Part shown: piece by piece, positions 1 through 64,000 of the stretch
Layout: the number at the start of each line of letters is the position of its first letter
Position numbering within the stretch: position 1 is the stretch's first letter
Assembly: GCA_011364905.1 (NCBI GenBank)
Contig: RDNZ01000004.1
Location: 1-64,000, forward strand
DNA from: Candidatus Thorarchaeota archaeon
GTDB lineage: Archaea; Asgardarchaeota; Thorarchaeia; Thorarchaeales; Thorarchaeaceae
DNA: 64,000 bases
Direction of reading: 5' to 3'
Made by a program: the position numbers and the translations under genes
The notes under the pieces: model-generated
Seen by the model: the letters and a program-made list of their open reading frames with translations, nothing else
The model's database searches: none
What the model was told of the DNA's origin: nothing

Positions 1-1252
1 GGGCTCTATCCATTATTTCCCACAGCCCAAATTCTACAAGGTATCGATACAGTGAACCTACAAACACAAGTATGAGTAGAGTCAGCAGTAGCAGTATGAG
101 TTCGCGATAGACACTTGCGGTCTTTAGTCTTGAGAGTATGCTCTTATTCTCGGCTGCCAAGAACTGCGTGACGAACATAAAACCATAATAGATAGAGAAT
201 AGTCCGACAAACAACCTGAGGTAGTTGGGAATTCCTGGGAACCCATATACAATGAACGCGTCACTCTCGGGATCGATTAAGATGATGGCTGTTGACGGCG
301 AATCACCCACGAGGATCCAGTCCTTTCCATCAATGTTGACATAATCTGCCTCATATGGCTGGGCTAGGTACCAGCCACCGAACTCCTTTGTTATCGTTTT
401 ACTATCCCGATCAAGAAAGAACACTCGACCGTTATTGGAATCCGTGATCATGTAGGTGCCATTGCCAATATCATCGCAGTCTCGTGCCCATCGAAGCTCG
501 CCATGGGGGAAACTAAGATGGAACTCCCAGACGACCTCTCTTGTGGTATAGTTTACCTCTATGATGCGTCGATTCTCGCTATCGCAGATGATTATGTTAC
601 CATTATCTCTTATGTCTGGATTGTGCTGGTGGTTCAGCGTACGGAAATCCTCAGGCTCTCCGTATAGCCAAATGACCTCTTTGGTGGATGAATAATTAAC
701 CTCAAGAATCAGATTGAAGTTCCTTATTGAAATCAGAATCGAATCGTAACTACGGCCACGTTTTGTTCCATTGACCCATCCGGCATAGTTGGTATGAGTC
801 CAATCACCTGTTGGATTCTGAACATACTCCAAAGCCTTCTGACTCCAACCCGCACTAATGGCTAATTCCGTCCAATCTATGTCCGTCTGGTTTGTTGGGT
901 CCCACTCCCATACAATTTTGTTGGGGTCATTGATATCAATCTCGATAGCACGACCTGAACCGGTATCTGCCACCATGATATTTCCGTCAGGAAGCATCTC
1001 GGCCTCATGCACAAACCTCTCTGGTAAGTCACTCTCCCATAGCACATTGAGGTCTCTATCAACAATCAATACCTTACCAATATTATCACATACCAAGAAA
1101 TTTCCCGCGTACGGGCCCTCGGTGAGATAGTCCACATCCAGTGGCATACCTACCGATTGATGTGATGGTATGACAACCAGAAAAACAGGTAAGGCAACTA
1201 CTCCTATAATGGCCAATACTATGATTAGTTGAGTCTGATGTTTCACGTTCAT
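1..1252 (-). CDS. Arylsulfotransferase (ASST)-like beta-propeller membrane protein, runs off the window start
   Basis: Not in the ORF track. Translated by hand from ATG 1252, which overlaps the upstream stop as ATGA: MNVKHQTQLIIVLAIIG... It has an N-terminal TM, the motifs HEAEMLPDGN, DWTHTN, HQHNPD and RWARDCD, and C-terminal TM helices. Confidence 0.7.
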   Translation of the reverse strand, partial: MNVKHQTQLIIVLAIIGVVALPVFLVVIPSHQSVGMPLDVDYLTEGPYAGNFLVCDNIGKVLIVDRDLNVLWESDLPERFVHEAEMLPDGNIMVADTGSGRAIEIDINDPNKIVWEWDPTNQTDIDWTELAISAGWSQKALEYVQNPTGDWTHTNYAGWVNGTKRGRSYDSILISIRNFNLILEVNYSSTKEVIWLYGEPEDFRTLNHQHNPDIRDNGNIIICDSENRRIIEVNYTTREVVWEFHLSFPHGELRWARDCDDIGNGTYMITDSNNGRVFFLDRDSKTITKEFGGWYLAQPYEADYVNIDGKDWILVGDSPSTAIILIDPESDAFIVYGFPGIPNYLRLFVGLFSIYYGFMFVTQFLAAENKSILSRLKTASVYRELILLLLTLLILVFVGSLYRYLVEFGLWEIMDRA

Positions 1253-1575
1253 GCCCCCCAGTAAAAAGATAAAGTTGCCAACGCAATGAACGCGATGAAG
1301 TATGTTCCTGTATACATTATGGATCTTTTGAAAATCCTCTTCCTCGGAAGTTGAGTATCATGCCTTCTATCATATACTACTACTATGATCACTGAGATGA
1401 GAAGCGCAACGATAAGGAGCAGCGGCACAACAAAGAAGAATGTCAGATCGCTCAATCTCATAATCATGTAACTTAGAAATCCGAAAAGCATTCCCATAGA
1501 CAACTTAGACCAGTAGACAATATTTGTCAAATCCTGAAGAGAATCGGGATGTGTTGTCTGTGGACCATCCTGCAT
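1249..1575 (-). CDS. Small 3-TM membrane protein, EMC6/Rab5ip-like
   Basis: Pattern IVYWSKLSMGMLFG ... basic loop RKRIFKR ... GTYFIAFIALATLSFY resembles the EMC6 layout. Confidence 0.5.
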   Translation of the reverse strand: MQDGPQTTHPDSLQDLTNIVYWSKLSMGMLFGFLSYMIMRLSDLTFFFVVPLLLIVALLISVIIVVVYDRRHDTQLPRKRIFKRSIMYTGTYFIAFIALATLSFYWGA

Positions 1576-1724
1576 TTTCCAGTTTGCCTCTCAACACTCG
1601 CTGTCCATAGGCCAATAGAAGTCCTTTATCACTCTTGCCATTGTTTAAAGACTGTGATGAACATAAACTCTTTTTCAGTTCACTGACCCTGATGCGAATC
1701 CTTTAGTAGTACGAAACCACATGA

Positions 1725-1815
1725 AAAAGAGGTGGGCGTCCGTGAGAAGCCATGGTAAACTATCTTCCATTAGTTTGCCACACCCAATGACTTCTAACTC
1801 TCGCCCACCCCTTTT
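1725..1815. ncRNA. Long intergenic rod-like hairpin, candidate structured RNA
   Basis: Nested complementary arms: aaaagaggtgggcg/cgcccacccctttt, agaagccat/atgacttct and tggtaaacta/tagtttgcca. Confidence 0.45.
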
Positions 1816-1872
1816 GAAGTCGTATATTACTTCTGGACTTTATCAGGCATTTAAGCAGATGGAGGTGGCAAA

Positions 1873-2433
1873 TTGACAAACTCGCTCTATTTTCTAAGGC
1901 ATGCAGAGTCAAAGGTGGACCTTGCGGTTCCAGCTCGTGATTGGTCCATAACTCCGAATGGGGCAAAGTTGACAAAGGACTTGGCTAACTCTCAGAAACT
2001 CAGTGTGATTGATGGAATAATACACTCGAGTGAAACCAAAGCCAAGCAAACGGCTGAAATCTTTGCTGAGGGTCTTGAAGTTCAGATGTACCAGCTCTCA
2101 GGACTGGACGAGCTAGCTCGTGAGCATGGTGGCAAATTGACTGACGAGGAGTATAGAAGTAGGGTACGTCAGACCTTGACAGATTGGAATGACAATAGTC
2201 CAGGGTGGGAGTCTGGAGCCTCAGCACTTGAAAGATTTGAAGATGCAGTCCAGAAGATAGACATCATGTTCCATCGCAAGAACGTCTTGATTGTATCTCA
2301 CGGCATAGTTCTCACAATCTACTTCTGCAAACTCAAGGGATTTGAGTCGATAGCGTTTGAACGTTGGAGTCAGCTTGAGTTCCTATCTTGGGGATTGGTC
2401 AGGGATGGTCGTGTTCTTGTGGATCTAATCTAA
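1873..2433 (+). CDS. Histidine phosphatase (phosphoglycerate mutase-like) family protein
   Basis: Motifs LRHAES, SSETKAKQTA, GWESG and IVSHG. Confidence 0.88.
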   Translation: MTNSLYFLRHAESKVDLAVPARDWSITPNGAKLTKDLANSQKLSVIDGIIHSSETKAKQTAEIFAEGLEVQMYQLSGLDELAREHGGKLTDEEYRSRVRQTLTDWNDNSPGWESGASALERFEDAVQKIDIMFHRKNVLIVSHGIVLTIYFCKLKGFESIAFERWSQLEFLSWGLVRDGRVLVDLI

Positions 2434-2482
2434 CCACCTAATCTTTTTAGCGCAACTTCTCAAGATGCTGAAATGATGTAGC

Positions 2483-2995
2483 ATGACAAAGGTCACAAAG
2501 AAGATGATTACATCATTTGCTAGGTTCAAATCCGAATGGGAAAAAGAGGCTGGAACACCAGAGAACTCTATCATGTATTATCTCATCGCTGCACTCAATA
2601 TAGAGAAGGACCCAGAGCTCGCAGAAACAATGATGACTGTCGTTGTGTCTAAGAAGGACTGTTATGAGGATGCGAAATCTCCTTCAGGCCTAAAGCTTGG
2701 TCGTAATGCGAAATACTTTGTAGGTCAGTTCAAGCAGAACAAGAACATCGCACGCTCATACGTTGGCGGTACTCCTCAGAATGGTTACAAGTATTCTAAC
2801 GACAATCTCGTAATGACCGTTACAAAGTCGCAGGAACACGGTAAGGGATTGAAGATCTTTATCGATAGTGGGGGAAAAGATATGGACACGCCAGTGCAGC
2901 TCCAAAAGAACAATAATGGACAGTGGAAATTGACCGAGTATTCGTCCATATGCACTGGTGTCCGAAAGACAGTCGAGGAAGAGGGTGACTTCTAA
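2483..2995 (+). CDS. Conserved hypothetical protein (DUF6935-like)
   Basis: Motifs ARSYVGG.P.NGY and IDSGGKDMDTPVQL...GQWKLTEYSS. Family recalled from memory. Confidence 0.55.
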   Translation: MTKVTKKMITSFARFKSEWEKEAGTPENSIMYYLIAALNIEKDPELAETMMTVVVSKKDCYEDAKSPSGLKLGRNAKYFVGQFKQNKNIARSYVGGTPQNGYKYSNDNLVMTVTKSQEHGKGLKIFIDSGGKDMDTPVQLQKNNNGQWKLTEYSSICTGVRKTVEEEGDF

Positions 2996-3037
2996 AGCCA
3001 AATGGGTCAAATGACCCGTGGCTCATTATTTCACTGC

Positions 3038-3526
3038 TCATTCTTTTTGAATTGTGTTTAGGATTACAGTCATGTCCGGACATGTTCCGACTTTGTCCGA
3101 CAAGACCTCAATATACCGAATGATACCCTTCTTGTCAATGACGAAGAGCCCTCGTTTGCCATATCCCTCATCGGGCACCATACAGTCATACTTGAGAGTT
3201 ACATCTCCAAGTGGGTCCCGGTCAGATAGTATTGGGAAGCCAAGACCATGCATGCTTTGGGACCAAGACTTGTTCTTGATGGTTGAATCCATATTGATGC
3301 CTATGACTTGAGTATCCAGTTCCTTGTACTTCTTAAGATTCTCTTTGTACAATATGAGATAGTTCTTGCATGAATCGTTGAGGTCGCCCGGATTGAGGGC
3401 CAATAGCACATTGGACTTCCCTCTGAAGTCCGAGAGACGTACCATATTCCCATCCTGATCGGGAAGCTCGAACTCGGGTGCTTCAGCTCCAACATTGAGA
3501 CACACATTATTCTGACGAAGAATCAT
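3038..3526 (-). CDS. Peroxiredoxin-like redoxin (AhpC/TSA, AhpE/BCP-like)
   Basis: Motifs VGAEAPEFELPDQDG, LSDFRGK, FPILSD and KRGLFVIDKKGIIRY. Active-site region is PGDLNDSC. Confidence 0.85.
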   Translation of the reverse strand: MILRQNNVCLNVGAEAPEFELPDQDGNMVRLSDFRGKSNVLLALNPGDLNDSCKNYLILYKENLKKYKELDTQVIGINMDSTIKNKSWSQSMHGLGFPILSDRDPLGDVTLKYDCMVPDEGYGKRGLFVIDKKGIIRYIEVLSDKVGTCPDMTVILNTIQKE

Positions 3527-3610
3527 AGTTTTTCACAATATAGTAGTATTAACTATAGCAAATATGCCTTTTGTAAGATACAAAACCATTTGAAATAAGT
3601 AACCATAATA

Positions 3611-3635
3611 CTTAAATAATGTAATACTATTACAT
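3611..3635 (+). promoter_or_regulatory. TATA box with adjacent inverted repeat (putative operator)
   Basis: cttaaata (3611-3618) is immediately followed by the palindrome ATGTAAT-act-ATTACAT (3619-3635). Confidence 0.5.
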
Positions 3636-3687
3636 ATTACTTGCCAACCGTAAGAGTTCGCGACGGTTGGAGGAGATGCAAGGAAAA

Positions 3688-3795
3688 ATGGCTGATGAGA
3701 ATTCGAGCAACGAGCCCTTCATCATGAGAAGGAATCGGAATCCGAGACTCAGATCGCTTGAGTCCCTGTACTACGACTATGCTCGCATCAAGTGA
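3688..3795 (+). CDS. Micro-peptide A, 35 aa (39 aa from ATG 3676): MADENSSNEPFIMRRNRNPRLRSLESLYYDYARIK
   Basis: Hand translation. Lies downstream of a TATA box, an 8-bp hairpin (3644-3670) and GGAGGAG. Confidence 0.5.
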   Translation: MADENSSNEPFIMRRNRNPRLRSLESLYYDYARIK

Positions 3796-3815
3796 GCAAG
3801 TGGAGGTGAAGTGTA

Positions 3816-3908
3816 ATGGCACTAGCAAAGAATGAAAAGAAATTGAACAAAGCCAAAAAGGCTTGGACAACTGAAGCACTGGCTTATGCTTGGCTCTACA
3901 ACAAGTAG
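3816..3908 (+). CDS. Micro-peptide B, 30 aa: MALAKNEKKLNKAKKAWTTEALAYAWLYNK
   Basis: Hand translation. Full archaeal SD GGAGGTGA (3802-3809) ends 6 nt before the ATG. Two hairpins follow. Confidence 0.6.
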   Translation: MALAKNEKKLNKAKKAWTTEALAYAWLYNK

Positions 3909-3945
3909 GTTGGAGTCGTAGCATCAGCCATGTGGATCAACCTAC

Positions 3946-3993
3946 AATGAGTCTGTGCCCGTGTCTGGTGCGGGCACACTCATTCTCATTTTG
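3946..3993 (+). terminator. Stem-loop followed by a pyrimidine-rich tract after the micro-peptide pair
   Basis: aatgag-tc-tgtgcccg / cgggcaca-ctcatt, then ctcattttg. Confidence 0.5.
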
Positions 3994-4047
3994 TTGCCTG
4001 CTGATTTTGTGGGGGGATTTTATACCCCGAGTGATGCACTGAAGACT

Positions 4048-4389
4048 ATGGGCGTGCAAGTCAAGACTCATGCTCCGTCGTACATGGTCTATGATATACG
4101 AGGAATCTCTGAACCTGATGAGGTCTACGAGGCTGCAACGAAAATAGCAGATGAAGTCATGGGAGGGATTGAGCGACTATCATTTTCGAACACGATTGAA
4201 ACAGCCACTCTTTTCATAACGAATACTGGCGCGCAACTCATTCTCCTTGCTCATTCATTCGATGAATCTCTGATTGCTTCTGCATTTCGAAGCACACTGA
4301 AGGGTGTTTCATACGACCCTGAAACTGGATATATCCAGCGATACGTGATTCCGATTCTTGATGTTGATCTTCCAGCAGGACCTACCTAA
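4048..4389 (+). CDS. Hypothetical protein
   Basis: The ORF track starts at 3955, inside a hairpin. ATG 4048, about 25 nt after TTTATA, is the more plausible start. Confidence 0.6.
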   Translation: MGVQVKTHAPSYMVYDIRGISEPDEVYEAATKIADEVMGGIERLSFSNTIETATLFITNTGAQLILLAHSFDESLIASAFRSTLKGVSYDPETGYIQRYVIPILDVDLPAGPT

Positions 4390-4448
4390 ATCGATAGGCT
4401 TAACCGAATATTCATTGAAATCAATACATTCGCGAGGTGCTCGTTGAA

Positions 4449-5498
4449 ATGGAGTTTGAGTTAAAGCCATTTGATTTCGCAAAGGCAACTGGGAAAGAGT
4501 GGAGAATGTACCATGATTACAGGTACAAGCGCTATCCTGAAGCACTTCCAGGCGATCCCATTCTAGCTGATAATGTTGTTGAAGAAAACCTTAGAAATAT
4601 GCTCGACGAGTTCGACTTGAAAACCCAGTTTGTGTATTTGAAGGACCAGATTGTAGAACCCGTTGGTATGGTCCGAGTAGCTGCACTCAAGGAGTCATCC
4701 GCTTCTTACGAAGAGAATAAACATCTTTGTCAAGTGATCAATCTGGAACTACTAACGCCATATCGCGGAAAAGGGATTGGGCGGCGACTGCTTGAGGTTG
4801 TACTTAACTTTGCCAAAGAGCATGAAAAGTCCATCATTGTTGCTCAAGTGACGGAGGATGATGGAAAACGGTTCATTAGAAAACTTAAGGCCAAAGAAGC
4901 TCTCTCAGCAGTTGAGAACCGTTTAGACTTAACCAAGCTGGACTGGAACATGGTCAATGAATGGGCTGAGGAAGGACCTGTCCGATCCCCTGCTTCTAAG
5001 ATTGAGTTCTTCCAAGACGTGCCTGAGGAAATCATCGAGGAATACTGCAGAGTGTATTCTGAAGTGGGAAATCAAGCACCCCGCGAGGACCTTGAGGTTG
5101 GAGACTTCATTTTGACTCCGGAAAGGCGACGCCAACACGAACAATCTCGGAAAGCCGGTGGTGGTGTCTGGATCACTGCAATCACACGAGAACCCAATGG
5201 AGACGTTTCAGGTCTCACAGAGGTCATATACATGCCATCCAAAGACCCGCTTATCTCTCAGGATCTGACTGGTGTTCCAGAGAAGTATCGAGGCTCTGGT
5301 AAAGGAAAGTGGTTGAAAGCCATCATGCTCCAAGAGATACGGAAACGCTTTCCGACCGTCACTTCCGTGGTCACTGGAAATGCAACATCAAATGCGCCAA
5401 TGTTATCCATCAACAACCGGCTTGGGTTCAAGCCCCATAAAGAGGTCATCTTAGCTCAGATGACAACTGAAGACCTAGAGAGTTATCTCGAAAAGTAA
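4449..5498 (+). CDS. Tandem-domain GNAT acetyltransferase
   Basis: Two acetyl-CoA motifs (YRGKGIGRRLL and YRGSGKGKWLK) and C-terminal TGNATSNAPMLSINNRLGF. Confidence 0.88.
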   Translation: MEFELKPFDFAKATGKEWRMYHDYRYKRYPEALPGDPILADNVVEENLRNMLDEFDLKTQFVYLKDQIVEPVGMVRVAALKESSASYEENKHLCQVINLELLTPYRGKGIGRRLLEVVLNFAKEHEKSIIVAQVTEDDGKRFIRKLKAKEALSAVENRLDLTKLDWNMVNEWAEEGPVRSPASKIEFFQDVPEEIIEEYCRVYSEVGNQAPREDLEVGDFILTPERRRQHEQSRKAGGGVWITAITREPNGDVSGLTEVIYMPSKDPLISQDLTGVPEKYRGSGKGKWLKAIMLQEIRKRFPTVTSVVTGNATSNAPMLSINNRLGFKPHKEVILAQMTTEDLESYLEK

Positions 5499-5749
5499 TT
5501 CGCTGCAGTGGTTATGAGCTGTGTAGGTGCTTTCAACTAGTGTACTCTCAGACAAACGGAACGACCATTCATTTGATGAAGATGATTACCCTGGCGTTCT
5601 GAAATGATTTCTCGAGCGTGACATATGATTCTGAAACGGGGACATCAAGGGACTTGTGATTCCTATACTTGATTCTTCACTTCTGAAGTGATTGCCAATC
5701 TTTAAACAGGTTCAAATAAGAAGTCAGACAGCGAAAATTCTGTCTAGGA

Positions 5750-7429
5750 TTGTTGGTGGGTTCATTGAGGCGAAAGACAGTCATAATATTCTTACTAATG
5801 ATATGGAGCGTCCTATGTACTCAAACACTAGCACCTGCAGATATTCACGTAGTTGATTCATCAGCATCCGGAGCAATTCCAGCTGGTTCACCCACGTTTT
5901 CTACATATATTGGTGGAAGCGATGATGACACCGTAACCTGTATCGTTGCCGATAGTCAAGGAAATATCTACGTCGCTGGTACTACCAAGTCCAACGACCT
6001 TCCTTCCTCCGGTGGGCCAAAGAGGACTTTTGCGGGTCTATCTGATTATTATGTAATGAAGTTCACAAATACGAGTGAACTGGTTTACACGACCTATATT
6101 GGCGGATCATCCTATGAAGGGTCCACTAATATCCATCCAGATGGAGGCTGCTGGATTGATGTCGACTCTTTGGGCTGTGTCTATATGACGGGTTATACCT
6201 ACAGCCCAGATTTTCCGTGTGTAAATGCTTGGGACGATTCATACAATGGCTATGCTGACTGTTTTGCCCTGAAACTCAGTTCCTCTGGTGCATCTATAGA
6301 ATACGCGACCTACCTCGGGGGCTCTCAAAATGACTTGGGGACAACAATTGCTGTAGATGACTTGGGCAATGCATACATTACGGGTTGGACCGCCTCACCA
6401 AACTTTCCCACTCAGGCATCTTTTGATGATACGCTTGGTGGGAGTCATGATTGTTTTCTTTTGAAGCTGGATTCTTCTGGTCAATTGAACTATTCTACAT
6501 ATGTAGGCGGCGCGCTCACTGAACATTCACATCCTGGCGGATTAGTTGTTGATACAAATGGAACCGCGTACATCATAGGTGGTACTGCATCATCAGATTT
6601 TCCCACATTGAATGCGTATGATGACTCTTTGAATGGGATAGTTAGTGATGTCTTCTTTTCCAAGGTAGATTCCACAGGTCATCTTCTCGCCAGTTCTTTT
6701 TTCGGTGGTTCTTCTTCTGATGAAAATGGAGCAATTGCCATAGACCGAGCTGGTAATATCTATATCAGTGGCCACGGGAGTGGAGATTTTCCAAAGACTG
6801 AGATTCTATCAAGTAGTCCTGAGGTATTTATCGCAAAATTCGACAATTCGGGTCAAAATCTGATTTACTCGGCTGCTTTTGGCGGAGTGAGCGCTGACAA
6901 TCCATATGGTCTAATGGTCGATGAAGATGGGTGCGCTTTTATCACGGGTTTCACATTCTCTGCAGACTTTCCCATGGCAAATGCCTATGATGATACTCAC
7001 GGTGGATTCCGAGACAGCTTTCTGGTCAAGTTATCAAGTGGCGGCAATCACCTACTCTTCTCCTCATATGTTGGAGGAAGCTCAGAAGAGATGGGATTAT
7101 CCCTCGCTAAGACCTCCAAAGGGAGTGTCTATCTAGCTGGGATGACCAACTCCACAGATTTTCCAACCGTGTTACCACTTGTTTCCACCCATCAGAATCT
7201 TGATGGTTTTCTGTTTAGAATTGAGGACGTGTGGCCAGACGTTCCTCAGGCGTCAACTTCAACTACTTCACCAATCCCTTCCACATCTTCTAATCCAGTG
7301 ACCACTTCAAATCCTCGGGGTGGGTTTTCCGACAACCTGACTTTCCTACTGAGTTTTGGAGTCGGATTTGAAATTGTTGTCGTACTCGCACTTATTGTAA
7401 GACGCATCAAACAAAATACTAGTGATTAG
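5750..7429 (+). CDS. Surface SBBP-repeat beta-propeller protein with C-terminal membrane anchor
   Basis: Signal peptide, repeated YxTYxGGS..D / IAVD..GNAYITG.T.S.DFPT, S/T-rich linker, TM helix and RRIK tail. Confidence 0.9.
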   Translation: MLVGSLRRKTVIIFLLMIWSVLCTQTLAPADIHVVDSSASGAIPAGSPTFSTYIGGSDDDTVTCIVADSQGNIYVAGTTKSNDLPSSGGPKRTFAGLSDYYVMKFTNTSELVYTTYIGGSSYEGSTNIHPDGGCWIDVDSLGCVYMTGYTYSPDFPCVNAWDDSYNGYADCFALKLSSSGASIEYATYLGGSQNDLGTTIAVDDLGNAYITGWTASPNFPTQASFDDTLGGSHDCFLLKLDSSGQLNYSTYVGGALTEHSHPGGLVVDTNGTAYIIGGTASSDFPTLNAYDDSLNGIVSDVFFSKVDSTGHLLASSFFGGSSSDENGAIAIDRAGNIYISGHGSGDFPKTEILSSSPEVFIAKFDNSGQNLIYSAAFGGVSADNPYGLMVDEDGCAFITGFTFSADFPMANAYDDTHGGFRDSFLVKLSSGGNHLLFSSYVGGSSEEMGLSLAKTSKGSVYLAGMTNSTDFPTVLPLVSTHQNLDGFLFRIEDVWPDVPQASTSTTSPIPSTSSNPVTTSNPRGGFSDNLTFLLSFGVGFEIVVVLALIVRRIKQNTSD

Positions 7430-7572
7430 TAGTCTGGCGTCCCAATTCAAGCATAGTGTCCACAGATGAAAAACAAAAATTCCTGAGAAACATCACACAA
7501 CTTACTTTCATCTGCGGGTTCAAGTAGAATTCTTATGGTACGAATGTTTCTCTCGCATTTGGTGCCTGATTT

Positions 7573-8703
7573 ATGATACTTGATCGCTTCGAGCTTGAAC
7601 GAATGCAGTCTGAGTGGGAACATCGTGTGGAGTACAATCTCAGCGAGAGTGGAGTAAAACCAATGCATATCCGTGACTTTGTTGACACAGAGAAGCTTCA
7701 GAACCAACTCCTTGACATCGAACTTGGTTACTCTCAAACAAACGGTACATTGGATCTCCGCGAAGCTATCTCCTATCATTACCCCGGGACCACAGCTGAG
7801 CACATCATCGCAACAAATGGAGGTGCTGAGGCCAACTTCCTCACAACGTGGTGGTTGCGAAAAGAGAATCCCGATAGAGATGAACTTGTGTTCATGATAC
7901 CTAATTACATGCAGATTGGCGGCATCTGGAAGAATCTAGGTGGAAAGGTCATTCCCTTCAAGCTTGAATTGAAAAACGACGTTTGGAACCCCGACATTGA
8001 TGGTCTCAAGGCCTCTGTCACTTCAAAGACTGCAGCAATAGCTATCTGCACCCCTAGCAATCCAACTGGAAAAATCCTGTCTGAGAGTGATCTGAGGACC
8101 ATCGTTGCTATAGCCAAGAAGAACGGGGCGTATGTTGTTTCAGATGAGATATACCGTGGTGCTGAACTTCAAGAAGGCAAAGCGCCTTCGGTAAATGGTT
8201 TAGCTGATAATGTCCTGATTACCTCAAGTCTGTCAAAGGCGTACGGTCTTCCTGGTCTACGATTGGGATGGGTTGTCTGCCCGACACTTCAGGCTGCAAC
8301 TGAACTCTGGACCTATTCTGATTATACAACAATATGCCCAACTAAAGCGAGTGACTGGCTTGCGACCCTCGCACTATCCCAGGAGGTTCAAGCGAAGATT
8401 GAGAAGCGTACCCGAAAGGTTGTCCGTGAAAACTGGGCAATCATGGAGCAGTGGATCGACTCTCATTCTAGCTTACTATCAGGCGTTGCTCCCGAGGCGG
8501 CAGCAATATGCTTCATCAAACTCAGGGATGACATTGACTCACTTGACTTCACAATGCGGCTGTTGAAGGAAAAGAGTGTCCTAGTCTCACCAGGTGAGCA
8601 CTTTGATATGCCTGGTTTCCTCCGCATCGGATTTGGAAGTGAGAAGGAATATCTCATGCCTGCCTTGGAGCGAATTAGTGAACTTCTGAAAGACTATCAG
8701 TAG
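7573..8703 (+). CDS. PLP-dependent aminotransferase class I/II
   Basis: Motifs PSNPTG, SDEIY and SSLSKAYGLPGLRLGW (PLP lysine). Confidence 0.92.
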   Translation: MILDRFELERMQSEWEHRVEYNLSESGVKPMHIRDFVDTEKLQNQLLDIELGYSQTNGTLDLREAISYHYPGTTAEHIIATNGGAEANFLTTWWLRKENPDRDELVFMIPNYMQIGGIWKNLGGKVIPFKLELKNDVWNPDIDGLKASVTSKTAAIAICTPSNPTGKILSESDLRTIVAIAKKNGAYVVSDEIYRGAELQEGKAPSVNGLADNVLITSSLSKAYGLPGLRLGWVVCPTLQAATELWTYSDYTTICPTKASDWLATLALSQEVQAKIEKRTRKVVRENWAIMEQWIDSHSSLLSGVAPEAAAICFIKLRDDIDSLDFTMRLLKEKSVLVSPGEHFDMPGFLRIGFGSEKEYLMPALERISELLKDYQ

Positions 8704-8948
8704 AATTAGCGCAAAGACACAAATTCCAATGCACTTTTGAGCCTTTTCAATGTGTAAAAACTATTCTAAATGCTTCTAGTTAAATAATAAGCAATATTAT
8801 CTCTTGAAATGGCACCGTAAGAGCTTTTATTCCTTTATTATTCTGATAAATGATTTTGGTTACTTGGGTTGTTTGAACGAATATTTTGAATGTATTTGAT
8901 TCCCAACTAATATTGCAGTCTAGGCAAGATTGCAGGATGCAAGAACGA

Positions 8949-9068
8949 ATGGCGACAGAGGTGAAACAGCCAACAACAGGACCAACACACAAAGAGCTCA
9001 CCGAAGAAGAGGAACAGGAGCTCGCGATGTTGGCGGAGTTGGCGAGGATTTACTATGATGGTCCATAA
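8949..9068 (+). CDS. Micro-peptide C, 39 aa (43 aa from ATG 8937): MATEVKQPTTGPTHKELTEEEEQELAMLAELARIYYDGP
   Basis: Follows an AT-rich promoter region and a hairpin (8914-8934). Sequence is protein-like and helical. Confidence 0.55.
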   Translation: MATEVKQPTTGPTHKELTEEEEQELAMLAELARIYYDGP

Positions 9069-9093
9069 CAAAGACCATTGATGAAAACTGGAC

Positions 9094-9597
9094 GTGTACA
9101 TATTGTCGGGGATAGAGATAGAAAATGAGAATATACTAGGACACTTACATGAGGCCATGGATCGAGCAGCCCCCTCTACTGATACAACATCGAGTCTTGG
9201 GATAGAGTATGCTTGTTTGCGTTCCATGATGTTAGAACCCCAGAATCCAACTATGTGGAATGCGCTAGCATTGGTCTACATGATGTCTGGCCGTGCAAAG
9301 GAGGCTGAGGCGGCGATAGAGAAGTCTCTTGATATCAATACGTCCAATGCATGGACTTGGACAATTTGGGGTGACCTTCTCAGACAAGAAGGAAGACTCA
9401 TGGAAGCAGAGCGAGCGTATCGAATGGTTCTAGAGTTGAATCCGAGTGATCCATATGTTCTAAAACACCTAGCATTACTTTGCTCTGCAAGAGGTGCATA
9501 CCCAGAAGCAGTGGACCTGTTTCAAAGCTTGATCCCGATCATACCAAACAATCAAGACATATGGGATGCCTATTCGTTCTGTCTGAAAAAGTGCTAG
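9094..9597 (+). CDS. Tetratricopeptide repeat protein
   Basis: TPR signatures WNALALVY...AEAAIEKSLDINTSNAWTW and AERAYRMVLELNPSD. Confidence 0.85.
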   Translation: MYILSGIEIENENILGHLHEAMDRAAPSTDTTSSLGIEYACLRSMMLEPQNPTMWNALALVYMMSGRAKEAEAAIEKSLDINTSNAWTWTIWGDLLRQEGRLMEAERAYRMVLELNPSDPYVLKHLALLCSARGAYPEAVDLFQSLIPIIPNNQDIWDAYSFCLKKC

Positions 9598-9602
9598 GGC
9601 AA

Positions 9603-12416
9603 TTACTCAGCCAGTCTGAAGTCATCGGCAAGGTTGGTGCTCAATCCCCTTCTTGTAGCTGCGTATGTGGTGGCAAACGCAGAAAAGAAACTCAGGAAAA
9701 GTATGCTTGATAGCAGGGGTAACGGCAGAATCATAGACACCGGAAGTCTTGACCAAGCAATCTGGGTGTCGAATCCGAGAAATGCCAGAGGTATCTGAAG
9801 CACAAGGAGCGACATGAGTATTCCAAGCATGAGTCCTATTAGAACGCCTAGGAACATGCTCACACACACATCTGCCAGAACAGAGCGCATGATTGATGGG
9901 TTTGGTGTCCCAAGGGCTCTCAAAATCGAGAACTGCTTTTGGAGCCGTCGAGTCTTGACAATCGAAATAATCATGAGCCCAGCAGTAAGATAGATCAGTG
10001 AAAATAGAAGATTTAGCGTATACACGCCATATATAGACTGCCCAGTCCGTGAGTCCAACACATCATCAATATTTGCTTGAGCTGAAACTACTTCTTGGTC
10101 TGTGAAATTAGCAATGCTTTTGACCTGCTCTAAAACTTGTGTGTAGTTTGCATCTTCAGTCAGATCGATGTAGACCTTGTTCACTCTTGATGTGTTCAGT
10201 GTGCTTTGGACGTAGCTGATGTTCATCAAGACGAAGTCTTGAATATCTGGCTCGCCGGGGAAATAATTGACACTCCTTGATGTGTAGCTTGTGGACATAA
10301 CATCAACAACAGTGCAGTTGAGTATACTAGTTTGGTTAAGCTTTTGAATAACGACACTCACAGATTCATTATAGATTGGTTCGTCAAAGGAGTATTGTGC
10401 CACAGGCATAAATGTGCTAATGACATTAGTATCACTCTCTGCAAGCAGTCGAATTGCTTCATACGGATCTCCACCAAGTGTAAAATAGGGACATAGGAAT
10501 GCCGTTTTTTCCCAACTTAAGGGGTCGATTGCTAGAATAGTGATTGTCGTATTGACTGGGACTGATTCTCGCTGAGGGCTTGCCTGTATGTACATAACAC
10601 GTCCAGATATCTTCAATAGCGCGCTAGCGTCGCTGACGCCTCCAATAGCCCTTATCTCTTCAAGGATACTCTCATTGATGTATCTTTGATTTTCATCGAC
10701 ATTGATCACAATATCCGCTCCAACATTGAAATAGAATAAATCATGCATGTGAGCTGAACCTGTTGTTGATGATATAGCTGAAAAGAAGCCTGCAGTAAAA
10801 ACAAGTCCAATAAACATCACTCCCATCGCTTCACTTCTCTTAGCTAAAACAGCATTTCTGGACATCATTATGCCTCCTACCTTCAACGATAAGCTTCGGA
10901 ACGAATTGAGTAGTTTTGACTTGATATTTGCTGTAGGTAGCGAGGCAATTCTAGCTATTGAAATGAAGAATACGCCAAACATGGTTATGAACAATGCAGA
11001 AAACAACAAGGTCCCTGTCGATGAAATTCCTCCAGAATTCAGTGAAGTCAGGAGCGGGTTTATGAATAACCCTGCAACGACAAATGCTATGACTTCAACT
11101 ATTGGTGGTCGGACTGCTTCTCTCCCTGTAAGTGCTTCTCTCTCAACTACTGAGTGAGCTTCATCAGGACTCATAAGAAGGGCATTGATCGCTCGCGGTA
11201 GAGAAATGATAAGGCCGAGGGTGAAAGAAAATGCAAAGATAACTGCAATTGAAGTCGGTTCCAATGATAAATCGAAGGAAGACAGTTCTCCTTCACTGAA
11301 GACCATCAGACCCCTCGCTCCGCCTGATAGTATAGCCGCAAAAACTCCTGCTACAACTGCGCCCAAACTGCCTAGTAGTCCTGTGGTGAGTGCGCTAGAC
11401 ATAATCCAGTTAAATGATTGCCAACCTGATGCCCCTCTAGTTATCAGGGTGCCTACGTCCCGTCTGCGTTGACTGTCTATCAGTTTTGAGTTGTAGACCA
11501 GAAGCATTATCCCCATCACAATACTCGGGAAAGAGAAGGCAAGGGCTATGACGGTCATTGTAGATGCCCACGTGTTATAACCATAAACAATTCCCAGTAT
11601 TTCGAAATCCGCGACTTTCGCGTAAGGCAAAGTGCGCTGCTCAATTCTCTTCTTGACATTTGCAAGGGATGATTCGACGAAGCTCGGATTGCCATTGATG
11701 ATGAAATTCGTATCCAACTCTGTCCATATGCTGAAGAATACATCATTTCTTGACTGAAGACCAACATTTCCAAACTCCGAAACAAGACCATTCCGAGTGG
11801 TAACCATTCGAAGCGATGTTAGTGGATTTCCACTGGAATCGTGTCGACTACTGAACAAGTTGGTCGTGAAAATCCCAGCCACTAAATAGCTAGCATTATA
11901 CCTCTGCAATTCATAGTTACTATTTTGAGCTATAATCTCAGCAATGTAGGTGCCGCCAATCTCTAGACCAAGATAATTTGCCCACTCTTGTTCGACATAG
12001 CAGGAAGTGTCGTTCAGATTGAATTGTTTTGAATTCAGGTGAATAGATTTTGAAAAAGTGCTAAAGAAGGAATCATCAACACCAAGGTATGTATATTGCC
12101 TGAATCTACTTTCTGGGAACTCGCCATCCCAACTATCTATGATTGCCACAACTTCTGTACTCACCACTAAACTCTGATCGCTAACAATTTCTGCCAGTTC
12201 ATCAATAGTCATCATATTGGTTTCATAGAAGTCAGTGGTGCATTCCACCTCCATATCCACCTGTATATCCTGCGTCATTTCTTCCAGCACATTTGAACTA
12301 GTGCTGTCCATATAGAATAGGATGCCTCCCAATACACCCGCTGAAAGAGAAAACAGAAACAATGTAGCCAAGACCTGAGGCGTGTGTGAAGTGAGTCTGG
12401 AGAGGAGGAACATCAA
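9603..12416 (-). CDS. FtsX/MacB-like ABC transporter permease
   Basis: Motifs RRRDVGTLITRGAS and QFSILRALG, VGADI, two large extracellular domains, multiple TMs. Confidence 0.85.
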   Translation of the reverse strand: MMFLLSRLTSHTPQVLATLFLFSLSAGVLGGILFYMDSTSSNVLEEMTQDIQVDMEVECTTDFYETNMMTIDELAEIVSDQSLVVSTEVVAIIDSWDGEFPESRFRQYTYLGVDDSFFSTFSKSIHLNSKQFNLNDTSCYVEQEWANYLGLEIGGTYIAEIIAQNSNYELQRYNASYLVAGIFTTNLFSSRHDSSGNPLTSLRMVTTRNGLVSEFGNVGLQSRNDVFFSIWTELDTNFIINGNPSFVESSLANVKKRIEQRTLPYAKVADFEILGIVYGYNTWASTMTVIALAFSFPSIVMGIMLLVYNSKLIDSQRRRDVGTLITRGASGWQSFNWIMSSALTTGLLGSLGAVVAGVFAAILSGGARGLMVFSEGELSSFDLSLEPTSIAVIFAFSFTLGLIISLPRAINALLMSPDEAHSVVEREALTGREAVRPPIVEVIAFVVAGLFINPLLTSLNSGGISSTGTLLFSALFITMFGVFFISIARIASLPTANIKSKLLNSFRSLSLKVGGIMMSRNAVLAKRSEAMGVMFIGLVFTAGFFSAISSTTGSAHMHDLFYFNVGADIVINVDENQRYINESILEEIRAIGGVSDASALLKISGRVMYIQASPQRESVPVNTTITILAIDPLSWEKTAFLCPYFTLGGDPYEAIRLLAESDTNVISTFMPVAQYSFDEPIYNESVSVVIQKLNQTSILNCTVVDVMSTSYTSRSVNYFPGEPDIQDFVLMNISYVQSTLNTSRVNKVYIDLTEDANYTQVLEQVKSIANFTDQEVVSAQANIDDVLDSRTGQSIYGVYTLNLLFSLIYLTAGLMIISIVKTRRLQKQFSILRALGTPNPSIMRSVLADVCVSMFLGVLIGLMLGILMSLLVLQIPLAFLGFDTQIAWSRLPVSMILPLPLLSSILFLSFFSAFATTYAATRRGLSTNLADDFRLAE

Positions 12417-15187
12417 AATCCCTCCGTGTAGGGACCCGATTCAGTCCATGTGCTATTCAGTGCTTCACTCAAATCCACTCTAGAGCTAAGTAGTGCTATC
12501 AGAGAAATAAAGACGATTGTGCAGAGTATGAAGAACGATAGGATTATGCCCATTGGAAGCCACGGTGTCAGAATAGTGATTGGTGAGGGGTAGATATATG
12601 ACACGCCGCCGTAGGTTCGAACTGCAGAAAGAAGTGAATTCACTGATAAAATAGGCGTGAATAATCCAAGAAGTATAACGCTGACAAGCAGAAGAACTAG
12701 CATTTCTGATGTTTGCACTTTTATTATGAGATTCTTCTCGGCTCCTAAGGACCTGAGAAGTGCTATCTCTCGTTTCCTTGACTTAATCCCTTCGACAGCA
12801 TATACAACAAATGCTCCGAAGATTACGCCAATGCTGACGACTGTCATGAGCGTATCAGTTGAACGATCAAGACTATAGATGTCCTGGCCAGTATAGACCT
12901 CTACCTCAAGAAAGGCTGATGCCCACTCTTGATTCTTCAGAACATCCATCCAACCATTATTGAGGAACTCCTCAGCAGTTTGTATTGCACTAGATTGGTT
13001 TCCAACTCTCATACAAAACACAGTATCGATGTCCTGCACTTCTGAGAAAATTGTATCAACATCATCAATATTCACCCAGACTTTTCCTAGTCCAACTTTG
13101 TATGTCCATGGGGTTTCATAGTAGGAATCGTATTCGCTCTCAAATGTCAAGGTATCTGGAAGTGCTCCAACAACTCCGATAATACTGAACTCAAGTGCTT
13201 CAAGTTCAGTTGCATTCCTCCAGAATGCTCTTAGTATCCCTTCATTTGAAAGATCGTATTGCTCTGCGATGTCTTGCGTTATGATTGCGCCAAATTCCGT
13301 GATGGACAGTTGGTCCATTAAGGCGCTAAGCTTTGACTCATTTAGCTTGTTTCCAACAGAATCATACCCAACTCTAGAGTATTCTTCTGGATTTATGGCT
13401 ATGAAGTCGAATAGGCCCTCTGTACCCGTGGAGAGAGAGAGCGAAAGAATGTCAATCAAGGTTCCACTTGATGATGGTATGCTGTTTGTGAGATTGCCAA
13501 TAAAAGAATCCCATTGTGCTGATTCATCTGTATCGAGATGAAATGCCAAATCACCTCCTATGGCGAATCTTGATTGATTCAACCTCGTATAGGGTAAAGT
13601 TGCATCATTGATCGCACAATTCCAACCAAGACTCATCGCCAACACTAGTACAAGGATAAGTGGCCCGGATGAAGCCGTTGCTCTGCTTATTCTACGAATT
13701 CCAACCGACGCAGGTATATCTCCTACAATAATGCCGCAAACATTTGACAGTTTTATAGCTCCCCTCTTCAGTCCCTTCAATGCCAGACTTGTCATTGCAA
13801 AGAATAGTGTATAGGGTAACACGCCCAGAAGAGAGAAAAGAAACGGATTTTGTGTGATAACTGTACCTTCCATGTTAAAAGCAACAAGAAATGCCGCGCT
13901 AAGAGAAAGTATAGCCATATCCCATTTGATGAAACCCAAAGCTTTGGTCAGTTTGGCAACTCTACCACGCACATCTATGGCGGGGATTCTGAGAAGTCCT
14001 TTCAACTGATACATTACGAGAACCAGCAGCGGCAATCCTATTCCTGCGACTATCGAAAAGATCAGACTGTCGTAAGTAATTAGAAGTGGTTCTGTGAGTA
14101 GTTTCTGAGAATCAATCCGAAAGAATCCGTCTGACGCAAGAGCAAATCTACTAAATGCAATACCTATTGCAAAACCTGGAAGAATGGAAAGAATCGCCGT
14201 AGCAGTGATTTCGGTGTTAACTAAAATATTGACTCGGGTTTGCGAAGCACCCCTGGCGACTAACATACTTGTTTCGAATTCTCTCTCATTCCAGATATGA
14301 TTTATAGCCAAGTAGATGACGGCAAGTTCAAGGAGAACTATCCCACCGGTTCGAAAAACCTGAGATGTTCTGAGATCTGTAAGATACGCCATATAACTCT
14401 CAATGCTATCAGACAGCAAGTTGACTACGGAATATTGTGATGTATCGCTCCCCCGTGCATATGTTATATCCAGTCGTTTTATGTCTTCATCAATTCTGTT
14501 TAGGAATCGAAGAGCGCCCATAGGGTCATATGCCACGATTCTGCTTCTATCAACATCTGCATAGATGTAGCTTGAATCTGATGAATCGTGTTCCAATGTG
14601 TGAAATATCGCATTCGCTCGAGTATAGAAGAGTGAATTAGTGTAGCCACTTTCTCCATGCTTGAAGATACCTGAAACAATTGCGACTTGAGTTGACCCGA
14701 CAATGGGGGCCATATTAGAAAAGGAGTAATTGACTTGGTCTCCTAGCCCAACATAAAGTCGATATGCAATCAAAGTCGAAATGGCTACTTCTGAATCGTT
14801 TGTAGGAAAGTGTCCCTCAGTTAGAACAAAAACAGTTGGGAATGCTTCCAGGAATTCTTCATTGGATTCTATACCAAAGGTATTAGCTAGCCAAGTAAGA
14901 CCATAAGTATTCGAAACAAGGTAAGATGTTCTTCCCCGAAAGCTGGCAGCTTTCGTTATCCCTGCAATCTCTCTGAAGTTATTGATTTCGGAGTCAATGC
15001 CTCTTCCTGTTGCCACCAGAGATGCAGGGCCCACATCATTGCTGGATTTCCAATTCTCCATTGAATATGAATCAACATAGACCATGATGCTCCCCACGAT
15101 AGCTGATGAAAGCATGAAACAAAAGAGAGCAACTATCTTCCTTTGTCTACCTTCAAATGCTTCATAACCTGCAGGAGTCCTAACCAA
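12413..15187 (-). CDS. FtsX/MacB-like ABC transporter permease
   Basis: Motifs REFETSMLVARGAS, RKREIALLRSLGA and IGGDL. ATGA-coupled to the next permease. Confidence 0.85.
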   Translation of the reverse strand: MVRTPAGYEAFEGRQRKIVALFCFMLSSAIVGSIMVYVDSYSMENWKSSNDVGPASLVATGRGIDSEINNFREIAGITKAASFRGRTSYLVSNTYGLTWLANTFGIESNEEFLEAFPTVFVLTEGHFPTNDSEVAISTLIAYRLYVGLGDQVNYSFSNMAPIVGSTQVAIVSGIFKHGESGYTNSLFYTRANAIFHTLEHDSSDSSYIYADVDRSRIVAYDPMGALRFLNRIDEDIKRLDITYARGSDTSQYSVVNLLSDSIESYMAYLTDLRTSQVFRTGGIVLLELAVIYLAINHIWNEREFETSMLVARGASQTRVNILVNTEITATAILSILPGFAIGIAFSRFALASDGFFRIDSQKLLTEPLLITYDSLIFSIVAGIGLPLLVLVMYQLKGLLRIPAIDVRGRVAKLTKALGFIKWDMAILSLSAAFLVAFNMEGTVITQNPFLFSLLGVLPYTLFFAMTSLALKGLKRGAIKLSNVCGIIVGDIPASVGIRRISRATASSGPLILVLVLAMSLGWNCAINDATLPYTRLNQSRFAIGGDLAFHLDTDESAQWDSFIGNLTNSIPSSSGTLIDILSLSLSTGTEGLFDFIAINPEEYSRVGYDSVGNKLNESKLSALMDQLSITEFGAIITQDIAEQYDLSNEGILRAFWRNATELEALEFSIIGVVGALPDTLTFESEYDSYYETPWTYKVGLGKVWVNIDDVDTIFSEVQDIDTVFCMRVGNQSSAIQTAEEFLNNGWMDVLKNQEWASAFLEVEVYTGQDIYSLDRSTDTLMTVVSIGVIFGAFVVYAVEGIKSRKREIALLRSLGAEKNLIIKVQTSEMLVLLLVSVILLGLFTPILSVNSLLSAVRTYGGVSYIYPSPITILTPWLPMGIILSFFILCTIVFISLIALLSSRVDLSEALNSTWTESGPYTEGF

Positions 15188-15290
15188 TCCGAATCGCCCT
15201 TTCTCATTCTCGTGTTGAACAAATCTGTAGCAGCTGGCATCCTTCTAATAAACCGCACTTTTATAGCAGCAGCTGATAATCATCAAATTC

Positions 15291-16496
15291 ATGGAACTGA
15301 AAATAATCCCCTTCTTATCATCTGTTTCCCCTACGGGCGTAAGAGAGGAACTGCTTAAGGAATTCTCCTCGATCAGAGCAAGCGTGCTTGAACCTGCAGC
15401 CTACCAGCAAGAAACTACTACGGACAGAGTCATTCTCTTCATTGGCACAGGTGGAACTGAGAATGACGTTGCAGATTTCTTAAGCCAACATTCCTTAAAG
15501 CCCCCTATCATGCTTCTGAGCTATGACCTCCGCAATTCACTTCCAGCAGCTATGGAAATACGGTCATACCTTCAGCAGAATGGCATCGAATCAAGAATAG
15601 TATACTCCTCTTTTTCCGAATTGCTTCAGACAGTTTCGGAATGGAGTGAATTCGCAGATGTCCTCACAAATGTCAGCAGGAGTAGTATTGGCATCGTTGG
15701 AAAACCATCATCCTGGCTCATTGCTTCTGAAATCGATAAAGACAAGGTGGCAACACGATGGGGAGTAACCATACAGCAGTTATCATTAGACTCGCTCATT
15801 GAGTCAGTAAGGTCAATAAGCGATGCACCATCCGTCGAATCCTTCAAACAGTCCGCAACTTCTTGTTCGCCTACAGATGATGATGTCCGAAAAGCTGGAC
15901 TTGTCGCGGAATCAATGAGGAATCTTGTGCAAAGAGAAGATCTTGATGCGGTCACTGTTGAGTGTTTCAGTCTACTTATGGAAACCGGAGTCTCCGGTTG
16001 CTTCGCCCTGTCACTTCTTAATGACCTGAAAGAATCGACTGCGGGATGTGAAGGCGACATTCCAGCAACATTCACGATGATGCTGGGGCGGCTGCTCACC
16101 GGCCGGATAGGATTCATGGCCAATGTCACTCAAGTTGACGATGCGGACAATACTGCAGTCTTTGCCCATTGCACTCTTCCAACCTCATTGGCTGAGAGCT
16201 ATGAAATCACATCACATTTTGAAACTGGTTTGAGTATTGGTATACGGGGAACTCTGAAAAAACAGCCAGTAACTATCTTCAAGGTGTTTGGTGATGACCT
16301 CAGGGAGTACTGGGTTTCTAATGGTGAGATAGTAGAGAATCTGGTCAATGACACTGGTTGCAGAACACAGATCCGAGTCAAACTTGAAGAGGATGTAAAC
16401 TACTTCTTGGAACGGTCACTAGCGAATCATCATATAGTGTTCCCTGGCACTTATGCAGAGAAAATCCACAGATTCTTTTCGTTTGCTGCAGGATGA
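15291..16496 (+). CDS. L-fucose/L-arabinose isomerase-like family protein
   Basis: Motifs VTVECF, AGCEGDIP, FAHCT, CRTQI and LANHH. Confidence 0.75.
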   Translation: MELKIIPFLSSVSPTGVREELLKEFSSIRASVLEPAAYQQETTTDRVILFIGTGGTENDVADFLSQHSLKPPIMLLSYDLRNSLPAAMEIRSYLQQNGIESRIVYSSFSELLQTVSEWSEFADVLTNVSRSSIGIVGKPSSWLIASEIDKDKVATRWGVTIQQLSLDSLIESVRSISDAPSVESFKQSATSCSPTDDDVRKAGLVAESMRNLVQREDLDAVTVECFSLLMETGVSGCFALSLLNDLKESTAGCEGDIPATFTMMLGRLLTGRIGFMANVTQVDDADNTAVFAHCTLPTSLAESYEITSHFETGLSIGIRGTLKKQPVTIFKVFGDDLREYWVSNGEIVENLVNDTGCRTQIRVKLEEDVNYFLERSLANHHIVFPGTYAEKIHRFFSFAAG

Positions 16497-16714
16497 CTGG
16501 ATTCCCTCCAAGCAGGACTTTCTTGTCGAATGGAATCACATCAAAATATGTCATTGATCGCGTCTAATAAGGTCATACTGGTCTGAGTGAAAACATGGTT
16601 CTGAAAGGTTGGTCCCTTTCATTCTATCAGCTTAGACGGCGATTCTTCTCATCGAATTCCTCTAGACAATCTTTGCTACATGATGATGTGACAAACGATT
16701 TTGGGCTGACAAAG

Positions 16715-17467
16715 ATGCTACTTCCCCCTTTCCAGACCGCAGACAGAGTCCAGCGAATCATATGCAAAACTGGAACACCCACTTTAGACAGTCTACTCGA
16801 TGGAGGTTTCGAGGTGGGTCTTGTCTATCTATTCTATGGCTCTAGTCGGCTTCATGACATTCTGCTGAAAGCTGCTGTACACTCTCAATTACCTCCACGG
16901 AACGGTGGTTTCTCAAGCCCATCAATTATCATTGATAGTTCAAACATTGTGAATATAGTCAAACTCAGAGATTTCTCATTCGAACTCGGACTCGAACCCG
17001 AGAGTGTGATGGATATGATCTATGTTTCTCGAGCTTTCAACTCGAGCCAGACTTATGATCTGGTCATTAATCATCTTGATGAATTCCTTGAGAGGGTTCC
17101 AGCCAAGCTACTAGTCCTCCCAGGCCTTGTTGACCTCTTCATTAATGAGGGTCTAGACTCTGAAAGAACAAAGGATATGACGCATCTAGCCGCGAGAATC
17201 AATGCTTTCACTCTGAAGCACAATCTAATCACCTTGATATCTACCAGTCTCAAGAGTAGTCATGCTATGCATCCACCAGTCGGAACGACCTTGGCAAGCT
17301 CTGCTCAAGTTCACATTCACATTGAGGAAACACCAATGCGAACTGTGTATTCACTTACAAAGCATCCAAACCTGCCAAATCGAACTGAGTCCTCTGCGAA
17401 GCAGGGGTCTGCCTTTGGAGTGACACTCCCCCTTGATTACTTCTTCCGAGATACTTCTTCTACTTGA
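16715..17467 (+). CDS. RadA/RadB-like RecA-fold protein with degenerate Walker A
   Basis: TGTPTLDSLLDGGF and IYVSRAFN..Q are present but the GxxGxGKT P-loop is not. ATG 16715 preferred over 16595. Confidence 0.75.
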   Translation: MLLPPFQTADRVQRIICKTGTPTLDSLLDGGFEVGLVYLFYGSSRLHDILLKAAVHSQLPPRNGGFSSPSIIIDSSNIVNIVKLRDFSFELGLEPESVMDMIYVSRAFNSSQTYDLVINHLDEFLERVPAKLLVLPGLVDLFINEGLDSERTKDMTHLAARINAFTLKHNLITLISTSLKSSHAMHPPVGTTLASSAQVHIHIEETPMRTVYSLTKHPNLPNRTESSAKQGSAFGVTLPLDYFFRDTSST

Positions 17468-17566
17468 GTGACTTGACGAATCCTTGGACCACACTTTCGA
17501 GGAACGAGAATTACGTTTCGGTTTTGTTTACGTCTTTTGGGCATTATTGGCTAGAAGTTAGTGCAA

Positions 17567-18424
17567 TTACCAGTCTAGGTCTAGGTCAACGGAATCACTA
17601 TGAGTTTCATCCTTCATTTTTTCTCCTGAAACCTTTAACGGAATCTCTATTGAGGGATCAATTGCTAATCCAATCTCCATCACTACCTTCAGGACTAGCG
17701 AAGTCTTGATGAGTTTGGCCACAAACGGAGTCACTGTACCCCAATCAAAATGAACTGCTTCATCAATCCATCTGTCCCAATCACTGTCTGCAATTGGAAT
17801 TCGTTTGTCCGTAATGAGAACCTTCGAGTCTAGTTTGTTCCCTCTGCACACAACATCTTCTCGCCTATGAATTTCAACTCGAACACCCTTAATGCGTGGG
17901 CGTTCTCTTACGCAAACTCTAACATCAAAATCCCTATTTGGCCTGATGATGTCTGTTGGAAGTTCTACCAACAGTTGTTCCTTTTCTCTCCTTATTGGTT
18001 GCAATCCTGAGTCTGGTTCAGGAATGTATTGCGGTGGTCGTGTAGCCACAATGAGATTGGTCTTTGATTTCGTGTCTATTGCACGACTTATTTCTACGAC
18101 AGCTTCAACATCATATTGGATACTACCACGAAATCCGACGTGAGTTGGCGGAATACTCCCCGGGAGATTAAACTCAAAATCGAGTCTTGTATCCCCTAAG
18201 GAAACAACACCTTCCTCGTAGATGGTCATTTCTTTACTCAGAACTTCGTGTGTTTCACTCACATGCACCTTTCCCGCTTGGTAGTGAGTATATTCCTTAC
18301 CCTGGGCCTTCAATGTTATCCTATTACAGGTGAACTCCTTGTTTGTACTGACTAATGCGTACCCGCTTACCTGCTCGCCTGGGTAGTACTGGTCTCTCTC
18401 GGTATGTATTGATATTTGTCGCAT
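17567..18424 (-). CDS. Two-domain arrestin-fold protein (alpha-arrestin/Vps26-like)
   Basis: N domain: YYPGEQVSG...FEFNLPGSIPPTHVGFRGSIQYDVEAVV. C domain: LVELPTDIIRP...LIKTSLVLKVV...IEIPLKV. Start at ATG 18424 after GAGGAAG. Confidence 0.85.
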   Translation of the reverse strand: MRQISIHTERDQYYPGEQVSGYALVSTNKEFTCNRITLKAQGKEYTHYQAGKVHVSETHEVLSKEMTIYEEGVVSLGDTRLDFEFNLPGSIPPTHVGFRGSIQYDVEAVVEISRAIDTKSKTNLIVATRPPQYIPEPDSGLQPIRREKEQLLVELPTDIIRPNRDFDVRVCVRERPRIKGVRVEIHRREDVVCRGNKLDSKVLITDKRIPIADSDWDRWIDEAVHFDWGTVTPFVAKLIKTSLVLKVVMEIGLAIDPSIEIPLKVSGEKMKDETHSDSVDLDLDW

Positions 18425-18489
18425 GTCTTCCTCGACCGCCTGCCAATAATCATTACTACACAATCACAAATAGTGTTTTCTCAAAACAT

Positions 18490-19365
18490 TCAGTCGAAAC
18501 CAAGATCATACGCAATTGAATCAAAGATGTCATCGACGTCTTCATCCGGTTTTTCACCAGAAATCCTTACGGGAATATTCACAAACGGATCAATTTCCCA
18601 TCGCATCTCTAGTACAACCTTGAGAAAATATGTTGTAGCAATGAGTTTGGACTTAAATGGTACTCGACGCCACCCCTCTCCAACTATTTCTTCTTGCCAC
18701 TCATGAAAGTCGTCAGGCGAAAACGGAACGAATTTGCGCTTTAGTGTGACATCATGGGTGTCTTTACTGTTCCTACACTTGACGAACTCTTTTCTTCTTA
18801 CTTCGAAACGCACACCATTAATGCGTGAGTGTTCCTCAACCATGAAGCGAACTAGAATTCCCTTGTTTATTCTAAGTATATCGCTTTGGAGTTCTATATG
18901 GAGCTTATCCTTATCTTTGTTTATAGGGCTATATCCATCAACTTCTGGAATGTACTCGGGTTGAATTGGCAGAACTCTAAATCGTCGTGTCATCTTTGGA
19001 TCGAGGGTCCAGTCCATTTCAACAACTGCTTCAACGCTGTACTCAATCCAACCACAATAACCGGAATAGGTTGGTGGGAGACCCTCCTCCAGTCTGAATT
19101 TGAATGGAAACTCGCTTCTACCGCTGGAAACCTCTTGGGCCTCACATAGCACTATTCTTCCTTTAACAAGGACAACCTCATCCGTGATGCTATATTCTCC
19201 GCCTCCCAGCTCAGTCCTTTCCTTTCCTTTAATCTTCAGTACTACTCTATTACATTCGAATGCTTTGTCGGTATTAATAACGACAACTCCACTTATGATA
19301 CCTCCCGGACGAGCTTCTCGTTCAGAGAACTTGATGTCTACAAACCTCATCTGTGTTTCAGCCAC
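18490..19365 (-). CDS. Two-domain arrestin-fold protein (paralogue)
   Basis: N domain: PGGIISGVVVI...EFPFKFRLEEGLPPTYSGYCGWIEYSVEAVVEMDW. C domain: LIATTYFLKVV...VNIPVRI. Confidence 0.87.
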   Translation of the reverse strand: MAETQMRFVDIKFSEREARPGGIISGVVVINTDKAFECNRVVLKIKGKERTELGGGEYSITDEVVLVKGRIVLCEAQEVSSGRSEFPFKFRLEEGLPPTYSGYCGWIEYSVEAVVEMDWTLDPKMTRRFRVLPIQPEYIPEVDGYSPINKDKDKLHIELQSDILRINKGILVRFMVEEHSRINGVRFEVRRKEFVKCRNSKDTHDVTLKRKFVPFSPDDFHEWQEEIVGEGWRRVPFKSKLIATTYFLKVVLEMRWEIDPFVNIPVRISGEKPDEDVDDIFDSIAYDLGFD

Positions 19366-19422
19366 TGCTCATGTTTTCTCATGGGAACAAATATTCTTTT
19401 GCAGTAAAGAGCGGACTTAGTG

Positions 19423-20124
19423 TCACTCTGTGGCTAGTAGCATTTTCTCTCCCTGCGTAAACAAAACCTTTTGCGAGTCTGAGAAGGTCAAACCTATACC
19501 TCCGAGATATGGCTCGCGATCCCCTTGAACAAGAGGTCGATTGAAAAGCATCCGCTTCGCACTCATTAATGCGAGGTCATGTGTGACATGAATATGTATC
19601 ATGTTGCTTTTCGCTGAGTGAAGTCGTTGTATCGTGTCTGCCGTCAATCGATGTTGATAATCAACAAATGGTTCCATTTTTTCACCAAACAAGCCATCCG
19701 CCCAGGTGTTAACAAAATCTGTCACATTTTTGCCGTCTGGATGCAGGTTTTTCCAAACCTCACGTTCAATGACCTGTGGCCCAACAAGAGAGGCAAGAGC
19801 ATCGATATCCAACACTTCTCCTCCGCGTTGAGTGAATCCCTCAGCAATCGCCTCTGCTGTTTCAAAGCATCTTGGGACGAAACTGGTGTAGATTTGCATC
19901 TTCCCTTTGCGAGGTATCCGCTTCCCGAGTTCCAGTGCCATCTTCTTGCCTAACTCAGTTAATCCTCCACTCACCATTTCATCGTGATTCTGAATGGTTT
20001 CCCGGTGCGAGTGTCGAACAAGGAACATGACTGACTGGGACTGTGGAACTGTCGCCATCCACTCCAAAATCTTCTTGGCATTCTGAACCCATTCCTGATT
20101 CTCCCATGTATGTTTGTCAGTCAT
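19423..20124 (-). CDS. Histidine phosphatase family protein
   Basis: Motifs LVRHSHR, LTELG, TSFVPRCFETA and VTHD. Confidence 0.85.
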   Translation of the reverse strand: MTDKHTWENQEWVQNAKKILEWMATVPQSQSVMFLVRHSHRETIQNHDEMVSGGLTELGKKMALELGKRIPRKGKMQIYTSFVPRCFETAEAIAEGFTQRGGEVLDIDALASLVGPQVIEREVWKNLHPDGKNVTDFVNTWADGLFGEKMEPFVDYQHRLTADTIQRLHSAKSNMIHIHVTHDLALMSAKRMLFNRPLVQGDREPYLGGIGLTFSDSQKVLFTQGEKMLLATE

Positions 20125-20141
20125 CGTTTTCCCTCATGCAA

Positions 20142-20564
20142 TCAGAAATTCTCACGCACTCCAACCTGCACTGTCCTCTGACAACTAGGACATATTAAGT
20201 CTCCAGATCCTATCCATTCAACCATGCCTAGATCAAGCTTAGTCATGCAGTGAGGACAGTAGACTGGTATCACATAGACAGAGCCAGTTGATTGCTGGTC
20301 GTATGCGGGATAGGATGGTCGCACGTATGTCCGTCGGACCATTGTTTGGTCACTCGTATTTCCACCTCCCACCTTGACAGCTACCCAGATTAGAAGGAAG
20401 ATGAAGAACATCGCACCAAAGGTCCAACCAAAGATCGGTATTAGTATGGGCCATACATACTCTGCGATTCCAAGTGCCTCAAACATGATATAGAGCAAGA
20501 GGAACACTCCTCCGAAAACTATCATCATGATTATAGCAACTCTTGCACAGACATTGTCACTCAA
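20142..20564 (-). CDS. 2-TM membrane protein with Tyr/Pro/Ser-rich tail and C-terminal Zn ribbon
   Basis: Two hydrophobic helices and CPHC...CPSC. Confidence 0.75.
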   Translation of the reverse strand: MSDNVCARVAIIMMIVFGGVFLLLYIMFEALGIAEYVWPILIPIFGWTFGAMFFIFLLIWVAVKVGGGNTSDQTMVRRTYVRPSYPAYDQQSTGSVYVIPVYCPHCMTKLDLGMVEWIGSGDLICPSCQRTVQVGVRENF

Positions 20565-20981
20565 GTGGAATCACTGGTTTCATCTCATTCAGGCATCCTA
20601 TAAAGGTTCAGAGAAGGTAAATATCATATGGGGCTGAACGCTCACATTTTTTGGGCCTCTGTATTATTGCTCACCTGAGTTGTTTTTCTTGAAGTCTCTT
20701 TGAGAATCCAAAACGCAAAGCGATGTAAAGAACTGCACTCTCTCGGAATGACCGAGCTTCAAAGATTAATATAAGGTTCTCCGGATTTTGCAGGTCAGTA
20801 GTAATCTCTGTGTTAGTTTCGACCATCTCTCTGGGTGATTCCAGTTTGCTAGAATGGGTGACAAAGCCTAAGAAAGTCCTAGTAGGAGTGTCATCCGCGG
20901 AGTGATATCGAGGCGTGGCAGGTACCGCAAAGGTTACTTACGGTCAGGTAAGAGGCGTCCAGACTGAGTGAGGAAGAGCAG

Positions 20982-22964
20982 ATGAGCGAATTCAAACTTG
21001 AGGCCCCATTCAATCCCACGGGTGATCAACCTCAAGCGATAGAAAAGCTGTTGGAGGGACTTGAAAGTGGACTTCGGCATCAGACTCTTCTAGGTGTCAC
21101 GGGATCTGGCAAAACTTTCACTATGGCTAATGTGATTGAAGCATACAACAAGCCCACGCTGGTAATCTCACATAACAAGACGCTTGCTGCTCAGCTTGCC
21201 TCAGAGTACAAGCAGTTCTTTCCGGATGCTGGTGTGGAGTACTTCGTTAGCTATTATGATTACTATCAACCTGAGGCCTATGTTCCCAGTAAGGACATGT
21301 ACATTGAGAAGGAAACAGACATCAACCAAGAGATTGAACGACTTCGCCATTCTGCAACTCACTCCCTGAGGTCACGGAAGGATGTCATAGTGGTTGCATC
21401 TGTATCTTGCATATATGGCGTTGGGGACCCGAGCGAGTACGATTATTTCAGGATGTACATTGAACGGGGGGGTCAGGTTGATCGTCGGGAGATCCTCGAA
21501 CGACTTGTGGCAATGCAGTACGAGCGAAATGACATGGAGATCAAGCCTGGAGTTTTTCGTGTGCGTGGAGATGTCATTGATGTTTATCCTGCCGCTTCGG
21601 AGAACAGCTATCGAATTGAGCTGGATGGCGACAAGGTTCACAGGCTCACAATGCTTGAGGGACTAACCGCGAGAAAGATGTATGAACCCGATTGGATTGA
21701 GCTGTTCCCGGCTAAACACCATATCGCTCGACATGAAACGGTCATTGACGCTCTTGATCCAATCGAGCAAGAGATGGAAGAACGTGTTGAATGGTTCAGA
21801 AAGCAGGGCAAACTCGTGGAGGCTGAACGACTCAAGAGACGCACGCTCTATGACCTCGAAATGCTTAGAGAGATTGGTATGTGCTCAGGTATTGAGAACT
21901 ACTCTCGCTTCATAGATGGTAGAGCGGTGGGTGAAAAACCCTATACTCTACTTGACTACTTCCCAGAAGACTTTCTCATGATACTCGATGAGAGTCACAT
22001 GACTATACCCCAGATCCGCGGGATGTACAATGGTGACCTATCGAGAAAGCAGAATCTCGTTGACTATGGATTTAGACTGCCATCAGCCATTGACAACAGA
22101 CCACTCAAGTTCCCTGAGTTCGAGAAGTACATGAAGCATGTTATCTATACTAGTGCCACACCTGGTCCTTACGAGCAAAAAGTCAGTCAACAAATCGTAG
22201 AGCAGCTGTTGAGACCGACAGGACTTCTGGACCCAGCTGTGACTGTTCGACCTGTGGTAGGGCAAGTAGACCACCTGCTCGGAGAGATTAACAAGACCGT
22301 AGAGAATGGCGACCGTGTCCTTGTGACCACACTTACAAAGAAGACATCGGAAATGTTGAGTGAGTATCTCGTCGAGGCTGGCGTGAAAGCCCGATACCTT
22401 CACTCTGACATAGGGACTGTCGAGCGGATTGAAATTGTACGTCAGCTCCGACAGGGGAAGTACGATGTTCTTGTGGGAATCAACCTTCTGCGTGAAGGGC
22501 TGGACCTTCCCGAAGTCGGACTGGTAGCCATCCTAGATGCGGACAAGGAAGGATTCCTGAGGACTGACTGGGCACTCATACAGACTATGGGCCGGGCTGC
22601 TCGGAACGCCAACGGCCGAGTCATTCTCTATGGCGACCACACTTCTGCAGCGATGCAGACCGCCATCGACGAGACCAATCGCAGACGTGCGTACCAGATG
22701 AAATACAATGAGGAGCATGGGATTGAACCTGCCTCAATCATCAAGTCAATCAGAGATATCGCTGAAGGCATCAAGGCCTCAGAGAAAGAGACCCAGACTA
22801 AGTTAGAGGACTTCGATCCGTTTGAGGTGGATGAGCTGACGGACTACATCGTAGATCTTGAAGAACAGATGAAAGAAGCGGCAAGAGAGCTTGAGTTCGA
22901 AAAGGCTGCTCGTCTCAGGGACCAGATAGCGTCCCTTCGCAAGAGGATAGAGGGAATAGAATAG
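20982..22964 (+). CDS. uvrB: Excinuclease ABC subunit B
   Basis: Motifs GVTGSGKT, YYDYYQPEAY, DESH, GINLLREGLD, QTMGRAARN and C-terminal FEKAARLRD. Confidence 0.99.
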   Translation: MSEFKLEAPFNPTGDQPQAIEKLLEGLESGLRHQTLLGVTGSGKTFTMANVIEAYNKPTLVISHNKTLAAQLASEYKQFFPDAGVEYFVSYYDYYQPEAYVPSKDMYIEKETDINQEIERLRHSATHSLRSRKDVIVVASVSCIYGVGDPSEYDYFRMYIERGGQVDRREILERLVAMQYERNDMEIKPGVFRVRGDVIDVYPAASENSYRIELDGDKVHRLTMLEGLTARKMYEPDWIELFPAKHHIARHETVIDALDPIEQEMEERVEWFRKQGKLVEAERLKRRTLYDLEMLREIGMCSGIENYSRFIDGRAVGEKPYTLLDYFPEDFLMILDESHMTIPQIRGMYNGDLSRKQNLVDYGFRLPSAIDNRPLKFPEFEKYMKHVIYTSATPGPYEQKVSQQIVEQLLRPTGLLDPAVTVRPVVGQVDHLLGEINKTVENGDRVLVTTLTKKTSEMLSEYLVEAGVKARYLHSDIGTVERIEIVRQLRQGKYDVLVGINLLREGLDLPEVGLVAILDADKEGFLRTDWALIQTMGRAARNANGRVILYGDHTSAAMQTAIDETNRRRAYQMKYNEEHGIEPASIIKSIRDIAEGIKASEKETQTKLEDFDPFEVDELTDYIVDLEEQMKEAARELEFEKAARLRDQIASLRKRIEGIE

Positions 22965-25855
22965 TGAAGAGCGCGACCAACGACAGAAGCAAGGGCACGC
23001 CTGATGTCGCACTAGATGGCCCTCAGTCCATAGTAGTCGTTGGTGCTGCAGAACACAATCTTCGTCATATTGACTGTGAGATTCCAAAGAACAGTTTCAC
23101 GGTGGTCACAGGAGTCAGCGGCTCCGGGAAGAGCTCCTTGGTCTTTGATACCATCTTCGCAGAGGGGCAAAGGAGGTTCATTGAGTCACTCTCTGCGTAT
23201 GCTCGGCAGTTCCTCGGGATGCTCGAGAAACCAAAGGTCGACTTCATGTCGGGTCTCTCGCCGTCTATCTCCATTGACCAAAAGAGCGTGGGTCGGAACC
23301 CGAGAAGCACAGTCGGGACCATCACCGAGATCTATGACTATCTACGTCTGCTCTATGCCCGTGTGGGAGTACCTCATTGTCCCAACTGCGGAAAGGTGAT
23401 TGAGCCACAGACATCGCAGCAAATGGTCGATCGTGTTCTCATGCTTGAAGAGGGCACGCACATTATGATTCTAGCACCCATAGTACGGGGGCGAAAAGGG
23501 GAGTATCGGAGAGAGTTCCGGGATCTTTTGAAGAAGGGATTCATCCGCGCGAAGGTCGATGGTGAGCTGATGGAGCTCGAGGACGGGATGTCCCTGGACC
23601 GATATTTCGAACATACCATCGAGGTCGTTGTTGACAGGCTCCGAGTCAAACCATCTGAGCGAGCGCGTATCTCCGAGGCAATCGAGACCTCTCTCAACAT
23701 GGCTGACGGAGTCGTTACAATAGAGAAGGGAGATGGCAATCTGACACTCTCCGAGCAGTTTGCCTGCGTAGACTGCGGTATCAGTCTTCCAGAGATGGAG
23801 CCACGTATCTTCTCCTGGAACACACCTCAAGGCGCATGTACGAATTGCACGGGTCTCGGAGTTGTTCGGGAGTTCGACCCAGACCTCTTCATCAAAGACC
23901 CTAACCTGTCCCTCAATCAGGGTGCCATGATCCCTGACAACTGGGTGCTGCGACGAGACCTATTCAAAAAAGTTGCTGACAAGTACGGGTTCACCCTGGA
24001 TATGCCTTGGAAGGACTTCACTGACAAGCAGAAAGAAATTGTCTTCTATGGTACAAAAGAGAAGTATGACGTGACCTGGGAGAGTGAGAATGAGGACTAC
24101 GAGGTAAAGTTTGCAGGTCACTATAAAAGAGCCTTTGAAGGATTTTTCACTCGGGCGCAACGGACTTACAAGAAGACTAAGTCGGAGTGGCGGAGAAGAG
24201 AGATGGAACGGCTGATGTCAATCCAACCTTGCCCAGTCTGCAAGGGTGACCGTCTTAAGCCCGAATCTCAGGCTATTACCATTGGTGGTCGGTCCATCTC
24301 AAGCCTTGGTAGCCTCTCAATCAAGGACCTCCGTGAGTTTATCGATAATTTGAAGATCAAGAAAGAACTCAGACCAGTGGCTGATCCCATCATCAAGGAG
24401 ATCACCGGAAGGATTGGATTCCTTCAGGACGTCGGGCTCGAATACCTGACTCTTGAGCGATCTGCTCCGTCTCTAGCTGGTGGAGAAAGTCAGAGGATTC
24501 GGCTAGCGAGTCAAATCGGCTCAAACCTCGTTGGAGTTACCTATGTGTGCGATGAGCCCAGTATTGGGCTCCATGCTCGAGACAATGAGCGACTCCTCAA
24601 ATCGTTGAAGAACCTCAGAGACCTTGGGAACACTGTGCTTGTGGTCGAGCATGATGAAGAGACAATCCGAAGTGCAGACTATGTGATTGACTTGGGCCCC
24701 GGCGCTGGAGCTGAGGGTGGTGAAGTTGTCATTGCTGGTACACTGGACAAGATTCTCAAGTCAAAAGACTCGCTGACCGCTAAGTACCTCCGTGGCGAGG
24801 AAAAGATTCCTGTGCCGAATGAGCGAAGAAAACCGAACGGGCGATTTATTGAGGTCCGCGGTTGTCGTCATAATAACCTGAAGAACATAAACGTGAGGAT
24901 CCCACTTGGGCTATTTATAGCAATCACCGGCGTGAGTGGGTCCGGGAAGTCATCGTTGGTTGTGGAAACCCTACAACGTGAATTGGCACGAAGATTCCAC
25001 CACGCAGAGGCTAAGCCTGGTGCTCACGATGAGATAGTTGGCATCGACCAACTCGATAAAGTCATAGTCATCGATCAGAGTCCCATTGGACGAACACCTC
25101 GTTCTAATCCTGCCACGTATGTTGGACTCTGGAGTCCATTACGAGAGATGTTTTCGAACCTGCCGGAGTCAAGGATTCGGGGCTACAAGCCGGGTCGGTT
25201 CAGTTTCAATGTTAAGGGTGGTCGGTGCGAGACCTGCAAGGGGGCAGGTGTAGAAGTCATCGAGATGCAGTTCCTTCCACCTGTTGAGGTCACTTGTAGT
25301 GAGTGCAAGGGTCGAAGGTACAATAGGGAAACCCTTCAGGTGAGATACAAGGGCAAGAACATTGCTGATATCCTCGATATGAGGATTGATGAAGCGTACC
25401 CATTCTTTGAAGGAATACCATCGATACATCGACGACTTGCGACTCTTACTGCAGTTGGTATGGGTTACGTGAAGCTTGGACAACCCGCTACGACTCTCAG
25501 TGGGGGTGAAGCGCAAAGAATCAAGCTGAGCAAGTTCCTCTCGAGGCCTGCTACTGGACAGACTTTGATTTTATTAGATGAGCCCACAACAGGGCTTCAT
25601 TTCGCGGACATCAAGAAGCTACTTGAGGTCTTACATCGATTGGTTGACCTCGGAAACACAGTCTTAGTAATTGAGCATCAGCTGGATGTGGTGAAGACTG
25701 CAGATTGGGTGATTGATCTTGGTCCCGAGGGAGGCGATGATGGTGGATATATTGTTGCTGAAGGGACACCTGAGGACATAGTTGCTTGTCCGACCTCATA
25801 TACTGGGAAATACCTGGAGGAATTTCTGAGCGCACCTGGAGGGAAGAAGAAGTGA
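22964..25855 (+). CDS. uvrA: Excinuclease ABC subunit A (copy 1)
   Basis: Two ABC NBDs (GVSGSGKSS twice), Zn modules, UvrB-binding insert and [13 protein letters not shown]. Confidence 0.98.
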   Translation: MKSATNDRSKGTPDVALDGPQSIVVVGAAEHNLRHIDCEIPKNSFTVVTGVSGSGKSSLVFDTIFAEGQRRFIESLSAYARQFLGMLEKPKVDFMSGLSPSISIDQKSVGRNPRSTVGTITEIYDYLRLLYARVGVPHCPNCGKVIEPQTSQQMVDRVLMLEEGTHIMILAPIVRGRKGEYRREFRDLLKKGFIRAKVDGELMELEDGMSLDRYFEHTIEVVVDRLRVKPSERARISEAIETSLNMADGVVTIEKGDGNLTLSEQFACVDCGISLPEMEPRIFSWNTPQGACTNCTGLGVVREFDPDLFIKDPNLSLNQGAMIPDNWVLRRDLFKKVADKYGFTLDMPWKDFTDKQKEIVFYGTKEKYDVTWESENEDYEVKFAGHYKRAFEGFFTRAQRTYKKTKSEWRRREMERLMSIQPCPVCKGDRLKPESQAITIGGRSISSLGSLSIKDLREFIDNLKIKKELRPVADPIIKEITGRIGFLQDVGLEYLTLERSAPSLAGGESQRIRLASQIGSNLVGVTYVCDEPSIGLHARDNERLLKSLKNLRDLGNTVLVVEHDEETIRSADYVIDLGPGAGAEGGEVVIAGTLDKILKSKDSLTAKYLRGEEKIPVPNERRKPNGRFIEVRGCRHNNLKNINVRIPLGLFIAITGVSGSGKSSLVVETLQRELARRFHHAEAKPGAHDEIVGIDQLDKVIVIDQSPIGRTPRSNPATYVGLWSPLREMFSNLPESRIRGYKPGRFSFNVKGGRCETCKGAGVEVIEMQFLPPVEVTCSECKGRRYNRETLQVRYKGKNIADILDMRIDEAYPFFEGIPSIHRRLATLTAVGMGYVKLGQPATTLSGGEAQRIKLSKFLSRPATGQTLILLDEPTTGLHFADIKKLLEVLHRLVDLGNTVLVIEHQLDVVKTADWVIDLGPEGGDDGGYIVAEGTPEDIVACPTSYTGKYLEEFLSAPGGKKK

Positions 25856-28710
25856 CAGGCTACATCAAGGTGCGCAAGGCGGAGGAACACAATCTCAAGA
25901 AGATAGATGTCGATATCCCCCGAGACCGACTTGTAGTTGTCACAGGTCCGAGTGGTTCTGGAAAGAGTACGCTCGTGTTTGATACGATCTTTGCTGAGGG
26001 ACAGCGACGGTATGTTGAATCACTGTCATCGTACGCTCGTAGATTTCTTGGGAGACTGGATAAACCTAAGGTTGACAAGATCACAGGTCTCCCACCTGCC
26101 ATCTCGATTGAACAGAAGGGACGGACAAAGAATCCCCGGAGCACAGTTGCAACGAGCACAGAGATACAGGACTATCTCCGTCTTCTCTACGCAAACATCG
26201 GGATTCCGCACTGTGTTCAGTGTGGTCGACCCATGGAGCAGCTCACAGCAGAGTCTGCAGCCCGTCTTCTTCTTGATGAGAACGGCGGTCAGAAGATTCA
26301 CATCCTCGCCCCAATCGTAAGAGGTGAAACAGGCAATCAGCAGGAGAAGCTTGACAGCTTATTCAAGAATGGTTTTGCCCGGGTCCGGGCTGACGGCAAG
26401 ATACTGGAAATAGAAGATGTCCAGCTGGATGCTCGAATGAAACATGATATCGAAGTCGTTGTTGACCGTTTGGACTTGAGTCAGAAGATTCGCGAGCGAC
26501 TGATTGGGTCCCTGGAAACTGCCCTTGAAACGGGAGAAGGTGCTGCTATCGTTGCACGTGACGATCAACCTGATCTGGTCTTTGCAGAGCAACTAATGTG
26601 TCCAAAGTGTGGCATCCAATATGAAAAACTAGGACCCAAGGCGTTCTCCTACAACAGACCTGATGGTGCATGTCCAACATGCAATGGTCTTGGAGTCACA
26701 ATGTCTATTGACCCTAATCTTATAGTTCCTGACAAGAACATGACTATACGCGACATCAGTCGCAGAGTGAATGGGAGAGAGCGAGCCTGGTTCCTGAAGC
26801 GGCTGCAGACTCTCGGAGAAATGAAAGGGTTCACCCTTGATACGAAATACAAGGATCTCACAAAAACGCAAGTTGATGCTTTTATGTGGGGAAAGCCCAA
26901 TATCATGCTCTCCTACGTTATGGAGGGCGAAGAGTCCTACTGGGAGATCGAACGGAAATGGATTGGTCTGGTTCCATGGCTTGAGAGGCTCTTTGAGAAC
27001 AGCAAGAGTAGTGACAAGCAGTGGTACCAGTGGTGGGCTAGGAGGATTGCTAACGAGTTTTCAAGGAAGTTGACTTGTGAGTCCTGTGGAGGTCGAAAGC
27101 TCAAGCCTGAGAGTCTTGCAGTCACTGTCAGCGGGAAACCCATCGATGAGTTGACTTTGATGACCATCGAGGAAGCTGTTGAGTTCTTCGATAATATCAA
27201 GCTCTCAGAGCGAGAGCGAAAGATTGCAGAGCTCGTCTTGAAGGAGATTCGTGTTCGACTCAAGTTCCTCTGTTCAGTCGGTCTGGAGTACCTGAACCTT
27301 GACAGGTCATCTATGACTCTTTCAGGCGGTGAAAGCCAGAGAATTCGTTTAGCCACGCAGATAGGTTCTGCACTCACAGGTGTCCTCTATTGTCTAGACG
27401 AACCTTCCATAGGTCTCCACCCCCGTGACATCAACCGACTCATCGAGACCTTCTACCATCTCCGATCTCTAGGGAACACGGTCGTTGTGATTGAGCATGA
27501 CCGGGACACAATATCTGCGGCTGACCACCTCATTGACCTTGGGCCGTTAGCTGGCACACATGGTGGCGAAGTGGTTGCGGTGGGACCCCCCTCTGAAGTG
27601 CTTGCTGATCCGAAGTCGCTCACAGCACAGTATCTAGCCGGTGCAAAACAGATCCCAGTTCCTGAAAAACGAAGGAATGGCAATGGAGCAAGTATTGTGG
27701 TCCGTAACGCTAGGGCTAACAATCTGAAGGGAATCAATGTGGAGTTTCCACTGGGAAAGATGATCTGTGTGACAGGCGTTTCAGGTGCTGGAAAGAGTTC
27801 ACTCACCTATGATACGCTGTACAAGGCACTTGCCAGAACGATGAATGGTTCCAATGTCCACCCAGGACCACATGATTCCATTGGAGGTGTCGAGAACCTA
27901 GACAGACTGGTTCTCGTGGATCAGTCTCCGATAGGCCGAACGCCTCGCAGTAATCCTGCAACCTACACAAAGACCTTTGGAGAGATCAGAAACCTCCTTG
28001 CAAAGATGCCTGAGGCAAAGGCACGTGGTTTCAGCCCCGGTAGGTTCAGTTTCAATACTCGGGAGGGTCGATGCGAGAAGTGCAAGGGGAGCGGTCTCAT
28101 ACAGGTCGAGATGCACTTCATGTCTGACGTCTTCATCACTTGCGATGTTTGTAAAGGGAAGCGGTTTGATAGAGAAACCCTAGAGGTTACTTACAAGGGC
28201 AAGAATATCACAGAGATCCTCGGACTGACCATAGATGAGGCCCTTGAATTCTTCGCTGACATTCCGAAGATTGCAGACAAGCTTCAGACACTGGTTGACG
28301 TGGGTCTGGGTTATTTACAACTCGGGCAACCCGCCACTCAATTAAGTGGTGGAGAAGCGCAACGAATGAAGCTTGCATCAGAACTCTCACGGAGATCTAC
28401 AGGCAAGACACTCTACCTTCTAGATGAACCTACGACTGGTCTCTCTGCATCGGATATCCACGTCCTTCTGCGAGTCATTAACCGGCTTGTGGATGCTGGG
28501 AATACAGCAATAGTCGTCGAGCACAACCTCGAGGTGATCAAGACTGCTGACTGGGTGATAGACTTAGGGCCAGAGGGCGGAGATGCTGGTGGTAGGCTTG
28601 TGGCGCAGGGCACACCTGAGCATCTGTGCGAGGAGTGGAAGTCATACACAGGGAACTATCTCAGAAACGCTCTATATGGCCCGAACGTCCGCCACGGTCC
28701 ATTGAATTAG
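25852..28710 (+). CDS. uvrA: Excinuclease ABC subunit A (copy 2)
   Basis: Full-length second UvrA ([23 protein letters not shown] twice). Its GTG start overlaps the TGA of copy 1 (GTGA). Confidence 0.97.
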
Positions 28711-28739
28711 ATTGAGTTGACAAAAAGCCACGATTGAGG

Positions 28740-29384
28740 TCACAACTTAACAGCTATTGTACACCCTTCTCCGATTGGCAGAATAGTGCTTTCAACATAG
28801 TAATCCAGAAGGTTTCTGTTGAACTTGTCAATTGCTCTGTCACCCTCAGTCCATTCATTTGGAGGTCTAATTATAGGAAACAACGTGTCATCAACGAGAA
28901 AGAGGCCACCCGGTCTCAACACACGTATGCAATCTTCAAGCATCACTGGGTAGAGTGTTTTTGTAGAGTCTTGGAAAACAACATCGAATGACTCTGAGTC
29001 CATCTCACAGATGACATCCTTTGCATCGCCAATGATAATCTCAATGCTGCCCGATACTCCTTCTCGCTCGAATGCTCTACGCGCGTCAGCTACTATACTT
29101 TCATCAATCTCAATAGTTGTCACTGTACCACCAAACCGCTTTGCTACAAGAGCAAGATGAGTTGTTGAGAAACCTATACTCATACCTATCTCGAGCACTC
29201 TCTTTGGTCTCACGAGATTCAGAAGTAGTGAGAACAACCTAGCCATCTCATCCTCAATTGGTGGTCCGAAACTCACGAGTCCAGTAGCCTTGATGTATTC
29301 TTCAAGTTTCGGTCTGTCGGTGTCCTTGTATATCTCTTCGATATAGTCCCATGCGTTCTGACAATCAAAAGGCACTTCGGTCAT
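28740..29384 (-). CDS. Class I SAM O-methyltransferase (CCoAOMT/YrrM-like)
   Basis: Motifs RVLEIGMSIGFST, FDVVFQD, LRPGGLFLVDD and LPIGEG. Confidence 0.88.
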   Translation of the reverse strand: MTEVPFDCQNAWDYIEEIYKDTDRPKLEEYIKATGLVSFGPPIEDEMARLFSLLLNLVRPKRVLEIGMSIGFSTTHLALVAKRFGGTVTTIEIDESIVADARRAFEREGVSGSIEIIIGDAKDVICEMDSESFDVVFQDSTKTLYPVMLEDCIRVLRPGGLFLVDDTLFPIIRPPNEWTEGDRAIDKFNRNLLDYYVESTILPIGEGCTIAVKL

Positions 29385-29438
29385 AGATGGACTTTCTATT
29401 TCTCTCTTAAGTGAGTTCAGCTATGTACTGGAAACATC

Positions 29439-31343
29439 CTAGTACAACTGACCGCTGTTTGATGCTCTCCGTCGCATAATCAAACCTAACACAATAAGGA
29501 GGATTACTCCAGTTGTGACTCCTCCAGAGATATATACTATCCACAAAGGAAATCCTCCTTCAGTTGTGGGAGTTGTGTTTGACGTTGATGGTTCTGTAGT
29601 AGTTGATAGTGTTCTATCTGGTGCATAATAGAAGTTTGGATTGTAGTTCAGCTCATAAGAAACTCCTTCTTCGAAGTCAGCAAACAAGAAGGGTCCTGAG
29701 GTCACAAGAGGGTCAGTGGAGTTGAATACGGGATTCCATGAACTCCATCCCTCGGCGCCAATTCCAGTCTCATCATTGAAAACATGCTTAGGAATGATCC
29801 AAGTATATGCGAATTCCTGGAAATTCCAGTATGACTCCTTTGAATACTCAAACACAACTTGAAATGGGGTCGGGCTCCAGACTCCAAACATCTCAGTGTT
29901 GGGGAAAAACAGAGTCTGATTCACATCAAGCATGTAGTTGAAGGTGAAAGCAACGTCCTCTGCGGTGAGAGATGTTCCATCGTTCCATGTGGCATTATGG
30001 ATTATATTAACTATGTACCGGATATGGCCTGCAGGAACACTTGGGTTACTATCATTAGTTTCTATGCTAAAAGAATCCGCTAAGTCTTTCACTGGATTTC
30101 TATCAGGACCATAGTCGTAGAGCGATGAATACATTTCATCTAGCATAGCCCGTGTATACTTCGAGTCAGAAACGAAAATGTTGAATGTGTCAGGTGGCTG
30201 ATCGATTGCGACAATCACAGTTCCTCCATACTGCCCATCGATTCTGTGAATATTTCGCATAGTCCATGGTCCTGTGATGTCTCCAATTGTGTCAGGGACC
30301 CAACCTGCAAACACATCGGTTTTATACCCTTGTAGGTAGACATCCGTGTAGACTACCAGCCGTGGTACATTGTATTGTAGGATTCTCTGCATTTTCGCTG
30401 CTGCTTCGAACACTTCCTCGTATGTCTTACCATTGAGAAGTTGATCACACCAGCTATCAAACGTTGCGTTACTGAACTTTCCGGGATTCTGAAATGGACC
30501 ATCTCCAAACTCACTCCCAAATTCATAGGCAAGCCATCGAATATCGGAATCGTTGTGAAGAAATCCGTAAAAGAAGATATCAAAATCACCTTGTGTGACT
30601 ACCCTATTGATAACGTCTTCATAATTTATTTCGGCCCACGTTGCATTGATATGCAAAGAATGAAGCGCATCAACTCCAACCTCGGTGACAACCCCCAAAA
30701 CCGTACAACCTGGTAAGCTCTCAATCACAATATCAAATGGTGTTCCATCTGGTGCTAACCTATATCCTGTATCAGGATCAATGCTAAAGTTCAGACTGTC
30801 AAGAATCTGGTTACCAATGTCTGACTGGTTAGTGTAGTAATGCCAGTCAAAATCCTCCTCAATACACCAATCACTAACTACTGGAACAAGAGAATCAGAT
30901 ACAATACAATATCCTTGAAATGCTTCCGATTTTACCCTTGTTTTATCATAAGCAAAGGCAAATGCTCGACGGAATCCACTGATGTTCAACGGATACCTAT
31001 CACAATTAATTGTAAGCTGGCCGTAACCATTTTCCGGTATATTATGAACAGTGATCTCCGAACCAAACTGAAGGACTGATTGCGGTAATGGGGGGATATA
31101 GTCTAAGTCCATATCAAACTCATCATCCTGAAGCGCCAATATCCGCAGGTCTGCACCGTTTATTACTTTGTAGACAACATGGTCGATGTATGGACCAATC
31201 CTTAGTGATGCGTTGCTATCCCCTTGTGCAACGACTAGTGGGGCACCTGTTACTGGCAGCATCAGAGCTACAAGAACTAGTGCTGCAGCTATCTTCTTGC
31301 TCACCCCTACTCGCCCGATAAGATGTTTAGATGAATCTCTCAT
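29439..31343 (-). CDS. Family 5 (peptide/nickel) ABC solute-binding protein, circularly permuted, C-terminal TM anchor
   Basis: FRRAFAFAYDK occurs before GGTVIVA..PDTFN, TWNDG..LTAEDVAFT and TSGPF. Ends with a Thr linker, TM and RRR. Confidence 0.88.
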   Translation of the reverse strand: MRDSSKHLIGRVGVSKKIAAALVLVALMLPVTGAPLVVAQGDSNASLRIGPYIDHVVYKVINGADLRILALQDDEFDMDLDYIPPLPQSVLQFGSEITVHNIPENGYGQLTINCDRYPLNISGFRRAFAFAYDKTRVKSEAFQGYCIVSDSLVPVVSDWCIEEDFDWHYYTNQSDIGNQILDSLNFSIDPDTGYRLAPDGTPFDIVIESLPGCTVLGVVTEVGVDALHSLHINATWAEINYEDVINRVVTQGDFDIFFYGFLHNDSDIRWLAYEFGSEFGDGPFQNPGKFSNATFDSWCDQLLNGKTYEEVFEAAAKMQRILQYNVPRLVVYTDVYLQGYKTDVFAGWVPDTIGDITGPWTMRNIHRIDGQYGGTVIVAIDQPPDTFNIFVSDSKYTRAMLDEMYSSLYDYGPDRNPVKDLADSFSIETNDSNPSVPAGHIRYIVNIIHNATWNDGTSLTAEDVAFTFNYMLDVNQTLFFPNTEMFGVWSPTPFQVVFEYSKESYWNFQEFAYTWIIPKHVFNDETGIGAEGWSSWNPVFNSTDPLVTSGPFLFADFEEGVSYELNYNPNFYYAPDRTLSTTTEPSTSNTTPTTEGGFPLWIVYISGGVTTGVILLIVLGLIMRRRASNSGQLY

Positions 31344-31702
31344 CTTTCAGATTTATCTCTTTTGCATTTCTAAAATCGCAATAACTGAGTGAAGCGCGCC
31401 TTCTGCTTTCGATTTGTCGACCGACGTCTCGGATTTTGCTGAGTTCACTTGACTAATTCAGTATCATAACAGGAGTGATAACCATTTTCTAATATGATTG
31501 GGGATTCTTCAACGCAATAATGGAATAATAAGAAATCATAGAACTTTAAAACTAGAAAAAAGGTCAATCAACGTGATTTATTCATAGAAAATATGCGCGG
31601 ATTCAATACGCACACGGTATATAACGGCTTCCGGAGCAATCGTTAATGGTTGTTCAACTCTGACAACCAGTTCGCACTGTCCGCCGGGAGGACACAGCAC
31701 AC

Positions 31703-32218
31703 ATGATACGAAGAGACGAGTCGTCTGACTCAACGCCAGCAATGGCATCGACAGCAAAGACATCGAGTGTGATATACGAAGCAGACCTCAGAAGGCGAAT
31801 AGCTACTTTTCCGAAAGATGTACTTGCTTGGTTTGCGTTGGGAAAATATCTCCGATCAGTCGGTAGGCTTGTGGAGGCCGAGGAGGCACTCCGGAAAGCT
31901 GTTACCATTAATCCAGGGCCTCCTCCTTTTTGGGAGGAGCTCGCTTTGACTCTTGTCGATTTGGGACGACTTGACGAGGCTTACACGATCTGCGACCAAA
32001 ACCTACGACGAAATACTGACTCTATTCAGAAGAGAGTAGCTGAACTCAGAAAGCTCGAGAGGTCTGCTGACTCACAATACCCACAAGAGACCTCTCCCTG
32101 CGTGGCGTGCCCGGAGTACACTTACTATGGATGTTCTAGGAGTACAGACTGTGACGCTATTGTCCGATGGCGTTCAGCCATGGCGAATGTCATGCCAACA
32201 TCGAGAAACCGATCCTGA
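31703..32218 (+). CDS. TPR protein with C-terminal 4-Cys cluster
   Basis: TPR motif AWFALGKYL...AEEALRKAVTINP and CVAC-x7-C-x5-C. Confidence 0.75.
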   Translation: MIRRDESSDSTPAMASTAKTSSVIYEADLRRRIATFPKDVLAWFALGKYLRSVGRLVEAEEALRKAVTINPGPPPFWEELALTLVDLGRLDEAYTICDQNLRRNTDSIQKRVAELRKLERSADSQYPQETSPCVACPEYTYYGCSRSTDCDAIVRWRSAMANVMPTSRNRS

Positions 32219-32304
32219 TGCCTTAGTTTGTATTGTTTGTACCTTCCGAATCACTGATTTGTGTTAGTCTTATCTAGGTGGCTGAACACATACAAGGTTG
32301 ATGT

Positions 32305-34119
32305 TTGATGGTTGATCTCAAGTCCTTGGTGCAAGACCTTCCCGAATCTCCAGGTGTCTATCTCTGGAAGAACGAGAAAGGCAAGATCCTATACATAGGG
32401 AAAGCCAAGCACCTGAGAAGACGTGTTGGTTCCTATCTTAGGAAGAGAGGGCTCTTTCGCCGGACTTGGGACATGATGCAAGAGGCAAGAGACCTAGAGA
32501 CCATCCTCACGAATACAGAGCGAGAGGCTCTTGTTTTGGAGCAGACCCTGATCAAGAAACATCAACCCAAGTATAATATTGCACTGAAGGACGATAGGCG
32601 CCATGCTTGGGTACGAGTGGATCTTTCAAGAGCAATCCCCTCCTTTGAGATTACCCGCGAAGCTCGGAAAGATGGGGCGAACTATTACGGGCCCTATGGC
32701 AGTACAAAGCGCCTAGAACGATTCCTTGACACAATTAGAAAATCAATCCCCATTGCCATGTGCAAGGATCCCACCAAAGTAAAACGAGAATGTATGGACT
32801 ATCACCTCGACAGATGTTCAGGACCTTGCAAGGAGCATATTCCATTAGAGGAGTATCGGTCGCTTGTCGAGCAAATGTGTTACTATCTCGAGGGACGACC
32901 CGAGGACCTCGTACGAATTCTCCAAAGTCAGATGAAAGAGGCATCTGCTGATATGCAATATGAGAAGGCTGCAGAACTCAGGGACCGTTTGACAGATTTG
33001 GAGATTCTAATGAGCCGTCAGAAGATTGTCGAATTCACCGGAGCTAATAGAGATGTCATTGGGATTTCACGAACAGAGCAAGCAGCGCTCATTGAGATGT
33101 TGATAATCCGAAATGGAAGAATGATTGGTCACGACAACTTCTACTTCGAGGTGGATTTGGACACAACAGATGTGGAGGTCTTAACAGCCTTCATAGAGCA
33201 GTTTTACTTCACTATTCCTCGTCTGCCTGATGAGATTATTCTTCCCTCCGAAATTCCTGATGCTGAACAACTTGGAATCTGGCTAAGTGAAGCCAATGGT
33301 CATCCTGTTAGGATTATCCTCGCAGATGATGATAGAGGTGAGGATCTCGTCGAGATGGCCAACAAGAATGCTCACAGAGCACTTCGAAAGATGTTGATTC
33401 TTGGCGAGAGCGACGATGAGATTGTACATGATGGCGTGAAGGAACTGAAGGAAGCCCTTGGGCTGACTCAAGCTCCTATGCGGATAGAAGGTTTCGATAT
33501 TGCAAATATCCAGGGTACTGACCCAACTGGCTCTTGTGTGGTATTCAAAAACGGAGAGCCATATAACAAACGATATCGAATGTTTAAGGTTCGTGGGAAA
33601 GAAACTCCTGACGACTATGCAATGATGCGCGAGGTTGTCTACCGGCGATACTTTGGAGTACTCGAGCGAAAAGATGTTCTCCCAGACTTGATACTTGTCG
33701 ACGGAGGAAAGGGACAGCTCAAAATGGCACTTGAGGCACTTGAAGAGCTTGGGTTGGATTATGTACCAGTTGCGGCCCTTGCTAAAAAGGAGGAAAAATT
33801 GTACACTCGAGATAATCCCGATGGAATCAACCTTGACATCCATTCTGAGGGACTTCACTTGGTGCAAAGAATTCGTGATGAGGCGCACAGGTTTGCTCAA
33901 AGGTATCATCACAAACTCAGAGAAAAGCGATTTACTGGGTCCATCCTTGAGGACGCGCCTGGAATTGGTCCAAAGAGGAGGTCAGCTCTTTTACAGGAGT
34001 TTGGGAGTTTTGACAAAGTCAAAGATGCTACGGTGGAGCAACTGGCTCAAGTAGATGGAATGTCAGAGAAAACAGCTCGAACCCTCAGAGAGTGGCTGGA
34101 TAGTGAAGACTTGGAATAG
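32305..34119 (+). CDS. uvrC: Excinuclease ABC subunit C
   Basis: GIY-YIG PGVYL..YIGKAK, Cys cluster, RIEGFDI, DDYAMM, DGGKGQL, RDEAHRFA and HhH PGIGPKR. Confidence 0.98.
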   Translation: MMVDLKSLVQDLPESPGVYLWKNEKGKILYIGKAKHLRRRVGSYLRKRGLFRRTWDMMQEARDLETILTNTEREALVLEQTLIKKHQPKYNIALKDDRRHAWVRVDLSRAIPSFEITREARKDGANYYGPYGSTKRLERFLDTIRKSIPIAMCKDPTKVKRECMDYHLDRCSGPCKEHIPLEEYRSLVEQMCYYLEGRPEDLVRILQSQMKEASADMQYEKAAELRDRLTDLEILMSRQKIVEFTGANRDVIGISRTEQAALIEMLIIRNGRMIGHDNFYFEVDLDTTDVEVLTAFIEQFYFTIPRLPDEIILPSEIPDAEQLGIWLSEANGHPVRIILADDDRGEDLVEMANKNAHRALRKMLILGESDDEIVHDGVKELKEALGLTQAPMRIEGFDIANIQGTDPTGSCVVFKNGEPYNKRYRMFKVRGKETPDDYAMMREVVYRRYFGVLERKDVLPDLILVDGGKGQLKMALEALEELGLDYVPVAALAKKEEKLYTRDNPDGINLDIHSEGLHLVQRIRDEAHRFAQRYHHKLREKRFTGSILEDAPGIGPKRRSALLQEFGSFDKVKDATVEQLAQVDGMSEKTARTLREWLDSEDLE

Positions 34120-34211
34120 TGTTTTTGGGTGTCCGACAGAATGATATATTTGATTGATATTATTCTATTCAAAGATAATCATAGTGACCCATCTGAAGGG
34201 GATCATTAGAT

Positions 34212-34451
34212 ATGCCTGTCAAAGTCTTCCTTGCAGTAAAGACCAAACCCGGTAAATCAAAAGAGGTCCAAAAAAGTGTGCGTGCTATTGACGAGGTGAC
34301 ACTAGCATGTTCTGTCGCAGATGGGATATATGATGTGGTTGCTATTGTTGAGGTACCATCACTCGATGAGTATCGGACCTTCTCCATTGACAAGGTGAGC
34401 GGCGTTCCTAACATCCTTGATTATACATCTTTTATCGTCATGGACCAGTAA
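34212..34451 (+). CDS. Stand-alone Lrp/AsnC ligand-binding (RAM) domain protein
   Basis: Motifs VKTKPGK, GIYDVVAIVEV and YTSFIV. No HTH. Confidence 0.85.
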   Translation: MPVKVFLAVKTKPGKSKEVQKSVRAIDEVTLACSVADGIYDVVAIVEVPSLDEYRTFSIDKVSGVPNILDYTSFIVMDQ

Positions 34452-34503
34452 TCTCATGATTCTCGCCAGTAGAATCAACTCATGTTTATTCTCGAATCCA
34501 TAT

Positions 34504-34518
34504 CCTGAAGTTTAAATG
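34504..34518 (+). promoter_or_regulatory. BRE/TATA promoter of ferredoxin 1
   Basis: cctgaagTTTAAAtg; the identical 15-mer occurs at 34914. Confidence 0.7.
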
Positions 34519-34578
34519 GGGCTGCTATTCGAAAACCGGCGTTGGGCTAAGATAAAGTCCAAGGACAAAGTGGTCATA

Positions 34579-34758
34579 ATGATCTGGAAAGTCAACGATA
34601 ACTGTACTGCTTGTGGTACCTGTGCAGATGTTTGTCCGGTTGATCCTACCCTATATGTGATTAAGGATAAAGCTGAGTATCAGATAGACCGGGCAGACGA
34701 GTGCACTGAGTGCTATGCCTGTGTTGATAGTTGCCCCGAAGGTGCTATCGAGGAGTAG
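34579..34758 (+). CDS. 2[4Fe-4S] ferredoxin
   Basis: Motifs CTACGTCADVCP and CTECYACVDSCP. Start set by alignment with the paralogue. Confidence 0.95.
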   Translation: MIWKVNDNCTACGTCADVCPVDPTLYVIKDKAEYQIDRADECTECYACVDSCPEGAIEE

Positions 34759-34913
34759 AACTCAAGCGATAACGACCCAAACTTATGATGTGGGTGAGGG
34801 GCGCGATTGAAAATGGCTAAGACAGAGCACCGTCTTCTATTCTATCAGTCGTTTTTAAAATCCTTTTGAAAATTTCTACAGGAATGGGCGTTTCTTGTTT
34901 TTTTGTACATAAC

Positions 34914-34928
34914 CCTGAAGTTTAAATG
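34914..34928 (+). promoter_or_regulatory. BRE/TATA promoter of ferredoxin 2
   Basis: cctgaagTTTAAAtg duplicate. Confidence 0.7.
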
Positions 34929-34991
34929 CTGAAATGAGCCGCACCACAAATGCAGGACTCGATATAGAGTCTTAAGAAGAAGTGATTCAGA

Positions 34992-35174
34992 ATGATTTGG
35001 AAGATAACTGACGCTTGTACTGGAGAAGGAACCTGTGCCGATGTCTGTCCCGTTGATCCAACACTATTTGTTATTGAAAACGACAAAGCCATCTATCAGG
35101 TTGATCGTGAAGACGAGTGCACTGAGTGCTATGCCTGTGTTGATAGTTGCCCCGAAGGCGCAATCGAGGAGTAG
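34992..35174 (+). CDS. Dicluster ferredoxin paralogue with CxxExxC first motif
   Basis: Motifs CTGEGTCADVCP and CTECYACVDSCP. Confidence 0.93.
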   Translation: MIWKITDACTGEGTCADVCPVDPTLFVIENDKAIYQVDREDECTECYACVDSCPEGAIEE

Positions 35175-35223
35175 TACTCTATCTTTAACAACCCGAACTC
35201 ACGATGTGAGTGAGGGGTGGTCC

Positions 35224-35275
35224 GACAGGAGTACTCCAAGTGGGTGCTCCTGTCAGCGATATTCTTTCTTTTTGC
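35224..35275 (+). terminator. Stem-loop plus T-tract
   Basis: gacaggagtactc-caagt-gggtgctcctgtc, then ttctttctttttt. Confidence 0.65.
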
Positions 35276-35291
35276 TTCAGCACATTGAATT

Positions 35292-35567
35292 CTAATCAGC
35301 TCTGTGTCCTCGAGACTTTATTTTCGTGGGTTCCCCCAAAACTGAGTTGAACTTCTCCAAAAGCGAATCATCTGTTAGTACAACCATCACCTTAATGGCT
35401 TCTTTTTCCAGACTTATTCCAATGGATTCGATTCCATTCTCTTCATCTCGCATGTGAATGAAGTCTTCGTTATAGCTATATCCTAGTCCAAATGTTGTTT
35501 CTAGTTTCTTTAGAATCTCTTCACGTTGATTGGGCTTGAATTCATAGAATGCCTTGGTGCGCCGCAT
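35292..35567 (-). CDS. Hypothetical protein
   Basis: 91-aa ORF with SD-like GGAGG upstream. Confidence 0.7.
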   Translation of the reverse strand: MRRTKAFYEFKPNQREEILKKLETTFGLGYSYNEDFIHMRDEENGIESIGISLEKEAIKVMVVLTDDSLLEKFNSVLGEPTKIKSRGHRAD

Positions 35568-35646
35568 TTAGGTTCCTCCAACTTTATCATCTATCAAACA
35601 ACTCATAAGTCATAGTGTTGCACCTGCAGCCATTGGAGAGTGAGAA

Positions 35647-37299
35647 TTGTTGCGTCGCTATGCAGTTCTTATACTATTGACAGTGCTTTTAATGCCAAAC
35701 TTCTCATTTGCTTATTCCGGTGAACCGTCCAAGCAGTATGAACCTGCTCAGTTCACTTTGCAGACTTTTAACCGGAATATGAATGTCACGACTTTTGTTG
35801 GGCCTGATTATGGAAACGAAACTATAACCCGATTCTTGAAAGGAGCAAAAGAGAGTATCTATGTCGAAATATACCAATTCACCAGCCCTGGCTTCTTGAA
35901 TTTGATTGAAGAACTCCACAACGATAACCCATCACTAGACATCAGGGTCATGATCAGCGAACATGTCGTTAGTGAGGGTCAATACAATACATACACAATG
36001 TGGTATCTCACACAACTTGGCATTCCAGTACGCTGGACCTCAGACACATTCACTTTCTCTCATCAGAAATTTGTGATTATAGATAATATCACAACAATTG
36101 TCCAGTCTGGTAACTGGGCCAAGTTGAGTTTTCCACTAAATGATTGGCAATCTGGTTCTTCCGGGGGTTTCACTCAGAAGAATTACATTGGAAACCGAGA
36201 GTTCAACATTGCAATGACTGATGAAGTTGTAACGCAATATTATCGTGATGTGTTTGATCATGACTGGAGTATCGGATCTGATTACAATGAAGGGATAGAT
36301 GGGACAGGTACTCCGTTAGTTTGGGGTACACTTGATCAATCTTACTATCCTCGGGTTTTCGATTTTGCTGGTGAGTTTTCCGGTCCTATGAATGTAACTC
36401 CGGTATTTAGTCCTGATACTAGTCTTGAAGCGATGAAGTGGGTGATAAACAGTGCACAAGCCACTTTGGATATACAGGTACCTTACGTAAGCAACTCTTC
36501 ATCTGTAGTGAATGATCTGCTTGATACAATTGTTGCAGCAAAGCATCGAGGTGTCACTATCAGAATCATTATGGCAACGGAAATTCAGAATGATAATGAA
36601 GAAGTAGCTCTAGCTTTTGCTAAAGAAAATATCCCCGTTTTTTGGATCCGCCAACGGTTCATGTATCTCCACAATAAAGCTTTCATAGCTGATGGTAGAA
36701 TAGTTTTGATTTGCAGTATTAATTGGAGTGAGGAGAGCATTTCAGAGAATCGTGAAGCCGGTGTTGTCATAGAACATGATGGGGTTGGTGCATGGTATCA
36801 GACTGTGTTTGATTATGACTGGGGACTTGCAGAATATGATACTCCTGATTATGTGAATGTTGGCTGGTTCCCTCATATCCCCACAAGCTCTTCAGTCATC
36901 AATGTGACAGTTTATGCTCATGAATACTACAATGACATTGAGGAAGTCAAACTTGGAGTTATGATAAACGATGGAGCCTGGACAAATCATACAATCACTT
37001 CTAACGTCTATACCTCATCTGAACTTCACCCTGAGAACTTCTATTATGAAATTGATCCTCAGCCGAATGGGACAAACATTACCGTGATAGCATATGTCAC
37101 ATCGCTAGGAGTTGAATCAAAAGGACTCGAGATGGTGATTCCAGTTCGTGATTCCATTGGTTCAATTGTTACAACATCAACAACCACGACAACTCCAAAT
37201 GGTGGCGATATTGCCGCATTGATAGCTGAACTATTGCCATACATTGCAGTAGCACTGGTTGCTGTAGTTGCAGCAGCGTGCTTCAAAAAACGCAAGTAA
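35647..37299 (+). CDS. Secreted, membrane-anchored phospholipase D-family protein
   Basis: Two HKD motifs (HQKFVIID, HNKAFIAD), NREAG, signal peptide, Thr linker, TM and KKRK. Confidence 0.9.
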   Translation: MLRRYAVLILLTVLLMPNFSFAYSGEPSKQYEPAQFTLQTFNRNMNVTTFVGPDYGNETITRFLKGAKESIYVEIYQFTSPGFLNLIEELHNDNPSLDIRVMISEHVVSEGQYNTYTMWYLTQLGIPVRWTSDTFTFSHQKFVIIDNITTIVQSGNWAKLSFPLNDWQSGSSGGFTQKNYIGNREFNIAMTDEVVTQYYRDVFDHDWSIGSDYNEGIDGTGTPLVWGTLDQSYYPRVFDFAGEFSGPMNVTPVFSPDTSLEAMKWVINSAQATLDIQVPYVSNSSSVVNDLLDTIVAAKHRGVTIRIIMATEIQNDNEEVALAFAKENIPVFWIRQRFMYLHNKAFIADGRIVLICSINWSEESISENREAGVVIEHDGVGAWYQTVFDYDWGLAEYDTPDYVNVGWFPHIPTSSSVINVTVYAHEYYNDIEEVKLGVMINDGAWTNHTITSNVYTSSELHPENFYYEIDPQPNGTNITVIAYVTSLGVESKGLEMVIPVRDSIGSIVTTSTTTTTPNGGDIAALIAELLPYIAVALVAVVAAACFKKRK

Positions 37300-37312
37300 A
37301 TCTTGAATTCAT

Positions 37313-37343
37313 AAGGTCCCTCAGGGGGCCTTTCTGATTTTTT
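37313..37343. terminator. Stem-loop between convergent genes
   Basis: aaggtccc-tcag-ggggcctt followed by T-rich sequence. Confidence 0.55.
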
Positions 37344-37361
37344 CCAAAGCCGCTCAGATAT

Positions 37362-37955
37362 CTATTCAGACTTTTCTGCCATTTCTGCGAATTTGAAACA
37401 GCTCTCTGCGTCTTGATTCTCACCACGTTTCTGGTGTAGGCCTCCAGCAATTCGATATGCCCTGGCAACTGCTGCCCAATTCTCCTGTGCATCAAGGCAA
37501 AGAGCGAGAGCCTTCCAGGTCTCAGGATCACATGAGTCGAACGAGATTGCTTTGTTATATGCTTCAACTGCCTCATCGATTCTTAGCATGCTTTCCAAAG
37601 CACGGGCCTTCTTTGCCCAAAGGTCTGAACTATCCGGAGCGTAGCTGAGACCCTCATCTGCGGCTCTACTGGCCTCTTCAAAGAGACCGAGAGTGAGATA
37701 TGCTTCTGCTTTGTTAGAATAGGCCTTGGGATCGAGTTCAGAAATGCTGATAGCTAGATCAAATGCCACAATTGCTTCGTTCTGTTCACCAATATGGATA
37801 TGAGTCAGACCCATCTCATTCAATGCTTCGAGGCTATCAGGGGAGAGCTGTAATGCCTGTCGATAAGCTTCGATTGCCTTCTTGTTCTGACCTTGTTGTC
37901 TAAGAGTCCTAGCTCTGGCTATCCACTGGTCAAAGGTCTGCTCATCTTGTGACAT
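37362..37955 (-). CDS. Tetratricopeptide repeat protein
   Basis: About 5 TPRs (AIEAYRQALQLSPD, AVEAYNKAI). Confidence 0.9.
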   Translation of the reverse strand: MSQDEQTFDQWIARARTLRQQGQNKKAIEAYRQALQLSPDSLEALNEMGLTHIHIGEQNEAIVAFDLAISISELDPKAYSNKAEAYLTLGLFEEASRAADEGLSYAPDSSDLWAKKARALESMLRIDEAVEAYNKAISFDSCDPETWKALALCLDAQENWAAVARAYRIAGGLHQKRGENQDAESCFKFAEMAEKSE

Positions 37956-38091
37956 ATCTAGCTTTCAACGCTTTCTAGTTTTAATCATATTTCTGTCGGA
38001 TGTTCGAGATTATAGCTAATTCGTAACAGACGTAAGGATTTTAACAGGGCCGCTCACTCTCCAGTCCATCTGTTATCTAGAGGAAACACGG

Positions 38092-38646
38092 ATGAATCGT
38101 GATGATGATACGTTCTATGAGGACGATGAATACGAAGAAGAGGAAGAGGAAGACGAATTTCCTGACGAAGAATACGAGGAAGATGAAGAGGACGATTACG
38201 ATTCCTTGGAACTCCTTGATGAACCACATGAACCAAGACTGGCAAAATTCGTTGAAGACCCATGGCCGCCAACAACTTTCACCCTAGTAATCATTGGTCT
38301 TGCCATTGTTCTTCTGACACCTCCTAGCTTTTGGGCTCTCTGGAACTACTTCATCATCGCTAACTATTTCATGATTATTATAGGCGGTGTTGCCATAGCC
38401 TACTCACTCGTGACTTGGAATCGAGCGGGAAAACACAGGTTAAGATGGGCAGCTGTTGTAAATCTGATACTGATTATTGCGGTCGTCGTAGTCGGCACGC
38501 TTGACACCTTCAGTTGGATAATAAGTCTACATTCAATCTTTCCAGGAGTTGATACGCCTATTCTCAGCTTGGCACTTGTCCTCGCTATCTTCTCAATCTA
38601 CTCTCTTTGGGTAATCCAAAGAAACTTTGCACCACCAAAGCGGTAG
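38092..38646 (+). CDS. 4-TM membrane protein with highly acidic N-terminus
   Basis: About 40-aa D/E tract followed by four hydrophobic helices. Confidence 0.8.
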   Translation: MNRDDDTFYEDDEYEEEEEEDEFPDEEYEEDEEDDYDSLELLDEPHEPRLAKFVEDPWPPTTFTLVIIGLAIVLLTPPSFWALWNYFIIANYFMIIIGGVAIAYSLVTWNRAGKHRLRWAAVVNLILIIAVVVVGTLDTFSWIISLHSIFPGVDTPILSLALVLAIFSIYSLWVIQRNFAPPKR

Positions 38647-38660
38647 ATACGGTGTAGAAA

Positions 38661-39029
38661 ATGAATGATGGTGTTCCAACGTTAGATGAGCTGATCTCAC
38701 TCATACGGGAGTTTGTAGAAGAGAGGAACTGGGAACAGTACAACAAGCCCGCCGCTTTGGCAGTTTCAGCATCAATTGAGATGGGGGAACTTCTTGAGCT
38801 CTTCCAATGGAAGTCTGATGAGGAAGTCCAAAAGGCGTTAAATGATAGGAAGTTCACCTCTGCTCTGGCAAGCGAAGTTTCTGACGTGATGGTGTATCTT
38901 CTTCGAATCTGCGATAAAGCTGACATTGACCCTGCTAAGGCTATCGTTGAAAAGATGAAACGCAACTCCAAAAAGTATCCAGTGGATAAGTGGCAGGGCA
39001 AGGCTCCCAGCAAGCTCAATCGGACTTAG
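38661..39029 (+). CDS. MazG-like nucleotide pyrophosphohydrolase (DCTPP1/RS21-C6 type)
   Basis: Motifs FVEERNW, IEMGELLELFQW, EVSDV and KYP. Confidence 0.9.
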   Translation: MNDGVPTLDELISLIREFVEERNWEQYNKPAALAVSASIEMGELLELFQWKSDEEVQKALNDRKFTSALASEVSDVMVYLLRICDKADIDPAKAIVEKMKRNSKKYPVDKWQGKAPSKLNRT

Positions 39030-39813
39030 TGAGTAAACCATACAAATCTGGTCGCCGGTCTTTCACCAGATGATTCCGCTTTGTGATCATCTTATCATCA
39101 GCTTCGTGAGGGTCGATGTCAGCAAGTGCGAGTCCCTCTTCATTAGTTGGCAGAGTAGTCAATCTCTTTCCGGTTGTATTAGTTATCTGAGAGCTGCCTG
39201 AGAATGCTACTCCTCTTTCGGTTCCAATTCGATTTGCAGTTGCGGTGAAAACAGAATTCTCAATGGATCTAATCCTCATTGCATCCTGGCAATAGGGAAG
39301 TACAAGATTAGCAGGGTGTAGAATCACCTGTGCTCCTTTTAGCATGAGAATTCTAGCCATTTCGGGGAATATCCAATCGAAACAGATCATAACACCGAAT
39401 CTTGTCCCCTCGAAATCGACCACCGGAGGTTCTTCATTCCCCGGCTGAAACCAATCCTTTTCATTCAGGAACAGATGTATCTTACGATAGGTTGTGATAT
39501 GATTTCCATTAGCAAATGCTACTGCTGAATTGAAAAGGCCATGTCGTGTCTGTTCGCAAATGCCTGCAACGACAAGCTTGTTTGCCTTCGACCATGAACG
39601 AAGTTCCCTTGAGAAACTCCCAGTAGGAATCTCCTCTGCAGTGGTTTTTGCCTCTTCAAGACTATCAAATACATACCCAGAATTACATAGTTCCGGGAGA
39701 ACTAGGACATCAACCTGATTCTCATCTGCCCTCTTGAGGATTGATTTTACTTTCAAGAGGTTCTTTTGTATATCATTGATTAGTGGTTCCATTTGGCCGA
39801 CAGCAAGTCTCAT
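39016..39813 (-). CDS. Nitrilase/carbon-nitrogen hydrolase
   Basis: E-K-C triad in LPELCNSGY, YRKIHLF and ICFDWIFPE. Confidence 0.92.
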   Translation of the reverse strand: MRLAVGQMEPLINDIQKNLLKVKSILKRADENQVDVLVLPELCNSGYVFDSLEEAKTTAEEIPTGSFSRELRSWSKANKLVVAGICEQTRHGLFNSAVAFANGNHITTYRKIHLFLNEKDWFQPGNEEPPVVDFEGTRFGVMICFDWIFPEMARILMLKGAQVILHPANLVLPYCQDAMRIRSIENSVFTATANRIGTERGVAFSGSSQITNTTGKRLTTLPTNEEGLALADIDPHEADDKMITKRNHLVKDRRPDLYGLLTKSD

Positions 39814-39865
39814 TCTGCTTTCTCCTTAATCTCCTACCGTTCAGGAGGTTTTGATTTCTTCGGTT

Positions 39866-39901
39866 GAAAATGAAAAAAGTGCGCCTTCAAAATAAAGGCG
39901 C
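39866..39901 (-). terminator. Hairpin plus U-tract downstream of mtnP
   Basis: gcgcctt-N7-aaggcgc, followed on the minus strand by acttttttcattttc. Confidence 0.7.
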
Positions 39902-39914
39902 GATATGCTGCAAA

Positions 39915-40775
39915 TCAAAAGAGTCCGTTCTTCATAGCAGTCTGACAATCACAACTGGCATCATTTGGAATATTGGAGATCATCTCAAAGGTGAGCTTCC
40001 TGACTCTCTCAACATTCTCAGCCATGGTCTTCAAAACCATCGCATGTGTCACGTGCTCCTCACCATGGACGTCATAGTCTGTTGGCATCGAGATATTCAC
40101 GAAACAGATTCCAGCCTCCCGAGCTAATGCGGCCTCAGGATAAGCGGTCATGCCAATGACGTCCCACCCTTGATTATGATAGAACATCGATTCTGCGGCG
40201 GTTGAGAATCTTGGCCCGTTGATACAAACGTACGTCCCCTTTTCATGGACCTTATACCCCACCTCGGCCGCTGTGTCAACTGCAACTTTTCGTAATTCTG
40301 GACAGAACGGCTCTCCAAAGGGGAGATGTGCAATTGTTCCTTCCTCGAAGAAAGTGTCTTTTCGAACGCCAAATGTTCTATCGAAGAGCTGGTCTGCAAC
40401 CACAAACTCGCCCAATTTGATTTTCTTTGGTTGGAGACTACCGCAAGCAGCAGGGCTTATGATTCGTCTGACTCCTAACGATTTCATCCCCCAAATGTTC
40501 GCTCGATAGTTGATCATATGCGGTGCAATAGTGTGACTCCTACCATGACGAGCGAGAAAAGCGAAAGTACGGTCCTTCACAGTTCCCAGGATGAAGTTGT
40601 CTGATGCTGCTCCATACGGAGTGAATACCTTGACTTCGATGGGATTCTCAATCACTTCCGAGTCATAGTTTCCTGAGCCACCAAACATGCCTATCTCAAT
40701 TGGGAAGAGTTTCTGCAGCTCTTCTGTTCTACTTCTATCAACGGGAACCACTGCTGGCGTTGCTTCAAATGCCAT
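39915..40775 (-). CDS. mtnP: S-methyl-5'-thioadenosine/inosine phosphorylase
   Basis: Motifs GGSG, ARHG, NYRANIW, GPRFST.AE, IGMT..PE and TDYD. Confidence 0.92.
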   Translation of the reverse strand: MAFEATPAVVPVDRSRTEELQKLFPIEIGMFGGSGNYDSEVIENPIEVKVFTPYGAASDNFILGTVKDRTFAFLARHGRSHTIAPHMINYRANIWGMKSLGVRRIISPAACGSLQPKKIKLGEFVVADQLFDRTFGVRKDTFFEEGTIAHLPFGEPFCPELRKVAVDTAAEVGYKVHEKGTYVCINGPRFSTAAESMFYHNQGWDVIGMTAYPEAALAREAGICFVNISMPTDYDVHGEEHVTHAMVLKTMAENVERVRKLTFEMISNIPNDASCDCQTAMKNGLF

Positions 40776-40783
40776 TTAACATC

Positions 40784-41461
40784 TCACTCCTTTAATCTCC
40801 AAGCTTTGTCGAGAGGATACTCGATGGTACCCAGGAATCCCATATGCGCCTTGATCTTTGAGAGCTGGTCATCAGAGAGGACAATATTGTTGTACTCACG
40901 GAGGTGTTTCTTCAGCTCCATGGTGCTCATCTCTTTCACTTTCTCTCCCTGGAAAATCTTCGTGATGAGTGAAGTCAAGTCTTCGTAGAAGTTCCACGGC
41001 CAGATCTCCCAGGCCCACGCCACTTCCACGCCGTAGTAGTCAGGAGTGAATTTCGACCCTGCGATGTGCATGAGCGCTGCACTTTTCACATCTGCAGGTC
41101 CACAGCTCTTTACATGGTCGACCGCCATGGTGAGACTCTCTCCAGTGTCCGTGATATCATCAATAACCAGTACTCTTTTCCCGACAACATCTCCGGTCAG
41201 CGGACAGGTGAGCTTTGCCTTACCATCCTTTGTTGCTGTGACTCCCCAGTGGTCAATCTTCACAGAGAAGAGGTCCTTGACCCCGAGCAAATCACATTGG
41301 ATTCTTGCGTGAACCCATCCACCTCGTGCAATACCAACGATTGCATCAGGTCTCCATTCAGATCTTTTCACCTTTATAGCAGTCTGGTATGCATAGTTAT
41401 AGATATCATCAAAATCAAGCACATAGCATAATGGGCCTTTGAGTTCCATAATATGAGCCAC
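40784..41461 (-). CDS. Purine phosphoribosyltransferase (archaeal type I PRTase)
   Basis: Motifs IARGG, VLVIDDITDTGES and W.IWPW. Confidence 0.9.
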   Translation of the reverse strand: MAHIMELKGPLCYVLDFDDIYNYAYQTAIKVKRSEWRPDAIVGIARGGWVHARIQCDLLGVKDLFSVKIDHWGVTATKDGKAKLTCPLTGDVVGKRVLVIDDITDTGESLTMAVDHVKSCGPADVKSAALMHIAGSKFTPDYYGVEVAWAWEIWPWNFYEDLTSLITKIFQGEKVKEMSTMELKKHLREYNNIVLSDDQLSKIKAHMGFLGTIEYPLDKAWRLKE

Positions 41462-41561
41462 CGAGGTATCGATGTCTTTCAGACTATGATAAAAAGATGT
41501 TCATATCGATAGCTAGGAACAGTAATAGGGAGTTATTCTCATGCAGAGCAATTGATTCAAC

Positions 41562-41876
41562 ATGTCGAATGAAGAGAAATGTGTTGGTAAGGAACCCCGA
41601 AAAGTCACTGCTCGAGTGATAAGCCAAAAGGGATACTGTGCCATTGGTCACAAGGTTGGAGATATCATCGAGTTCGATCATTTCGGAGTGAAGGGCGACA
41701 TTTGTATAAACGCGCTTTTTTCAATACTCCCAGTTGTGTACGCGATGATGCACAATTCATATTTCCCGTGGGCTGAAGACCAATGCAAGGAACTCCATGC
41801 ATGTCCGGATCCCAATAATCCTGTAGTCTTCGAACTGGACCGGTCTCAACCCATGGAGCGCAAAGCCTCCGGATGA
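41562..41876 (+). CDS. TIGR04076-family Cys-containing protein
   Basis: Motifs KGYCAIGHKVGD, ICINA and ACPDPNNPVVFEL. Confidence 0.75.
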   Translation: MSNEEKCVGKEPRKVTARVISQKGYCAIGHKVGDIIEFDHFGVKGDICINALFSILPVVYAMMHNSYFPWAEDQCKELHACPDPNNPVVFELDRSQPMERKASG

Positions 41877-41878
41877 GT

Positions 41879-42730
41879 CTACAGAATCTCAATTGACAGG
41901 GAGTCGTACTTGCCTGGCCGATATGCGACTCGGACAGTGAAAATATCTCCACTGGAGACTTCAATTGGCTGTTCCAATGGAATGAACAGCTGTTTCCATC
42001 CATCTTCCATTTTAAGTACAATATCTCCACAAAGTCTTGCTTCAAACACTCCGACTAGTCCATGAACGGTGCCTTTATCGACTATTGTAAATTGCAGAGT
42101 TTCGTCTATTGTCGTATCCTGCTTCAAACTCATGAGTTTCAAAGACTCCAAGATGCTCATGTCTGCCAAATCTCGTGTTGTTTCGTGTATTGCACTCTGA
42201 ACAACCCGCGGAAACTGAATCTCTTGAAAACGAAATCTTCCCCAGATTTCAGGGCTCTCCACAGGTGCAAGGAAAATATCAACCTCTTGTGGTATGAGGA
42301 CTCCACTTGGTTTCAGAATTCTCTCTATGGCATAAACGCTGGCTGGGATCTGTTGCTCTATCAACATCATTGAAGAAAGCATCTCGCAAATGACAATATC
42401 TGCTCTCGTGTCGGGCACAAAATCAGAAAAGTTGCATTGAACGAACTCGATAAGATCTTCCACGCCATTGAGTCTAGCAGCTCTTCTTGCATATTCAATC
42501 GACTCCGGATTGATTTCAATGGCTGAAACTTTGCCAGCCTTTGCTTTTGCGGCCATAATGGCCAGTACTCCTGAGCCAGTTCCAAGATCAACAACATAGT
42601 CTCCGTCTTTCACTACTTTTTGAATAGCATTTCTGAACTTCACAAGTCTTGACCTTTGTCCCAATAGGCTTGCTGCGTGAAGCACAGTGAAAGGAGTTGC
42701 ATACTGCCTATCTTTCATCAATTTTGCCAT
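41879..42730 (-). CDS. PRMT-fold SAM-dependent methyltransferase (candidate protein arginine methyltransferase)
   Basis: VVDLGTGSG, double-E loop EMLSSMMLIE, LKPSGVLIP and beta-barrel VHGLVGVF...GWKQLFIPL. Confidence 0.75.
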   Translation of the reverse strand: MAKLMKDRQYATPFTVLHAASLLGQRSRLVKFRNAIQKVVKDGDYVVDLGTGSGVLAIMAAKAKAGKVSAIEINPESIEYARRAARLNGVEDLIEFVQCNFSDFVPDTRADIVICEMLSSMMLIEQQIPASVYAIERILKPSGVLIPQEVDIFLAPVESPEIWGRFRFQEIQFPRVVQSAIHETTRDLADMSILESLKLMSLKQDTTIDETLQFTIVDKGTVHGLVGVFEARLCGDIVLKMEDGWKQLFIPLEQPIEVSSGDIFTVRVAYRPGKYDSLSIEIL

Positions 42731-42835
42731 AACGAATCCTACTTATAATACAGATGTGAGCAAACAGATGCAGAGTGTGTTCAATGATTTAAGCTGAATT
42801 GACACTTACTATCGAGCAAGAAGGGCTATCTAATC

Positions 42836-43996
42836 TTGACTGAAGAAATCATCAACTCCGCGATGCAGGCTCTTGAGGAAGGCCGGCCTCATGATGCAAT
42901 TGTTGCACTTGAGCCTATCGTTGAAGACGATGATGAGAATCCAGATGCGCTGGTTTGCCTTGGTATGGCCTATGTACAGGCTGAGATGCCTGAAAAGGCT
43001 GTCAAGGTATTGGAGCAGGCAGATGAACTTATCGAGCAACATTGTGTTGTCGAGCTGTTTCTAGGACGAGCTCTTTGGGCTCTTGGCAAGCTTGATCATG
43101 CGGAAGACTGCATTCGAGAGGCTCATCGATTGGACTCTTCAGAACCAGAGGTCTGGCTTGATTTGGTTCGGATTCTATACAAGAAGAATCAGTATCGTGA
43201 AGCATTGGGCTACCTGAAACAGGCACTGGAACTTTTTCCCGATGAGCTGGAACTGATGGGGCTTTATGCCTTGACGCTTTATCGATTGGGTGATTTCACC
43301 GCTGCTACCGAAGAGTGGGCAAAGGTTCACAGATTGAGTCCAAATCTTATGGCTGCGGTTTCTAACTATGCCTATCTATTGCTTATTCAGCATCGAACTT
43401 TCGAAGCTGCACCATTTGTAGGCCATGCGAATATCGTTGATCCAGATGATTATCGCGCAAAGATTCTATTGGGAGAGTTGAGATTCCAGACAAGCGAGAT
43501 TGATGGCGCAAAGGAATGCTTTATCGAAGTTGTTGGACAAGACCCCAAAAACATCGAAGCACTCTCTCGACTTGCTGTTCTTACCCATCTAGTTGGAGAT
43601 TCTCAAATATCTAATCACTACCTTGCTCGAGCGGAAGCCGAACTCGGTAGAGACCCCGAGTCATGGAGAGGTCTCTGCCAAGCATATCCCCTCCTTGGCA
43701 TGATGGAAAAATATGTGGAATGCCTTGTTAGATGGACAGAGGCTGATCCGGGAGCAGCGGCTCCATGGATACTGTTAGCTCATGAATATGATAAGGAGGG
43801 AAAACTGGAATACGCTAGAAAGGCGTGGAGAACGGTTTTCGAATTAAGAGGATATGTGAAGATCAGATGCTACCAGTGCAAGACCGAAGCAAGACTCCCA
43901 TATGATGAAATCAAAGGCTTTGATGTCTATCAAGATGTTGTCTGTGACGAATGCGGTTCGAAAATCAACATGCCCGCAGGCCTTGCACTAAACTGA
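42836..43996 (+). CDS. Multi-TPR protein with C-terminal Zn ribbon
   Basis: About 9 TPR-like repeats and CYQC...CDEC. Confidence 0.85.
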   Translation: MTEEIINSAMQALEEGRPHDAIVALEPIVEDDDENPDALVCLGMAYVQAEMPEKAVKVLEQADELIEQHCVVELFLGRALWALGKLDHAEDCIREAHRLDSSEPEVWLDLVRILYKKNQYREALGYLKQALELFPDELELMGLYALTLYRLGDFTAATEEWAKVHRLSPNLMAAVSNYAYLLLIQHRTFEAAPFVGHANIVDPDDYRAKILLGELRFQTSEIDGAKECFIEVVGQDPKNIEALSRLAVLTHLVGDSQISNHYLARAEAELGRDPESWRGLCQAYPLLGMMEKYVECLVRWTEADPGAAAPWILLAHEYDKEGKLEYARKAWRTVFELRGYVKIRCYQCKTEARLPYDEIKGFDVYQDVVCDECGSKINMPAGLALN

Positions 43997-44008
43997 GGAG
44001 CTAAGCCG

Positions 44009-44458
44009 ATGAGAGGAAGAAGATATCCTACTCATCCAGTTCCTGGCGTTGGAGCCATTGTTGTGGGCTCTCAAGGTGTATTATTGGCACGCCGTGACAA
44101 AGACCCAGGCCAAGGACTCTGGAGCATTCCTGGCGGAGGAGTGGAACTAGGAGAAACACAAGAAACAACTGTAACTCGTGAAGTGAGAGAAGAAACCGGA
44201 GTAAACTGTGAAGTCATTGAGTTTGTTAACACAGTGGATTTGATTACTCAAGACTCAGCAGGGAATGTTGAGTTTCATTTCATTTTGAACCATTATCTTG
44301 CACGAGCTCTGACAGAAAACACGAGACCCGAATACAAAGATGGAGAAGTCGGATGGTTTCATCCAGATGACCTTCCTTCCGACATTGCTGATCAAAGAAT
44401 CGTAGAACTTGTCCTCTCAGTCCGTGATAAAATACTTCATCTAATGACAAATGATTGA
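44009..44458 (+). CDS. NUDIX hydrolase
   Basis: Nudix box GGGVELGET...REVREETG. Confidence 0.93.
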   Translation: MRGRRYPTHPVPGVGAIVVGSQGVLLARRDKDPGQGLWSIPGGGVELGETQETTVTREVREETGVNCEVIEFVNTVDLITQDSAGNVEFHFILNHYLARALTENTRPEYKDGEVGWFHPDDLPSDIADQRIVELVLSVRDKILHLMTND

Positions 44459-44573
44459 TTTTGTGGCATCGCAGACCAACATGTCATTTATCACATATGC
44501 CACGAAATATAAAAGACAATGATTAATGGAGATATAGTGAGTCTTTTCAGACCTTAGGACGTGTAGAAGTACA

Positions 44574-45041
44574 ATGTTCAGAACATTAATGGCTTTAGTA
44601 GTCTGTTTAGTGACTGCAGTTATCATCGGGGCCTTCCAGATTGTTGGTCTCAACATCGCAGCAATTCAAGCTATCGTTGGTAGCGGTAATATTACGAGCG
44701 AGCTAGCGGCGAAAGGCGCACTCCTCTTTGGAGGATTGTTATTTCCGTACACCCTCGCAACAGCAGCAACTCCTGTATATTCACCACTTGTAGCACTAGG
44801 TGTTGCTGGTTTCATTGCAGGTTTGATCTCAAAGAGTGGCGTTCGAATGCTCTTTGTTTCAGTAATTGCAATGGTTCTATTCTTCTTGGGTTACTACGTA
44901 CTTACCCTAGGCCTTGCACCGTCAAGCCTTAATGATATGCTAATGATTGCAAGAAATATGGCTATAGATATCGGTGTAGCTTTTGGTCTACTCTTTATAC
45001 CCGGCATAATTGGTGCATCACTAACATCTGAGGACTATTAG
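44574..45041 (+). CDS. Hypothetical membrane protein
   Basis: 4-5 hydrophobic helices. Confidence 0.75.
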   Translation: MFRTLMALVVCLVTAVIIGAFQIVGLNIAAIQAIVGSGNITSELAAKGALLFGGLLFPYTLATAATPVYSPLVALGVAGFIAGLISKSGVRMLFVSVIAMVLFFLGYYVLTLGLAPSSLNDMLMIARNMAIDIGVAFGLLFIPGIIGASLTSEDY

Positions 45042-45058
45042 TCCTCATGAACTTGTCA

Positions 45059-45089
45059 GGGGGCTAACTGCCCCCAATGACTCTTTTTA
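45059..45089. terminator. Stem-loop between convergent genes
   Basis: gggggc-taact-gccccc followed by a T-tract. Confidence 0.55.
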
Positions 45090-46592
45090 TGTTCTGAGTT
45101 TTTTTGCAAGCATTTGGGATACAAGAGTTAGATACTCATCCAGATACGCTTTCTGAATGAATGCTCCGGCAGCCATAGGATGTCCCCCAGCTTCAGCTAT
45201 CAAAGTATTGTTTCTTTCATTTAGCCCTTCAGCGACTTCTACAAAAACGTCTTTGAGATTGATTCCCCTCTTTACTAATCTTCGATTTGCACGGCCTGAT
45301 AGCTTAGCCAAGGGGCTATCTCCCGTTGTGTTTCTTACTACTCCAATTACAGGTCTGTCTGTAGGGATTATCATGGAACCCTGTGCCATCCCGATTACGA
45401 TGCCTATTATCGTATCTGGTGTTTCAGGATCATCTACAAGATACATGCCATCCATTTCCTTGAATCCGCCATCTTCCTCAAGACGGCGGAGTGCGCTTGC
45501 AAGGTTGGCTCTGTGCTGTTGTAATAGATTCTTTCCCTCCACAAATGCCTCTGGGTCCTTCATACAGATTCTTACGCCGACCTCTGGACGTCTATTTCTT
45601 CCGCAAGCATTCAAGAGAGTAGAGAACTCCTTTGCGCTACGCATCTCTGTTTTAGGTGGACGATGAGATAAAACGATGGTGTCGCCAATGATTCCTTGCG
45701 CTATACGAGGATCTTCATAATGTTCAAGAACAACCTGGATGATCCCCTGAATTGCCACTTGCTTCTCGGAAGGTTCAAGATCCATCCAGGTGCGCCAGTT
45801 GTCTCCTGACTTCATTTCAATTCCAAGGTCCTGATAGAATGCGTAGCACGCCTCTTCAGCTCCTGTCAAACCTGGAAGATACGGATCTGTTGCATACATT
45901 AGTAAATAGGGCAGGGGTCTCGTGTGGATGCCAAAGAAAGTGAGGTCTCGCATTAATTCAAGGTATCCCGAACTCTGACCCAACTCGATTATTTCCTTGT
46001 TTAGACCTACAAATCCTCGACCGTAGTAGTCTTGGAGGTCTCCCGTTGCCCCCACAATTGCTAATTCAGACAAGTCAATGTTGTCCTGAGAAACGAACAA
46101 TGCCAAAAGAAAGGCTGTCCCTGCTCCAGAGATGTCATAACTCCCACTTAGTCCATGATGGCTGGGATTAATCTCTATTAGTGTCTTTGATGACTTGTCA
46201 ATTGCGGAGTCATTATTTTCATCATGTGGCAAGTGATGGTCCAAAATAACAATTGATTCTACATCTTCAATATTCAGAATGTGCTCCTTCACCAATTCTA
46301 TCTGCCCTGTCCCGAAATCACTGAATATCACCAAATCCGGTTTGAACTCTCGAACGTCCTCTTCCACTTGCAGGATGGACTCAGAGTTAATTTGGTGTAC
46401 GTTTTTCCAATCATACTCCTTCCCTTCTCTTTCAAGCATTAGAGCGATTATAGCAAGTGCTGAGATTCCATCTGCATCAATGTGAGAAAATGCCGAAACT
46501 CTTTTAGCTTTTCTAACCTCTTTTGCTGCATTCAGAAGTAGTTCACTCATTGACTCGGGTATAGATTCGTAGAAATGTTCCATTTTGTCCAA
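45087..46592 (-). CDS. Archaeal RecJ/Cdc45-like DHH phosphoesterase
   Basis: Motifs HIDADG, DFG, LDHH, GATGD, LLNACGR and GGHPMAAG. Confidence 0.92.
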   Translation of the reverse strand: MDKMEHFYESIPESMSELLLNAAKEVRKAKRVSAFSHIDADGISALAIIALMLEREGKEYDWKNVHQINSESILQVEEDVREFKPDLVIFSDFGTGQIELVKEHILNIEDVESIVILDHHLPHDENNDSAIDKSSKTLIEINPSHHGLSGSYDISGAGTAFLLALFVSQDNIDLSELAIVGATGDLQDYYGRGFVGLNKEIIELGQSSGYLELMRDLTFFGIHTRPLPYLLMYATDPYLPGLTGAEEACYAFYQDLGIEMKSGDNWRTWMDLEPSEKQVAIQGIIQVVLEHYEDPRIAQGIIGDTIVLSHRPPKTEMRSAKEFSTLLNACGRNRRPEVGVRICMKDPEAFVEGKNLLQQHRANLASALRRLEEDGGFKEMDGMYLVDDPETPDTIIGIVIGMAQGSMIIPTDRPVIGVVRNTTGDSPLAKLSGRANRRLVKRGINLKDVFVEVAEGLNERNNTLIAEAGGHPMAAGAFIQKAYLDEYLTLVSQMLAKKLRT

Positions 46593-46658
46593 TAGACCTT
46601 ACGCTCAGGCACGATATAAGTTGGCTTCTCTTTGTTAACGAGTGAGTATCTGAGACTA

Positions 46659-47000
46659 TTACTCTGCGACCCTTACTGCTCGTGATATTGCGAGGAAGAT
46701 GACAAGAAACACGCTTGCAACAGCTGCCAGTACCTTTGCAACTCTTTGCCAACGTGTCAGCGGGATTTCTAGTTCCCTTAGCTCATTGGTTAGTTTTCTG
46801 AGGTATACACGTTGCTCAGTGTATAATGCTTCCTGATCGTCTATGACTGCCGAGTATTCAGACCAGCTATTGTAGAAAGGTGACTCCGGATTGGTTTCAA
46901 GCCACTTCTCCCACTGCTCCAGAATCTCTTCGCGATGTGGTGAGGGAAATCCCTTGATTGTTTCATGGATTTGAGTTTCCCAGTCTTGTGGTAGTGTCAT
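46659..47000 (-). CDS. Hypothetical tail-anchored protein
   Basis: Single C-terminal TM. ATG 47000 follows GAGGTG. Confidence 0.7.
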   Translation of the reverse strand: MTLPQDWETQIHETIKGFPSPHREEILEQWEKWLETNPESPFYNSWSEYSAVIDDQEALYTEQRVYLRKLTNELRELEIPLTRWQRVAKVLAAVASVFLVIFLAISRAVRVAE

Positions 47001-47168
47001 CTTTAGTGTGCACCTCATGTTTCCCGGCTGAGGAACAATAATGATTCGTTTTTTTTGATTATTAAGTCTTGACTGTTTACGCGCGAATTGCGCAAATTGA
47101 GAAAAACACCACGGTTTCTCATAAGACCAATCCGGAGAGTAGCTTGGTTCGGGTGAACACGACAGCAG

Positions 47169-47690
47169 CTATCTCATCTTTGAGAGTTCTTTACTCCACT
47201 CCTTAATGTCCGCACGGAGCTTTGCTATATCTGTCGGACTGATTGTGTCAACCCTTCCGTAGGTTCGTAAAATCCGTGTCCATCTTTGCATCTTGACAAC
47301 TAGAGATCCGGAGGCACCCTTGCCCTCCAGTATTTCTGCGGATTCATTAATTCTCTGTGCCAGGTCACTTGCAATAACACCCTCTCTGACTTGAGTTTCA
47401 AGAGTATCAAGAACTGATTGGAGGTTAGAAACAGCGCCTCTCTCTGCAATACTTGGTTTACTTGCCGAAGCGACCGGAGTTCCGAGTTCTAAGTTATTCA
47501 CCATTTGTATCAACCCATCAAGTCGTTCGGTGTTTGCATTGACAGCTTGTGTGAGTTCTGAGGTGTTCTCTTGCACCTCAGTAATTGCTGAGATTACCTC
47601 AATCATTCTGTTAAGCATCTGAGTAAGTCTCTCTATGGCTCCATTGATTTCTGTGAGCTTTGCTCTCACATAGGTGTCTTCTTCACTCAT
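47169..47690 (-). CDS. Hypothetical coiled-coil protein
   Basis: N-terminal heptad repeats. Confidence 0.75.
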   Translation of the reverse strand: MSEEDTYVRAKLTEINGAIERLTQMLNRMIEVISAITEVQENTSELTQAVNANTERLDGLIQMVNNLELGTPVASASKPSIAERGAVSNLQSVLDTLETQVREGVIASDLAQRINESAEILEGKGASGSLVVKMQRWTRILRTYGRVDTISPTDIAKLRADIKEWSKELSKMR

Positions 47691-47879
47691 CGTAAGTTCC
47701 TCTGATTGGAGGTCGCTGTATGTGGCACGTAATGGATGGTCATCTTAGAGTTTGAAGATATAGCTTTCTGTGCTGTTTATTCCAATTACACTGTATCACT
47801 GGAGTCCATAACCGAATACTAATATCCCCCTAGGAATCTCATTTCCAATCAATAGCTCCGTACTGAGGCTCGAAAGACT

Positions 47880-48230
47880 ATGTTTGTTGTAAACTTCAAG
47901 GAAAGAGAGGAACTCCCCGTCGAATTACCTGGTAGTAAGAACGCGACAATGCGTTGGCTTGTCGGCAAACAAGACGGAGCTAGGACATACGCAATGCGTT
48001 TCTTTGAAATAAAACCTGGTGGCATCATCCCCTTGCATACTCATCCTGAGAAACATGAAACATTTATTCTTGAAGGCGAGGCCAAACTTCTTGGCGGCGA
48101 AGAGGATACAGTGGCAAAGAAAGGTGATGTTGTCTTCGTGCCGCCAAATCAGCCTCATGGCTATGAAAACACTCACGGTTCTAAGGTTTTTCGTTCCATA
48201 GATGTGATTCCCTTATTGAAGAAGGATTAG
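47880..48230 (+). CDS. Cupin domain protein
   Basis: Motifs PLHTHPEKHE and VPPNQPHGYEN. Confidence 0.9.
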   Translation: MFVVNFKEREELPVELPGSKNATMRWLVGKQDGARTYAMRFFEIKPGGIIPLHTHPEKHETFILEGEAKLLGGEEDTVAKKGDVVFVPPNQPHGYENTHGSKVFRSIDVIPLLKKD

Positions 48231-48278
48231 GTAGTTTTTTCTTGAGGGTTACATTCGCCAGTAATCGGAGCTGGTACA

Positions 48279-49085
48279 ATGAATCTCAGTGACAAGAAGC
48301 TTTGGATTTTTGATGTCGACAATACCTTGATCAAAGACATAGAACATCCAAAACCGTTCAAGGATGCACTGACTCTCTGGAAAGCGTTGAGCGAGAAGGG
48401 GTATGAGCTGGCAATCCTTACAAATGTGGGTCGTCTCTCGTCGAGACAAGTTCAAAAATCTCTTGCAAAGGCAGGTTTTGAAATTCCCTCCGACCGTGTA
48501 TTTACTGCTGGAGCTGCTGCTGCTGCTTATGTGCATAACAGGTCTCCAGGAGCAAGGTGTTTTGTAATCAGTGAAGGTGGAGCACGGGAAGATTTCGTAG
48601 CCAGGGGTCTTGATGTGACAAACAATCCCCCAATCGACTTTGTTGCAGTTGGAGCGGACCGGGGAATGACCTTCGACGAGTTGAACTTTGCCACAAAGAT
48701 GGTAAAAGAGGGTTCACCTCTGATTTGTATCAGTGGGAGTCGTGATTATCCTGGGGTCTACCTTGGAACAGATGGCATATTCATAGGCGAGCGTTCCATT
48801 GTTGCTGCAATAGAAGATGCAACAGGAGCACAAGCAGTAATAGTTGGAAAGCCACTCCCTGAGATTGTAGTTGAAACCGTGAAAATACTGAATCAGCAAT
48901 CCTCGGATACTGTTCTTGTTGGAGATAATCCGAATTCGGATATTGCAGGGGGCAATGCAGCAGGTGTGACGACGGTCTTGGTTAAACGGAATCCAGATGA
49001 TATTGTACCCTACGACTCTGGGGACATGGATGCAACCCCGTCTGTGACTGTCAAATCTTTGGATGAGTTGATATCGCAGATCTAA
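48279..49085 (+). CDS. HAD-IIA (NagD-like) hydrolase
   Basis: Motifs FDVDNTL, LTN, GKP and VGDNPNSDIAGG. Confidence 0.9.
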   Translation: MNLSDKKLWIFDVDNTLIKDIEHPKPFKDALTLWKALSEKGYELAILTNVGRLSSRQVQKSLAKAGFEIPSDRVFTAGAAAAAYVHNRSPGARCFVISEGGAREDFVARGLDVTNNPPIDFVAVGADRGMTFDELNFATKMVKEGSPLICISGSRDYPGVYLGTDGIFIGERSIVAAIEDATGAQAVIVGKPLPEIVVETVKILNQQSSDTVLVGDNPNSDIAGGNAAGVTTVLVKRNPDDIVPYDSGDMDATPSVTVKSLDELISQI

Positions 49086-49128
49086 GAGACTCGCAATACT
49101 CAAAGGGATAGAAACGAACAGACTCCTC

Positions 49129-49821
49129 ATGAGTCATACCAACGTCCCTCATGTTCGTTTTGAAGTTCACCGACCCGGTCTAAGTGTTGCTATGTTCATC
49201 CTTGATGAACTGCGTGTTGGTTCATCTACATCATCGTTTGAGGAATATGAGAAAGAAACCTTCAAGGAAATAAGATCTCAATCTAATCTTGATGATGTGA
49301 AGGATGATCCAATATTTCGTGCCTATCGTGACCTCTACTGGACCTTCGGTATGGATCCAACCAAACTTCGAGTTTCAAGTGAAGCAGTTTTACGAAGGAT
49401 TCTCAAGGGGTTGAATCTTTGGAGAGTATCAGATGTTGTGGACATCATTAACTTGGCCTCAGCATATCATAAAATTCCCATCAGTCTTGTTGATGCCTCA
49501 AAGCTTTCGGGTGGTTTTGTGGTTCGGAATGCTATCAAGGGTGAGCTTTTTCATCGCATAGGAGGAAAAACAATTGTCTGTCGAGGGAGAGAGATTGTGG
49601 TTGCAGATGATGAAAAGATTGTTTGCTTTGGTTTTGCAACGCATGATTCGGAACTCACCATGATCACTCAGGAGAGTAGCCGCGTGTTCGTTCTTCTATA
49701 TGGTGCTGAAATCGTCGATCGAGAAATGATGGATACTGCATTAAAGATTACACTTGATATGATTGACCAATGGCTTGATTGTCGAGTCTCAGTGCCATAT
49801 TTCTTCGAAAGCAAATCTTAG
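49129..49821 (+). CDS. Stand-alone B3/B4 (PheRS-beta editing-like) domain protein
   Basis: Motifs RAYRDLYW..G.DPTK.R.SSEA.LRR and VVDIINLAS. Confidence 0.85.
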   Translation: MSHTNVPHVRFEVHRPGLSVAMFILDELRVGSSTSSFEEYEKETFKEIRSQSNLDDVKDDPIFRAYRDLYWTFGMDPTKLRVSSEAVLRRILKGLNLWRVSDVVDIINLASAYHKIPISLVDASKLSGGFVVRNAIKGELFHRIGGKTIVCRGREIVVADDEKIVCFGFATHDSELTMITQESSRVFVLLYGAEIVDREMMDTALKITLDMIDQWLDCRVSVPYFFESKS

Positions 49822-51797
49822 AACTCAAGGAATGGCTGCCCCAGGACTATCCTTTCGAGAAGGCTGTTTTTGTTTGCGCTATCAACCATCAGTTCAAACT
49901 GTTTCTTCAAACGAACCTCATCAATATATTCCGGTTCTTTGATACCCATGCTATCAATCACCAGTTTAAGCATGTAGTCAAACTCATAAACCAGATAGTC
50001 TTCCTTGCGCGTCTTCCCTTTACGAGTGACTTCCTTTTTGACTTTCTTCGCTAGTCCCTGTTTGAGCGCCTCTCTTGTTTCAGTCAAGTAGAATGACATT
50101 GACTTTTCATAATGAAGCTCTCCTCTCTTGACCAGTTCTTTTAGGAATTGCAGTCCGAATGTCCTTCGTGCAATAGCTTCAATTCTAGCCACAAAGCCAT
50201 TGACTATATCCTCATAGGAAAGTTTCCCAGCTTGCCCCCTCGTTTCAAAGACCTTATCTTCGGGTTTAGCACTCTTAAACTTCTGTTTCTTCTCTGCCAG
50301 GATTCGCTCTTGTTCCAGTCTAGCTGCTTCATCAGCTTTCTTTTGTTGTTCCTCTAATCGTTTCCTTTCAGCTTCATTCTTCGCTTCCTCAATTTGCTTC
50401 AGCTTCGCAAGTCGTGCTTTCTCTCTTTCAGCTGCTTCACGTTTCTCCTGTGCTAGACGCTCTTCTTCAAGCTTCTTCAGGACTTTTTCCTGCTGTTCTC
50501 TCAGCTTCTGCATATGTTTCTGAACGTCTCTCTCAGTGAGAGTAATGTGCTTTGTAAGAAGCCAACGAACTCCTATGTGATTGACCTTGGGTTTGAGGTC
50601 TGCTGACGAGAAAATGAAGCTTGCAGTTTGTTGACCTGGAAGTTGGGTGATGATTTCTTCAGAATCTTTCTCTCCAGCAATTGGTTCTAGGATTCGTTCC
50701 AAAACTTTCAGCGATTGTTCGCTACTAATTCGACCCGCGGATATTGTATTGAACTGCTCAAAGGCCTTGTAGTCTATGTCCTTTGGACTCTGGGTCGCAA
50801 TAAGACACTCAATTCCGTACTTACGTGCCTGCCTGAAGAGAAGCAAGAATGTTTCTTTTGGACCAGGCGCTTTCATCCCCGCTGGAATGAATGGTGCTGC
50901 TTCATCTTGGAAAATCATCATTCTTGGTTTCTCTGTAAAACCTTGTCGAAGCATCCAGGAGTATAACTGGTTTAGAACAATTGAAATGAAGAAGTGCTTC
51001 TCCTCTTCACTGCGAAGAGTCTTCAAGAATATTACATTGATTGGTGTTTTTCCATCTACAGGTTTTGTTAGATCATCGAAGTCTATCCCTCCTTCTTCTT
51101 TGAAAAGAAGTTGTGACGACCCGACAGTCAAGCTTCGGATGCGTGTGGCAAGCGTTTGTCTCTCGGAGAACTTCATGAATGGTTCAAGGTCAACGCCGGC
51201 AGTTTCCTTGTCAGCCACAAGCATATCGGCAAGTTCAGATAGTTCATCAACATCAGTTTTTTCGCCCTCCCAAATAGTCCTTAGAAGTTCATAGATGACC
51301 GCAAAGGATTTGCCCTCCCATGACCTTGACAAGCCTCCAACTTTCGTTAGGACCTTTACAAGTGTTCTGGAACAATTGTCAAGCAACCGAATGATATCAT
51401 CCTGATCTGCATTCCTATCTGGAAGCTTCAATGGATTGATAGAAATCGCTAGTCCTTTACTGCTAGCAGGAGTATAAACGCGAACGATAACCTTGTCCAT
51501 ATACTCCTTCAATCGGTCTGGGGGTACTCCTTTCTCTGCAAGTTCTTTTGGGTCACCTGGCAGCATTAATGATGCTATATCACCTTGAGGATCGAATGCC
51601 ACGACTGGAATACCTTGCATTGCGGCTTCTTCCAAGATGCATTTGGAAAGGACTGTCTTCCCTGATCCTGTAGAGCCAAAAACACCTCCGTGTCTGCGAA
51701 GGAGATCCACACTGATCTCGAATCTCTCCTCAGTCCTCTTTCCTTCTTCATCAAGTTTGAATCCAAGCCAGAGTGAATTTGCCATTTCTAACACCAA
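49818..51797 (-). CDS. HerA/FtsK/VirB4-superfamily ATPase with charged helical extension
   Basis: Motifs RHGGVFGSTGSGKT, DPQGD, FQDEA and RKYG...ATQ. Confidence 0.88.
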   Translation of the reverse strand: MVLEMANSLWLGFKLDEEGKRTEERFEISVDLLRRHGGVFGSTGSGKTVLSKCILEEAAMQGIPVVAFDPQGDIASLMLPGDPKELAEKGVPPDRLKEYMDKVIVRVYTPASSKGLAISINPLKLPDRNADQDDIIRLLDNCSRTLVKVLTKVGGLSRSWEGKSFAVIYELLRTIWEGEKTDVDELSELADMLVADKETAGVDLEPFMKFSERQTLATRIRSLTVGSSQLLFKEEGGIDFDDLTKPVDGKTPINVIFLKTLRSEEEKHFFISIVLNQLYSWMLRQGFTEKPRMMIFQDEAAPFIPAGMKAPGPKETFLLLFRQARKYGIECLIATQSPKDIDYKAFEQFNTISAGRISSEQSLKVLERILEPIAGEKDSEEIITQLPGQQTASFIFSSADLKPKVNHIGVRWLLTKHITLTERDVQKHMQKLREQQEKVLKKLEEERLAQEKREAAEREKARLAKLKQIEEAKNEAERKRLEEQQKKADEAARLEQERILAEKKQKFKSAKPEDKVFETRGQAGKLSYEDIVNGFVARIEAIARRTFGLQFLKELVKRGELHYEKSMSFYLTETREALKQGLAKKVKKEVTRKGKTRKEDYLVYEFDYMLKLVIDSMGIKEPEYIDEVRLKKQFELMVDSANKNSLLERIVLGQPFLEF

Positions 51798-51897
51798 TTA
51801 TCTTGTTACATCTCTCAGGTTTTAAGAGCCTTTTCAGTATTACTTCAATGCAAAAAGAGAAAGAGTGGATGAAGAAAACTTCATCCAACCTATTCTT

Positions 51898-52533
51898 CTA
51901 TTCTCCAACTGGTTCATATCTTCTTCCAAGGAAGAACACAATTAACACAACTAGAGCAAATGCAAGTAGAAATAGCCCTCCAGCTGCCCATCCATAGGAG
52001 AATGTGTTCTTTATTATGCTCAAGGCAAGATAGACACCAGCCATGATTACACCCAGAACAAGCGAGACAAGCATGAACCTAGATGTCATTTCTTTTACCT
52101 GTCCTGTTTCAGCTCCCACAGCAATTTTGCTACCGAAGAAGACGAAAACAAAGAGGAATATGTATGCAATGACAATCATTGTACCCATATCAAATAGATA
52201 GCCTTGTGTGACTACATCAACACCCTCCAATAATCCAAAGGTCAGGAGAGTCGCAAGTGCGTGAATGTAAACAAGCATGTTTGATACAAGCTTGTCATCA
52301 GGATTCACAAATCCCGTTATTTCGGTAAAAGTGTTAACGATGCTGATAATTAAGACAACTCCCAATACGGCAAGTGCCACCGCCCATATATAGAAGGGAT
52401 ACAGCAACTGTGCTGGGGTTGCAGAAAGTGAATCAAGGATGTATTTCAGTATTATCGCGAAACCAAGTGCAGCTAGTCCGATTCCGGATAGAAAATTTCC
52501 AATAGTAATGACCCTAATCATTATCTCCTCCAT
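51898..52533 (-). CDS. Hypothetical 6-TM membrane protein
   Basis: Hydrophobicity pattern. Confidence 0.78.
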   Translation of the reverse strand: MEEIMIRVITIGNFLSGIGLAALGFAIILKYILDSLSATPAQLLYPFYIWAVALAVLGVVLIISIVNTFTEITGFVNPDDKLVSNMLVYIHALATLLTFGLLEGVDVVTQGYLFDMGTMIVIAYIFLFVFVFFGSKIAVGAETGQVKEMTSRFMLVSLVLGVIMAGVYLALSIIKNTFSYGWAAGGLFLLAFALVVLIVFFLGRRYEPVGE

Positions 52534-52613
52534 GAGGTAGAGTAATTATCACAAACAGGCGCTTGTTTCTATTAACTCTTTGCTAATTCCTTGATAATAC
52601 ATGGAGAAGTTTC

Positions 52614-53828
52614 TCAATCCACTTCAGCTATTACAGGTGCCGCTTCCTTAAGGAAGTAGGTACCGATGCACGCGATTGCAATTAGAACAGCGACGAGGGT
52701 CGCCAAGCCCGGGAAAAGACCTCCCATTTGATAAGCAACCTCTGCAGCAAAAGGTCCAATTATCATCCCTGAGCCAAAGAAGATGCTATAGACCCCCATA
52801 GTACTTCCACGCGCTTCCTCACTAGAAATGTCTGTGAGATATGCCATTGCTGCTGGTGGGAATGATCCTGAAATGAATCCAAGAATCGGTAGAGCAGGCC
52901 AAATCGACCATACCAACTCGAACTGGTTTGCATTAGCAACAAGAACATAGGATAGAAGACCAAAACCAATTAGACCCGCCACGATGAATGGTCGTCTCTT
53001 CATTACGTAGTCTGAGAGGTGCCCCATAACGATGATTCCCAGAAGTAATGATACACCTAACATTGCGAAGAGGATTAGCATATCAGTTGCAGTTAGGGAA
53101 AAGTAGTCCTCGATAATCTGTTTTAGTTTTGAGATCATAATACCATAAAGAGAAATGATTGGAACATACACGGGAAGCATCAGTTGAATTCGCCTATCAG
53201 TGGCTACTTCTTTCAAAAGGTGTGTCATGCTGACCTCATCTGTCTCTGAAACAACTCTAGTTTCCTTGATCAATATCACCGCGAGAATTCCGCTTAACGT
53301 GCAAGCTCCTGCAGCCGCAAAGAGAAGAATGTTGGGTGCTAATCCAAATTCAAGTAAAATAATGCCTAGACCAAATCCTCCTGCAAGTCCCGCAAGAGTT
53401 GACAAGTCATAATAGCCCATCAGTCTAGCTCTGTTGGTTTCTGATGAAGCATCAGCAATAATTGATAATGTTGATGTCACCTGTGATGCAGCACCAAGTC
53501 CAAAGACTATAGCTAGTATGTATGCAAGAAACTCAAAAGTGGCAATACCAAACATGAAAGCCGCAAAACCCGTCATGAACAAGCTTGCTACAAAGATTGG
53601 TTTTCTCCCAATCTTATCACTATAAGAGCCAAAGAATGAGACTGTACTTAATTCTGAAACTGGATAAATAGCGAGAACTACTGCTACACCCCATCCCTGC
53701 AAAACTCCACTCATGTACGCGTCACTTGATATCACTGCTATTGTTACATAGAAGGATGCACGCATTATCAATGTTACAAGGTATAACATCATCAGTGTCA
53801 GAAAGTGACCGGATTTTCTAAGTCCCAT
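52614..53828 (-). CDS. MFS transporter
   Basis: 12 TMs with motif A GSYSDKIGRKP and GHLSDYVMKRRP. Confidence 0.92.
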   Translation of the reverse strand: MGLRKSGHFLTLMMLYLVTLIMRASFYVTIAVISSDAYMSGVLQGWGVAVVLAIYPVSELSTVSFFGSYSDKIGRKPIFVASLFMTGFAAFMFGIATFEFLAYILAIVFGLGAASQVTSTLSIIADASSETNRARLMGYYDLSTLAGLAGGFGLGIILLEFGLAPNILLFAAAGACTLSGILAVILIKETRVVSETDEVSMTHLLKEVATDRRIQLMLPVYVPIISLYGIMISKLKQIIEDYFSLTATDMLILFAMLGVSLLLGIIVMGHLSDYVMKRRPFIVAGLIGFGLLSYVLVANANQFELVWSIWPALPILGFISGSFPPAAMAYLTDISSEEARGSTMGVYSIFFGSGMIIGPFAAEVAYQMGGLFPGLATLVAVLIAIACIGTYFLKEAAPVIAEVD

Positions 53829-54050
53829 CCATTTGCTCTCCTTTAAAAGGTGGTCTGGCCCATGCGTTAGTGTTTATAAGCTTGGCAGTTTGGCACTTGA
53901 ATCATAGCAGGTTATTAGAACTCCTGGGAATTTGATGCCAAGAACTTGTCTTCCTGGCCCGGTTTATGTTTTAGGGCTTGTAGTACGTCTCTTTCTTTCA
54001 CGAAGGGTTTAAATCGCACATTAGAGGGAAACACCTCACGGTGGCTTGAA

Positions 54051-54821
54051 TTGAGCTGGGTTGCTAAAATCATCAATGGAAAACCTGACGAGTACACCCA
54101 TGCGAAGTTGGTAAAGTATGGTATAGGCACTCATCCAGGTCCGAGGATCAAACTTACGTTGAGTAAGACTAGTATAAAATTCAAGGCTGATTTGGACCAA
54201 GAGAAAGATATTCTCCGCGGCTATCTTCTTGGTGCACCTCGCGGGTCTCACAAAGTGAAAGGAATGATAATCACTTACGCTGACCGACAGGAAGACTATG
54301 CCCGACTGAATATGCCGCTCACATGGTCACAATCTAAGGGCAAGGGATCCCCTGTCTATAAGACGAAAGTTGATGAAGTAGCACCTATTGAGGACATAAA
54401 AGCACTGTTTGATGTTGACGACCCCACTACCTTCTATCTTCTTTCTATTAATCCAAGAGATGGGACCAAACCATGGAAAGTTGCTACAAAGACATCCTTT
54501 CCGAAGGGTGGCCCCAAAGGTGATGAAGATGAAAGCGATGAGAAAGATCCTGTCTTCACGAAAGGATCCCTAGGGCGAACAGATGAGATGCTTAGGTATA
54601 TTATCGATACCTTTGTGCCAGACTTCAAGGATAAGATAGGGCCAAAGACAAAACAGATAGTAATTCGCAACAATTTTGTCATCGAGGATATAGTGATTCC
54701 CAAAGACTCTTCCCTCAGTTTCTCTGAGAAACGACGTCTTGCAAAGAAACGTGGCAAGCTAATTCGGCTCGTCACCATTGATGGCACAGATCACACATTT
54801 GAGTATGATTTCATTGTATAG
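54051..54821 (+). CDS. Conserved archaeal hypothetical protein
   Basis: TTG 54051 downstream of TTTAAAT (54008) is preferred as start. C-terminus AKKRGKLIRLVTIDG. Confidence 0.7.
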   Translation: MSWVAKIINGKPDEYTHAKLVKYGIGTHPGPRIKLTLSKTSIKFKADLDQEKDILRGYLLGAPRGSHKVKGMIITYADRQEDYARLNMPLTWSQSKGKGSPVYKTKVDEVAPIEDIKALFDVDDPTTFYLLSINPRDGTKPWKVATKTSFPKGGPKGDEDESDEKDPVFTKGSLGRTDEMLRYIIDTFVPDFKDKIGPKTKQIVIRNNFVIEDIVIPKDSSLSFSEKRRLAKKRGKLIRLVTIDGTDHTFEYDFIV

Positions 54822-54889
54822 TCACATGACCGTGACGTTTAAATTCGAAACGATGGGCATGCCCCATACGAAAAGAAAAGGCGATACGA

Positions 54890-55087
54890 ATGCAAGGATT
54901 TGAAGGACTTTACTTCCCAGTTTCACTTCTGTTCATCTTTCTAGGTCTGTTTGCTGCAAGCTGGTTAATCATTCACATTGAGCACGGTCGCCACTTCTCG
55001 AAGTTCAAGGTGGGGTCTGCGCTTTTCCTAACCTCAATCTTAATTGGATTTGGAATTCACTTTCTCCTTCTCTCTGCTGGAATGTAA
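54890..55087 (+). CDS. Oligosaccharyltransferase subunit OST5/TMEM258 homologue
   Basis: Two TMs. YFP..LLFIFLGLFAASW and SILIGFGIHFLLLSAG match the TMEM258 pattern SLFMGFGVLFLLLWVG. Confidence 0.8.
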   Translation: MQGFEGLYFPVSLLFIFLGLFAASWLIIHIEHGRHFSKFKVGSALFLTSILIGFGIHFLLLSAGM

Positions 55088-55210
55088 GATTCGGCAACAT
55101 TTTCAATTTCGGATTCATTATGAACTAAATACCATTATTTAGTCACTATCCCACTTAATTCTGCTATCCCTCAGTGGAGCGCATATCTTCCAGATAAGAG
55201 GAATCCTGAC

Positions 55211-56398
55211 TTGCTACTTGAACCTGATATTCAGAAACTAGCCATAGAAAGCCGCCAAAGGCTAGTGCAGGAGTTCGCTGATAAGTATGCCAACCTAAGA
55301 GAACGAGTTAAACGAGTTCCAGAAGCAGATGCAAGCAGGATATCAGAAAAACTGTCATGCCCGCTTGAAGTTGCTCTGATAGCATATCTGATTAACATGG
55401 ATGGTATCATGGGTGTGAAGCATGCTGTTGAGCTGCTGAGTGCAGAGCTTCAGCGGAGAGCCGCAGTGGGCGAAGATGTGCCGAATCTTCCTGGGAATAT
55501 TATGGAGTTTGCTCTCACTGAAGGTCGATGGCTTTTACACATTTATGGTAGTTTTGTGCAAGTGCTTGAAACTCAGGTAAGAAGTCTATCAAACCTTGAG
55601 GAAGGGATTGAGGGTCCTTCCATTGATGTTGAGAGAGCACTTTCAATCATCGCGGCGAGGACAAAGATATCTGAAACACTTATCGCTCCTGTCATTGATG
55701 AATGGCACAAAGAACATTCCAAGGCAACCAGCAAAGACGCACTCATCTATTTTGGCCAGGCTATCACAAAATGGAACATTAGCACTCTGAATGGCAAGTT
55801 CCTGCAAATTCAAAGGCGAATTCAAGCACTGTTCAGGGTCCTCAGGGAAAGTCTACTCACCGCGATTGATTCCTATACAATGGATGCAGCAATTGACCGC
55901 ATTGACACTCTTATAGAGGAACTAGGACGGCCATTTGATGAGATGCCCTTGCGGGCTGTTTCTCATTTCTTACTGCATATCGCACCACGACTAGCAACAG
56001 GTCGAGGTGACAGGTCTCCATATGTTTCAGTTGGAGTTTCATCCACAAGAGGAAACAAAGCTGAACCTGATCTCTCTTCTCCTTTTGATTTCCTTGAACG
56101 TGATGTGAAACTGGCAAAGAGAAGGAGAGGGGATGAACGAAACCAATACCTCAAGGAGAGAATTGCACGTGTCATGCGCGTATTGAAGTATCAAGGAAAC
56201 ACAAACTCTGAGAGCCTCGAGCAGTGTTTCAACGAACTCGTCAATCGCCTTGGGGTTGATGTCCCTCAGCTAGGCAGCATCATAGAGAATTCCATGGTAG
56301 CCATAGCAAATGTTTCCGAGTCTGAGAGAGACACTCTCTCGGTGGCCATGATACTTGATTTCATTTCTTCAAATATCTATGGAGAGGAGGCGTCTTGA
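55211..56398 (+). CDS. Hypothetical all-helical protein
   Basis: 395-aa ORF with no recognised motif. Confidence 0.8.
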   Translation: MLLEPDIQKLAIESRQRLVQEFADKYANLRERVKRVPEADASRISEKLSCPLEVALIAYLINMDGIMGVKHAVELLSAELQRRAAVGEDVPNLPGNIMEFALTEGRWLLHIYGSFVQVLETQVRSLSNLEEGIEGPSIDVERALSIIAARTKISETLIAPVIDEWHKEHSKATSKDALIYFGQAITKWNISTLNGKFLQIQRRIQALFRVLRESLLTAIDSYTMDAAIDRIDTLIEELGRPFDEMPLRAVSHFLLHIAPRLATGRGDRSPYVSVGVSSTRGNKAEPDLSSPFDFLERDVKLAKRRRGDERNQYLKERIARVMRVLKYQGNTNSESLEQCFNELVNRLGVDVPQLGSIIENSMVAIANVSESERDTLSVAMILDFISSNIYGEEAS

Positions 56399-57171
56399 GC
56401 CTAGGTCAGAGTCCACTCTATTGGTTGATTGAAGTGGAAAGCTATGATTTTCAAGTAGGCGCATTCAAAGACGCTGACCTTACAGGAAAGGCATTAATTC
56501 TATCTAATCAACTCTGGTCGATAATTCGTGGGACAAAGGTGTATTCCATTCTCATAGGACCAGGAGTTTTCAAAGGTGTTGCAACAAAGGGCGGTATCCA
56601 GGTTGATGTCTTGGAATTTCTCTCAGCGCTCATGTTCGACCCTACAATGCTTCGAGTCGATGAGCCGCTTCCACAGGTAGACATTGTAAATCCTGAGGTC
56701 ATAGATCCTTTAGGTGCGCGTAAACACGAAGAGATTGTCACGGTCATTCGTAATCTAGTTGTGGAGAAAGGAAACATCTTGGCGGCTGATCGTTTGGCTA
56801 CTGTTCAGATGAAGGCCAATGTTCCTCAGACGGCATTTTATGAGGAGATGTATAAGCGAATCAATGTTTCACATGTTTCAGGTCTTCAACGAGCCAAATT
56901 CATTTTGGCTGGCACCAATGGTCCAATGTACAAGCCATTTGTCGAGTATTTCAATGACAGAAAGTTCTGGCAGAAAGAACGAACTAAGGTCATGGCTACA
57001 CCTTTTCACAAGTTTAGTAGCTTCATTGATATCGATATAATGTCTGACTGGATGATTGTGGAGAAAGCTGGGTCGGATTCAAAAACTGGAATCGAAGCCA
57101 TTGGTGAGGAGTTTGAAAAGGCTTTGTCGTTAGTAGAGAAAGAGAGCAATGCCTACATTTTTGAATTATGA
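56395..57171 (+). CDS. Hypothetical protein
   Basis: TTGA overlap with the upstream gene and GGAGAGG SD. Confidence 0.8.
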   Translation: MSLGQSPLYWLIEVESYDFQVGAFKDADLTGKALILSNQLWSIIRGTKVYSILIGPGVFKGVATKGGIQVDVLEFLSALMFDPTMLRVDEPLPQVDIVNPEVIDPLGARKHEEIVTVIRNLVVEKGNILAADRLATVQMKANVPQTAFYEEMYKRINVSHVSGLQRAKFILAGTNGPMYKPFVEYFNDRKFWQKERTKVMATPFHKFSSFIDIDIMSDWMIVEKAGSDSKTGIEAIGEEFEKALSLVEKESNAYIFEL

Positions 57172-57224
57172 TGCAACCACAAGAGTCTTTGGTGAAAAGT
57201 ATTGCACACGATTGAGGACTCAAA

Positions 57225-59846
57225 TTGGAGGTAGCTGATGCAGACATTCAGAAGCGGCTCAACAAACCCTACACTCTTGTGTTTAGGGATGGTAAGCAGG
57301 AGCTGACTGCGAGAGTCGATGTCTTCTCAGATGTTCTTCGAGATCGCCAGCGGTCTATTCTAAGTGGAATGATGGAATTCCAATTCAAACAATCAGGACT
57401 TCTTGAAGTCAAACGATTCTGGTTTGTCAAATTCAATAAGCCAGTCTACTATCAGCCAAAAGAGACCCATGACATAGTCAGAAAAGCAAAACATATCATT
57501 ATTCCTCGAAAGGATACGCCTCCTTTCATCAAGGAACTCAAGGATTTATTCCTCCGATTGCATGCTCAGAAACCAATGGTTGTGCCAACATGTCAACATT
57601 GTCTGCGCGATGATAGACTTACAATTCTAACGAAAAGGAATGTTGTGAAAATTACAGAATCGCAGGTTGTTTGTACAAACTGTGCACAGAGCGATCTTCG
57701 TGTTGAATTAAAGACAATGGGGATCCATCTCTCCAAGGCAATGACGAACCAGTTGGAGAGGCAAGTATCCAAGGTGAAATCTGTTCCAAGACTAATTGAA
57801 ATGATGACTCCTGGTTTTGACCCAACGCGCGAACCAGATTTGACTTTGATAGATACGATTGTTGCAAAAGAAACACATGCTGTTCGTAAGGTGTCTGACC
57901 TTGAAATCCCCCCCAATTTCAAAGAGAAGCTTTTGTCAGAAGGATTCGAAACCCTTCTGCCTATCCAATCGGAAGTCATCGACTCAGGTTTGTTCAAGGG
58001 AATTAACCTGCTAATTGTTTCTTCCACATCATCTGGCAAGACTCTGTTGGGGGAGTTTGCGGGAGTACCAAAAGCTCTGCTGGGGAAAAAGATGATTTAC
58101 ATGTCCCCTCTGGTCGCTCTCACAAATGAAAAGTATGAGCAATTCCGTAAGAGATACAAATCGCTTGGTCTCAGAGTTGGTATCAAAGTTGGAATGTCCC
58201 GTTTGGATGTTGGTGATGAAGGAAAACCAATTGTCGATACTGACATCATAAAGGCGGATATCATATGTGCGACATATGAAGCACTTGACCTGATTTTCAG
58301 GTCCGGAAACACATCCGACCTGGGTGAGGTTGAAACAGTTGTCATTGACGAGATCCAGAACCTGGCTGACCCCGAGAGAGGTCCTGAACTTGATGGACTT
58401 CTAACCAGGATGAGAATGCACTATCCTAAAGCTCAGTATCTGGCCTTATCTGCCACTGTGGGTTCACCGCAGGTACTAGCAAAGGAGCTGAAGATGAAAC
58501 TTGTGAACTACGAGGGTCGACCTGTCCCTCTAGAACGTCATCTGGTGTTTGCACGCTCCGATGAAGAAAAGCGCTCAATGATACGCCGCCTTGTCAATGA
58601 GGAGTTTCATCATGTCAGTAGTAGCGGAAACAAGGGTCAATCTATAATCTTTACCTACTCGCGAAGACGAGCTCATGCCTTGAGTGATTGGTTGAGAGAA
58701 CATCATGTATCAACGGCTGTCTATCATGGCGGTCTCTCATATTCACGACGCCGCAAGATAGAACATGCATTTTCCAAACAGAGATTCTCTAGTGTTGTGA
58801 CTACAGCTGCACTTGGTGCTGGAGTCGATCTTGCAGCTTCACAAGTTATCTTTGAATCCCTTGCTATGGGCGCTGATTGGCTTTCAAATGCTGAATTTGA
58901 ACAGATGCTTGGAAGAGCCGGCCGCCTTGGTAAACATGATCGGGGGAAAGTCTACCTCTTGGTACAGCCTGAACAGAAATATCACGGTGGTCAGGATAAA
59001 GCTGAGGATGAGATTGCAGTCGATCTTCTCAATGGAACTATTGAGGATGTAGAGCCTTTTGCAGACAAGGAAATGTGCGCTGAACAAATACTAGCAACTA
59101 TTTGTTCAACAGGTCTTGTCGATCTAAAAGAGGTAGCACTCGCCTACAAGCGAATGCTATCAATGTCAGTCCCCCCGTCAGAAGCTTTGAAGCATCTAGT
59201 ACGAACATACATGATTCGTGTGAAGGAGGGCGGGGTGTATCCAACTGATCTCGGACGGGCAACTTCTCTTTCATTTCTGACACCAAGTCAGGGATTAGAG
59301 GTCATGAATCTAACCTCCTCGTATGACGTTACAGACATCGCAATCCTATTAGAGCCGTTTGAAAACGTATACTTGAGCGCTAAACTTCAGGAAGAGGTGA
59401 ATTCAGCTTTTCGAACCTATATGCCAACCCGGTTATTCTCTGGTGTGTTCAATGAGATTAGTGACGCGAGCCGCCCAGAAAGCGGCGCTGGTAGACTTCC
59501 TCACTGGGTCTTCGAAGTGTTTGGTAAATGGACTACTACATTCTTCAACTGCGGGTGTCGAGATTATCCTGAGTGTGATCATGGAAAAATTAGCCTTGGC
59601 AGGTGGCTTGTCGAAAAACGAAAAGAAGGTCTTAATCCCTCCGGACTTGCTCAGAAACTCCACGATGAGTTTGAGCTTTGGGCGTATCCAGGTGATATCT
59701 TCTCATGGCTTGACTCTTTAATCCACAGCCTAAAAGCTGTTCAGAGAATCGCAAATGTGGCCGGAAAAACGGACCTTCATGTACAAATAGAGGATCAAAT
59801 CTCTCGGATTGAACGACCGCTAGAAGCAATCGAGAAAGTTGATTAA
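57225..59846 (+). CDS. Archaea-specific SF2 helicase (ASH-Ski2/COG1202 type)
   Basis: Motifs SSTSSGKT, DEIQ, SAT and QMLGRAGR; N-terminal CQHC/CTNC and C-terminal CGCRDYPEC.H. Confidence 0.9.
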   Translation: MEVADADIQKRLNKPYTLVFRDGKQELTARVDVFSDVLRDRQRSILSGMMEFQFKQSGLLEVKRFWFVKFNKPVYYQPKETHDIVRKAKHIIIPRKDTPPFIKELKDLFLRLHAQKPMVVPTCQHCLRDDRLTILTKRNVVKITESQVVCTNCAQSDLRVELKTMGIHLSKAMTNQLERQVSKVKSVPRLIEMMTPGFDPTREPDLTLIDTIVAKETHAVRKVSDLEIPPNFKEKLLSEGFETLLPIQSEVIDSGLFKGINLLIVSSTSSGKTLLGEFAGVPKALLGKKMIYMSPLVALTNEKYEQFRKRYKSLGLRVGIKVGMSRLDVGDEGKPIVDTDIIKADIICATYEALDLIFRSGNTSDLGEVETVVIDEIQNLADPERGPELDGLLTRMRMHYPKAQYLALSATVGSPQVLAKELKMKLVNYEGRPVPLERHLVFARSDEEKRSMIRRLVNEEFHHVSSSGNKGQSIIFTYSRRRAHALSDWLREHHVSTAVYHGGLSYSRRRKIEHAFSKQRFSSVVTTAALGAGVDLAASQVIFESLAMGADWLSNAEFEQMLGRAGRLGKHDRGKVYLLVQPEQKYHGGQDKAEDEIAVDLLNGTIEDVEPFADKEMCAEQILATICSTGLVDLKEVALAYKRMLSMSVPPSEALKHLVRTYMIRVKEGGVYPTDLGRATSLSFLTPSQGLEVMNLTSSYDVTDIAILLEPFENVYLSAKLQEEVNSAFRTYMPTRLFSGVFNEISDASRPESGAGRLPHWVFEVFGKWTTTFFNCGCRDYPECDHGKISLGRWLVEKRKEGLNPSGLAQKLHDEFELWAYPGDIFSWLDSLIHSLKAVQRIANVAGKTDLHVQIEDQISRIERPLEAIEKVD

Positions 59847-59850
59847 ACAA

Positions 59851-60111
59851 TCATGAAGGCGTATTGTCTTTCTCTATCTCAAAAAGGACTCTGATGTTGC
59901 CCACAACCTCCGGAGGCATGGAATCAAGATTCAAATCTAGCCACCTATGCAGGTCTCTGCGAATGGTCTCTTTTTGATTTAGATCCACTGGTAATTCTGA
60001 TCGATCCTCTGAAACCAGATGGAAGTGTGTACAACCGCAACTACAAGCTCCATCCAGAACCTCGTCAATGTCAGCTGTGGTTTTTCCACAAAGCATGCAA
60101 ACGAACATCAT
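59851..60111 (-). CDS. Small Zn-ribbon protein (COG3364/OapC-like)
   Basis: CMLCGK...LDGACSCG..HF. Confidence 0.65.
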   Translation of the reverse strand: MMFVCMLCGKTTADIDEVLDGACSCGCTHFHLVSEDRSELPVDLNQKETIRRDLHRWLDLNLDSMPPEVVGNIRVLFEIEKDNTPS

Positions 60112-60238
60112 CTTAGCTTTGCTCCAAGCAGATGCAGTTACAAATATCTATGAGGATTGGTATGGCTTAGGTAATACTGCCTATTTCAGGGCTAGACTTA
60201 TTTGGTGCTTCTTAGCGCTTGATTTCGGGGCGATTCAG

Positions 60239-60496
60239 ATGGCGCGGACATGTACATTATGCCGCGAAAAAACAAAAATCAGGTGTGACCGTTGTCGAAA
60301 TGAGTTTTGCCACGATCATGCCATCAAATGTCCCTCCTGCGGCACCATCACCTGTATCCGTGATTTGAATCATAAAGATCTCTGTCCTCTGTGTCACCGA
60401 CCATTGAATATTTGTCCTGAATGCCTTCTTAATGGTAGAATAGTGAGAACAATTGTAGGTACAAAGCAATGTCCTGAATGCGGATGGCAAAACTAG
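60239..60496 (+). CDS. Cys-rich multi-zinc-finger protein (85 aa)
   Basis: 14 Cys, mostly in CxxC pairs. ATG 60239 preferred as start. Confidence 0.7.
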   Translation: MARTCTLCREKTKIRCDRCRNEFCHDHAIKCPSCGTITCIRDLNHKDLCPLCHRPLNICPECLLNGRIVRTIVGTKQCPECGWQN

Positions 60497-60750
60497 CGCC
60501 ATAGTATCGCCAAAAGGAACAGACTTACTGCAACAATTGCTGCAATCACCCACGCTCTCTTTCCGTAGCCCCACACGATGGGGATTGGACCCAATAGAAT
60601 GATTCCTTTACTCTTGCTCCCTTGCATTCTGGAATCTGAATGGGATTTCATTATCATAGATACGATTCCTGAAATGATTATGATCGATCCAATGATGATT
60701 AGTGTCCAAGCTAGTATGTTGATGGGTCCATTTGTCTGCATAGTTCTCAC
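60493..60750 (-). CDS. DUF131/TIGR00304 membrane protein
   Basis: Motif GIILLGPIPIVWG. Confidence 0.85.
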   Translation of the reverse strand: MRTMQTNGPINILAWTLIIIGSIIIISGIVSMIMKSHSDSRMQGSKSKGIILLGPIPIVWGYGKRAWVIAAIVAVSLFLLAILWR

Positions 60751-61310
60751 CCAATATCTAATGGCGCTTCTGACATTTCAAATTCCATCCGTTCATACCC
60801 ACCAACTGCATCGCCTTCCAATGCCCAAAGCGTTACAAAGTCTCCGTAAATCTCGAAGTCTAAAGCGGTTTCAATCTCCTTAATCTGCGAACCCATAGGA
60901 AATCTCCATATTATCTCAAAATCATAAGGCGCTTCTTCTTCTTCAAGCCAAGTTTCTATCTTGTTCTCGCGAAGTTCGAACTTGCCTGCAAAGTCTATCA
61001 AATAGACAACTGCTACAACCTCTGAAGCACCCTTGAGGAATATATCACAATAGTCCACTCTGGACCTGACTCTCGCTCCATTGATCTCTACCCTCTCCTG
61101 GTCCAGAAAATACTGCATGTTATCCACTAGTTTTTCGACCTCTTTTTTCAAAAGCCTCTCATCACGAATGACTCTTCGATAGAAGCCTTCAGGGTCAATA
61201 TACTCATAGCATAGTCTCTCATGGATTTCTCCGGTTCTAGAGACAGAGAAGAATGAATCTGCATGCACCGGCTCAACCATTTCAGACAAAGCAGTTTCCA
61301 AGATAATCAC
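60747..61310 (-). CDS. Conserved archaeal hypothetical protein
   Basis: Motifs NMQYFLDQE.V.ING and GGYE. Translationally coupled to both neighbours. Confidence 0.75.
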   Translation of the reverse strand: MIILETALSEMVEPVHADSFFSVSRTGEIHERLCYEYIDPEGFYRRVIRDERLLKKEVEKLVDNMQYFLDQERVEINGARVRSRVDYCDIFLKGASEVVAVVYLIDFAGKFELRENKIETWLEEEEAPYDFEIIWRFPMGSQIKEIETALDFEIYGDFVTLWALEGDAVGGYERMEFEMSEAPLDIG

Positions 61311-62312
61311 CTACTCTATTGGTACAGCATTGATGCCAATGTCGGAAAGATGTTTCGAGAGAGTCCTCCCATTATCTGTGAAGCAGTATGCAATTCTTGG
61401 CTTGACCTTTTCTGCAAAATCTAGTAATCCCTTGAAGTCTGAATGAGCACTCAGAGGGAAGCCTTTTTCTCTGAACTTTCCAATGGTCCACCCAGAGAGA
61501 TTGAAGTACTCTATTTTTGTTTCATAACGATTGAACGCTTCTCCAAGGTTTCGTTTCATATTTTTGATTGTGTGACGGTAGGAGGAACTTACTATGACCG
61601 CTCCTTCATCCAAAGTCTTGGCCAAGTTAGTATCATGAATGGTGAAGTTCCTTAGGTCTACACCATGCCTTTTGTAGACAGAACTGACTTTGTCTATACT
61701 CGTATTTCCTGTTATCACCTTGAATCCGCCATTCTGTAGGAGGGCAATTGCCTCCTGTGATTTACCCAACGAGTATGCATGAAAGAGTGGGATGCGGTCT
61801 TCATTCAGCAGCTTTGATGCAGTTTCAAGTATGTTTTCGTAAATTGATTTTCGCTCTGGGAATATCCATTGTGGCGAGCCATAGGTGGCTTCTGTAATCA
61901 AAACGTCAGCTGCTACAGGTTTCGCGGCTGCGTGTATTAAGCTATCCACATTGTTGAAATCTCCAGTGTAGAGAACCTTCAGATCATCATCAAACTCGAG
62001 TAAGAACATTGTAGAACCAAGAACATGTCCAGCATTCAGAGCAGTGATGTTCACTCCGATTTGCCCAAACATATCTCCATGCTTAATTACAGTCTTATTA
62101 CGAAAATTGTCCGGTCGTCTTGCTTGCCATGTGTCTATGGTCCCTTTAGTAGCAATGATGTGACTGGCATTTTTGAGGTTTCCAATGTGATCGGAATGGG
62201 AATGTGAAAGCAGAGTTGTCATTCCTCTAATTCCAGTATCGAGTGCTAAGTCCACGTCACCGTACTTCAACCGAAACCCTGTACCGCTTTTCTTTAGACT
62301 GATAGTTGGCAT
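61311..62312 (-). CDS. Metallo-beta-lactamase beta-CASP nuclease
   Basis: Motifs SHSHSDH, AGHVLGS, YTGD, EATYG, YSLGKSQE and SAHSDF. Confidence 0.9.
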   Translation of the reverse strand: MPTISLKKSGTGFRLKYGDVDLALDTGIRGMTTLLSHSHSDHIGNLKNASHIIATKGTIDTWQARRPDNFRNKTVIKHGDMFGQIGVNITALNAGHVLGSTMFLLEFDDDLKVLYTGDFNNVDSLIHAAAKPVAADVLITEATYGSPQWIFPERKSIYENILETASKLLNEDRIPLFHAYSLGKSQEAIALLQNGGFKVITGNTSIDKVSSVYKRHGVDLRNFTIHDTNLAKTLDEGAVIVSSSYRHTIKNMKRNLGEAFNRYETKIEYFNLSGWTIGKFREKGFPLSAHSDFKGLLDFAEKVKPRIAYCFTDNGRTLSKHLSDIGINAVPIE

Positions 62313-62370
62313 GCAATGACCATCCTCTCTCAGACCTGCTTCAAACAAAAGGATTTCCCAGCATTCATAT

Positions 62371-63258
62371 CTAGAGTTGCTTTCTTAGCAGTGATAACTT
62401 CCTACAAGAAGTAAGACTACATGATTCCTCTAATGCTTGAATGAGTTCTTGTTGGCCTTCTCCCAATAGTGATAGGTCCATTTGCCGCGCTTTTCTTCTT
62501 CGTGCTTCAATAAGCAATTTTGCCGCCAAGTCTTCCCACCCTATTCTCAATGGGTCCGAAACAAGAGGCAAGACACAAAGTGTATCATCTATCTGCCAGA
62601 ATCCTGCCACTGCCGCAATGTATTCATCAATTGTTAGTTCCCAAAGATTTCCGTTTGCAAGTGCAAAATCTCGTGCAAGCCAGACTAGTGAGTTTGTCAA
62701 TCCCATTGGTTTGCTTTGATCCCAAATCAGCTCACTGCTCTCTTCTTCATTGACTTTTTCGTTCCAAACAGTAGGCCTGCCAAAGCTATCAGGTTCAACC
62801 GAAAATGAACAGTGCTTCAAGACGCCGACTTCTGAAAATCCTATTCGCTGGATGATGTTTTTTGTCCAAGGTTCTAGATCAAGGCTGAGGGGAAATCCGA
62901 GCTTTTTGGGCTCATCATTTTGTGGCACTAGGACATCCACATCACGAATTGCCACGGTTTTGAAAAATGGCATTGAAGATTTGATGATTTGGAAAGCTGC
63001 TGACTCTCTATAGTTCCCGTTGATAGCAACAGTTGAAAGAACCATTGCTGATCTTTTTCTATCTCTGTAGATTGATGTTCCGCCGATTATTCTGTTTTCC
63101 AGGGATGAAACAAATGTTATGCTCTCGGGAAGGAGCAAGAATTTTTCTACGAGGTCACGGTTTCTGGCGTCAGTTTCACATGTTGAATCGAGTAAATTCA
63201 GCCATGTGTCAATTTCGCTTTTTCTCAACCTTGCATTGAACATGACTGATTTGTCCAT
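62371..63258 (-). CDS. Hypothetical protein, possible degenerate GNAT fold
   Basis: Weak motifs VAINGNYRE and RIGFSEVG. Confidence 0.6.
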   Translation of the reverse strand: MDKSVMFNARLRKSEIDTWLNLLDSTCETDARNRDLVEKFLLLPESITFVSSLENRIIGGTSIYRDRKRSAMVLSTVAINGNYRESAAFQIIKSSMPFFKTVAIRDVDVLVPQNDEPKKLGFPLSLDLEPWTKNIIQRIGFSEVGVLKHCSFSVEPDSFGRPTVWNEKVNEEESSELIWDQSKPMGLTNSLVWLARDFALANGNLWELTIDEYIAAVAGFWQIDDTLCVLPLVSDPLRIGWEDLAAKLLIEARRRKARQMDLSLLGEGQQELIQALEESCSLTSCRKLSLLRKQL

Positions 63259-63381
63259 CTATATTCCTCTTGTGTGGCAATTTTACTGTATTGCGCTAGT
63301 GGCAAAAGAACAGCTCATAAGTCATACGTAAACAATATCGAAGGGTTTATTCACTGTCACGAAGGTAGCGTAGAGTTGAAA

Positions 63382-64000
63382 ATGCAGTCGCTTGTATTAA
63401 CTGCAGATGGCCTTCAAATCGCGGACACGCCAATACCTCCTTTGATGCCTGGTGATGTTCGTATCGAAGTTCGTTCGGTGGGCATCTGTGGGACCGACCT
63501 CTCAATCTGGAAGGGTGACTATGAGGCTCCCTTACCGATTGTTCTTGGACATGAAATAGCAGGTGCAGTTCATGAGAGTTCGGTACCAGATATTGTCCCA
63601 GGAGCTATTGTGACTACTGAGATAGATGTGTCATGTGGTCGATGCTGGTATTGTAGAACAGGAGCACGGCATCATTGTCTAGAAAAGGAAACCCTTGGCA
63701 TCACCAGAGATGGGGGTCTCTCTGAGTACATCAGTGTGCCTGCAGATCTTGTTCATCCACTTCCAATAGGCGTCGATACTGTTTCTGGCACATTTGTCGA
63801 ACCTCTGGCTTCAGCCATCAAAACAGTTTCTGATTGCCCTGCTGATATTGGCGAACCGGTGGTGATTATTGGGAGTGGTAAGATAGCGCTTCTGCTCGCA
63901 CAGGTATATGATGCAAGTGGTGCTGATGTATACATAGTTGGAAGAAATCGTTGGCAATTGGGGCTAGCTCGCCAGCTTGGTTTACTCAACACTTTGGACG
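63382..64000 (+). CDS. Zn-dependent medium-chain alcohol dehydrogenase (3' truncated by the window)
   Basis: Not in the ORF track. Hand translation gives GICGTD, LGHE, CGRCWYC..G..HHC, VEPL and IIGSGKIA. Confidence 0.92.
   Translation, partial: MQSLVLTADGLQIADTPIPPLMPGDVRIEVRSVGICGTDLSIWKGDYEAPLPIVLGHEIAGAVHESSVPDIVPGAIVTTEIDVSCGRCWYCRTGARHHCLEKETLGITRDGGLSEYISVPADLVHPLPIGVDTVSGTFVEPLASAIKTVSDCPADIGEPVVIIGSGKIALLLAQVYDASGADVYIVGRNRWQLGLARQLGLLNTLD

Follow-up and report, generated by a model that had tools for sequence, protein, structure and literature searches.

Organization of the locus and its promoter

The DNA analysed here, the window, comprises positions 1-64,000 of the forward strand of contig RDNZ01000004.1 from the Candidatus Thorarchaeota archaeon assembly GCA_011364905.1. 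The unit under study occupies positions 3611-3993 of the window on the plus strand and is characterized by two micro-genes: A (3688-3795, with the stop codon at 3793-3795), which has 35 codons for a 35-aa peptide that begins MADENSS and ends LESLYYDYARIK; and B (3816-3908; MALAKNEKKLNKAKKAWTTEALAYAWLYNK), which has 30 codons for a 30-aa peptide. The unit is kept at 70-83% nucleotide identity in 19 of the 28 genomes of the genus, most of its features are conserved across about 20 related genomes, and it is single-copy, stably syntenic and not mobile. All the elements of the original prediction, namely the TATA box, palindrome, hairpins, Shine-Dalgarno (SD) sequences, peptides A and B and a terminator-like hairpin, are found in the sequence. 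Its description of the unit as unannotated holds for A, whose exact sequence is absent from public metagenome gene calls, and less well for B, whose exact sequence is present there as a nameless entry. The minus strand of the unit has no conserved feature, and a 95-aa minus-strand ORF (3637-3924) was set aside as not conserved.

The promoter (3600-3618, plus strand) combines a GTAACC..AATAC block with a TATA-like CTTAAATA (3611-3618), whose sequence and position point to a TATA role; both are nearly invariant in 17 orthologues. Directly 3' of it lies an operator-like palindrome, ATGTAATA-c-TATTACAT (3619-3635), with the core GTAAT-N3-ATTAC. This palindrome is kept in 13 of 17 orthologues, with GTAATAC direct repeats in its place in 3-4 others; its 15-nt form is unique in the genome, and 0.13 occurrences are expected in the window at up to one mismatch. 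The core recurs after the TATA box in the conserved promoters of a gene for a 115-aa protein and of a gene for a 178-aa protein, in each case in 19 of 21 genomes. Conserved and shared in this way, the palindrome behaves like an operator, as the earlier reading had it, and the common element would define a three-promoter regulon with a candidate repressor.

The candidate, the 115-aa protein encoded at G000:C6:69492-69836, is possibly a repressor of the ribbon-helix-helix type. It has no Pfam match and no significant family match; its weak matches are to NikR over residues 6-42 (the N-terminus; E 0.044) and to AbmR (22.6 bits, where the cut-off is 160), each well short of the cut-off of its model, and to a ribbon-helix-helix (RHH_1) Atlas cluster at only 0.79. 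Across the genus the unit and the 115-aa gene occur together in 20 genomes, the unit alone in two, the gene alone in two and neither in four (Fisher p 0.01, in a sample that is not independent because the genomes are related). G001, a genome without the unit, also has no orthologue of the 115-aa protein, nor does its 178-aa gene carry the operator. Transcription would begin at the foot of the 5' hairpin described below, some 25 nt downstream of the TATA box, and a repressor bound to the palindrome would shut it off; our best guess for this repressor is the 115-aa protein, acting as an autoregulated, ribbon-helix-helix-like factor.

The 5'-UTR hairpin, CCAACCGT/ACGGTTGG (3644-3670, with arms 3644-3651 and 3663-3670, plus strand), abuts the SD of A. 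In the alignment 82% of its cells are paired, with four compensatory pairs and a loop of varying length; shuffles give 72%, and none of 500 reaches the observed level. A kink-turn reading of this hairpin (UAA bulge with tandem G-A/A-G) was abandoned, since by eye no more than about 6 of 17 orthologues are compatible with it. The putative ribosome-binding site of A is the SD-like GGAGGAG (3669-3675), 12 nt before the ATG and present as GAGGAG in most orthologues; that of B is GGAGGTGA (3802-3809), with 8 nt from its GGAGGT to the ATG and an invariant GAGG in 17 orthologues. The hairpin GTAGGTTG/CAACCTAC (3905-3912 with 3938-3945) is present as predicted, although it is kept in few orthologues and the loop sequence is its conserved part. 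The unit closes with the putative terminator hairpin ATGAGT..GTGCCCG / CGGGCAC..ACTCAT (3947-3983) and the T-rich run TTCTCATTTTGTT (together 3947-3995, plus strand); eight of the ten consensus pairs of this hairpin show compensatory changes among 16 genomes.

Downstream on the same strand lies a gene for a 113-aa protein (4017-4389 with its promoter; ORF 4048-4389), which has a conserved TATA box, ATTTTATAC (4017-4025), 24 nt before a leaderless ATG at 4048. This separate, conserved TATA box and the leaderless start are the grounds on which we deem the unit autonomous. The 113-aa protein has no Pfam or NCBIfam match; its AlphaFold2 model has a pLDDT of 78 and no convincing fold match in the PDB (best E 0.03). 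The tandem GNAT acetyltransferase that had been placed just downstream is indeed there (4437-5498, plus strand, 353 aa; Pfam Acetyltransf_1, E 3.7e-9, plus a second, weak GNAT half), but the separately promoted 113-aa gene intervenes. On the other side of the unit, a single contig from one mangrove metatranscriptome (X20) spans the peroxiredoxin gene (3016-3491) only, and is uninformative on the expression of the unit.

Two micro-proteins and a Thorarchaeaceae family

The original prediction named dN/dS and the preservation of reading frames among the checks on the two peptides, and purifying selection and open frames are both found. By tree-based parsimony, dN/dS is 0.29 for B (p 3e-15) and 0.53 for A (p 5e-5); pN/pS (0.32 for B, 0.62 for A) is lowest in the annotated frame in both cases, and the third-position variability of B is 53, against 25 and 18. 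In 15-17 orthologues both frames stay intact and free of stops, and no indel shifts them, those in A being of 3 nt and 9 nt. Across 17 genomes the frame of A has no stops, whereas its two alternative frames have 17 and 52. In the G002 orthologue CTG replaces ATG at the start of B.

Selection on A is weak, and the synonymous sites of its 3' half are unusually conserved (pS 0.27-0.35 versus 0.58 in B); part of the conservation of A is therefore at the RNA level. Its length had been given as 35-39 aa: the ATG at 3688, which yields 35 aa, is the conserved start, whereas the ATG at 3676 is in frame in this genome only, because of a 1-nt insertion. A occurs in 18 of the 27 other genomes of the genus and in none of 58 genomes from 15 other genera; on sequence evidence it is specific to the genus, and it has no paralogue in its own genome. 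It is a pseudogene in G012 and shortened to seven codons in G013, and hence dispensable in some lineages.

B belongs to a multicopy family of the form MALAK...STxALxYAYxYRR. It falls within the 29-37 aa of this family and has the N-terminal MAL(A/T)(K/T) and the C-terminal ST(D/E)A(L/I)xYAYxY(R/K), and hhalign matches it along its entire length to the P2 profile at E 3e-19 and to the P1 profile at E 3e-17 (probability 99%). The wider family suspected earlier was recovered by a B profile search across Asgard genomes: the profile matches 60 of 76 Thorarchaeaceae genomes and none of 224 genomes from 29 other Asgard families. There are up to nine profile matches per genome, often in tandem, all of them open frames of about 31-42 aa. 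Among 1.84 billion proteins we found 61 matches, nearly all of 29-46 aa and unnamed or 'hypothetical'. Neither A nor B has a match in Pfam, NCBIfam, PHROGs, PADLOC, PDB sequence profiles or the ESM Atlas, and we found no paper or database entry for the three-micro-gene family of Thorarchaeaceae: it has no name, Pfam model or structure. Micro-proteins are mostly absent from archaeal annotation, and here an entire family restricted to Thorarchaeaceae is nameless.

The kinship of A to this family is another matter. The original prediction aligned the C-termini of A and B register for register, and the register of the motif does agree (TLdSLYYdY versus sTdAlayAY); profile-profile comparison, however, gives E 0.025-0.1 on the question of their paralogy, and E 0.025-0.04 for A against the family profile, with a probability below 2%, so that a relation of A to B is doubtful. 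Of the predicted C-terminal motif, the core [DE]-x-L-x-Y-x-aromatic is conserved and the terminal K is not.

The canonical operon of the family is characterized by three micro-genes: P1 (MAL(T/A)TNN..YAYxYRR), P2 (MALAK..YAYxYR) and P3 (..EEVLxWEAT). The unit resembles it in size, tandem layout, own promoter with a palindrome, terminal hairpin with T-run and taxonomic range. It differs from it in several respects. First, canonical operons begin with P1, whereas the genus-specific A is not recognisably P1 (E 0.025). Second, the third micro-gene (34-40 aa, ending EEVLx(W/L)EAT and starting 5-6 nt after the second gene) is lost here; its remnant has six codons (3931-3951: ATG-TGG-ATC-AAC-CTA-CAA-TGA) and lacks the ATG in several orthologues. 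Third, in canonical operons the last codons CGG AGG TAA double as the SD of the next gene, whereas this unit has no such overlap: A ends ATC AAG TGA, with GGAGGTGA 6 nt and the ATG of B 20 nt past the stop. Fourth, the operator is GTAAT-N3-ATTAC here and AGTCACA-N3-TGTGACT in canonical units, which also lack both the 5' hairpin and the long-range helix described below. The unit illustrates how such operons evolve, by replacement or reshaping of the first gene and loss of the third, in whose position there now stands an RNA element complementary to the start codon of A.

We consider it reasonably likely that the unit forms an autonomous operon of two cistrons, each for a cytosolic micro-protein, and that it descends, as an offshoot confined to one genus, from the three-micro-gene operon family of Thorarchaeaceae. 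The original proposal of a self-contained, regulated transcription unit for two real small proteins of a wider family is, as far as sequence can tell, borne out.

A predicted long-range helix between the start codon of A and the 3' UTR

A 3'-UTR element (3914-3936, plus strand), conserved in sequence in all orthologues, occupies the place of the family's third micro-gene. Its segment CAUCAGCCAU (3922-3931) is the exact complement of AUGGCUGAUG (3688-3697), which comprises the start codon of A and codons 2-4. Over 17 genomes 96.5% of the cells of this helix are paired, with three compensatory pairs and eight G-U cells; slid controls reach 13-55%, and none of 500 shuffles is as high. RNAalifold recovers the helix independently, the duplex is worth -15.1 kcal/mol, and its core persists even in the second-type units and in loci with a truncated A. 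No 5'-3' helix rises above shuffled controls in the canonical paralogue units. An inverted repeat at the DNA level or a mobile cassette was considered as the source of the complementarity and rejected, because the eight G-U cells pair solely as plus-strand RNA and the promoter lies outside the repeat, which starts at the ATG of A.

The 3' element has a second possible partner. With B codons 22-29 (3877-3902) it can form a local hairpin, which for this genome is the fold of minimum free energy (-122.0 versus -118.3 kcal/mol). The thermodynamic model prefers this hairpin and gives the long-range helix a pairing probability of just 2% here; the local hairpin has no covariation support. A further long-range helix, CUACGACU (3771-3778) with AGUCGUAG (3914-3921), is 79% paired with no covariation, and may contribute to the synonymous constraint in A.

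In the finished mRNA, then, the 3' element would pair either with the coding tail of B or with the AUG of A. If it alternates between the two, ribosome traffic on B would set the frequency of initiation at A, and the output of A would be tied to that of B. As a tentative and rather doubtful proposal, the mRNA may be a translation-sensing switch that fixes the ratio of an antagonist-agonist micro-protein pair within a small, genus-specific regulon repressed by a ribbon-helix-helix protein. Should the helix work as proposed, it would offer a concrete, mutable case of archaeal translational control dependent on the 3' UTR.

Possible functions and comparison with known systems

The products would be short helical peptides with a basic N-terminal helix and an aromatic amphipathic C-terminal helix; for B, AlphaFold2 predicts helices at residues 3-16 and 19-28. 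They would probably act by binding a larger partner. A prediction of the A-B complex scored 0.03, which has no bearing on binding either way.

Alternatively, A and B could be tandem leaderless cationic peptides that a dedicated pump exports and that act on membranes or other cells, much as phenol-soluble modulins and leaderless multi-peptide bacteriocins do. B, with a net charge of +5 and a predicted helical and amphipathic structure, would suit such a role, family members come in tandem arrays, and in one class of paralogue units a gene for an MFS_3 'transmembrane secretion effector' transporter begins 5 nt after the last micro-gene. There is, however, no transporter near this unit; A is hydrophilic with a net charge of +2 and the hydrophobic content of both peptides is low; and most paralogue units end in the third, acidic micro-gene followed by a terminator rather than a pump. 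We regard export as unlikely.

It is also conceivable that A and B are leader peptides acting in cis, whose translation, perhaps with stalling of the nascent chain at the aromatic C-termini, controls read-through of the hairpin and T-run into the 113-aa and GNAT genes: the C-termini of both are tyrosine-rich, the 3' element can switch between two pairings, and in 17 of about 19 loci the 113-aa gene is the next one after the unit. Against this, the 113-aa gene has the conserved TATA box and leaderless ATG noted above and is found unaccompanied by the unit in G001, G007, G024, G041 and three further genera. Second-type units (in G004 and on contig C52 of G013) sit elsewhere in their genomes, paralogue units often face a convergent gene, and selection spans the whole of B, the N-terminal MALAK included, so that control of read-through seems distinctly unlikely.

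A third possibility is that the peptides are RiPP-like precursors, for instance acetylated or cross-linked at the tyrosine-rich C-terminus by the GNAT or another enzyme. In its favour are the short tandem paralogous peptides with an aromatic motif and the tandem GNAT 530 nt downstream. The wider comparison does not uphold this alternative of the original prediction: only about half of the orthologous loci have the GNAT after the unit, the 113-aa gene stands between them, and family units have no conserved radical-SAM, YcaO, P450 or protease neighbour. Moreover, conserved termini around a variable middle are the opposite of a leader with a hypervariable core, and no NCBIfam precursor model matches. 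Modification of this kind is highly improbable. A PqqA-like E-x-x-x-Y motif was also considered and dropped, because paralogues often have K, R, N, Q or F in place of the acidic residue.

Pairing of the 3' element with the start-codon region of A, reminiscent of the 5'-3' interaction that silences the aapA1 (PMC5416894) and hok (PMC9841398) mRNAs, could also indicate a type I toxin-antitoxin-like module, in which the mRNA of a toxic peptide is silenced by fold-back of its 3' end onto the translation start; yet both peptides are hydrophilic and lack a hydrophobic membrane segment, there is no sign of a conserved antisense promoter or an antisense RNA, the minus strand carrying no conserved feature, and the unit's single copy and stable synteny are not those of a mobile element, leaving this option hardly any weight. 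The chance is just as slight that the locus encodes a structured non-coding RNA with two fortuitous ORFs, for although the transcript is strongly structured (whole-transcript fold z-score -4.8), three helices have covariation support and the synonymous sites of A are partly constrained, B shows a clear codon-position pattern with its dN/dS of 0.29, 17 genomes keep the frames open although stops abound in the alternative frames, paralogues in 15 genera retain the peptide motif with different codons, and Rfam 15 has no match over 3000-4600 at E up to 10.

The favoured reading, two cytosolic micro-proteins from an autonomous operon, has parallels among characterised micro-proteins that act by binding a larger protein, such as sP26 with glutamine synthetase in Methanosarcina mazei, AcrZ and MgtS. 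These resemble A and B in size class, dedicated small genes and purifying selection; they have no sequence relation to them, and the A/B family differs in being multicopy and tandem.

For the RNA, the closest parallels are the hok mRNA, through its fbi element (PMC9841398), and the full-length aapA1 mRNA of Helicobacter pylori (PMC5416894), both silenced by a 5'-3' long-distance interaction. There, as predicted for the present unit, a short segment at the 3' end of a transcript encoding a peptide of about 30 aa pairs with a distant upstream initiation region. Here, in contrast, the start codon and not the SD would be masked, the downstream cistron offers the 3' element a second, local partner, and the helix is predicted from sequence, in a bicistronic mRNA of an archaeon with neither an antisense RNA nor a hydrophobic toxin.

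Within the archaea, interplay of the 5' and 3' UTRs in translational control has been shown genetically in haloarchaea, with no defined base-paired helix (Brenneis and Soppa 2009, PMC2636863). The unit would likewise be a case of an archaeal mRNA whose 3' UTR is seemingly involved in the control of translation initiation, with the difference that a defined, co-varying helix is predicted from its sequence; if the proposal is true, this would be the first such 5'-3' mRNA helix to control translation in an archaeon.

Architecture and coding of the unit

The two-micro-gene transcription unit (3611-3993) is characterized by an ordered series of plus-strand elements: a TATA-like box (3611-3618); the palindrome ATGTAATA-c-TATTACAT (3619-3635); an 8-bp hairpin (3644-3670) whose 3' arm continues into GGAGGAG (3669-3675); the gene for peptide A, with a conserved ATG at 3688 and a stop at 3793-3795; the Shine-Dalgarno sequence GGAGGTGA (3802-3809); the gene for peptide B (3816-3908); a further hairpin (3905-3945); and a long hairpin (3947-3983) followed by a T-rich run. 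All these elements, listed in the original prediction, were recovered at their places from the sequence of 3300-4300, an inverted-repeat scan and the ORF list. The region holds no tRNA and no Rfam family at E-values up to 10, and the stretch with the unit is single-copy in its own genome.

The unit is present in 19 of 28 genomes of the genus at 70-83% nucleotide identity, and in several of these the match begins at the promoter (~3595-3606). The opposite-strand upstream gene (3016-3491) encodes a peroxiredoxin (AhpC-TSA, E 3e-28); it is 100% identical in a contig of the mangrove metatranscriptome X20, where DNA carry-over is possible. Downstream, in 17 of ~19 loci, lies a gene for a 113-aa protein (4048-4389) that starts at a leaderless ATG (4048) behind a conserved TATA box of its own. 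Of the 27 other genomes of the genus, 24 carry this gene, as do three other genera; five genomes of the genus, and three other genera, have it where the unit is missing. The product matches no family, and AlphaFold2 models it as an alpha/beta structure (pLDDT 78) lacking a convincing match to a solved PDB fold. In the related genome G001 the peroxiredoxin and 113-aa genes are separated by a 135-nt spacer only; the unit has the appearance of an insertion between the two.

Both small ORFs are under selection, and the prediction of two micro-peptides held up when frame preservation and dN/dS were followed across orthologues. The A and B ORFs are both intact in 15-17 orthologues, with indels that are without exception multiples of three. 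Aligned over 17 genomes, the annotated frames are free of stops, against 17 and 52 in the other two frames of A and 19 and 37 in those of B; pN/pS is at its minimum in the annotated frame (A 0.62, B 0.32), and tree parsimony gives a dN/dS of 0.53 for A (p 5e-5) and 0.29 for B (p 3e-15). The length of 35-39 aa proposed for A narrows to 35 aa: the start at ATG 3688 is conserved, but the in-frame upstream ATG is confined to this genome. Part of the conservation of A lies at the RNA level, as its synonymous sites vary less than B's (pS 0.35 versus 0.58). A 95-aa minus-strand ORF was rejected: it is not conserved, being broken by indels in the A-B spacer that are not multiples of three. One genome (G002) has CTG in place of the B start codon, and there are two decay variants: G012 (locus L150, contig C35, 1100-1400) has lost the ATG of A, with a broken A frame and a divergent B; in G013 (L041, C4, 1470-1640) an internal deletion has cut A to 7 codons, with B and the 3' element (3914-3936, in the 3' UTR) kept.

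A micro-protein family of the Thorarchaeaceae

A profile of peptide B (alignment A1), searched in six frames across 301 Asgard genomes, has matches in 60 of 76 Thorarchaeaceae genomes, from 15 of the 16 sampled genera, and none in 224 genomes of 29 other Asgard families. There are up to nine matches per genome, often in tandem with ~10 nt between them; among the matches listed, all are open frames, mostly of 31-42 aa. The unit's own genome has five paralogue units, all on the minus strand: C23:19645-19848, C17:31757-32230, C11:19967-20174, C53:14461-14668 and C78:68011-68121. The canonical family unit comprises three genes: P1, MAL(T/A)TNN...STxA(L/I)xYAYxYRR; P2, MALAK...STxA(L/I)xYAYxYR; and P3, an acidic product of 34-40 aa with the C-terminal end EEVLx(W/L)EAT. 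The Shine-Dalgarno sequence of each gene lies within the last codons of the gene before, and the unit ends in a hairpin and T-run. In one paralogue class an MFS_3 transporter holds the position of P3; in the C17 unit, a gene for a 446-aa MFS_1/MFS_3 transporter begins 5 nt past the last micro-gene. The C11, C17, C53 and C78 units have in common a promoter palindrome, AGTCACA-N3-TGTGACT, with GTGACC half-sites, unlike the operator of the unit. At C10:61473-62070, this operator of the paralogue units (GTCACA-N3-TGTGAC, followed by a TATA box) also stands before a gene cut by the contig end, whose product resembles Bactofilin below threshold (21.7 bits, cut-off 27.9).

Peptide B belongs to this family: against the P1 and P2 profiles it reaches a probability of 99%. 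Peptide A gave no convincing match to the family profiles (E 0.025-0.1), although its TLdSLYYdY stands in register with sTdAlayAY. It is found in 18 of 27 other genomes of the genus, always single-copy and adjoining B, and in none of 58 genomes of 15 other genera. A third micro-peptide of the original prediction (8938-9069; MQERMATEV...LARIYYDGP, acidic, 43 aa) matched neither the A nor the B profile at E-values up to 10 in a genome-wide small-ORF scan, and by this measure it falls outside the family. No relatives of the family were found in Pfam, NCBIfam, PHROGs, PADLOC or PDB, and a literature search gave no description of it; among 1.84 billion proteins its profile has 61 matches, nearly all of 29-46 aa and unnamed or 'hypothetical'. 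A regulated small-protein family, as originally proposed, is what stands, but the suggested link to GNAT-type modification falls away, a tandem GNAT following the unit in only about half of the loci.

A co-varying helix between the start codon of A and the 3' UTR

The unit has lost the third gene, and its position is now held by the 23-nt 3' element, which is kept in all orthologues. Within it, CAUCAGCCAU (3922-3931) is the exact complement of AUGGCUGAUG (3688-3697), that is, the start codon of A and the seven bases after it; the two arms form the longest inverted repeat of the region. This long-range helix is predicted by RNAalifold on two different alignments, and across 17 genomes 96.5% of its cells are paired, against 13-55% with one arm slid. 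It co-varies, with compensatory changes in three pairs: in three genomes GCU in A has become ACU with GCC to GUC opposite, and in one other GAU has become AAU with AUC to AUU opposite. Eight G-U cells are workable on plus-strand RNA only. The core AUGGCUG/CAGCCAU is kept in the second-type units of G004 and G013:C52, and in G013:C4 despite the truncated A. In canonical paralogue units no comparable helix rises above shuffled controls. The unit is a derived form, with an RNA feature that was not seen in its canonical relatives.

The 3' element has a rival local partner in codons 22-29 of B. In the sequence of the unit's own genome this local hairpin gives the fold of lowest free energy (-122.0 kcal/mol, versus -118.3 with the long-range helix enforced), and the long-range helix has a pairing probability of 2%. 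Covariation lends the local hairpin no support, and the protein motif of B may be the reason, since it would hold the 5' arm constant. The predicted hairpin at 3905-3945 would be a third presentation of the element, in a loop; it is present in this sequence but kept in few orthologues.

Conservation extends to the promoter, the operator and the hairpins at the 5' end and the terminator: the 5' hairpin is 82% paired with four compensatory pairs and a variable loop length, and the terminator has compensatory changes in 8 of 10 pairs. The loop of the 5' hairpin here (3651-3663), UAA-GAG-UUCG-CGA, is consistent with a kink-turn/K-loop, having a 3-nt bulge, tandem G-A/A-G and a UUCG-capped stem; judged by eye, only ~6 of 17 orthologues share this fit. 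Inside the coding region of A (codons 10-15), a small hairpin CCUUC/GAAGG (3716-3732) has a few compensatory changes among orthologues in the RNAalifold consensus.

Operator, proposed mechanism and parallels

The 15-nt operator palindrome is unique in its genome; the number expected in the window, allowing one mismatch, is 0.13. Thirteen of 17 orthologues retain it, and the others have GTAATAC direct repeats. Its core, GTAAT-N3-ATTAC, occurs at four sites in the genome, about the chance expectation, so that the count alone is uninformative; three of the four lie directly downstream of TATA-like boxes. The operator is common to three promoters: that of the unit; that of a 115-aa gene (C6:69492-69836, minus strand), with the GTAATACTATTAC palindrome around 69889 as in the unit; and that of a 178-aa gene (C33:15818-16351, minus strand), with GTAATAC-GTAATACTATTAC after a TATA box around 16378. 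Upstream of the 115-aa orthologues, TTTATAT, 7-9 nt and GTAATA(C/G)TATTAC recur in 19 of 21 genomes, as does GTAATAC-GTAATAnnnATTAC upstream of the 178-aa gene. The latter, whose product is of no known family, is probably the third member of the regulon. Of the genomes of the genus, 20 have both the unit and the 115-aa gene with its operator, 2 have the unit only, 2 the gene only and 4 neither; the Fisher p of 0.01 overstates the association, the genomes being related. G001 has neither the unit nor an orthologue of the 115-aa gene, and its 178-aa gene is without the operator. The 115-aa protein has no Pfam match. By eye, a beta-strand and 'SRSEAV' helix pattern resembles ribbon-helix-helix repressors; its profile and cluster matches stay below threshold (NikR N-terminus, E 0.044; Atlas RHH_1 cluster, 0.79), so that it is a putative repressor. 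The Atlas clusters closest to a protein of the regulon carry the label Thorarchaeota. The protein has several paralogues per genome, some adjoining ~330-aa proteins that have a domain in common with the 178-aa protein.

We propose that the promoter is blocked at the palindrome by a repressor, probably the 115-aa protein, and that the transcript would run from ~3640 to ~3990. In it the AUG of A would be masked by the 3' element unless the tail of B holds that element; translation through B would then modulate initiation on A, either direction of coupling being compatible with the sequence. The model of peptide B has a basic helix (residues 3-16), an S-T cap and an aromatic amphipathic helix (19-28, pLDDT 87), and from these predicted helices B would bind a partner rather than act as an enzyme. 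Readings of the unit as a pure non-coding RNA, or of its products as exported peptides, leader peptides, RiPP precursors or a type I toxin-like module, each fail at least one of the features tested.

The unit is real and lineage-specific, and offers a testable predicted RNA switch and regulon. As a kind, the conserved micro-protein operon is already known. The mechanism proposed for the present unit has two nearest parallels: the fold-back silencing of the hok and aapA1 mRNAs (PMC9841398, PMC5416894), and the interplay of 5'- and 3'-UTRs in haloarchaea, which was shown genetically, with the structure undefined (PMC2636863).

Follow-up and report, generated by a model that had tools for sequence, protein, structure and literature searches.

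A tandem pair of two-lobed arrestin-family proteins in Thorarchaeia, putative adaptors with a conserved C-terminal tail

The arrestin gene pair

The window analysed here (the whole stretch of 64,000 nucleotides from contig RDNZ01000004.1) belongs to a metagenome-assembled genome of Thorarchaeia (Asgard archaea) that is 81% complete. On its minus strand lie two adjacent genes encoding arrestin paralogues: A (17567..18424, 285 aa, ATG at 18424), recognised by its open reading frame, Arrestin_N and Arrestin_C matches, AlphaFold2 (AF2) model and orthologues, and B (18490..19350, 286 aa, ATG at 19350), recognised by its reading frame, Arrestin_N match, AF2 model and orthologues. The open frame of A reaches upstream to a TTG at 18463, and a gene caller may extend the start of B to a GTG at 19365; the true starts are likely the internal ATGs, which are favoured by orthologues of 284-286 aa that begin with MR (286 aa and MRF in the case of B, 284-285 aa in the case of A).

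Both proteins score far above the Pfam cut-off for Arrestin_N (55.9 bits for A and 55.2 for B; cut-off 24.9). Arrestin_C reaches 45.5 bits in A, over two stretches of which the better one falls on the N lobe, and 27.2 bits in B, slightly below its cut-off of 27.7. With 38% identity (E 3e-63) the two are clearly paralogues. An initial annotation of this DNA, made from the letters alone, had described two tandem arrestin frames in an archaeon, sharing Arrestin_N motifs and a P.YIPE hinge; the frames exist, the motifs and the hinge are present and conserved, and every close match to A and B comes from Thorarchaeota. About 40 intact orthologue clusters were recovered per paralogue (50-93% identity), showing that neither copy has decayed in a wide set of genomes. 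Within the A family, a loop at residues 44-54 (E-Y-T-H-Y-Q-A-G-K-x-H, hereafter EYTHYQAGKxH) is invariant. The invariant residues E111, D117, R176, R181 and D254 are no more than candidates for a polar core. Scans of the window for tRNAs and Rfam families returned nothing.

Each gene is preceded by a TATA-like box. That of B (19388..19402, minus strand; GCAAAAGAATATTTG, AT-rich, with GCAAAAGRATATTT in orthologous loci) lies ~40-55 nt before the ATG and after the stop codon of the preceding phosphatase gene, in most orthologues also after an oligo-T run; that of A (18467..18482, minus strand; GAGAAAACACTATTTG, with GAAGAAAACCCTATTT in orthologues) is situated in the 65-nt spacer between B and A. 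Judging only by conservation and position, the boxes may provide each gene with a promoter of its own. The 10-mer TGAGAAAACA, which had been noted upstream of both genes, was found by sequence match in both places, at 18474-18483 (minus strand, where the box of A overlaps it) and at 19372..19381 (minus strand, between the box and the ATG of B), and nowhere else in the window; at least two copies were also obtained in 6 of 100 shuffles. As a conserved regulatory site it was rejected: none of the orthologous upstream regions examined contains the exact 10-mer (at the second site they show a purine-rich stretch of only loose similarity, e.g. GAGAAGAC or GAGATGAC), and its placement relative to the TATA-like boxes differs between the two copies.

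Fold and structural relatives

For B, AF2 returned an all-beta, two-lobed model (pLDDT 88.5, pTM 0.81), the strands of the second lobe running through residues 143-264, and the model of A, of medium confidence (pLDDT 66.2), has the same strand topology and order. DSSP assigned no helix of at least 4 residues to the B model, in which (as a property of the model only) helix I is absent. In VIA-align comparisons B scored highest against ARRD-6 (Z 19.1 over 284 residues, rmsd 3.5), followed by Vps26 (Z 18.7 over 251 residues) and VPS26C (Z 17.0 over 261 residues); the beta/visual arrestins reached a Z of about 14, and Bacillus subtilis Spo0M (5CL2) a Z of 13.6 over 122 residues only, mostly in the N lobe. 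The top Foldseek matches were Vps26 chains of retromer structures (E 3e-16, TM 0.70-0.74), with lower TM (0.45-0.6) and higher rmsd for beta/visual arrestins, and the Atlas structure comparison gave TM values of 0.85 to ARRDC3-like proteins and 0.78 to Vps26. When the family profile was searched against PDB sequences, it matched VPS26C (3.7e-8), ARRD-6 (5e-7), ARRDC3 (4e-5) and, at 0.09, Spo0M; TXNIP was matched as well.

As modelled, A and B possess the complete two-lobed arrestin fold (Arrestin_N plus Arrestin_C) without helix I, the second lobe being accepted on the strength of the B model and the full-length structural matches. The initial annotation was thus right to call both proteins complete two-domain arrestins, and the Foldseek comparison with Vps26 that it had proposed returned a strong match. 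Its view that they stand closer to alpha-arrestins than to Spo0M agrees with the structural alignments, but it left unweighed Vps26 and VPS26C, which are at least as close. Complex prediction for A with B, using both family alignments, gave 0.00 in both runs, a value that reads neither for nor against a heterodimer.

Set beside the known members of the arrestin clan (Pfam CL0135), the pair shares with alpha-arrestins (ARRDC3, TXNIP, Caenorhabditis elegans ARRD-6, yeast ARTs) the two-lobed sandwich lacking helix I and a disordered C-terminal tail with a conserved short motif. Alpha-arrestins, however, are longer (350-1000 aa versus ~285 aa), carry PPxY in a tail that is acidic-aromatic in A and B, and have as partners WW/HECT ligases and ubiquitin, none of which was detected in the genome that encodes A and B; the PPxY motifs of their tails recruit WW-domain HECT ligases. 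Vps26A/B (retromer) and VPS26C (retriever) have the same size and fold as A and B, which differ from them in leaving Pfam Vps26 unmatched, in the lack of a credible Vps35 in the genome and in having no evidence of a coat. Spo0M (PF07070) of bacteria and archaea consists of one arrestin-like domain followed by a different C-terminal domain; it has in common with A and B the arrestin-clan N-domain, and orthologues of the pair are annotated as ‘sporulation protein’, but its HMM stays under the cut-off of 23 bits (19.4 in B, no match in A, 19 as the best in the genome) and both the short structural alignment and the profile E-value set it apart. Beta/visual arrestins resemble the pair in the overall two-lobe fold and differ by helix I and, apparently, by a long regulatory C-tail with clathrin/AP2 boxes.

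Duplication and distribution of the family

The B-A tandem is present in six orthologous loci (L006-L011), and a single gene occupies the same place in another six (L012-L017), which belong to sister species. In the tree, A, B and the single-copy genes form one clade (support 100/100) inside a single GTDB genus, and the pair therefore stems from a recent, genus-level tandem duplication or, alternatively, the single-copy state reflects loss. Of 85 genomes from the same family, 69 contain arrestin matches, and several genera carry them as tandem arrays of 2-4 genes, an expansion that, by analogy, would be typical of adaptor families.

Outside Asgard archaea and eukaryotes, compact two-lobed Arrestin_N+C proteins were encountered in Methanosarcinales/ANME-2, Thermoplasmatota, Myxococcota, Armatimonadota and further bacteria; the fold is therefore no speciality of those two groups. 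The best labelled bacterial match scored ~87-91 bits, as against >400 bits inside the family, and no bacterial sequence appears near enough to suggest recent transfer. Two labelled eukaryotic matches are nematode double arrestins.

The family had already been catalogued among the arrestin eukaryotic signature proteins (ESPs) of Asgard archaea, and the pair adds no new kind to it. Supplementary file 5 of Eme et al. 2023 (PMC10307638) assigns to Arrestin_N PF00339 the SMTZ-45 orthologues of both genes, AM326_10615 (P0012; 68% identical to B) and AM326_10610 (P0046; 58% identical to A), and AM326_08080, a 148-aa relative with the N-domain only, appears in the same ESP table (Eme et al. 2023, PMC10307638). 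In a Lokiarchaeote, CR-4, the arrestin N and C domains were placed on separate genes (Zaremba-Niedzwiedzka et al. 2017, as cited in 10.1101/2021.04.02.438162); unlike in that example, A and B carry both domains in one chain. In the literature searched we found no publication that describes, for Asgard arrestins, the complete two-lobed fold, the tandem duplication within the genus, the conserved tail or the gene context.

Conserved C-terminal tails

Both proteins end in an acidic-aromatic tail that was modelled with pLDDT <50: residues 270-286 of B (18493..18543, minus strand; ...DVDDIFDSIAYDLGFD), a conserved stretch, and residues 271-285 of A (17570..17614, minus strand; ...HSDSVDLDLDW). The two share the terminal consensus ...FDSIxxDLGF/W, and the terminal tryptophan of A (W285) is invariant in the A family. 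The tail sequence is kept across the A family, the B family and the single-copy clade, and more distant paralogues share its character; such a conserved, disordered end is a candidate short linear motif for partner binding. The earlier remark that the tails have no PPxY was correct: the motif is absent from all A- and B-family tails examined, and PPxY strings are confined to folded parts (LPPTY in the N lobe of B, and PPQY in the hinge of A, the latter in 8 of 20 A-family members).

Partner genes

Neither ubiquitin (PF00240) nor E2 (PF00179) was matched in the 81%-complete genome, and the same searches did find both in genomes of another Asgard family (f4). Thorarchaeota seemingly lack ubiquitin (Hatano et al. 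2022, PMC9192718). WW domains were likewise missing from the genome, as was Vps26 (PF03643), whose HMM left A and B unmatched even at E values up to 1; a positive control was impossible for the WW and Vps26 searches. The best Vps35 (PF03635) match in the genome reached 18.1 bits where the cut-off demands 35, a shortfall to be read with the 81% completeness and with the possibility that divergent solenoids escape the HMM. Sparse Asgard homologues of Vps26, Vps29, Vps35 and Vps5 have been reported (Eme et al. 2023, PMC10307638). ESCRT-III is present in the genome. As to a RING-type ligase, Prok-RING_1 gave only sub-threshold matches there, in unrelated reading frames (17-21 bits; cut-off 29.1).

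The f4 family encodes fusions of arrestin, zinc ribbon and Prok-RING_1, the last at 31-36 bits and hence above the same cut-off. The genes around the f4 arrestin-RING cluster tell little (they encode ferredoxin-type, nucleotidyltransferase and metallo-beta-lactamase proteins), and no ubiquitin genes lie beside it. Independently, the fusions hint at a role as substrate adaptors for some Asgard arrestins.

Function and evolutionary meaning

That A and B form a pair of two-lobed arrestin-family proteins is near certain. The mechanism that we attach to them is drawn by analogy and put forward tentatively, with the balance of probability against it; identity and mechanism taken jointly make up the best explanation, which we hold to be somewhat more probable than its opposite. 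Eukaryotic members of the arrestin clan (alpha- and beta-arrestins, Vps26) choose membrane cargo, and by the same token A and B would be soluble cytosolic adaptors or scaffolds. Their lobes and central crest would bind clients, probably membrane proteins, with the EYTHYQAGKxH loop of A as a candidate client site, and the acidic-aromatic tail (...[FL][DE]x[IL]xxD[LF]G[FW]) would recruit a partner, replacing the PPxY of alpha-arrestins. The two paralogues may have diverged in client specificity. Since ubiquitin and E2 went undetected, the recruited partner is probably something other than a ubiquitin ligase; to name ESCRT, or some different factor of membrane remodelling or regulation, would be a guess.

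Three of the alternatives would tie the pair to a known partner system. One is an alpha-arrestin-like role in the sense of ART-Rsp5, in which A and B would hand membrane cargo over to a ubiquitin-type ligase so that ESCRT can sort it; this reading could draw on ARRD-6 as the top structural score, the Atlas similarity to ARRDC3-like proteins, the ESCRT-III of the genome and the f4 fusions, which occur in genomes encoding ubiquitin and E2. We regard it as very improbable, given the missing ubiquitin, E2 and WW domains (the first two being found in f4 by the same search), the reported lack of ubiquitin in Thorarchaeota, tails devoid of PPxY, the absence of a RING fusion in A and B, and RING-like matches that stay sub-threshold. 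A role as Vps26-like subunits in a cargo-selective complex of the retromer or retriever type, the C lobe binding a Vps35-like solenoid, would be in keeping with VPS26C as the best sequence-profile match, Vps26 chains as the top Foldseek matches, a length of ~285 aa and the sparse Asgard homologues of retromer components; however, Pfam Vps26 is unmatched in the proteins and in the genome, Vps35 falls far below its cut-off in an incomplete genome, and the fold does not discriminate, ARRD-6 scoring structurally as high as Vps26. We take such subunits to be quite unlikely. With neither ubiquitin and E2 nor Vps26 and Vps35 above cut-off, the ligase and the retromer readings are both left without partners. 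Gene order could suggest a phospho-regulated module of the arrestins with the two genes that precede them, in which the small transmembrane (TM) zinc-ribbon protein would be the receptor or cargo and the histidine phosphatase the regulator, in analogy to the phospho-dependent binding known of arrestins. The four genes lie in the window on the same strand with short gaps, the TM zinc-ribbon, His_Phos_1 and arrestin genes adjoin wherever a same-genus locus extends far enough (the first two swap their order in L013, and both still adjoin the arrestin), and the f4 arrestins are fused to zinc ribbons of matching Pfam types (DZR, DUF7575). Against this, UvrB/UvrA and a RadB-like gene flank the loci just as conservedly, which looks like general collinearity; extra genes separate phosphatase and arrestin in four loci (L009, L014, L015 and L017), arrestin paralogues at 17 loci of other genera have no TM zinc-ribbon or phosphatase neighbours, B has its own TATA-like box past the oligo-T run after the phosphatase gene, and zinc ribbons are ubiquitous in archaea. 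As the linkage is found only in close relatives, gene context gives no partner, an operon joining the arrestins to the phosphatase and TM zinc-ribbon genes is unsupported outside them, and we give the module a small probability.

A fourth alternative dispenses with trafficking: A and B would be generic prokaryotic arrestin/Spo0M-type regulators, two-lobed beta-sandwich scaffolds spread across prokaryotes, for instance in the control of stress or the cell cycle, later co-opted by eukaryotes. It is consistent with the name ‘sporulation protein’ that NCBI gives to several orthologues, the sub-threshold Spo0M match in B and the precomputed PF07070 matches in many orthologues, and with Arrestin_N matches in the B. 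subtilis control genome. The nearest full-length matches outside Thorarchaeota come from ANME-2/Methanosarcinales and a bacterium, Myxococcota, Armatimonadota and Thermoplasmatota have large Arrestin_N+C clusters of their own, and at E ~1e-20 the profile picks up proteins of Planctomycetales as readily as those of Caenorhabditis. The Spo0M HMM, however, remains under cut-off in B and is absent in A, B. subtilis Spo0M aligns over 122 residues as opposed to 251-284 for Vps26 and ARRD-6, the sequence profile prefers VPS26C and alpha-arrestins over Spo0M by 5-7 orders of magnitude, and the explanation predicts little, the function of Spo0M being itself poorly known. We consider it unlikely; if it were true, the thorarchaeal copies would tell little about eukaryogenesis. 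The broader notion of a non-trafficking role is nevertheless equally plausible a priori, because two-lobed arrestins occur in bacteria and non-Asgard archaea devoid of endomembranes. The picture of pre-eukaryotic cargo adaptors offered by the initial annotation was conjecture, set against that same distribution and against partners that went undetected.

Returning to the adaptor reading, a bolder version of it, to which we assign a low probability, is that Thorarchaeia, perhaps alone among the Asgard classes in having no ubiquitin, multiplied their arrestins to sort membrane proteins independently of it, the lobes choosing the clients and the tail directly recruiting ESCRT, BAR-Vps28 or another remodelling factor. 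ARRDC1, which recruits TSG101, provides a model for such tail-to-ESCRT recruitment. Were this so, arrestins would be an ancestral, modular device for cargo selection that predates eukaryotes, and a sister lineage that possesses ubiquitin would have joined the same adaptor firmly to a RING ligase.

Archaeal relatives of arrestins bear on the origin of trafficking, and to this question the pair adds a caution: its fold is near to that of alpha-arrestins and Vps26, yet it is shared with bacteria and other archaea, and the usual partners are apparently missing. It also supplies, in the conserved disordered tail, a concrete and testable candidate for partner binding.

Two complete arrestins in tandem

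Two adjacent minus-strand open frames, A (17567-18463) and B (18490-19365), had been described in the initial annotation as tandem two-domain arrestins. The orthologues measure 284-286 aa and begin with MR..., so that the likely starts, by alignment with them, are internal ATGs at 18424 for A (285 aa) and at 19350 for B (286 aa). The two proteins are 38% identical across their full length (E 3e-63); both matched Arrestin_N (55.9 bits for A and 55.2 bits for B, cut-off 24.9), and the Arrestin_C scores were 45.5 bits for A and 27.2 bits for B (cut-off 27.7). The arrestin motifs and the P.YIPE hinge pointed out in the annotation are present in both and conserved in the orthologue alignment. In the Pfam scan of A and B the Vps26 HMM had no match, and the Spo0M HMM reached just 19.4 bits in B, under its cut-off of 23. 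Several orthologues carry the NCBI pipeline name 'sporulation protein', a misleading automatic name for two-lobed arrestins in which the Spo0M HMM stays at or below threshold.

Based on 21 orthologues, the AF2 model of B is confident (pLDDT 88.5, pTM 0.81), all-beta and two-lobed, with no helix of at least four residues and with residues 270-286 disordered; that of A is weaker (pLDDT 66.2) but has its strands in the same order and likewise a disordered tail. Foldseek against the PDB, a check proposed in the initial annotation, placed Vps26 from retromer structures at the top (E 3e-16, TM up to 0.74), followed by VPS26C, ARRD-6 and TXNIP, with beta-arrestins ranking lower. The VIA-align comparison (48,161 chains) gave Z 19.1 for ARRD-6 (284 residues aligned, rmsd 3.5), 18.7 for Vps26 (251 residues), 17.0 for VPS26C (261 residues) and about 14 for beta-arrestin, whereas Bacillus subtilis Spo0M reached 13.6 in an alignment limited to 122 residues; the suggested closeness to alpha-arrestins rather than to Spo0M is hence borne out. 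The family profile ranked PDB sequences similarly (VPS26C 3.7e-8, ARRD-6 5e-7, ARRDC3 4e-5, TXNIP 0.009, beta-arrestin 0.025, Spo0M 0.09). On the strength of these models and matches A and B are predicted to be complete two-lobed arrestins, an identity of which we have next to no doubt. Alpha-arrestins and Vps26 are indistinguishable as their closest relative, both being nearer than Spo0M.

A recent study (PMC13392464, 2026), applying a 90% coverage filter, reported no significant structural match to VPS26C among archaeal or bacterial proteins; in contrast, the Thorarchaeota arrestin model matched VPS26C chains (Foldseek E about 1.6e-15, TM 0.62, Z 17.0), a discrepancy probably due to search settings.

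Distribution and prior knowledge

With E-value limits of 1e-3 and 1e-30, a deep profile search recovered 2,725 and 52 cluster representatives, respectively. The labelled sequences among the strongest matches were Thorarchaeota (including one named 'Lokiarchaeota' at NCBI), and all close relatives of A and B bear Thorarchaeota names, in agreement with the archaeal assignment. Outside this group, full-length proteins of about 280 aa occurred in ANME-2/Methanosarcinales and one bacterium, and longer forms with similar E-values in Planctomycetales and Caenorhabditis. Atlas searches turned up Arrestin_N+C clusters from Myxococcota (363 members), Armatimonadota (209) and Thermoplasmatota; their TM-scores were similar to the values obtained for eukaryotic arrestins and Vps26. 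Since two-lobed arrestins exist in bacteria and other archaea, the complete fold alone is no evidence of a eukaryote-like trait; the profile searches also found no bacterial sequence close enough to suggest a recent transfer into Thorarchaeia.

Arrestin-domain proteins have counted as an Asgard eukaryotic signature since 2017 (as cited in 10.1101/2021.04.02.438162), and 10.1101/2025.11.06.686947 mentions them as well. The 149 Arrestin_N entries in supplementary file 5 of Eme et al. 2023 (PMC10307638) include AM326_10610 (P0046) and AM326_10615 (P0012) of Thorarchaeote SMTZ-45, orthologous to A and B, respectively; because they are tabulated there, both the kind of protein and the orthologues of the pair are already known. 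The same table includes the 148-aa, N-domain-only AM326_08080. A weak frame of that length lies elsewhere in the window's genome, near a contig end (G000:C76:8182-8562, plus strand, locus L003; Arrestin_N 23.9 bits, Spo0M 18.8 bits), as a third arrestin-clan gene.

Evolution of the pair

Six same-genus loci (L006-L011) share the order UvrA-UvrB / transmembrane zinc-ribbon protein - His-phosphatase - B - A / RadB-like, and the equivalent place in further species of this GTDB genus (L012-L017) holds one arrestin, which shares 41-45% identity with B and 32-36% with A. In the maximum-likelihood tree the A (100/100), B (100/99) and single-copy (98/97) clades unite at 100/100, and the grouping of single-copy sequences with B is weak (81/44). 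The topology is compatible both with a duplication and later loss and with one after which A diverged fast. Of 400 Asgard genomes, 85 were matched by the profile, and 69 of these belong to the window's own family; other families gave weak matches only, and one large family none (0/135). Further genera also have tandem arrays of two to four arrestins, which are of at least partly independent origin; the members of the G337 pair, for instance, are each other's sisters (100/100). One arrestin N+C protein from the window genome's order (G311, L048:5580-7202, minus strand; Arrestin_C 61.5 bits) is 540 aa long, and the roughly 250 aa that extend its C-terminus lack a Pfam match.

Upstream signals

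The 10-mer reported upstream of both genes (18474-18483 and 19372-19381, minus strand) does occur twice, but as such it is not conserved in any orthologous upstream region. What the orthologous loci conserve is an AT-rich box upstream of B, GCAAAAGRATATTT (19388-19402), in most cases with an oligo-T run between it and the phosphatase gene, and a similar box within the B-A spacer, GARAAAACCCTATTT (18467-18482). The first 10-mer copy shares bases with the purine-rich portion of A's box, and the second is located between the box of B and the B start codon. By conservation alone we read the boxes as BRE/TATA-like promoters, a reading under which A and B would each be independently transcribable. 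The 5' leaders of A and B orthologues (e.g., L006, L008, L009) also have AGTGGTYGG in common, about 10-22 nt before the ATG (degenerate in the window at 19353-19368 and 18427-18445, minus strand), which could represent a variant ribosome-binding site or else a leader element shared by the two genes.

Neighbours and partner systems

Upstream of B, on the same strand, lie a His_Phos_1 phosphatase (19423-20124; 36 bits, intact RHS...H signature) and a 140-aa transmembrane protein (20142-20564) whose N-terminal part has hydrophobic segments and whose C-terminus carries a CPHC...CPSC zinc ribbon. Both stay close to the arrestin(s) in same-genus genomes, their mutual order being swapped once (L013), and they adjoin arrestins in close relatives only. 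The link is weakened because the housekeeping genes flanking both sides are as conserved, several genomes have other genes inserted, and none of 17 loci with arrestin paralogues of other genera has these neighbours. In many Thorarchaeota genomes a conserved 552-aa protein (MVRQI.LDFLF...; L009:7869-9527, plus strand, with equivalents in L012, L013, L015, L016 and L017) separates the arrestin from the RadB-like gene; it is absent from that place in the window.

Within the window's genome (81% complete) searches found no ubiquitin, E2, WW domain or Vps26, nothing credible for Vps35 (best 18.1 bits, cut-off 35) and only sub-threshold RING-like matches, so both the ART-Rsp5 and the retromer model are left without their partners; two Snf7/ESCRT-III genes are present. 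The ubiquitin and E2 searches were positive in another Asgard family (f4), and Thorarchaeota are seemingly without ubiquitin according to Hatano et al. 2022 (PMC9192718).

Genomes of f4 encode ubiquitin and E2, and one of them (G004:C1:2014000-2033999) has three tandem minus-strand genes (L049:12881-14257, 14386-15786 and 16214-17545) whose 443-466-aa products fuse an arrestin domain to a zinc ribbon and, at the C-terminus, a Prok-RING_1 finger (31.1, 33.0 and 36.0 bits, cut-off 29.1), with zf-RING_2 near threshold. A fourth gene nearby (L049:6276-7403, plus strand) encodes arrestin N+C and a zinc ribbon (Vps26 28.3 bits, cut-off 27). No description of such arrestin-zinc ribbon-RING fusions was found in the literature searched. 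They may constitute a hard-wired arrestin E3 adaptor; they support the idea that some Asgard arrestins work as substrate adaptors, which is not transferable to the ubiquitin-less Thorarchaeia.

A putative adaptor role

The C-termini of the A family, the B family and the single-copy clade share a disordered acidic stretch, after which comes a terminal ...[FL][DE]x[IL]xxD[LF]G[FW], with W285 invariant in the A family; distant Thorarchaeota paralogues have acidic-aromatic ends too (e.g., DPFAFGFY, DDFSW, FGFEF, IFEWEKS). Conserved sequence combined with disorder at a terminus is a hallmark of short linear binding motifs. The sharpest difference between A and B is the loop E-Y-T-H-Y-Q-A-G-K-x-H (A residues 44-54), invariant in 20 of 20 A-family sequences, its counterpart in B being KERTExGSGD; poorly modelled (pLDDT <50), it is a candidate client-binding loop.

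We reason by analogy that A and B would act as cytosolic adaptors, the lobes binding clients and the acidic-aromatic tail, a candidate binding motif, recruiting an effector. The initial annotation, which saw in the tandem arrestins pre-eukaryotic cargo adaptors and possibly a heterodimer, is confirmed in its observation and supported in part in its interpretation. Taken together, arrestin identity and adaptor mechanism make up the best explanation, towards which we lean slightly; the mechanism by itself is tentative and has the odds somewhat against it, and a cytosolic adaptor would be the most likely role of the pair.
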